The notes below the pieces were generated by a model, which made no database searches, was not told where the DNA came from, and saw nothing but the letters and a program-made list of their open reading frames with translations. The position numbers and the translations under genes were made by a program. From positions 1-24,594 of the IMG/VR virus record IMGVR_UViG_3300036770_003163: a stretch of 24,594 nt of DNA; one strand, 5' to 3'. Of the stretch, positions 1 to 24,594 are shown one piece after another; positions within the stretch are counted from its first letter, which is position 1; every line of letters begins with the position of its first letter. Source of the stretch: a virus (lineage: Duplodnaviria > Caudoviricetes).

Positions 1-61
1 TCGTGTAGCAACCGTCAACAATAACTCAACAGTTACTGTTGTAGGTACACTTTTAGCATAA
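1..61 (+). CDS. 3' end of an upstream gene (partial), probably a virion/tail-fibre-associated protein
   Basis: The frame from position 2 reads RVATVNNNSTVTVVGTLLA* with TAA at 59-61. It is beta-strand-like and lies directly before the fibre genes. Confidence 0.55.
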   Translation, partial: RVATVNNNSTVTVVGTLLA

Positions 62-91
62 CAAAATAAATAAAAGAGGGAGTGGTAGATC

Positions 92-547
92 TTGGCAACA
101 GTAGATAAAGATTTCAAGGTCAAAAACGGACTAGTCGTCACTAATGGCGGTAGTTTCGGAGGTGCTGTAACAGTAGGAACTCCTACTCAAGACAGCCACG
201 CAGCAACTAAGGAATATGTAGATTCTTTAACAGGATCTATGGCTGTCGGAACTACCGCTCCTTCTTCACCAAGCAACGGTACTCAGTGGTTAGACACTCT
301 AACAAATAGAGTTAACTTCTATTATGATGGAACTTGGTATACCCAAGCAACCATTGATGACACAAACAATCTTCCTCAGCACATTCACGATACAGCAATT
401 GATGGAACTGGTTTTATAGTATCTCAGTTCTATGAAGGCGGAACCTTCAATAGTCCTTTGGGTGTTGGAATAGATGCTGGTGGACCAGATACAACAGAGT
501 GGACTGTAGTATTTGACGGCGGTAGTGTAGTAGATAATTTCAATTAA
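92..547 (+). CDS. Short tail-fibre-like virion protein
   Basis: TTG start with SD-like GAGGGAG (76-82). Fibre-type motifs: FKVKNGLVV, PTQDSHAATKEYVD, APSSPSNGTQWLDT..FYYDGTW and C-terminal xDGG/EGG turns. Confidence 0.7.
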   Translation: MATVDKDFKVKNGLVVTNGGSFGGAVTVGTPTQDSHAATKEYVDSLTGSMAVGTTAPSSPSNGTQWLDTLTNRVNFYYDGTWYTQATIDDTNNLPQHIHDTAIDGTGFIVSQFYEGGTFNSPLGVGIDAGGPDTTEWTVVFDGGSVVDNFN

Positions 548-553
548 AATTGA

Positions 554-562
554 TGTTATAAT
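554..562 (+). promoter_or_regulatory. Extended -10 promoter element TGTTATAAT
   Basis: TGn+TATAAT in the gap before the fibre gene; same motif class as in the other intergenic gaps. Confidence 0.65.
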
Positions 563-600
563 AAGATAAGTTCATGGGCAGACCCCATAAGGAGAGATAA

Positions 601-2379
601 ATGGCAACAAGAATGCAACAGCGCAGAGGAACTGCAGCACAATGGACGGCTGCTAACCCAGTTCTCGCAGCAGGTGAAATTGGTTTTGAAACCGATACAA
701 GTAAATTTAAAATGGGTAACGGATCCTCTACATGGTCTGCATTGGAATACTTTGCCAACGCATCTGAACTAGCAGCACTTGTAAATGGTGCTCCAGGACT
801 TCTTGATACCCTTGACGAATTGGCACAAGCAGTAGGCGATGACCCACAGTTCTATTTAACAATTGGTCAGACAGTTACAAACCATACCAATGCTTCAACA
901 ATGGTACATGGTATTGCTGATACATCTGCTCTTGCAACTCTAACAGATGTTAATAATGCAGCAACAGGCGCTGCTTCAGATCTTTCAGATCACACATCAG
1001 CAACAACGACAGTTCATGGAATTGCCGATACTTCACTTTTGGCAACAACAGCAGATGTACAGGCAGCAGAAAGTGCAGCCTCTTCAGCACTAGGTGCACA
1101 CGAAGCACTTACACAATCAGTACATGGTATTGCTGACACATCGCTTCTTGCAACAACAGCAGATGTACAGGCAGCAGAAAGTTCCGCTGCTTCAGCACTA
1201 GGTGCACACGAAGCACTTACAGAAAATGTTCACGGTATTGTAAATACAGCAGATCTAGCAACACTATCAGACCTTACAGATGCAATTTCTGGTGCTACGG
1301 TAGACCAGTCTGCATTAGCAGGAGAAGGCATTGATTGGAATGCTTTAACAGAGCAGTTTGATATTGATTCAACAGTTGCAACAAAGACATATGCAGATAA
1401 TGCAGTCACAGATCATAACACAGAAACAGAAAATGTTCATGGTATTGCAAATACAGCACTTCTTGCAACTACAGCGAATGTAGCAACTGCAAAGGGTGAA
1501 GCAATTGATGCAGCAGCAGTGGCATCTGAAAACTATACAGACGCAGCAGTAGCAGCATTAACAAAGTCTTCAGTAGGGCTTGCAAATGTTGACAATACTT
1601 CAGATGCAGACAAGCCAGTTTCAACTGCTACACAAACAGCACTTGATGCAAAGGCATCATTATCTGGAGCAACATTCACAGGCTCAGTAGAAATTGATCA
1701 AAACCTAACAGTTGATGGAAACTTAACTATAAATGGTACAACATTCAGCGCTTCAGCAACATCTATTACAATTGAAGATAACATGGTCCAACTTGCTCAT
1801 GAAAATGCAGCAAATACAGTAGACCTTGGTCTTGTAGTAGCATATAACGATGGATCTGCAAAGCATGCAGGTATTGTAAGAGATGTTTCTGATGCTAAGT
1901 GGAAACTGTTTAAGGGAGTTGCAACAGAGCCAACTACAACTGTAGCATTTGGCGAAGGATCGCTAGATGATTTAGCAGTAGGAGCGCTAGAAGTAACAAC
2001 TGTAACAGCATCCTCTGGAGTCGTATTCTCAGATGGCACACAAACAAAAGAAGGCGTTCCATCACGAACACCAATTTCTCAAAAGACAGCATCTTATACT
2101 CTTTCTTCACTTTCTGAAAGAGATACATTGATTGAGTTTGATTCGACATCAGCAGTAACTATTTCAATTCCAACAGATGCACAAGTAGATTATCCAATTG
2201 GAACAACCCTAGATATTCTTCAAACAAATACAGGGCAAGTAACAGTTGCAGCAGGAACTCCTGCTACTACAACCGTTAACGCAACTCCTGGACTAAAGTT
2301 GAGAACAAGATGGTCCTCCGCTACCCTCCTAAAGAGAGCAGCAAACACTTGGGTCGTTTATGGCGATCTAACAGCGTAG
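601..2379 (+). CDS. Tail fibre protein (Mtd_N/hyaluronidase-type N-terminal domain, His-containing 36-aa repeats, phage tail repeat)
   Basis: SD AAGGAG. N-terminus QRRGTAAQWTAANPVLAAGEIGFETDT..KMGNG..W..L is typical of Mtd_N-type fibre anchors. Also contains the APGLLDTLDELAQAVGDDP fibre motif, the VGLANVDNTSDADKPVSTATQTALDAKA phage tail repeat and a C-terminal ..ATLLKRAANTWVVYGDL beta domain. Confidence 0.85.
   Translation: MATRMQQRRGTAAQWTAANPVLAAGEIGFETDTSKFKMGNGSSTWSALEYFANASELAALVNGAPGLLDTLDELAQAVGDDPQFYLTIGQTVTNHTNASTMVHGIADTSALATLTDVNNAATGAASDLSDHTSATTTVHGIADTSLLATTADVQAAESAASSALGAHEALTQSVHGIADTSLLATTADVQAAESSAASALGAHEALTENVHGIVNTADLATLSDLTDAISGATVDQSALAGEGIDWNALTEQFDIDSTVATKTYADNAVTDHNTETENVHGIANTALLATTANVATAKGEAIDAAAVASENYTDAAVAALTKSSVGLANVDNTSDADKPVSTATQTALDAKASLSGATFTGSVEIDQNLTVDGNLTINGTTFSASATSITIEDNMVQLAHENAANTVDLGLVVAYNDGSAKHAGIVRDVSDAKWKLFKGVATEPTTTVAFGEGSLDDLAVGALEVTTVTASSGVVFSDGTQTKEGVPSRTPISQKTASYTLSSLSERDTLIEFDSTSAVTISIPTDAQVDYPIGTTLDILQTNTGQVTVAAGTPATTTVNATPGLKLRTRWSSATLLKRAANTWVVYGDLTA
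904..1335 (+). repeat. 108-nt (36-aa) tandem repeat within the tail fibre
   Basis: VHGI codons start at 904, 1012, 1120 and 1228 (exact 108-nt period), with a fifth copy at 1435. The units at 1012 and 1120 are near-identical in DNA. Confidence 0.9.
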
Positions 2380-2408
2380 TAAAAATTTAATAAAAACTAG
2401 GAGATAAA

Positions 2409-3326
2409 ATGGCAGCAGGTAAGAAGACAGGTAGAAAGTCCCAGGCATCAAATGACTTTTTGGAGCCATTAACACCAACCATTACTGGTGCGACAGATGT
2501 TGGAACAGGTCGTGCATATAACAATGGAGCGGTTGATGTTTCATTCACACTACCTGCGCTTTCTCCAGCAGCAACATCTTATACTGTAACATCATCACCT
2601 GGTGGATTTGTTGGAACAGGAGCATCGTCTCCAGTTAGAGTAACAGGTTTAGCATCTAATACTGCTTATACATTTACAATGACAGCAACAAATGCTGCAG
2701 GAACTTCTGCTGCATCTTCAGCATCTTCTTCAGTAACTGCAACAACAGTTCCAGCAACACCTTCAGCGCCAAGCGCAACTGCAGGAGTAGACAAGGACAC
2801 AGTTTCTTGGACTGCCCCAGCAAATGGTGGAAAAGCAATAACTGGATATACCTGGGCATCTTCAGATGGAAAGGGTGGATCAACCGCTTCAACATCTGTA
2901 GAAGTTTCACAAGAAGCAAACACAGCACAAACATATACTGTTTATGCAACTAATGCTAATGGAAACTCAGGAACTTCTGCATCATCAAATAGCGTAACAA
3001 CTATTGCTCCGTTCTTCCCGCCATTCTTCCCACCGTTCTTCCCATTCTTCCCCCCATTTTTCCCACCATTCTTCCCGTTCTTCCCACCGTTCTTCCCATT
3101 CTTCCCGTTCTTCCCATTCTTCCCACCATTCTTCCCATTCTTCCCGTTCTTCCCACCGTTCTTCCCATTCTTCCCGTTCTTCCCATTCTTCCCACCGTTC
3201 TTCCCATTTTTCCCGTTCTTCCCACCGTTCTTCCCACCAACATTTACTAGCGGAGGCTGCTCAGGATGCGCCAGATCATATTGCTGGCAAGCATGTCCAT
3301 CATGTTGCGGAAGTTGTGGATGTTAA
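2409..3326 (+). CDS. Two-fibronectin-type-III-domain protein with C-terminal (PFF/PPFF)n repeat and Cys-rich tail; probable virion appendage or modified-peptide precursor
   Basis: SD AGGAG. FN3 signatures VTGLASNTAYTFTMTATNAAGTS and VSWTAPANGGKAITGY..YTVYATNANGNS are followed by 77 aa of only Pro/Phe and then GGCSGCARSYCWQACPSCCGSCGC. Confidence 0.85.
   Translation: MAAGKKTGRKSQASNDFLEPLTPTITGATDVGTGRAYNNGAVDVSFTLPALSPAATSYTVTSSPGGFVGTGASSPVRVTGLASNTAYTFTMTATNAAGTSAASSASSSVTATTVPATPSAPSATAGVDKDTVSWTAPANGGKAITGYTWASSDGKGGSTASTSVEVSQEANTAQTYTVYATNANGNSGTSASSNSVTTIAPFFPPFFPPFFPFFPPFFPPFFPFFPPFFPFFPFFPFFPPFFPFFPFFPPFFPFFPFFPFFPPFFPFFPFFPPFFPPTFTSGGCSGCARSYCWQACPSCCGSCGC
3009..3239 (+). repeat. 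Pro/Phe coding repeat: 22 units of PFF or PPFF plus terminal PP (9- and 12-nt units CCR-TTC-TTC)
   Basis: Read directly from the sequence: 33 Pro and 44 Phe. 42 of the 44 Phe codons are TTC; Pro codons are CCA/CCG with one CCC. Confidence 0.97.
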
Positions 3327-3332
3327 TAAACA

Positions 3333-3341
3333 TGATATACT
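3333..3341 (+). promoter_or_regulatory. Extended -10 promoter element TGATATACT
   Basis: TGn+TATACT just after the stop of the FN3 gene and upstream of SD AAGGAG and the 3364 start. Confidence 0.55.
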
Positions 3342-3363
3342 TTAACAAAAGGAGATTTATACA

Positions 3364-3792
3364 ATGTATGCAATATTAGTAAAAGATACTGGCGATACCT
3401 ACGATGTAATCGCAGCACTTAGAACCACTGAAGAGATAAGAGTTGATCTTGATTTAGAGTGGGATAAAAATCTTCCTATAGTTGGTATGGACATTAACAA
3501 TCATAAAGAAACAGCAACTAAGGGCGCTAACTGGGATGGCACATCTTTTGATGGAACTGCAAATGAAGGATTTTTTGCATTATCACAAGAAGAAAAAGAT
3601 GCACATAGACAGTATGCATTTTTATGTGATAATAAAATAATTCATAGAATAAGCGCAGAAACTGGTAGTGAAAGGGCAGCACTATACGATGCTGCATTTG
3701 CTGGAGAAGTTATATTGGTAAAATGTGTTTTTGCTGTTAATGGAACAAAGGTTGTATACAACAAAACAACCAGAGAAATAACAGCAGCCTAA
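3364..3792 (+). CDS. Hypothetical protein, possibly a fibre-associated/chaperone protein
   Basis: Good SD (AAGGAG). KGANWDGTSF resembles the GWxYDGxxF segments of small proteins that follow phage fibre genes (recognised by eye only). Confidence 0.6.
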   Translation: MYAILVKDTGDTYDVIAALRTTEEIRVDLDLEWDKNLPIVGMDINNHKETATKGANWDGTSFDGTANEGFFALSQEEKDAHRQYAFLCDNKIIHRISAETGSERAALYDAAFAGEVILVKCVFAVNGTKVVYNKTTREITAA

Positions 3793-3813
3793 CAATTTTT
3801 ATAATTTTTTCTA

Positions 3814-3822
3814 TGATATAAT
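3814..3822 (+). promoter_or_regulatory. Extended -10 promoter element TGATATAAT heading the oxygenase operon
   Basis: TGn+TATAAT in an AT-rich gap, upstream of SD AAGGA and ATG 3851. Confidence 0.65.
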
Positions 3823-3850
3823 ATAGTTATATTTAAAACAAAGGAACTAT

Positions 3851-4564
3851 ATGGCAATTTATGATGAAAATGAAACTCCCTGGTTTACCAAGGATAGATC
3901 AGAGACAGCAACAAACAGATATCCTTCAAAAACTATAGGTAACAACATCTTAGTTGAAAATCCAGCACTTGGAATAAACCTATATAGAAATACATTTTCA
4001 AAAGAAGATTCTGAAAGATATATAAAAATTCTTGAGTCAAATTTGGGCGGTAATGGAAAATATAAATGGTCAGAAGCAAAAGTAACAAATTCTGATGTTC
4101 CAATTAAAAAGGCTAGAGATGCTGTAGATTTTAGATTTAAGCAAGAAAACTTAGGCCCACGAGATGAGCATAACGCAGAACTTCTTGATCTTCACGAAGA
4201 AATTTATCAAAAGTTAAAATTTTGTGTTGATGATTATGCACGGTATTGGGGAATAAATGTAATATATTATGAAGCATTTAACTTTGTAAAGTATGAAGGA
4301 GAAGGAACACATTTTAATATACATGCAGACCATGGTCCAATGTACAACTGTACAGTATCGGCTGTTGTATATATAAACGAAGACTACGAGGGTGGAGAAA
4401 TTAAATTTCCAAGAATGGATAATTATACTCACACTCCAAAAGTAGGAGACATTATCCTGTGTCCATCTAACTACATCTATGAGCATGCATCTTTACCAAT
4501 GAAAAAGGGAACCAAGTATTGTGTTGTCGTAATGACAGACATTAATGAACTAGGACACAAGTAG
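3851..4564 (+). CDS. 2OG-Fe(II) dioxygenase, prolyl-4-hydroxylase-like (#1)
   Basis: HxD (IHADH), YINEDYEGGEIKF, distal His plus Lys at +10 (EHASLPMKKGTKY). Confidence 0.9.
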   Translation: MAIYDENETPWFTKDRSETATNRYPSKTIGNNILVENPALGINLYRNTFSKEDSERYIKILESNLGGNGKYKWSEAKVTNSDVPIKKARDAVDFRFKQENLGPRDEHNAELLDLHEEIYQKLKFCVDDYARYWGINVIYYEAFNFVKYEGEGTHFNIHADHGPMYNCTVSAVVYINEDYEGGEIKFPRMDNYTHTPKVGDIILCPSNYIYEHASLPMKKGTKYCVVVMTDINELGHK

Positions 4565-5331
4565 TGTCCCTGGTTGCTATATTTAGATCATTCAGACCAT
4601 GGCTAGATAAAGAAAACATCTCAGTTCCAGTACCAACCCAAAAAGAAATCCCAGACTGGTATAAGGATGCAGACAGATTTGCTAAAATGCCTAATGGTGA
4701 ATATTATAAAGCCCCTAAAGCAGTTTGTCCATTTCCAAAAGAGGGAACAACTGACGACTATGGGAAAATTCCCACATGGAAAGCATGTCCAGCAATTATG
4801 GATGCATTTTCAACTGGTTATCTTTTTAAAACTCCTTGTGATTTAACTTTTTATAAAAATGAACAAGGAATAATAAATGTTAAAATTGATGATGTAAGGT
4901 ATAAAGATTTTTGCACACAAAGACCACCAATGCCACAATTTGAGCATCCTAAAGGATACTATCAGCATCATTTTGCTTGGAGTTCTCCATGGGGCTTAGA
5001 ATTGCCAGAAGGATATAGTGCGCTGTTTATGACCCCAATGAATAGGTTTGATCTACCATTTATGAATACGACTGGGATAGTTGATTCAGATAAGGTTCAT
5101 TTACTTGGGAGTTTTCCATTTTTTATTGCAGATGGTTGGGAAGGAACGCTACCAGCAGGAACCCCATATCTTCAGATACTTCCATTTAAACGAGAAAACT
5201 GGGAACATGAAGTTGAGATATTGGGACAATCAGAGATATATGGTAAAATTGTAGAGAACGCAAACTTTTATAGACAGCCAGATGGCGGGGTATATATTAA
5301 AAAAGTTTGGACAAGAAGAGAGTATAAATAG
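4564..5331 (+). CDS. DUF6065-like / oxygenase-cluster-associated hypothetical protein
   Basis: GTG start overlaps the previous TAG. Motifs TWKACPAIMDAFSTGY, GIVDSD and GTPYLQILPFKRE are typical of phage proteins found with 2OG oxygenases. No HxD..H triad recognised. Confidence 0.6.
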   Translation: MSLVAIFRSFRPWLDKENISVPVPTQKEIPDWYKDADRFAKMPNGEYYKAPKAVCPFPKEGTTDDYGKIPTWKACPAIMDAFSTGYLFKTPCDLTFYKNEQGIINVKIDDVRYKDFCTQRPPMPQFEHPKGYYQHHFAWSSPWGLELPEGYSALFMTPMNRFDLPFMNTTGIVDSDKVHLLGSFPFFIADGWEGTLPAGTPYLQILPFKRENWEHEVEILGQSEIYGKIVENANFYRQPDGGVYIKKVWTRREYK

Positions 5332-5339
5332 GAGACAAA

Positions 5340-6023
5340 ATGCAAACATGGTCAAACAAAGAAGATCTTGGAAATGGAATATTCTGTTATAGGGATGTTA
5401 TCAAAAAAGAATTTGATGTTATTAATAGGCTTGAGAATGTTCTAGGTTCTGTTGCTGGTTATGGAGAACTATCTCCAGAAGGCAAAAGATACCACTGGAT
5501 GCCAGCATATGTAGGGTATCAGCAACTAATGCCTGACTATAGAGACTGTGTAGATTTTAAATATAAAAAAACCGATATTGAAAATGATAAAAGTGAAGAC
5601 TCTATAAAACTTCAAGAGTTGTGGCAGGATGTTTATAATGCACAGGCAGCAGCAGTTGAAGACTATAGAAAAATATATAACATAATGCCATTAAAATATT
5701 GGGAAGCATTTAATTTTATTAAATATGGTCCAGGACAACACTTTATGGAGCATCACGATCATGGTTATTCATACAACTGTACGCTTTCACTGGTTGCTTA
5801 TGTAAATGATGACTACGACGGTGGAGAGTTGTTCTTTAGACTGCAAGGCTTAAATATTAAGCCAAAGGCTGGAGATCTTTATGTGTTCCCATCAAACTTT
5901 ATGTACCCTCATCAAGCAATGCCAGTTCATTCTGGAACTAAGTATTCAATTGTAACAATGCTAGACTATAGTAAAAAGTATCATACTCCAGACATGTATG
6001 ATCCAAAGTGGGATCAAGAATAA
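5340..6023 (+). CDS. 2OG-Fe(II) dioxygenase, prolyl-4-hydroxylase-like (#2), paralog of #1
   Basis: HxD (EHHDH), YVNDDYDGGELFF, PHQAMPVHSGTKY. Shares EAFNFxKY..HxDHG..YNCT with #1. Confidence 0.9.
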   Translation: MQTWSNKEDLGNGIFCYRDVIKKEFDVINRLENVLGSVAGYGELSPEGKRYHWMPAYVGYQQLMPDYRDCVDFKYKKTDIENDKSEDSIKLQELWQDVYNAQAAAVEDYRKIYNIMPLKYWEAFNFIKYGPGQHFMEHHDHGYSYNCTLSLVAYVNDDYDGGELFFRLQGLNIKPKAGDLYVFPSNFMYPHQAMPVHSGTKYSIVTMLDYSKKYHTPDMYDPKWDQE

Positions 6024-6742
6024 TGATAAACATATCGGTAGAAAAAATGAATGGGAACCCATTCAATATTTCTCCAATGTCAATTAAAAGGGACTGGATG
6101 GATGCTACATCAGAAAATCATGCCTATAGGTGTTTTCCAGTAACACAGGCAAATGTTGTTGGGTGGAGCATTTCATGCTCTCAAGACATATCTTTTATTT
6201 GGGATGGGATAAATGATCAAACTCAAGATCATGTAACAATTATTTCCGCTCCAGAAGGTTCATATACTGGCAGAGGTCAGTCTTCTATAAGTTTTAATAC
6301 TGGTTTAGTTTTTAGAACAGACAAAGATGTAAGTATTCTTACAATTAATCCAGTAAATTATTTTAGTGAAGATTTTGAAACAATGTCTAACCTAATTAGT
6401 TCTTCTTTTTATGATAACCCGCTTCCACTAGCAATTAAGGCAAAAGCAGCAAATAAAGAAATAACAATAAAGTCTGGAACGCCAATTGCCACCATAATTC
6501 CAATATCTTTGACTAATTTAAATAATACTACAATTGAAATTTTTAATTATATAGATGAGGATAGGTCAAGAACCAATGCCAATATTGCATATGGCGAAGC
6601 AGCACAGGTTATAAATTCTGGAGGGAATTGGACTGATTGGTATAGAGATGCGGTAAATGAAAAAGGTGAAAGTTTAGGGTCTCATGAAGTAAAAACCCTA
6701 AAACTTTATGTCAAGGATAATACGAACGGTGATACAATATGA
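6023..6742 (+). CDS. DUF6065 family protein
   Basis: Signature KRDWMDAT..HAYRCFPVTQANVVGW and KSGTPIATIIP. Start moved to ATG 6023 (TAATG overlap) from the track's GTG at 6008. Confidence 0.7.
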   Translation: MINISVEKMNGNPFNISPMSIKRDWMDATSENHAYRCFPVTQANVVGWSISCSQDISFIWDGINDQTQDHVTIISAPEGSYTGRGQSSISFNTGLVFRTDKDVSILTINPVNYFSEDFETMSNLISSSFYDNPLPLAIKAKAANKEITIKSGTPIATIIPISLTNLNNTTIEIFNYIDEDRSRTNANIAYGEAAQVINSGGNWTDWYRDAVNEKGESLGSHEVKTLKLYVKDNTNGDTI

Positions 6743-7413
6743 ATATGGATGAATATAAAGTAGTACAAAGAAAACCATCAATAACCCCTTCTGGATGGTT
6801 TGGTGATAGCAAAGATATGATTGTAGAGTTAGAAAACTTTATGACAGAAGAGGAAATAGTATTTTTAGAAAAGGCTGCAAAGTCATTAACAATTTGGGAT
6901 GTTACAGAAAGCCATGTAAATGAAAATGGTACAGTTGTTTATGAAGCATCTTATTGGAAAGATAGAGTTGCTACTAGTCCAACATTAGACAAAAACAATC
7001 CAGCCATTGCCCCAGTTATTGCTGGACTATTTGAAAGACTAAAGCCAATTGTAGAAGATTTTTATAAAGTAAAAGTTATTCCAACAGGAACAACAATAGT
7101 TAGATGGCTTCCAGGTCAATTTCAAAAACCTCATGCAGATAAAGAGTTGCATGAAGGCCCAGATGCAGGGCTTCCAAATGATTTTCCAAACTATGATCTT
7201 TCTAGTTTGTTTTATTTAAATGAAGACTATGAAGGTGGCGAACTATACTTCCCACTACAAGGTGTTCAATTTAAACCAAAAAAAGGTGCTGCCTACTTTT
7301 TCCCAGGGGATAAAAACTATATTCATGGAGTAACAGAAATTAAAAGCGGTATTAGATATACATGCCCATTTTTCTGGGAGATTACAGAGCATACAGGAGA
7401 TAGAAAACCATAA
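6739..7413 (+). CDS. 2OG-Fe(II) dioxygenase, prolyl-4-hydroxylase-like (#3)
   Basis: HxD (PHADK), YLNEDYEGGELYF, IHGVTEIKSGIRY. ATGA overlap with the previous gene. Confidence 0.9.
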   Translation: MNMDEYKVVQRKPSITPSGWFGDSKDMIVELENFMTEEEIVFLEKAAKSLTIWDVTESHVNENGTVVYEASYWKDRVATSPTLDKNNPAIAPVIAGLFERLKPIVEDFYKVKVIPTGTTIVRWLPGQFQKPHADKELHEGPDAGLPNDFPNYDLSSLFYLNEDYEGGELYFPLQGVQFKPKKGAAYFFPGDKNYIHGVTEIKSGIRYTCPFFWEITEHTGDRKP

Positions 7414-8291
7414 TGTCTATAGATTTAGAAGACTTAGATGTAATTGAAATATATCCTAAAATATTTGTATATAAAAATCTTTATAAGGATATTAATTTTA
7501 TATATCAGTCTTTAAAAGAGTCAGATGGAACAGAGGGATTTTTTAATCCATGGTCTAAATGGTCAGATTTTGGACAATATATTTCTCCAACATTTAAGGG
7601 ATATGACTATATTCTACAACTTAGAGACGTTAATGCCCTAGAAGTAAAAACAGAAAAAGAAAAAGAACATAAAGATATTCTATTAGAAATACTAAATAAT
7701 TTTTATATAGCAACAAAAGACTATATTAAAAAAAACAATGTTGATTTTGATGAAAATAGAATTGTTCCAAATATTAAAGATAAAAGCGGGAATCCAATAA
7801 AAGAGTGGGTATTTTCTGGACCATCTATCGCAAGGTATCGAACAGACATTACTGATCCAGTAGCAATGACATACCATACAGACTATATAAGAGAACCAAT
7901 AGTAAGTCCAGGACACAAGTTTGCAATTACTGCTCTAACATATTTTAATGATGATTATGAAGACGGAGAAATTGATTTTGTTGTAAATGGCGAGGCTTAT
8001 ATGTATAAGCCAGAGGCTGGAGATCTTATTGTTTTCCCATCTGGACACCCAGACTTCTTAATGTCCGAAAATCACATATATCTCCATGGTGTTATGCCAG
8101 CAAGAAATAACGCAAAATATCTATCAAGAATGTACTGGACAAAGTACTCTGTGGGTGATCCAGAATGGTTTGAAAATGAAGAAAAATTTGGTAAAGAAAA
8201 GTGGTATGATATGCAGCATGAGATTATGCAAAAATTTAGAGAAGACAATCCCAACAAGTTTAGTACCGAAAAAGAAAGAAGGATAAAGTGA
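7413..8291 (+). CDS. 2OG-Fe(II) dioxygenase, prolyl-4-hydroxylase-like (#4)
   Basis: HxD (YHTDY), YFNDDYEDGEIDF, LHGVMPARNNAKY. TAATG overlap. Confidence 0.88.
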   Translation: MSIDLEDLDVIEIYPKIFVYKNLYKDINFIYQSLKESDGTEGFFNPWSKWSDFGQYISPTFKGYDYILQLRDVNALEVKTEKEKEHKDILLEILNNFYIATKDYIKKNNVDFDENRIVPNIKDKSGNPIKEWVFSGPSIARYRTDITDPVAMTYHTDYIREPIVSPGHKFAITALTYFNDDYEDGEIDFVVNGEAYMYKPEAGDLIVFPSGHPDFLMSENHIYLHGVMPARNNAKYLSRMYWTKYSVGDPEWFENEEKFGKEKWYDMQHEIMQKFREDNPNKFSTEKERRIK

Positions 8292-9034
8292 ACCTAGAGA
8301 ATAAAAACAGAATAACTAAAGATATTGTTGTTTATGAGAACTTTATTGATGCAGAAACTTCTGCAAAACTTATAAAGGTTTTAGATAAGCATGCCGAACT
8401 GGGCACGATTAACTGGATGCCAATCTCTTTTTATGAATCATATTCGTCTGTATTGCCACAGGACAATGACGAGCATGTTGTTAATGAGGGATTGCCAAGT
8501 GATATTTTTTCACAAATGAAAAATGGTATTATTGAAGCAGTTGCAAGCGTTCATGACCTTGATCCTAAAATAATTTCTCAAATTGGATACCACACGCAAA
8601 AATGGGAGCCAGGAGCATATGCAAGAAAGCACTCTGATAATACGGATGAGCACGGACATTCTGGTGCTTTTACTAGAAGTAGATATGCTGCATTTTTATA
8701 TTTAAATGATAATTTTGAGGGCGGACTATTGCAATTCCCAGACCAAGATATAACAATTGAGCCTAAAGTTGGAATGCTTGCTGCATTTGACGGGGGATTT
8801 AATAATATGCACGAAGTAACCCTTATAACAAAAGGAGTAAGATACACTATTGGATCTTTCTGGGATGATCGTGAAGAAGATGCATACCCACAAGAACTAA
8901 GAGATGCTTGGGCAGCAGAAATGAAGGAAACTAGAGCCAAGCAAGAAATTGAAAGAGCGGAATGGCAAGAGTTGCTAAAACAAGGTTGGAAACTTGATGC
9001 TGACGGAAATAAGTATAAAGTTGAGGAACTATAG
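8288..9034 (+). CDS. 2OG-Fe(II) dioxygenase, prolyl-4-hydroxylase-like (#5)
   Basis: HxD (KHSDN), YLNDNFEGGLLQF, MHEVTLITKGVRY. GTGA overlap. Confidence 0.9.
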   Translation: MNLENKNRITKDIVVYENFIDAETSAKLIKVLDKHAELGTINWMPISFYESYSSVLPQDNDEHVVNEGLPSDIFSQMKNGIIEAVASVHDLDPKIISQIGYHTQKWEPGAYARKHSDNTDEHGHSGAFTRSRYAAFLYLNDNFEGGLLQFPDQDITIEPKVGMLAAFDGGFNNMHEVTLITKGVRYTIGSFWDDREEDAYPQELRDAWAAEMKETRAKQEIERAEWQELLKQGWKLDADGNKYKVEEL

Positions 9035-9697
9035 ATGGAAGTATTTTTAAAAAAAGAATTTGAAGATGCTGGTTATGATGTTGAGGTTTTTCATGAACAT
9101 GTTTTGTTTGTAAAAGACTTCTTGAAACCAGAAGAACTTGATACTCTTTTAAAAATAATCGAAACTACTCCCAATGAAGATTGGTCAATAGAGTATACAA
9201 AGAATCTTGCTAGATTTTGTATGGAAAAGTTTGGAAGAGATGATGTAGAAAACCTTGTTGCAGAAGGAAAGTTTGAAATTACCCAGGGATGGGAAGACAA
9301 AAACTTAAACATTACAACTGAGCAAATAAGTATAACTCTTCAGGGAAGGCTAGGAAGACTTTTAGAATTGGCAGATCCGTCTCTAGAACTTGCTGGGTTT
9401 GGAACTCTTCAAAGGATGCAGCCTGGGGTTGAATTAAAGTCTCATACAGATCAGCACACAGATCCGTCAATTAAATATGCTGCTATACTATATATTAATG
9501 ACGACTATAAGGATGGAACTTTATTCTTTAAAAATAAAGAAAATTCAGACTTAAGGCCAAAACCAGGAACCTTGCTCATTTTTCCAGGTAACGAAGAATA
9601 TGAGCATGGCGTAAGGCATGTAGGAGAAGGTCCTATAAGATATGTTACAGTAGGCTTTATGAAGGTAACAGGGTTTTATGATCAAAATAAGTACTAA
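9035..9697 (+). CDS. 2OG-Fe(II) dioxygenase, prolyl-4-hydroxylase-like (#6)
   Basis: HxD (SHTDQ), YINDDYKDGTLFF, EHGVRHVGEGPIRY. ATG directly follows the previous TAG. Confidence 0.9.
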   Translation: MEVFLKKEFEDAGYDVEVFHEHVLFVKDFLKPEELDTLLKIIETTPNEDWSIEYTKNLARFCMEKFGRDDVENLVAEGKFEITQGWEDKNLNITTEQISITLQGRLGRLLELADPSLELAGFGTLQRMQPGVELKSHTDQHTDPSIKYAAILYINDDYKDGTLFFKNKENSDLRPKPGTLLIFPGNEEYEHGVRHVGEGPIRYVTVGFMKVTGFYDQNKY

Positions 9698-9708
9698 GGA
9701 GATATGAT

Positions 9709-10338
9709 ATGGAAAGAGAAATACTAGAGGAAAAGGTTTACTATTACACAAATGTAATTGAAGACCCCAAGAAACTTGTTGACGCAATTGAAAATGACAA
9801 TAAGGATCCCTGGGGCGAGTGGATGGCATGCAGCGGTCAGCATTACGTTTATGGAACAGACAAGACAATTGCACTAACATCAGACTCTGACGAAAAAAAC
9901 AAATACATTTATGATACTTTAAAGAATGCGTTTGATGTAGTTGCAAGAGACTACGCTAAGGCACAAGGTATTACAGAAGAACCAAAACTATTTCCACAGT
10001 ATCCAATCAAGAAGTATCAGCCAGGAACATTTATGGGCGCTCACTTTGATCAACAAGAGGGTGACGAAAGACTAAAAGTTTCTTTTGTTATGTATCTTAA
10101 TGATGATTATGAGGGCGGAGAGATTTCTTTTACTATCGCCTCTCCAGAGGGAGTTTTGAGTCAGCCTAGCCCAGAGCCAGATTTTGCAGATGCCGAAGGC
10201 CACGGAGCATATAATTTTTATGTTAAGCCTAAAGCAGGAAGTATTATTGTGTTCCCACCATCTCCACCATATCATCACACCGCCCACTTGGTTAAGAGTG
10301 GCGAAAAGATTATGGTTCCTCAACACTGGATTCATTAA
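9709..10338 (+). CDS. 2OG-Fe(II) dioxygenase, prolyl-4-hydroxylase-like (#7)
   Basis: HxD (AHFDQ), YLNDDYEGGEISF, HHTAHLVKSGEK. SD AAGGAG. Confidence 0.9.
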   Translation: MEREILEEKVYYYTNVIEDPKKLVDAIENDNKDPWGEWMACSGQHYVYGTDKTIALTSDSDEKNKYIYDTLKNAFDVVARDYAKAQGITEEPKLFPQYPIKKYQPGTFMGAHFDQQEGDERLKVSFVMYLNDDYEGGEISFTIASPEGVLSQPSPEPDFADAEGHGAYNFYVKPKAGSIIVFPPSPPYHHTAHLVKSGEKIMVPQHWIH

Positions 10339-10340
10339 TA

Positions 10341-11003
10341 TTGAAAACAGCAATTGTTACTGGAGCAAGCAAGGGTGTAGGCTATGCAACTGTAAAACTT
10401 TTATCTGAAAGCGGATATAAGGTTATTGCGGTTTCAAGAGATTTGTCTAAAGTATCAGAACTAGTTTCTGATAATGTAGAGGTTTATAGGTTAGATATTA
10501 CAAGTTCGGAAGAAATTAAAAAGTTTTACGAAAAATACAAAGAAATAACTTTAGATCTGCTAGTTAATAATGCTGGTGGTGGTGCTGGACCAACAAGCAT
10601 AATTAACGAAACAATGGATAATTTTAGAAGGGCCTACGACATCAATGTTTCTGGTCCAATGTATTTATCACAACTTTTTGTTCCTTGTATGAAGAAGTCA
10701 GGCTCTCCAACTATAATTTTTATAAGTTCTTTAGGTGGCAAATACGCATATAGATCTGGTGGTAACTACACCAATGCAAAAAGAGGTATGATGGCATTGG
10801 TAGACACAATGAGACTAGAGTTTCCAGAGTATGGAATTAAAGTAACAGAAATTTGTCCAGGAACAATTGACACTCAGCAAGAAAAAAGAGAAATAGCAAT
10901 AACTGCAGAAGATATGGCAGAGTGTATTAGATGGGTTTCAGAACTTCCCAAGCATGTAAACATAAACCATATTGAGTTAAACCATATTCTTAGTGGCAAA
11001 TAA
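10341..11003 (+). CDS. Short-chain dehydrogenase/reductase, YdfG-like (probably NADP-dependent)
   Basis: TGASKGVG Rossmann motif, basic SR after beta-2, NNAG, catalytic S..YTNAK, PG, and C-terminal LPKHVNINHIEL as in the YdfG family. Confidence 0.88.
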   Translation: MKTAIVTGASKGVGYATVKLLSESGYKVIAVSRDLSKVSELVSDNVEVYRLDITSSEEIKKFYEKYKEITLDLLVNNAGGGAGPTSIINETMDNFRRAYDINVSGPMYLSQLFVPCMKKSGSPTIIFISSLGGKYAYRSGGNYTNAKRGMMALVDTMRLEFPEYGIKVTEICPGTIDTQQEKREIAITAEDMAECIRWVSELPKHVNINHIELNHILSGK

Positions 11004-11031
11004 TTTACAACTATAAACTTTAACTTTAGGG

Positions 11032-11060
11032 GTAGAGTTTTACTTTTTGCAAAACTCTGC
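11032..11060. other. Inverted repeat GTAGAGTTTT-n9-AAAACTCTGC (terminator or operator)
   Basis: 10-bp stem with one G-U/mismatch between the SDR gene and nrdJ. The right arm overlaps the TG of the next extended -10. Confidence 0.55.
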
Positions 11061-11066
11061 TATAAT
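11058..11066 (+). promoter_or_regulatory. Extended -10 promoter element TGCTATAAT for nrdJ
   Basis: Perfect TGnTATAAT upstream of SD AAAGGA and ATG 11105. Confidence 0.7.
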
Positions 11067-11104
11067 TAACACTTATTCCGTTTTTGAAAGGACGATTAAA
11101 TATT

Positions 11105-13138
11105 ATGTCAGATTTTTTTAGTTTTAGGCTTCCAGAAGATTTTATAGAAAAGTATAAGGGTGCAGAAAGTCCATTTGGATTTAAAGATGCAGCAGAAAAC
11201 TCACTTGGAGAAATTACCTTTATTCGTACTTATTCTAGAATGAAAGAAGACGGAACTAAAGAGCGCTGGCACGAAGTTTGCCGTCGTGTAATCGAAGGTA
11301 TGTATTCAGTACAGAAGAATCATGCAAAAGAAAACCGTTTGCCATGGAATGATTATAAGGCTCAAAAGTCTGCACAAGAAGCATTTGATAGAATGTTCAA
11401 TTTGAAATGGACTCCGCCAGGACGAGGCATGTGGGCATTTGGAACTCCAATGACTATGGAGAAAAAGAACTCAGCAGCACTACAAAACTGTGCAATGGTA
11501 TCTACTAAAGATCTTGATAAGAATGACCCAGGATCACTATTTGCTTGGGTTATGGATGCGCTGATGCTTGGTATTGGTGTTGGGTTTGACACTGTTGGTC
11601 AAGAAAAGAATTTTCTTATTTATGCTCCAACAGAACCAGAACAGATATATGAAATCCCAGACACTCGTGAAGGCTGGGTAGAATCAGTGAGAGTTTTAAT
11701 AAACTCATATCTAAGACCAAACCAAAACATCCAGAAGTTTAACTATGATCTGATTAGGCCCCTAGGAGCCCCTATAAAGGGCTTTGGAGGCGTTGCGTCT
11801 GGACCTGCACCTCTTATGAGGCTGCATGAGCAAATAGACCGTGTAATAGGCTCTAGGGCTGGAGAAACACTAGATTCTCGTGCCATTGTAGACCTCGTAA
11901 ATTTAATAGGAACATGCGTTGTCTCTGGAAATGTGAGACGATCTGCGACACTGGCTTTAGGTAGTGCTGGAGATGAAGCGTTTATGAATTTGAAAAACTC
12001 TGAGGTTTTTCCAGAGCGCAACTCGTTTGATCCAGAAAATCCAGGGTGGGCCTGGATGTCAAATAACTCTATCTCAGCAGAGGTAGGAACAAAGTACGAA
12101 GACTATGTAGATTTAATTACAGAAAACGGAGAACCAGGTTTTATATGGCTTGACGTTGCTCGTAATTATGGACGACTGAAGGATGCGCCAGACGGTAAGG
12201 ATTATCGTGTGATGGGATTCAACCCATGTGCGGAGCAGCCATTAGAATCGTACGAATTATGTACACTTGTAGAGGTGCACTTGAATCGTCATGAATCTAA
12301 GGAGGACTTCCTGCGTACCCTGAAGTTTGCATATCTTTATGGAAAGACTGTAACACTTGTTCCAACTCATTGGCAACAAACAAATGGAATCATGCAGCGC
12401 AACCGTCGCATTGGCACATCTCTTACAGGAATTGCATCGTTTGCAGATCAAAAAGGTTTGCCAACAGTTCGTGAATGGATGGATGAGGGCTATACAACTA
12501 TTCGTAAATACGATCATTCATATTCTGAGTGGCTATGTGTTCGTGAATCAATTCGTGTGACAACAGTTAAGCCATCAGGCTCTGTATCAATTCTTTCTGG
12601 TGCAACTCCTGGAGTTCACTGGGGGCCTGGAGGAAACTTCTTCCTTCGTGCAGTTCGATTTGGAAATACAGATCCAATGATGCACTTGTTCAAAGCAGCA
12701 GGATACACAATTGAAGATGACGTAGTGTCAGCAAATACATCAGTGGTATATTTCCCAATCAAGTCAGGTCATCCACGATCTGAAAAGGATGTAACACTAT
12801 TTGAGAAGATTGCTCTTGCTGCAACTGCTCAAAAGTATTGGTCTGACAATGGTGTTTCTGTAACATTGTCTTTTGATAAGGAAACAGAGTCAAAGCATGT
12901 TGTTCCAGCACTACACATGTATGAAGGACAACTAAAAGCAGTTTCATTCTTGCCAATGGGTAACACAGTTTATCCTCAGCAGCCGTATACTCAGATTACT
13001 GAAGAAGAGTATGAGTCATATATTGGTAAGTTAAAGCATATTGACTTTGGTGCTATTTACGATGGCGTAGATAATCTTGAGGCTCAGGGAGAATCTTATT
13101 GCACAACCGATTACTGCGAAATTAAAATAAATAAGTAG
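11105..13138 (+). CDS. nrdJ: Class II ribonucleotide reductase, adenosylcobalamin-dependent, monomeric (RTPR type)
   Basis: RTYSR, PPGRGMW, LQNC, NPCAEQPL thiyl-radical loop, TTVKPSGSVS, C-terminal redox pair CTTDYC. No R2 subunit gene. ATG 11105 is preferred over the track's TTG 11084 because of SD position. Confidence 0.92.
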   Translation: MSDFFSFRLPEDFIEKYKGAESPFGFKDAAENSLGEITFIRTYSRMKEDGTKERWHEVCRRVIEGMYSVQKNHAKENRLPWNDYKAQKSAQEAFDRMFNLKWTPPGRGMWAFGTPMTMEKKNSAALQNCAMVSTKDLDKNDPGSLFAWVMDALMLGIGVGFDTVGQEKNFLIYAPTEPEQIYEIPDTREGWVESVRVLINSYLRPNQNIQKFNYDLIRPLGAPIKGFGGVASGPAPLMRLHEQIDRVIGSRAGETLDSRAIVDLVNLIGTCVVSGNVRRSATLALGSAGDEAFMNLKNSEVFPERNSFDPENPGWAWMSNNSISAEVGTKYEDYVDLITENGEPGFIWLDVARNYGRLKDAPDGKDYRVMGFNPCAEQPLESYELCTLVEVHLNRHESKEDFLRTLKFAYLYGKTVTLVPTHWQQTNGIMQRNRRIGTSLTGIASFADQKGLPTVREWMDEGYTTIRKYDHSYSEWLCVRESIRVTTVKPSGSVSILSGATPGVHWGPGGNFFLRAVRFGNTDPMMHLFKAAGYTIEDDVVSANTSVVYFPIKSGHPRSEKDVTLFEKIALAATAQKYWSDNGVSVTLSFDKETESKHVVPALHMYEGQLKAVSFLPMGNTVYPQQPYTQITEEEYESYIGKLKHIDFGAIYDGVDNLEAQGESYCTTDYCEIKINK

Positions 13139-13145
13139 TCTTCTG

Positions 13146-13154
13146 TGGTAAAAT
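13146..13154 (+). promoter_or_regulatory. Extended -10 element TGGTAAAAT, near-leaderless start
   Basis: 9 nt before ATG 13164, with no SD in between. Confidence 0.6.
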
Positions 13155-13163
13155 AGACTTATT

Positions 13164-16100
13164 ATGTCTAGCCCATCAAACCTCTATGCCGAAAAGGTGT
13201 TCGCCGAGCATCCAACAGGGCTGTGGGCTCTTGATGATCAAGCAGACTATATATCTCTTATTTCAGAGTCTCAAAGAAACTTATCTAACTGGACAATAAT
13301 CGGCGGGACATACGAGGATTATACCCAATCAGTAGATGAGCCATTCATAGGTAGTTATGTTGGTAAAATAACAGCAACACCAACAAGCAGCGAGTCTGCC
13401 TCAATTACTGCTATAAGTAATGACATAATGAACCTTCAGGATCTTAATCAATATCTTAGAACATTTTCTGTTGGTGGTTATTTTTATTCTCAGAGTTCGT
13501 ATATCGCTGGTTTTGAAATAGGCTATCAATATGAGGATACAACTAGTGGACAAATGGTAACACATTTAAAAAACTATGATACTGTTATAAATAATAGTTG
13601 GGTTTTTATATCAGAAACTTTTGATACACCTCCAGATGACACAAATTTTAGATTAGTTTTTAAAATTAATTTTATTGGAGGATCAGAAACTGAAGACGCA
13701 TTTTTAGTAAATGGAATAAGCCTTGGTCAATGGTCAGAAGAATTTGCATCAACATCTTTAGGAGTTGCTGCAATTGATATACCATCAACAATTTCTATTG
13801 CTCCACAAAAAGGTGTTGTTGCAAAGTGCTACGGCCTTCAGGATCTTGACGCATACTATTTAGTTTCAGACAACATGCTTAAAGCAAAAAACTTAGGCAT
13901 TCCATTTGTTTATGGAACATCAAGCCTTACAGCGTTATACCCTAACGAAACCGATCCTTCTTTGATTATTCCTGGAGCAGGATTTTTAAATGAGTCTGGA
14001 AAATTTAGAGAATATACTTTGGAAACCTGGCTTAGAGTAAATTCTTATACAAACGAAACAAAAAGAATTATTGGACCAATTGCATCTGACGACGGTATAT
14101 ATGTTGATGGACCGTCAATAGGACTTAAGGTTAATTCTGAATATAAAACATACTATGTTGGTGAGTGGACAAGACCAATGCTAGTTCATTTAAGAGTAGG
14201 CAAAGATGTTATTTCTCTTGTTATTAACGGACAAGAAGTTATATCGATAGACTATATTAGAGAATCTTTAATAGTTCCCAATATGCTTGATAGTAATGGT
14301 AAGGATCAGGATTGGATAGGATTTTATGCACATGAAGATGTTTATCCTATAGAGATTGACTGTGTCGGTATTTATCCATATGTAGTTGCAACTGCAATGG
14401 CAAAAAGAAGATTTGTTTTTGGTCAAGGGGTTGAAATACCAGAAAACATAAATACCTCCTATAGTGGAACATCTGTTTTTGTTGATTATGCCTTTGCAGA
14501 TTACACAGCAAACTATTCATACCCCAAAATTGGTTCTTGGCAACAAGGGTTTAATGACAATACATCTATAGTAAATAAATCGTTATCTATATCGTCTGCG
14601 CCACTTCCAACAATATCTTTATCTTCAAAAACCGAAACTGAATTGCTATCAGATTGCAAACTTGCTCAAAGTTCTGATCCAATAAATTTCTTTTCATTTA
14701 GGCCTAACTCATCCTGGGACAGCGTTGCTGGATACCTTTTCTTTGAAAATTTTGATTTTATAAAAGAGCCTATATCTGCATTCTATGGTTGTTTTAGACT
14801 TCCACAATCTTCACCAACAAAACAAACGCTTTTTAGAATTGAAAAAGAAAATACCAGCAGTTATTTTGAAATAGAATTATTAAACAATCAAATATCCTAT
14901 GTGATAAATTATGATGGAGTTTCAGAAACAATATACTCTCCGTTAATTGCTGAATCACAAGAATTGATTGACATTGGACTAAACATACCAGCATTTGTCT
15001 CAAGATTTGGAAATCCAGCAGCAGATTTTTTTGGATCATTGTCAGACCTGAGATTATATGTAGGCGGTAAAAAAGATAAGACTCAAACTTTTACTGGTAA
15101 AATATATAAGATAGGTTTTTGTAGTGTTTATAATTTTCAAAAAATTAGAACTCTTTTTAATGAGTTGGGCGTTCCTGTTTGGAACGAAGACCTGTTTGCT
15201 GTTTATCAAAATAATCAATTAATAAATATTGACGGTGGAATAGATACAACATCTTTGCCACCATATGGGTCACCTACTGGAACTGCAAACGGAGCAATAA
15301 GTGGCGGTGGAGTCGTGGTACCAGACGAGGATTTTCTCATGGACCATACCGCAAGTTATACTCTTGTTCCAGATCAAATTTTTGATACATACAAACTTAC
15401 AGTTGCTGCCAATGGATATTGGGAAGACCAAATTCCATTAACATATTTTGCTGAATCTGTTTTAGATAAGAGAGGCGATCAATATTTTGATCTAGATTTT
15501 ATTCAGTTTAATATTGATTATCCAGTACCATCAAAAACAATTGCAATAGAGACTGATCCAATAGATTGGACATATGCAGATTTGGCAAACGAATATGGCT
15601 TGCCAATTCAAAGAACCTATGAGTCTTTGGATAATTATTTATTTACTGGTTATAATGATTATGAAGACTTAAAAAATAAAATAGCAAAAGATTATAGATA
15701 TGATACAGACGGTGCAATCGTAAAAACATATGTAACCTTTCAGTATACAGAATTAGGGGCAAATCAAACCCCATTCTATTTTACAAAAACAGAACGGCCA
15801 TCTAGGGATGGAATTCTTATTCCTGGATCAGATTGGATGACGACAAAATACGAAGTTGTTGACAACATGATAATTTATCCTCCAGCGGTGGTTGATTTTA
15901 ACGATCTGTCTATTGTTACTCATATTGATATAAACGTCAAAAATACTCAAGCAAACAATGTCAATATTAAAAAACTTTCTTATGCTTCTCAGGCTTTAAA
16001 CGAATCAGATGCAAGTCCAGTCGGGACTAGGTTTGGTACGCCAATGTATCCATATACAAAAACAGGAATTTACTATAACTTTAAAGCAAACAATCCATTT

Positions 16101-16880
16101 TCAATATACACTGGGTCTTCTCCATATTTATATCTTACAAAGACTAGTGGTGTTCAAATAAAAGGAAGGTATGATCCATTAATAAATCGTGGTTTATCTA
16201 TTCCAATAAATTCTAGCAGGGCAAATAATTTTAAAGCGATTGCAGCCCAGATGGCAATCAGATTTGACGGAGACTATTTCCCATATGCTCCAACACAAAT
16301 ATTTGAAATAGAAAGCAAGTCCTCCTATATAAAGTTCTACATGGTTGCTAGTGATCCTAGTGGAAGAAGAGCAAAAATATATGCAATTGATGCAAAAACT
16401 GGTTTAGTACAGAACGGAATAGGGTTTTACTGGAATGGAAAAATTGTTAAGGAGCCAGTTTTAACTTTGCAAGAGTGGGGGTTTCTGGGAATAAACTTTG
16501 CTGATAGTTTAGATTTTTCATATTTTGAGGGGGCTATAAGATTAACTGGCCCACTACTATTTAACAGCATATCTTACTACCAGTCTACAAACCTTCAAGA
16601 GGTTCAAAATATATCGGAGCGCCCATGGTTTAGAGTAAAGGTTTTGTCTGGCCTAACCCTAGACTGGGAGTTCTGGAATATAGGTTCTTTTAACTGGAAC
16701 AAGGTTCTTGTTCTAGCAGAAACAAGTTATTATGGTGTAAACCCATCAGAGGTTTATAAGAGTTATACTGGAACCAATAAGATTATTGTAGGTGATAACG
16801 CCCCCATAAGTATTGGAAATTATTCTTATACCCTATTTAACGACATATTCTGGAACAAGTTTACGGTTGATCCAGTTTAA
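13164..16880 (+). CDS. Large virion structural protein with LamG/concanavalin-A-like domains (minor tail/baseplate or receptor-binding)
   Basis: N-terminal AEHPTGLWALDD, YTLETWLR and ISLVINGQEV resemble LamG-type lectin folds. Beta-rich and aromatic-rich, and it sits among structural genes. Confidence 0.6.
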   Translation: MSSPSNLYAEKVFAEHPTGLWALDDQADYISLISESQRNLSNWTIIGGTYEDYTQSVDEPFIGSYVGKITATPTSSESASITAISNDIMNLQDLNQYLRTFSVGGYFYSQSSYIAGFEIGYQYEDTTSGQMVTHLKNYDTVINNSWVFISETFDTPPDDTNFRLVFKINFIGGSETEDAFLVNGISLGQWSEEFASTSLGVAAIDIPSTISIAPQKGVVAKCYGLQDLDAYYLVSDNMLKAKNLGIPFVYGTSSLTALYPNETDPSLIIPGAGFLNESGKFREYTLETWLRVNSYTNETKRIIGPIASDDGIYVDGPSIGLKVNSEYKTYYVGEWTRPMLVHLRVGKDVISLVINGQEVISIDYIRESLIVPNMLDSNGKDQDWIGFYAHEDVYPIEIDCVGIYPYVVATAMAKRRFVFGQGVEIPENINTSYSGTSVFVDYAFADYTANYSYPKIGSWQQGFNDNTSIVNKSLSISSAPLPTISLSSKTETELLSDCKLAQSSDPINFFSFRPNSSWDSVAGYLFFENFDFIKEPISAFYGCFRLPQSSPTKQTLFRIEKENTSSYFEIELLNNQISYVINYDGVSETIYSPLIAESQELIDIGLNIPAFVSRFGNPAADFFGSLSDLRLYVGGKKDKTQTFTGKIYKIGFCSVYNFQKIRTLFNELGVPVWNEDLFAVYQNNQLINIDGGIDTTSLPPYGSPTGTANGAISGGGVVVPDEDFLMDHTASYTLVPDQIFDTYKLTVAANGYWEDQIPLTYFAESVLDKRGDQYFDLDFIQFNIDYPVPSKTIAIETDPIDWTYADLANEYGLPIQRTYESLDNYLFTGYNDYEDLKNKIAKDYRYDTDGAIVKTYVTFQYTELGANQTPFYFTKTERPSRDGILIPGSDWMTTKYEVVDNMIIYPPAVVDFNDLSIVTHIDINVKNTQANNVNIKKLSYASQALNESDASPVGTRFGTPMYPYTKTGIYYNFKANNPFSIYTGSSPYLYLTKTSGVQIKGRYDPLINRGLSIPINSSRANNFKAIAAQMAIRFDGDYFPYAPTQIFEIESKSSYIKFYMVASDPSGRRAKIYAIDAKTGLVQNGIGFYWNGKIVKEPVLTLQEWGFLGINFADSLDFSYFEGAIRLTGPLLFNSISYYQSTNLQEVQNISERPWFRVKVLSGLTLDWEFWNIGSFNWNKVLVLAETSYYGVNPSEVYKSYTGTNKIIVGDNAPISIGNYSYTLFNDIFWNKFTVDPV

Positions 16881-16882
16881 TA

Positions 16883-16891
16883 TGGTATACT
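16883..16891 (+). promoter_or_regulatory. Extended -10 element TGGTATACT, leaderless start
   Basis: Exactly 7 nt before ATG 16899, no SD. Confidence 0.65.
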
Positions 16892-16898
16892 TGTTGTC

Positions 16899-17285
16899 AT
16901 GGATTCATTAATTAACCCAAAAACTGGTAAACCAATTGTACAAAATGTAAGGCGAAAAGTTATTGAAAAGAACTATGACTGGGGTCTTTACGTTTATAAA
17001 AAAGCAAATGGAAAGTGGTTTACAGACGGACATGGATCCGTTTTAAATATACCATCTGAAAGAGGAGATATCTCCAGAATTGCAGAACTAAAAAAGGTTG
17101 CAATGCACTACGGAGACCCTGGAGATGGAGAGGCAGTTTTTGTTCCAGGCGGAACTAGAGTTTCAGAAGAAGAGTACTCAGAGCAAGTAGATAGAATGAA
17201 GGCTGGACTAATTCCTTCTCTTAACGATCTAGGTGCAGTACAGGCTGCAAAAGATACTATTGCAAAGTACGGAGACGAGGAATAA
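16899..17285 (+). CDS. Hypothetical protein preceding portal
   Basis: Intact 128-aa ORF with its own promoter, 2 nt before the portal gene. No recognisable domain. Confidence 0.75.
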   Translation: MDSLINPKTGKPIVQNVRRKVIEKNYDWGLYVYKKANGKWFTDGHGSVLNIPSERGDISRIAELKKVAMHYGDPGDGEAVFVPGGTRVSEEEYSEQVDRMKAGLIPSLNDLGAVQAAKDTIAKYGDEE

Positions 17286-17287
17286 TA

Positions 17288-18874
17288 ATGGAAGAATATA
17301 CAATAAACGCCAGAATTGATGACGAGATTAAAAAAGACGATATCTTTGCAAAATCAGACCCATTCAACAATAATTGGGACACGCTAAAAAGTTTAGACGG
17401 CTTAGATGCAAACTTTAAAAGAAGAACTAGCAGACTTTCTACAAAAATGGTTCAACCAACTCCACAATATACAACCGCAGCACTGGCTGGAAAAAGCGGT
17501 ATTGATGGAGCACAATCAAAAGAAATAAACCCAGGCCTAGTATATGTAAACGGCTATGGAATGTTTGACGTAATTACACCACCATGGAACCTTTATGAAT
17601 TAGCAAACTACTACGATACATCGTTTGCAAACCACGCAGCAATTGATGCTAAGGTAGAAAACATTGTTGGGCTTGGTTATGAATTTAAGGTTTCTCCAAG
17701 AACAATGATGAGGCTTGAATCATCTGAAGACAATAGCGCAACACAAAAAGCAAGAAAAAGAATTGAACGGGCAAAGATTGAAATGCGTGACTGGCTTGAA
17801 TCATTAAACGATGATGATTCATTTACAGCAACAATGGAAAAAGTTTATACAGATCTTCAGTCAACTGGAAACGGATACCTAGAAATAGGAAGAACGACTC
17901 GTGGAGAGATTGGATATGTTGGTCACATTCCAGCAACAACCATGAGAGTAAGAAGACTAAAGGATGGATATGTTCAGATTATTGGAAATAAGATTGTCTA
18001 CTTCCGTAATTTTGGAGCAAAGAATCCAAACCCACTAACAACAGATTCTAGGCCAAATGAGATTATTCACTTTAAGCAATACTCTCCGCTAAATACATTT
18101 TACGGTGTTCCAGATATTATGTCAGCAATCAATTCACTTCATGGAGATTCTTTGGCATCTCAATACAACATTGATTACTTTGCAAACAAGGCAGTTCCTA
18201 GATATGTTGTAACACTAAAGGGTGCAAAACTTTCTGGGGATGCAGAAGACAAAATGTTCAGATTCTTACAAACAAATCTTAGGGGTCAATCACATAGAAC
18301 TCTATACATTCCTTTGCCAGGAGATTCAGACAATAATAAAGTTGAGTTCAAGATGGAGCCAATTGAAGACGGCATTCAAGACGGATCGTTTAAAGAATAT
18401 CGCAAGCAAAATCGTGACGACATTTTGGTAGCACACCAAGTGCCACTTTCAAAATTAGGTGGTAGTGATTCTGCATCTATTGCAGCAGCATTAGCACAGG
18501 ATCGCACATTCAAGGAGCAAGTTGCTAGACCAGCACAGAGACAGTTAGAAAAAATGATCAACAAGATTATTCGTGAAAAAACTGATATCCTTGAGTTTGT
18601 GTTTAATGAATTAACTCTTACCGATGAAATTGCACAGTCTCAAATATTGGAGAGATATGTCAAGAATCAGATCATAACCCCAAATGAGGCAAGAGTAATC
18701 TTGGATATGCCACAAAGAGAAGGTGGAGATGAGGTTCTACAACTTAAGCCAGAGGCTGCAGCAGAGGCATCAGCCAACAGGTCTAGAGACTCAGAAAGAA
18801 CAAACAATAACTCTGATAGTACATCTACTGTTGCTGGACGCAATCCAAAAGGCGAAGGAAGAAAAACTCCTTAA
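17288..18874 (+). CDS. Phage portal protein (PBSX/HK97-like)
   Basis: HAAIDAKVENIVGLGY, TGNGYLEI, HIPATTMR, NEIIHFKQYSPLNTFYGVP, DDILVAHQVP, ITPNEAR. Located before the protease and capsid genes. Confidence 0.92.
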   Translation: MEEYTINARIDDEIKKDDIFAKSDPFNNNWDTLKSLDGLDANFKRRTSRLSTKMVQPTPQYTTAALAGKSGIDGAQSKEINPGLVYVNGYGMFDVITPPWNLYELANYYDTSFANHAAIDAKVENIVGLGYEFKVSPRTMMRLESSEDNSATQKARKRIERAKIEMRDWLESLNDDDSFTATMEKVYTDLQSTGNGYLEIGRTTRGEIGYVGHIPATTMRVRRLKDGYVQIIGNKIVYFRNFGAKNPNPLTTDSRPNEIIHFKQYSPLNTFYGVPDIMSAINSLHGDSLASQYNIDYFANKAVPRYVVTLKGAKLSGDAEDKMFRFLQTNLRGQSHRTLYIPLPGDSDNNKVEFKMEPIEDGIQDGSFKEYRKQNRDDILVAHQVPLSKLGGSDSASIAAALAQDRTFKEQVARPAQRQLEKMINKIIREKTDILEFVFNELTLTDEIAQSQILERYVKNQIITPNEARVILDMPQREGGDEVLQLKPEAAAEASANRSRDSERTNNNSDSTSTVAGRNPKGEGRKTP

Positions 18875-18917
18875 TGTCCGATATGTCCAGAATGTGATAC
18901 TTGTGTAAAATGGAGGG

Positions 18918-18923
18918 TATAAT
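18918..18923 (+). promoter_or_regulatory. -10 element TATAAT upstream of the protease gene
   Basis: TATAAT is 6 nt before GTG 18930. An SD-like GGAGG at 18912-18916 would instead serve GTG 18927. Confidence 0.45.
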
Positions 18924-18926
18924 ATA

Positions 18927-20264
18927 GTGGTGACCAATATATCTAAAGCCCATTGGAACTCTGATGGGGAAAATCTTCGTCTATCAATGCCTTTTAGCAA
19001 GGTAGATAAGGAAAGACGCATCGTTTCAGGTTTTGCTTCATTAGACAATCTAGACAAGCAAAACGATATTGTTACATCAGAAGCATCTATGAAGGCTTTT
19101 GCAAAGTTTCGTGGGAATATAAGAGAAATGCATCAGCCACTTGCAGTAGGCAAGATGGTCAATTTTAAAGAAGACAAATATTTTGATCCAGACTCTAAAA
19201 AGTTTTATTCTGGAGTTTTTGTTTCCGCATATGTTTCTAAGGGTGCACAGGATACATGGGAAAAGGTTTTAGACGGTACGCTAACAGGATTTTCCATCGG
19301 TGGTCGTATGAACAAGTGGGACGATGGCTATGATGAGAAGTCTGACTCACAAATTAGAATTATCAAGGACTATGATCTAATTGAACTTAGCCTAGTAGAT
19401 TCGCCAGCAAATCAATTTGCGAACATTGTTTCGGTTGAAAAAGTTGATGGCGTAGATATTATAAAGGCAGATCCTACAGTCCTTGAAAATGTTTTTTATG
19501 ATAAAGAAAATGGAATAGTCATATCATCTGAAAATGAGTCAGAAATTAGTCCAGTTAGCGGAGAGCAAATGGAAAATATAGGGTTCGTTGAAAAAACGGA
19601 TGATGAAAAAACAACAATGATAAAATTCTTAGTCGATAGTGCTAAAGGCATTAATACTTCTAAGATGAACAAGGAGGTACAACATATGACAAAATCAAAG
19701 ACAAAAGTTGAAAAGACAGACGTAGTTGAAGATGTTGTGGTCGCTCCAGAGGCAGATGCATCAGTTGCAGAAGTTGCTGAACAAGTTGCTAAGGCGGAAG
19801 AGGTTGAAACAACCGAAGTTGTTAATACCACAGAAGCAGTAGCAGAAGAAATTACTAAGGCAGAAGATGCTGAAGCAATTGAGTCAGTAACAGAGGCAGT
19901 TGTAGAGGTATCTAAATCAGAAGAAGTAATTGCCGATGCAGTTACCGAAATGAAAAATACTCTAGAATCAGCCTTTAGCGATCTAGTGTCAACAGTAAAG
20001 GCTTTGCAGGCAGAAGTAGAACTTCTTAAGTCTACAAAAGTCGATGTTGATACTGTAAAGAATTCATTTGACGCAGTTGCAAAAGATATTGCAGCAGTAA
20101 CAAATGAATTTAATGAATTTGGAAAACGAGTAGACGCTGTGGAAGCAGACACCGCATTCCGAAAGTCTGGAGATATCGGCGATATCTTTCAGTCTCAGCC
20201 TGAAATGGTTGAAAAATCCCTATGGGGCGGTAGTTTCCTCAAAACAGCCGATCTATTCAAATGA
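18927..20264 (+). CDS. Prohead maturation protease (HK97 type) fused to an acidic scaffold domain
   Basis: SGFASLDNLDKQNDIV, REMH (catalytic His), GFSIGG (catalytic Ser), ELSLVDSPAN. C-terminal E/A/V-rich coiled-coil. Confidence 0.88.
   Translation: MVTNISKAHWNSDGENLRLSMPFSKVDKERRIVSGFASLDNLDKQNDIVTSEASMKAFAKFRGNIREMHQPLAVGKMVNFKEDKYFDPDSKKFYSGVFVSAYVSKGAQDTWEKVLDGTLTGFSIGGRMNKWDDGYDEKSDSQIRIIKDYDLIELSLVDSPANQFANIVSVEKVDGVDIIKADPTVLENVFYDKENGIVISSENESEISPVSGEQMENIGFVEKTDDEKTTMIKFLVDSAKGINTSKMNKEVQHMTKSKTKVEKTDVVEDVVVAPEADASVAEVAEQVAKAEEVETTEVVNTTEAVAEEITKAEDAEAIESVTEAVVEVSKSEEVIADAVTEMKNTLESAFSDLVSTVKALQAEVELLKSTKVDVDTVKNSFDAVAKDIAAVTNEFNEFGKRVDAVEADTAFRKSGDIGDIFQSQPEMVEKSLWGGSFLKTADLFK
19686..20264 (+). 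CDS. Nested in-frame scaffolding protein from an internal start
   Basis: Strong SD AAGGAGGT (19671-19678) lies 7 nt before in-frame ATG 19686. The product is 192 aa, acidic and helical. Confidence 0.7.
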   Translation: MTKSKTKVEKTDVVEDVVVAPEADASVAEVAEQVAKAEEVETTEVVNTTEAVAEEITKAEDAEAIESVTEAVVEVSKSEEVIADAVTEMKNTLESAFSDLVSTVKALQAEVELLKSTKVDVDTVKNSFDAVAKDIAAVTNEFNEFGKRVDAVEADTAFRKSGDIGDIFQSQPEMVEKSLWGGSFLKTADLFK

Positions 20265-20287
20265 ACAAATCACTAGGAGGTGACAAT

Positions 20288-21421
20288 ATGTCAGAAGAAA
20301 TAATCAAAAACCAACCAGGTGAGTCTGGACAACTAGGTGGAACAACACCAGGTTTGTATCAGGGTCAGGGTGCATTCGCATCAGGTGGTATTGGTGGAGT
20401 AACAAATCCAGGTGCAGATACACTTGGTAACATTCCAACAGCAACGCTAGGAACAACTAGCGGAGCAAATGCTGTTAACCCTAGTGGTTCAGCGGCTTCT
20501 GGAATTTTGCGCCCCGAGCAGGCTCGTCGTTTTATCGACTATGTTTGGGACGCTACAGTGTTAGCAAAGGATGGCCGTCGTGTAACAATGAAGGCTAACT
20601 CAATGGAACTTGAGAAGATTAACGTAGGTGAGCGTGTAATTCGTGCTGCAGCACAAGCAGTTGGTAACTACACAAACACTGGCGCTCAATTTTCTAAGGT
20701 TGAACTTACTACCAAGAAGATTCGTCTTGATTGGGAAGTAACTGCAGAATCTTTGGAAGATGGTGTCGAGGGTGATGCTCTAGAAGATCACTTGGTACGC
20801 TTGATGACCAACGCATTCGCAAATGATATCGAAGACCTCGCTATCAATGGTGATGGCTCGACAGGAGACTTCTTGTCAATCATGCCAGGCTTTATCAACA
20901 AGGTAAAGAACAATGGAGATGCACACGAGTCAGTCGTGACTGTAACAGACAATGCTTGGACACCGTCTGTAATGCAGGGCATCATCAATGCAATGCCACG
21001 TAAGTACCGTGCACTTAAGAACAATCTTAAGTTCTACGCAGGTACAGATGCATTCGGCGGAATCGTTAAGAATAACGGTACACTTGCCGATGCAGTTGCT
21101 GAGGCGTTTGCTGGACAAGTTCCAGGAAGCACTCAAGCAAACCGTCAGAACTATCTTGATGGTATCGGACAGACCTTCGGTGGAGCACGTACAACTCGTG
21201 TTCTCGGAATCGAAGTTCAGGAAGTTCCTTACTATCCAGAAGGTTATATTGATTTGACATTCCCTGCCAACCGTGTATGGGGATTCCAGAGAGATATTAC
21301 TGTAAACCGTGAGTACGTAGCAAAGAAGGACACAATTGAGTACACAGTATTCGTCCGCTTTGGCGTTCAATGGGAAGAAGAGGATGCAATTGCATTCGCT
21401 GACGCTTCTGCAGATGAGTAA
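20288..21421 (+). CDS. Major capsid protein (HK97 fold)
   Basis: SD AGGAGGTG before ATG 20288, preferred over the track's 20261. Motifs GILRPEQARRFID, LTTKKIRLDWEVTAESLED, FANDIEDLAINGD. Followed by a strong hairpin. Confidence 0.92.
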   Translation: MSEEIIKNQPGESGQLGGTTPGLYQGQGAFASGGIGGVTNPGADTLGNIPTATLGTTSGANAVNPSGSAASGILRPEQARRFIDYVWDATVLAKDGRRVTMKANSMELEKINVGERVIRAAAQAVGNYTNTGAQFSKVELTTKKIRLDWEVTAESLEDGVEGDALEDHLVRLMTNAFANDIEDLAINGDGSTGDFLSIMPGFINKVKNNGDAHESVVTVTDNAWTPSVMQGIINAMPRKYRALKNNLKFYAGTDAFGGIVKNNGTLADAVAEAFAGQVPGSTQANRQNYLDGIGQTFGGARTTRVLGIEVQEVPYYPEGYIDLTFPANRVWGFQRDITVNREYVAKKDTIEYTVFVRFGVQWEEEDAIAFADASADE

Positions 21422-21436
21422 TCTGTAAAAGTAACC

Positions 21437-21480
21437 TTAACGGGGGGCGGGAGTTCACTCTCCTGTCCCCCTTAATACTT
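21437..21480 (+). terminator. Intrinsic terminator hairpin after the capsid gene
   Basis: GGGGGGCGGGAG (21442-21453) pairs with CTCCTGTCCCCC (21460-21471): 12 bp with 2 G-U, followed by TTAATACTTT. Confidence 0.8.
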
Positions 21481-21483
21481 TAG

Positions 21484-21492
21484 TGATATAAT
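21484..21492 (+). promoter_or_regulatory. Extended -10 promoter element TGATATAAT
   Basis: Immediately after the terminator and before SD AAGGAGG and ATG 21511. Confidence 0.7.
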
Positions 21493-21510
21493 ACAAACAA
21501 GGAGGATATT

Positions 21511-21948
21511 ATGGAAAATAATGAATACAATAAGCCATTTGTAGCAGAAGATTCACCTCAGCCAGTTCTTGTAGAAACACCAGCAGAACCAGTTGCTGAG
21601 CCAGTTGCTGAGCCAGTTGCTGAACCAGTTGCTGAGCCAGTTGCTGAGCCAGTTGCTGAGCCAGTTGCTGTAGAAGAGCCAGCAGAAGAGCCAGTACAGG
21701 CATTGGGCTTTACAAAGACAGGTGCAATCGGATCAATGGCAGCAGATGGTCCAAAGAAGACTATTAAGCAGCCACATCAAGATTCAAGCAAGGTAGCAAT
21801 ACACTCAACAAAGAATGTTCGTTGGGAAGAAGTCGGAGTGCTTTACAGAGGTTACAATATCGTAACAAAAGAGCAAGCAGACAAGTGGCTAACTCGTTCA
21901 CATGTACGAATCGCAACACCCGAAGAAGTCAAAAAGGTTTTAGGGTAA
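21511..21948 (+). CDS. Hypothetical protein with (EPVA)7 repeat, head-associated position
   Basis: Strong SD. Acidic Pro-rich N-terminus and a small globular C-terminal domain. Lies between the capsid gene and the connector. Confidence 0.75.
   Translation: MENNEYNKPFVAEDSPQPVLVETPAEPVAEPVAEPVAEPVAEPVAEPVAEPVAVEEPAEEPVQALGFTKTGAIGSMAADGPKKTIKQPHQDSSKVAIHSTKNVRWEEVGVLYRGYNIVTKEQADKWLTRSHVRIATPEEVKKVLG
21586..21669 (+). repeat. 12-nt tandem repeat GARCCAGTTGCT x7 (EPVA)
   Basis: Read directly from the sequence. Confidence 0.95.
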
Positions 21949-21954
21949 TTAAGT

Positions 21955-22836
21955 ATGGAGATATTGAGAGTTCCGCCATACGCAGATATACCAGTTACTT
22001 ATACTATTCCTTCAGGAATTACTGATGAGGATGTAACAGTTTTGGTAACTGATATGGCGGATCTTTCTATATCAACACTTGAATTTGAAGAACTTTCGGC
22101 AGGAGATAATATAACAATAAATCTTCCTGGCAGATATGATTCGGAATATAGAATAGAAATAACAATTGCAGATGAAATTGTTTTTGATGATACATATGAG
22201 ACAACCAGACCATACGTAGACCCATCTACAAAAGGAAATACAGCATCAGAAATTACTGCCTATGCAGACAATGAAGGTTTGGCAAGATCAATAATTGATT
22301 CAGTTGTCGGAGAAGGTTTTTATTACAAGAAAAAGGTTTTAAATTTTACAGGTACTGGTTCAGATTATTTGCCTATATGGGATGATGTAAAAAAAGTTTT
22401 AACAGTATATGAAAATAATAAATTGGTAACAGACAGACAGTATGAAGTAACATCCGACAAAACAGCAATTGTTGAAAAATCGACAGACAATATTAATCGT
22501 GCAGAATCAGCCCCATTAGTTTTGCCAGCAGCAGCATCAGACTCTCTTGATCCACAGTTTATATATAGAGGTTTTGGAAAAACTTGGGATTACAGAATAA
22601 CTGTTGAGTATGGGTATTCTCATGTTCCATCAGACATCGTAAAAGCAACTGAAATGCTTATTCATGACATAGAGTGTGGAAAGTTAGATTATTATAAAAG
22701 ATTTATTTCTTCGTACAATACAGATCAGTATAAAATTCAATTTGACAAAGGTCTTTTCGAGGGAACGGGAAATATACTTGTAGACAAGATACTTTCAAAG
22801 TATACTAAGTCTATTACAAAACTTGGGGTGTTGTAA
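21955..22836 (+). CDS. Head-tail adaptor/connector protein
   Basis: ARSIIDSVVG, VEYGYSHVPSDIVKATEMLI and GTGNILVDKILSKY fit gp6/gp15-like connectors; position after the capsid gene agrees. Confidence 0.7.
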   Translation: MEILRVPPYADIPVTYTIPSGITDEDVTVLVTDMADLSISTLEFEELSAGDNITINLPGRYDSEYRIEITIADEIVFDDTYETTRPYVDPSTKGNTASEITAYADNEGLARSIIDSVVGEGFYYKKKVLNFTGTGSDYLPIWDDVKKVLTVYENNKLVTDRQYEVTSDKTAIVEKSTDNINRAESAPLVLPAAASDSLDPQFIYRGFGKTWDYRITVEYGYSHVPSDIVKATEMLIHDIECGKLDYYKRFISSYNTDQYKIQFDKGLFEGTGNILVDKILSKYTKSITKLGVL

Positions 22837-23285
22837 TGACAGTTTGCGAAGCCCCAGACTTCATGTTTCCGCTACAAGCATCTTTATATCATCCAATAGT
22901 TGAGCAGGGTGATTTTGGAGCAATTAAAAAACAGTGGGTGCTAGATAGAGTTTTTGCTTGTAATTTTTCATCAGGTGGTTCTGCATTTAAAGAAGAAGTA
23001 AAGCCAAATGTAAATATAACACAAAACTCAATTCTGGTCGGTAGAGTAAAGTCTGACCTTAGAATGTCTTCAAGAGATAATAAAAATTCTTTAACAAACA
23101 TATTAATAACAGACATTAAAGATCAGGAAGGTAATTTAGTATATATAGAAACATCTGGCCCAAGGTCTGGAAAAGGCACATTATTTGAAATTGCAACATA
23201 TGAGCCTTTTGTTGGACCATTTGGTAATGTAGAGTCTTTTAAATTAATTATAAGAAGATCAGAAAATCAAACGGGTGATGTATGA
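22836..23285 (+). CDS. Probable head-closure (stopper) protein
   Basis: TAATG overlap, size and position, and the GDFGAIKKQW motif. Confidence 0.55.
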   Translation: MTVCEAPDFMFPLQASLYHPIVEQGDFGAIKKQWVLDRVFACNFSSGGSAFKEEVKPNVNITQNSILVGRVKSDLRMSSRDNKNSLTNILITDIKDQEGNLVYIETSGPRSGKGTLFEIATYEPFVGPFGNVESFKLIIRRSENQTGDV

Positions 23286-23956
23286 AAGCCGTATTTAATT
23301 CTGCACAATTTAAAAAAGAAATGACAAATATTGTAGACTACTCTATGGGATTTTTGGAGGGCATACAAAGAGGCAAAACAGTATTCTTAAAAACACTAGG
23401 ACTAGAAACAGTAGAACTAATGAAAGAATTTATAGACTCAAATGCTAGAGTTAATCCAGATATGCTTCATCATATATATGAATGGAATCAAACGGGCAGC
23501 CCTAGTGCAAGACTATATGATATATCATACACAACTAGTAATTTAGGTTTATCTTTTAGATCATCTTTTAGACAGTCTACATCAATTAAAAATGGATCTC
23601 GTGTTCCCTTTTACGATAAAGCAAGAATCATGGAAGAAGGTATTCCTGTTATAATTAGACCAAGAGTTGCTCAGGCATTAGCATTTGAAGATGGTGGAGA
23701 GACAGTATTCACAAAGAGTGAAGTCAGAGTAGATAATCCTGGAGGAACAGAAGTGCAGGGTGGTTTTGAAAAAGTGTTTGATATGTTCTTTAATAGATAT
23801 TTTTCTCAGGCATTCTTGCGTGTCAGTGGCGTTGCAAGGTATCTGGAAAATCCAGAAGTATACAGAAAAGATATGAAGGCTGGTAAAAGAATGGGCAGAT
23901 CAAAAGGTATATCCACAGGATATCGTTGGATTGCTAATGCGGGAGTTGGTATTTAA
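23282..23956 (+). CDS. Probable neck/tail-completion protein (HK97 gp10-like position)
   Basis: ATGA overlap, basic protein, synteny, and the VFTKSEVRVDNPG segment. Confidence 0.5.
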   Translation: MKAVFNSAQFKKEMTNIVDYSMGFLEGIQRGKTVFLKTLGLETVELMKEFIDSNARVNPDMLHHIYEWNQTGSPSARLYDISYTTSNLGLSFRSSFRQSTSIKNGSRVPFYDKARIMEEGIPVIIRPRVAQALAFEDGGETVFTKSEVRVDNPGGTEVQGGFEKVFDMFFNRYFSQAFLRVSGVARYLENPEVYRKDMKAGKRMGRSKGISTGYRWIANAGVGI

Positions 23957-24471
23957 TGACTGCAGTAATTCATCATCCACCAACAATTATAAATAAGTAT
24001 TTGGCAGCAAAAATAGATCCAGGATTTAACTCCACTGGAACTACATATTTTTTTCCAACACTGCCAACAGACATTAATACTCTTACTCAAGAGTTTCCTA
24101 ATAGCAATGAAGTTTTTGCAGTATATGACAGAATGTTTAAAATGAGAAGGGTTCCTTTCCCATATATTAAGTGTGAGCAGTTGCTATATTATTTTTATGC
24201 AGTAGGAGAAAATGCAACATCTAAAATGGTTATAACTCAGCAGCAGGTAAATGATCTTCTAGATAATGGTGATGACTCAGCAAAAGACATAAACGACTGG
24301 GCAGCAGCAAATGATGGTCTATGGTCAGGCGAGTCTAAGCCATGCTTCTTTCATAACTTTAAGATATACCAACTAGAAGAAACAAGGGATATCGTAGACT
24401 TTGGTACAGCCAGAACCTATGCGGGGAACAAGATAATCATAGACTACGACTGGCACCCAGTAAACTCATAA
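23956..24471 (+). CDS. Probable tail terminator protein
   Basis: TAATG overlap; size and position directly before the tail tube gene. Confidence 0.5.
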   Translation: MTAVIHHPPTIINKYLAAKIDPGFNSTGTTYFFPTLPTDINTLTQEFPNSNEVFAVYDRMFKMRRVPFPYIKCEQLLYYFYAVGENATSKMVITQQQVNDLLDNGDDSAKDINDWAAANDGLWSGESKPCFFHNFKIYQLEETRDIVDFGTARTYAGNKIIIDYDWHPVNS

Positions 24472-24482
24472 TAAACGGGTTG

Positions 24483-24488
24483 TATAAT
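24483..24488 (+). promoter_or_regulatory. -10 element TATAAT upstream of the tail tube gene
   Basis: In the intergenic gap before SD GAGGTG (24525-24530). Confidence 0.5.
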
Positions 24489-24537
24489 ATAGATGAGGAA
24501 ACAAGCCCTTTTAATAAAATGAAAGAGGTGAGAATAT

Positions 24538-24594
24538 ATGGCATATAGCCGTGGTTCAAGTAGTAACATTATCGTAGGTGCAGCAGCACTTTTT
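24538..24594 (+). CDS. Probable major tail (tube) protein, 5' partial
   Basis: SD GAGGTG. MAYSRGSSSNIIVGAAALF resembles the NIxxGAG/A N-termini of siphophage tail tube proteins; synteny agrees. Confidence 0.6.
   Translation, partial: MAYSRGSSSNIIVGAAALF

Follow-up and report, generated by a model that had tools for sequence, protein, structure and literature searches.

The stretch of DNA analysed here (hereafter, the window) comprises the 24,594 nt of IMGVR_UViG_3300036770_003163, a record of an uncultured phage (Caudoviricetes) whose host is likely an actinobacterium; the system of interest spans positions 2,409-11,003 (Table 1). Our ORF, Pfam and gap analysis bears out the layout in the original prediction, namely an FN3-FN3-(PFF/PPFF)22-Cys8 protein, one small gene and ten closely packed genes. 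The repeat protein (ORF 2409-3326, 305 aa) opens with a basic peptide in which K5, G8, S11, N15, D16, F17 and P20 are invariant across 47 homologues. A Pfam fn3 match at residues 41-106 is followed by a second FN3 domain that aligns with the first at 50% identity (68 aa, E 6e-9). Residues 201-277 consist of P and F only (33 P, 44 F), arranged as 22 PFF/PPFF units with a closing PP, and lead directly into a 28-residue tip containing 8 Cys. The promoter-like motif TGnTATAMT matches eight times, always on the + strand (3.3 matches expected; eight reached in 1 of 100 shuffles).

Table 1. Features of the repeat-protein locus and the adjoining gene block, in window positions.
Feature	Position	Strand	Basis or remark
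Tail-fibre-like protein, Mtd_N start, conserved C-terminal domain	601..2379	+	Pfam PF18454; PHROG tail fibre/minor tail matches
Conserved basic N-terminal peptide (repeat-protein residues 1-20)	2409..2468	+	candidate virion-docking segment, function inferred
Two fibronectin type III domains	2472..3008	+	Pfam fn3 (41-106); 50% mutual identity
77-residue Pro/Phe tract, 22 PFF/PPFF units	3009..3239	+	likely substrate; co-variation with O1
Cys8 tip	3240..3326	+	tip class exchangeable with three others
TGnTATAMT promoter-like motif before gene 3364	3333..3341	+	intergenic
Small protein accompanying Cys tips (gene 3364)	3364..3792	+	candidate tip partner or assembly factor
TGnTATAMT promoter-like motif before ten-gene block	3814..3822	+	intergenic
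O1, 2OG-Fe(II) oxygenase, Lys type	3851..4564	+	tracks lone-proline unit F-P-[F/Y]; predicted prolyl hydroxylase
D1, DUF6065-like, dUTPase/dCTP-deaminase-like fold	4564..5331	+	motif-3-like segment only; invariant Cys75
O2, 2OG-Fe(II) oxygenase, Lys type	5340..6023	+	O1 paralogue (36%); near-universal; Pro-Pro units as predicted target
D2, DUF6065 protein	6023..6742	+	passes Pfam DUF6065; no dUTPase motif found; invariant Cys37
O3, 2OG-Fe(II) oxygenase, Arg type	6739..7413	+	missing together with D2 and O5 in FF-free clade
O4, 2OG-Fe(II) oxygenase, Lys type	7413..8291	+	variable, 77/121 loci
O5, 2OG-Fe(II) oxygenase, Arg type	8288..9034	+	PF13640, intact triad
O6, 2OG-Fe(II) oxygenase, Arg type	9035..9697	+	69/101 lone-Pro loci, 0/20 others
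O7, 2OG-Fe(II) oxygenase, Lys type	9709..10338	+	PF13640, intact triad
Classical SDR, accessory	10341..11003	+	motifs intact; 46/121 loci

The tract is neither a chance product nor an artefact, because its Pro codons vary synonymously (20 CCA, 12 CCG, 1 CCC) and homologous tracts of 23-181 aa occur in 121 non-redundant phage loci, which form our comparison set. Contigs of run X3, which comes from the same study as the possible source runs, match the tract flanks with 0-1 differences but end inside the repeat, so the exact unit count depends on the window assembly. In related genomes, tracts also occur inside other fibre-region proteins of up to 1561 aa, and at two loci (L246, L182) a tract with a Cys tip follows a short N-terminus that has no FN3 domain. 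We considered and rejected a collagen/collagen-hydroxylase system, in which every third substrate residue would be Gly: the window tract contains none, Gly makes up 2.2% of residues over the 121 tracts, and only the FF-G-PP-G variants of L393 and L572 approach the collagen pattern.

The ten genes (3851-11003) are separated by -1, 8, -1, -4, -1, -4, 0, 11 and 2 nt. As originally claimed, seven encode 2OG-Fe(II) oxygenases with intact H-x-D...H plus K/R triads, all seven above the Pfam PF13640 cut-off (O1 H158/D160/H212/K222; O2 138/140/191/K201; O3 132/134/196/R206; O4 155/157/225/K235; O5 115/117/175/R185; O6 137/139/191/R202; O7 112/114/189/K200). None of the window oxygenases reaches an NCBIfam family cut-off, and their prolyl-hydroxylase matches are distant. 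The best PDB match of the O1/O2 profile is the prolyl 4-hydroxylase of B. anthracis (3itq, 5hv0; E 1e-6 over 83 positions), with the Glu, Tyr, aromatic and HxD positions aligned, ahead of lysyl hydroxylase and PKHD-type enzymes (E 0.001-0.007); single-sequence searches also retrieve prolyl and lysyl hydroxylases, weakly. O3 weakly matches the prolyl 4-hydroxylase of chlorovirus PBCV-1 (PDB 5c5t, E 0.011), an enzyme on which Eriksson et al. reportedly published in 1999. The window enzymes resemble these stand-alone catalytic domains, and O1, O2, O4 and O7 have Lys at the 2OG site, as prolyl 4-hydroxylases do. In contrast, the bacterial and chlorovirus proteins are single enzymes rather than arrays, the matches span less than half of the domain, and activity on a Pro/Phe repeat is only predicted here.

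Only D2 passes the Pfam DUF6065 cut-off. D1 is linked to this family by phrog_7084, by hhalign (probability 86, E 4.6e-6) and by ESM Atlas clusters at 0.97, with DUF6065 present in 12-23% of the cluster members. The top fold matches for the D1 model are without exception trimeric dUTPases or dCTP deaminases (Z 9.5, rmsd 3.6, 129 aligned residues), and hhalign ties D2 to the D1 fold. Identity to these enzymes is 7-15%, however, and a search with patterns for the five dUTPase catalytic motifs recovered one of five in D1 (motif-3-like) and none in D2. Unlike true trimeric dUTPases, D1 and D2 each have an invariant Cys in place of the motifs and are co-inherited with the oxygenases. The SDR reached no specific family cut-off.

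The original prediction proposed comparing repeat length or composition with enzyme number in relatives, and across the 121 loci repeat content was found to co-vary with the presence of O1. All 101 loci with the lone-proline unit F-P-[F/Y] have O1, compared with 0 of the 20 without it, one of which carries a divergent O1-grade enzyme that was scored as negative. The same 101 loci kept O4 in 59 cases, O6 in 69 and the SDR in 45; O2 is near-universal, as is Pro-Pro. In an unsupervised k-mer scan (147 loci), FPF was the best predictor of O1 (phi 0.96), and both misses were FPY tracts. A 56-locus set gathered after the hypothesis was on record contained 38 loci with both unit and O1, 17 with neither, one with the unit only and none with O1 only; a further 52-locus set contained 51 with neither and one with both, giving 107 of 108 concordant loci in the two later sets combined. 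Closely related cassettes provide a minimal pair: L449-451 and L454-457 have PPYF units with O2 and D1, and L452-453 have PYF units with O1, O2 and D1, although the repeat proteins are 89-97% and the O2 proteins 86-95% identical and the tip is the same. The minimal cassette also occurs in a second phage architecture, which differs in capsid family and has a tail sheath. In three complete lone-Pro-free genomes, we found neither an O1 orthologue (the best matches, at 36-45%, are O2 genes) nor an F-P-[FY]-F-P coding pattern anywhere. Since the presence of O1 coincides almost perfectly with that of one repeat unit, the repeat is likely the target of the enzymes. By this comparison, the tract is the likeliest substrate, as first proposed, and the idea that separate enzymes serve the P of PFF and the P of PPFF holds for O1. 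The idea of Phe modification draws its support from a single FF-free clade that lacks O3, D2 and O5, with L390 and L472 as exceptions.

Several observations temper the co-variation. The FN3 tree gives four starred pairs (p 0.125; 11 pairs on all branches) and the O2 tree two starred pairs and five changes, one of them from the wrong paralogue. Only three to four independent unit/O1 changes are well supported, so a sign test is unable to reach 0.05. L390 and L578, with PPPF-type repeats, have an enzyme in the O1 grade, outside the O2 clade, without F-P-[F/Y], and L531 was discordant by the first unit definition, which was narrowed afterwards. Because O1 mostly adjoins the tract, block exchange could explain some of the contrasts. 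In a different reading, the array comprises auxiliary metabolic or nucleotide enzymes (for small molecules, nucleotides or oxidative stress) that happen to have the fibre genes on one side and ribonucleotide reductase on the other, and the repeat link reflects hitchhiking in a recombining cassette. The D1 fold fits this reading, as does the block ending at ribonucleotide reductase in the window lineage; halovirus D1 homologues lie between ribonucleotide reductase and fibre genes with no annotated oxygenase within 7 kb. Complete genomes contain 10-12 oxygenase matches each, and in related genomes further oxygenases and D1/D2-like genes are located in metabolic regions at a distance from the tract, some oxygenases by peroxiredoxin or glutathione peroxidase-like genes. 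The original prediction regarded arrays apart from repeat genes as evidence against it, and to some extent they exist: besides these distant genes, a 19-locus lineage (L658-L676, records 12-38% complete) has D2, O3, O7, SDR, O5 and O2 orthologues with no adjacent tract. Hitchhiking is nevertheless a poor fit to a one-residue unit change paired with a one-gene loss in the near-identical cassettes above. O1 is kept throughout the lone-Pro loci though its neighbours come and go, concordance extends to loci at which O1 and the tract are not neighbours (L012, L377, L530, L548), and D1 and D2 lack four and all five dUTPase motif patterns, respectively. We consider this reading improbable for the array as a whole; it may apply to O4, O6 and the SDR.

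The repeat gene follows a fibre gene and lies in the virion module. A simple end-motif test places a gene ending in the C-terminal domain type of the 601..2379 product directly 5' of the repeat gene in 94 of the 121 loci, and this gene order makes the tail-fibre-like product a likely docking partner. The position in the tail-fibre module, the structural domains and the fibre-type caps in relatives all fit a virion fibre or appendage. The tips fall into four classes (Cys 48, short 44, Hint 26, S74 3), and the 47 loci with the full O1-O7 and D1 set include 28 Cys, 15 short, 3 Hint and 1 S74 tip. No enzyme follows tip type; only gene 3364 goes with the Cys tip. The part of the first reading that made the Cys tail a substrate therefore fails, since the tip is swappable and no enzyme tracks it. 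Homologues of gene 3364 accompany Cys tips in 31 of 31 cases by BLAST and 34 of 35 by profile, and are absent at 14 of the 48 Cys-tip loci. Its product model (pLDDT 94.7) has no clear fold match (best: a Pam3 fibre chain, Z 3.5, rmsd 4.5, 52 aligned), and a feature score of 0.81 to Caudo_TAP clusters is a weak lead towards tail-fibre assembly.

A precursor gene beside tailoring enzymes, the gene order seen across the 121 loci, also invites a RiPP-like reading, in which the tract, alone or together with the Cys tail, would be cut out after modification and released as a peptide acting on the host or competitors. The FN3-less proteins of L246 and L182 would suit it, as would the self-cleaving-type caps located behind the tract at 29 of the 121 loci. 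Cleavage by Hint and S74 domains removes the cap, however, and the tract would stay attached to the FN3 part. The arrays contain no recognised protease or transporter, no RiPP leader protease, recognition element or exporter was found among the window genes, and the N-terminal part consists of folded FN3 domains. Variable tract length, tracts within large fibre-region proteins and the presence of a fibre gene 5' of the repeat gene at no fewer than 94 of the 121 loci also speak against release. The released peptide that the original prediction allowed for is thus less likely than a virion appendage, and we regard the RiPP-like reading as very improbable. The caps recall tail spikes and fibres whose C-terminal cap removes itself (Peptidase S74 chaperone, Hint), in that relatives end in a Hint-like domain (26/121) or an S74 start motif; unlike these, the window protein has a Cys tip, and in relatives the S74 domain is divided between two genes.

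On the best reading of these gene-level patterns, the phage likely encodes enzymes for hydroxylating an appendage of its virion: the oxygenases would hydroxylate the Pro/Phe repeat of the neighbouring protein, which would be displayed at the tail-fibre end. We are fairly confident that O1 and O2 would recognise the tract, O1 through the lone proline and O2 through the Pro-Pro unit. The reaction would, somewhat less surely, be prolyl hydroxylation as in prolyl 4-hydroxylases. More tentatively, O3, O5, O7 and D2 could make further changes at Phe-Phe or the second ring position, with O4, O6 and the SDR as optional extras. The repeat protein would probably dock on the upstream fibre via its N-terminal peptide and FN3 domains; its tip, either a Cys knot together with gene 3364 or a Hint or S74 cap that removes itself, would be exchangeable and would not serve as substrate. 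The polyproline-like stalk would be very hydrophobic, and hydroxylation would make it stiffer or more soluble, or alter its binding. Co-variation indicates recognition rather than chemistry, so the tract might instead be a recruiting tag or folding client that the enzymes and DUF6065 proteins bind unit-specifically while acting elsewhere (on the tip, FN3, other virion proteins or an attached group) or only chaperoning. The DUF6065 proteins do resemble repurposed trimeric scaffolds, and several fibre-region proteins of one genome bear tracts in a tag-like manner. That all seven metal triads are intact, that the nearest solved relatives hydroxylate proline or lysine of repeat peptides, and that tip type is followed by no enzyme make this a decidedly improbable account. 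Hydroxylation of the appendage could extend to a modular "modification code", which we regard as rather unlikely in its full form: each oxygenase would read one unit (lone Pro, Pro-Pro, Phe-Phe) of a Gly-free Pro/Phe polymer, DUF6065 would be a new dUTPase-fold tailoring or scaffolding class, and phages of abundant freshwater actinobacteria would swap repeat grammar and enzyme set jointly, giving chemically different virion surface polymers, including hydroxylated Phe in a ribosomal protein.

Known systems share parts of this arrangement. Iyer et al. 2010 (PMC2938197) describe a tandem dioxygenase array in the Synechococcus phage Syn9 and propose secondary-metabolite synthesis for (cyano)phage arrays, which would favour a metabolic role here as well; section 12 predicts bacterial operons of 2OG oxygenases and sulfotransferases with collagen-like or tail-collar proteins. 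Shared with the window are the run of many divergent oxygenases and the proposed hydroxylation, followed by sulfation, of a repeat or fibre protein encoded alongside them; L387 has sulfotransferase (PF03567) and Asp/Asn hydroxylase genes 3' of the repeat gene. In contrast, the relevant passages of that paper name no adjacent substrate for phage arrays and describe no unit-by-enzyme co-variation, and the window block has no JmjC or halogenase and a Gly-free Pro/Phe polymer as its predicted substrate. Mimivirus L230 hydroxylates viral collagen present in particles (PMC9614988) and is likewise a virus-encoded 2OG oxygenase acting on its own repeat-bearing particle proteins, a case shown in particles. 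As described there, L230 is one bifunctional lysyl hydroxylase/glycosyltransferase of a eukaryotic giant virus, acting on Lys in Gly-X-Y collagen; here, a phage has up to 11 oxygenases and Pro/Phe units.

Genes for 2OG oxygenases rank with the most common accessory genes in aquatic phages and are mostly assigned to host metabolism; in a review of Baltic Sea viruses, the purpose of viral prolyl 4-hydroxylase is described as cryptic (PMC9301287). What is new here is that repeat content predicts enzyme content, so that the genomes point to a substrate and a site preference for phage 2OG oxygenases; an estimated 830-1200 stored IMG/VR stretches contain either the tract pattern or that of D2. The two- and three-enzyme cassettes form a natural minimal pair that reduces the question to a peptide assay. 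If the reading is true, many phage 2OG oxygenase genes would encode virion-maturation enzymes, collagen-like hydroxylation would occur in phages on a non-collagen polymer, DUF6065 would for the first time be placed in a functional setting, and the enzymes would hydroxylate aromatic-rich peptides in a sequence-selective manner.

ORF, Pfam and motif analysis bore out the gene anatomy put forward in the original prediction, in which a protein made of two FN3 domains, a Pro/Phe tract and a Cys tail is followed by one small gene and an oxygenase-rich block. The tract of this repeat protein comprises 77 residues, exclusively Pro (33) and Phe (44), which form 22 PFF/PPFF units; the tail has 28 residues including eight Cys. 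Downstream of the small gene (gene 3364) lie ten genes with an intergenic spacing of -4 to 11 nt: seven encode PF13640 oxygenases (O1-O7), two encode DUF6065-like proteins (D1 and D2) and one an SDR. The oxygenases share only 20-36% pairwise identity, and all seven have an intact H-x-D...H with Lys (O1, O2, O4, O7) or Arg (O3, O5, O6) as the basic residue. Because Pro codons vary along the tract and 42 of its 44 Phe codons are TTC, a bias unlike that of the enzymes (mostly TTT; the capsid gene has TTC at 10 of 15), the repeat is maintained at the protein level.

The window is a tailed-phage segment, with a fibre-like gene upstream of the block and ribonucleotide reductase (RNR), portal, prohead protease and capsid genes downstream. 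The closest cultured relatives of the capsid are from Streptomyces phages (41%), and four of five related records, three of these complete (113-116 kb), carry whiB. Since whiB is described as an actinobacterial host marker (PMC6802176), we infer an actinobacterial host. The motif TGnTATAMT occurs eight times in the window, always on the coding strand and six times between genes, preceding the fibre gene, gene 3364, O1 and RNR among others; a generic sigma-70 scan of the window found 33 promoters against 33 expected. Public runs containing at least half of the stretch come from one subsurface study, which may be the source, and from three freshwater studies. Two RNA runs (X19, X20) yielded contigs of relatives at ~92% identity, which bear on neither transcription nor gene ranking. 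With the low-complexity filter on, the repeat protein had no match among 50,697 GenBank phage records, and GenBank phage searches found no cultured phage carrying the cassette. The tract pattern hit six MAG contigs from unrelated taxa in 185,579 prokaryotic genomes; those examined show the same phage gene order, and we read the six as misbinned phage.

Positions of features in the window and in related loci (L handles denote loci or records of related phages)
Feature	Position	Strand	Remarks
Repeat protein	window 2409-3326	+	two FN3 domains, then Pro/Phe tract, then Cys tail
Intergenic TGnTATAMT, candidate phage promoter	window 554, 3333, 3814, 11058, 16883, 21484	coding strand	motif scan
1238-aa gene	window 13164-16880		before portal module; relatives keep it at 29-84%; no Pfam or PHROG match
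145-aa protein with (AEPV)n repeat	window 21511-21948		after capsid gene
Repeat protein without FN3	L246:9881-10417; also L182		short N-terminus, 115-residue tract, Cys tip
Optional array insert	L005:13868-14323		conserved 151-aa unknown, after D2
Optional array insert	L009:8620-9252		methyltransferase-like ORF preceding SDR; no Pfam hit
Optional array insert	L072:9727-10500		glutathione peroxidase-like gene
Optional array insert	L010:3934-4173		Cys-rich DUF6171-like ORF
Halovirus DUF6065-like gene	L225:6866-7702, L226:6866-7750		HRTV-8, HF2

Related loci were gathered by the repeat protein, its pattern, D1, D2 or O2 and are thus not a random phage sample; distant relatives were reached by two unranked DNA-pattern scans, one for the tract and one for D2. 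A tract lay upstream of a D gene in 371 loci. Keeping those that were whole and bounded by a flanking marker gene left 198, and removal of redundancy left 121; D1 or D2 is present in all 121 by construction of the set. Oxygenase orthologous groups were defined by score clustering and trees. Of 76 new loci found via D1, an upstream tract is seen in 66, and each of the remaining 10 terminates within 1,400 nt of D1. The pattern scans also revealed tracts in several fibre-region proteins of a single genome, the largest of 1,561 aa, and showed that the FN3 repeat protein can follow a second grammar, FF-x-PP-x. Four loci (L393, L572, L372, L537) carry FF-G-PP-G/N/S tracts in which every third residue is small and frequently Gly, nearing collagen Gly-X-Y.

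The composition of the tract predicts one enzyme. O1 is present in all 101 loci whose tract contains the lone-Pro unit F-P-[F/Y] and in none of the 20 without it; the same 101 loci retain O4 in 59, O6 in 69 and the SDR in 45 cases. In a blind scan of 2-4-mers across 147 loci, FPF was the top O1 predictor (phi 0.96), and both misses were FPY tracts. We had recorded the lone-Pro/O1 hypothesis before retrieving a metagenome set, in which 72 loci were long enough and 56 had a tract: 38 carried both unit and O1, 17 neither, one the unit alone and none O1 alone. In L531, the sole exception, a single Gly-Tyr-Pro-Phe stands at the end of the tail; the unit, at first defined as [FY]P[FY], was then narrowed to F-P-[FY]. 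Another 80 loci, mostly one large clade, contributed 52 tracts (51 with neither, one with both). O1 is missing from long pure PPFF, PPYF or PPHF tracts (L352, L396, L573, L692), the lone-Pro share of units in O1 loci has a median of half, and in three complete lone-Pro-free genomes neither an O1 at another site nor an F-P-[FY]-F-P coding pattern is present. The number of oxygenases gave rho -0.10 with the number of unit types and rho 0.26, uncorrected for phylogeny, with tract length.

Joint change of repeat and O1 is cleanest in a tight group, L449-457: seven members (L449-451, L454-457) combine PPYF units with O2 and D1 alone, and two (L452-453) combine PYF units, at equal tract length, with O1 in addition to O2 and D1. 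Between the two sets, repeat proteins are 89-97% and O2 86-95% identical. The phage of L454-457 has a different architecture, marked by a tail sheath and a capsid of another family, so the cassette moves as a unit. Fibre, repeat protein, O2 and D1 recur there at about 80-97% identity, and the gene next after the cassette, there and in L449-453, is unclassified with a sulfotransferase-like motif.

Independent events are few. On the FN3 tree there are four starred pairs, all concordant (p 0.125), and 11 on all branches; the O2 tree gives two starred pairs and five changes, one owing to a wrong paralogue in L561. Two loci with PPPF-type repeats, L390 and L578, have an enzyme that groups with O1 sequences and not within the O2 clade; as a result O2 is counted in 120 of 121 loci and L390 breaks the O1 rule. 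A single FF-free clade (L037, L041, L453) is the source of the link between Phe-Phe and D2, O3, O5 and O7, with L390 and L472 as exceptions. An association of D1 with Gly-Pro or Tyr/His-Phe units in O1-free loci, seen post hoc and with exceptions L589 and L390, may reflect ancestry.

Counting against strict linkage of arrays to repeat genes are 19 loci of another lineage, which have an array and no nearby tract. That lineage has orthologues of D2, O3, O7, SDR, O5 and O2, often O4, and lacks O1 and D1; its records (12-38% complete) contain no in-frame tract patterns and no fibre domain, and a search for a complete genome returned fragments only; a remote substrate may exist. Two tract-pattern matches in this lineage were rejected, since they fell out of frame within unrelated ORFs. 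This different, probably larger phage lineage (L658-L676, L574, L590) places O2/O3/O5/O7/D2/SDR amid unrelated genes, with neither fibre nor repeat gene near the array. Complete relatives have 10-12 oxygenase matches each, some of which lie in metabolic regions alongside D1- or D2-like genes. Such arrangements fit an unrelated metabolic role, with the array associated with the repeat by hitchhiking; set against the O1 rule, we regard this as improbable. In 52 GenBank records, mostly haloviruses, a DUF6065-like gene lies between RNR and Gly-rich fibre/adhesin genes, and the halovirus D1 homologues have no annotated oxygenase within 7 kb.

Among solved structures the O1/O2 sequence profile matches the prolyl 4-hydroxylase of Bacillus anthracis best, at E 1e-6; Glu, Tyr, one aromatic position and HxD line up between them. 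Lysyl hydroxylase and PKHD-type enzymes come next, and single sequences return the same names, weakly. From this resemblance O1/O2 are predicted to work like a prolyl 4-hydroxylase, which falls short of identifying them as one. The D1 model has a trimeric dUTPase-like fold (pLDDT 87, Z 9.5, rmsd 3.6, 129 aligned); a D1 profile search of PDB sequences gave nothing below E 0.7. D1 retains one and D2 none of five dUTPase motif patterns, and each carries an invariant Cys within a segment that is homologous between the two. D1/D2 may be scaffolds or tailoring enzymes. That the enzymes bind the tract without modifying it would also accommodate the co-variation; given the intact oxygenase sites, we consider this somewhat less probable still than hitchhiking.

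As a proposed substrate, the Cys tail was rejected. Tips, the part after the tract, are Cys-rich in 48 of the 121 loci, a short end in 44, a Hint-like domain in 26 and an S74 start motif in 3 (by our tip classes; other scans gave more S74). The full O1-O7 plus D1 set (47 loci) occurs with all four (Cys 28, short 15, Hint 3, S74 1), and the enzymes therefore do not follow the Cys tail. Gene 3364 does track it: 34 of its 35 profile matches lie behind a Cys tip, with eight starred pairs and zero opposite (median p 0.03), and it is absent from 14 of 48 Cys tips. Its product gave a confident structure model, with no Foldseek match to the PDB at E<=0.001 and no VIA match at Z>=5 among the matches listed. 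At eight loci (L073, L075, L145, L257, L276, L392, L544, L557) a Peptidase S74 chaperone is split, the start motif ending the repeat protein and the remainder forming a separate ORF of 93-105 aa; PF13884 was found in both ORFs tested. L109, L116 and L120 have a (Val-Gly)n run between tract and Cys tip. Hint and S74 domains self-remove in known proteins, and loss of such a cap would make the tract the free end of the FN3 protein. Of the two products originally suggested, a virion appendage thus fits better than a released peptide, and a RiPP-like product, despite its precedent of precursors beside tailoring enzymes, seems very unlikely.

Taking together what is directly observed (anatomy, intact sites, gene order, co-variation and cassette transfer), we think it probable that the cassette hydroxylates the adjacent Pro/Phe repeat of a virion appendage. 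O1 would hydroxylate the lone Pro and O2 one Pro of Pro-Pro; O3, O5, O7 and D2 would add further changes, perhaps at Phe. The repeat protein, in which seven of residues 1-20 are invariant, would dock on the upstream fibre; in 94 of 121 loci the gene in front of the repeat gene has a fibre-type end, as judged by a simple motif test.

A full-text search, with most subscription papers outside its coverage, found no literature on the cassette and no match for DUF6065. Iyer et al. 2010 (PMC2938197) describe tandem phage dioxygenase arrays, for which metabolites are proposed, as well as bacterial operons whose oxygenases are predicted to hydroxylate collagen-like or tail-collar proteins. Elsewhere the role of viral P4H is termed cryptic (PMC9301287), and a lake-phage paper assigns a gene of this type to host metabolism (PMC10611076). 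Mimivirus demonstrably uses L230 to hydroxylate the collagen of its own particles (PMC9614988). That a virus encodes hydroxylation of a structural repeat is therefore already known in kind; what would set the phage cassette apart is a Gly-free substrate, a large number of enzymes and a unit-to-enzyme rule that can be tested.
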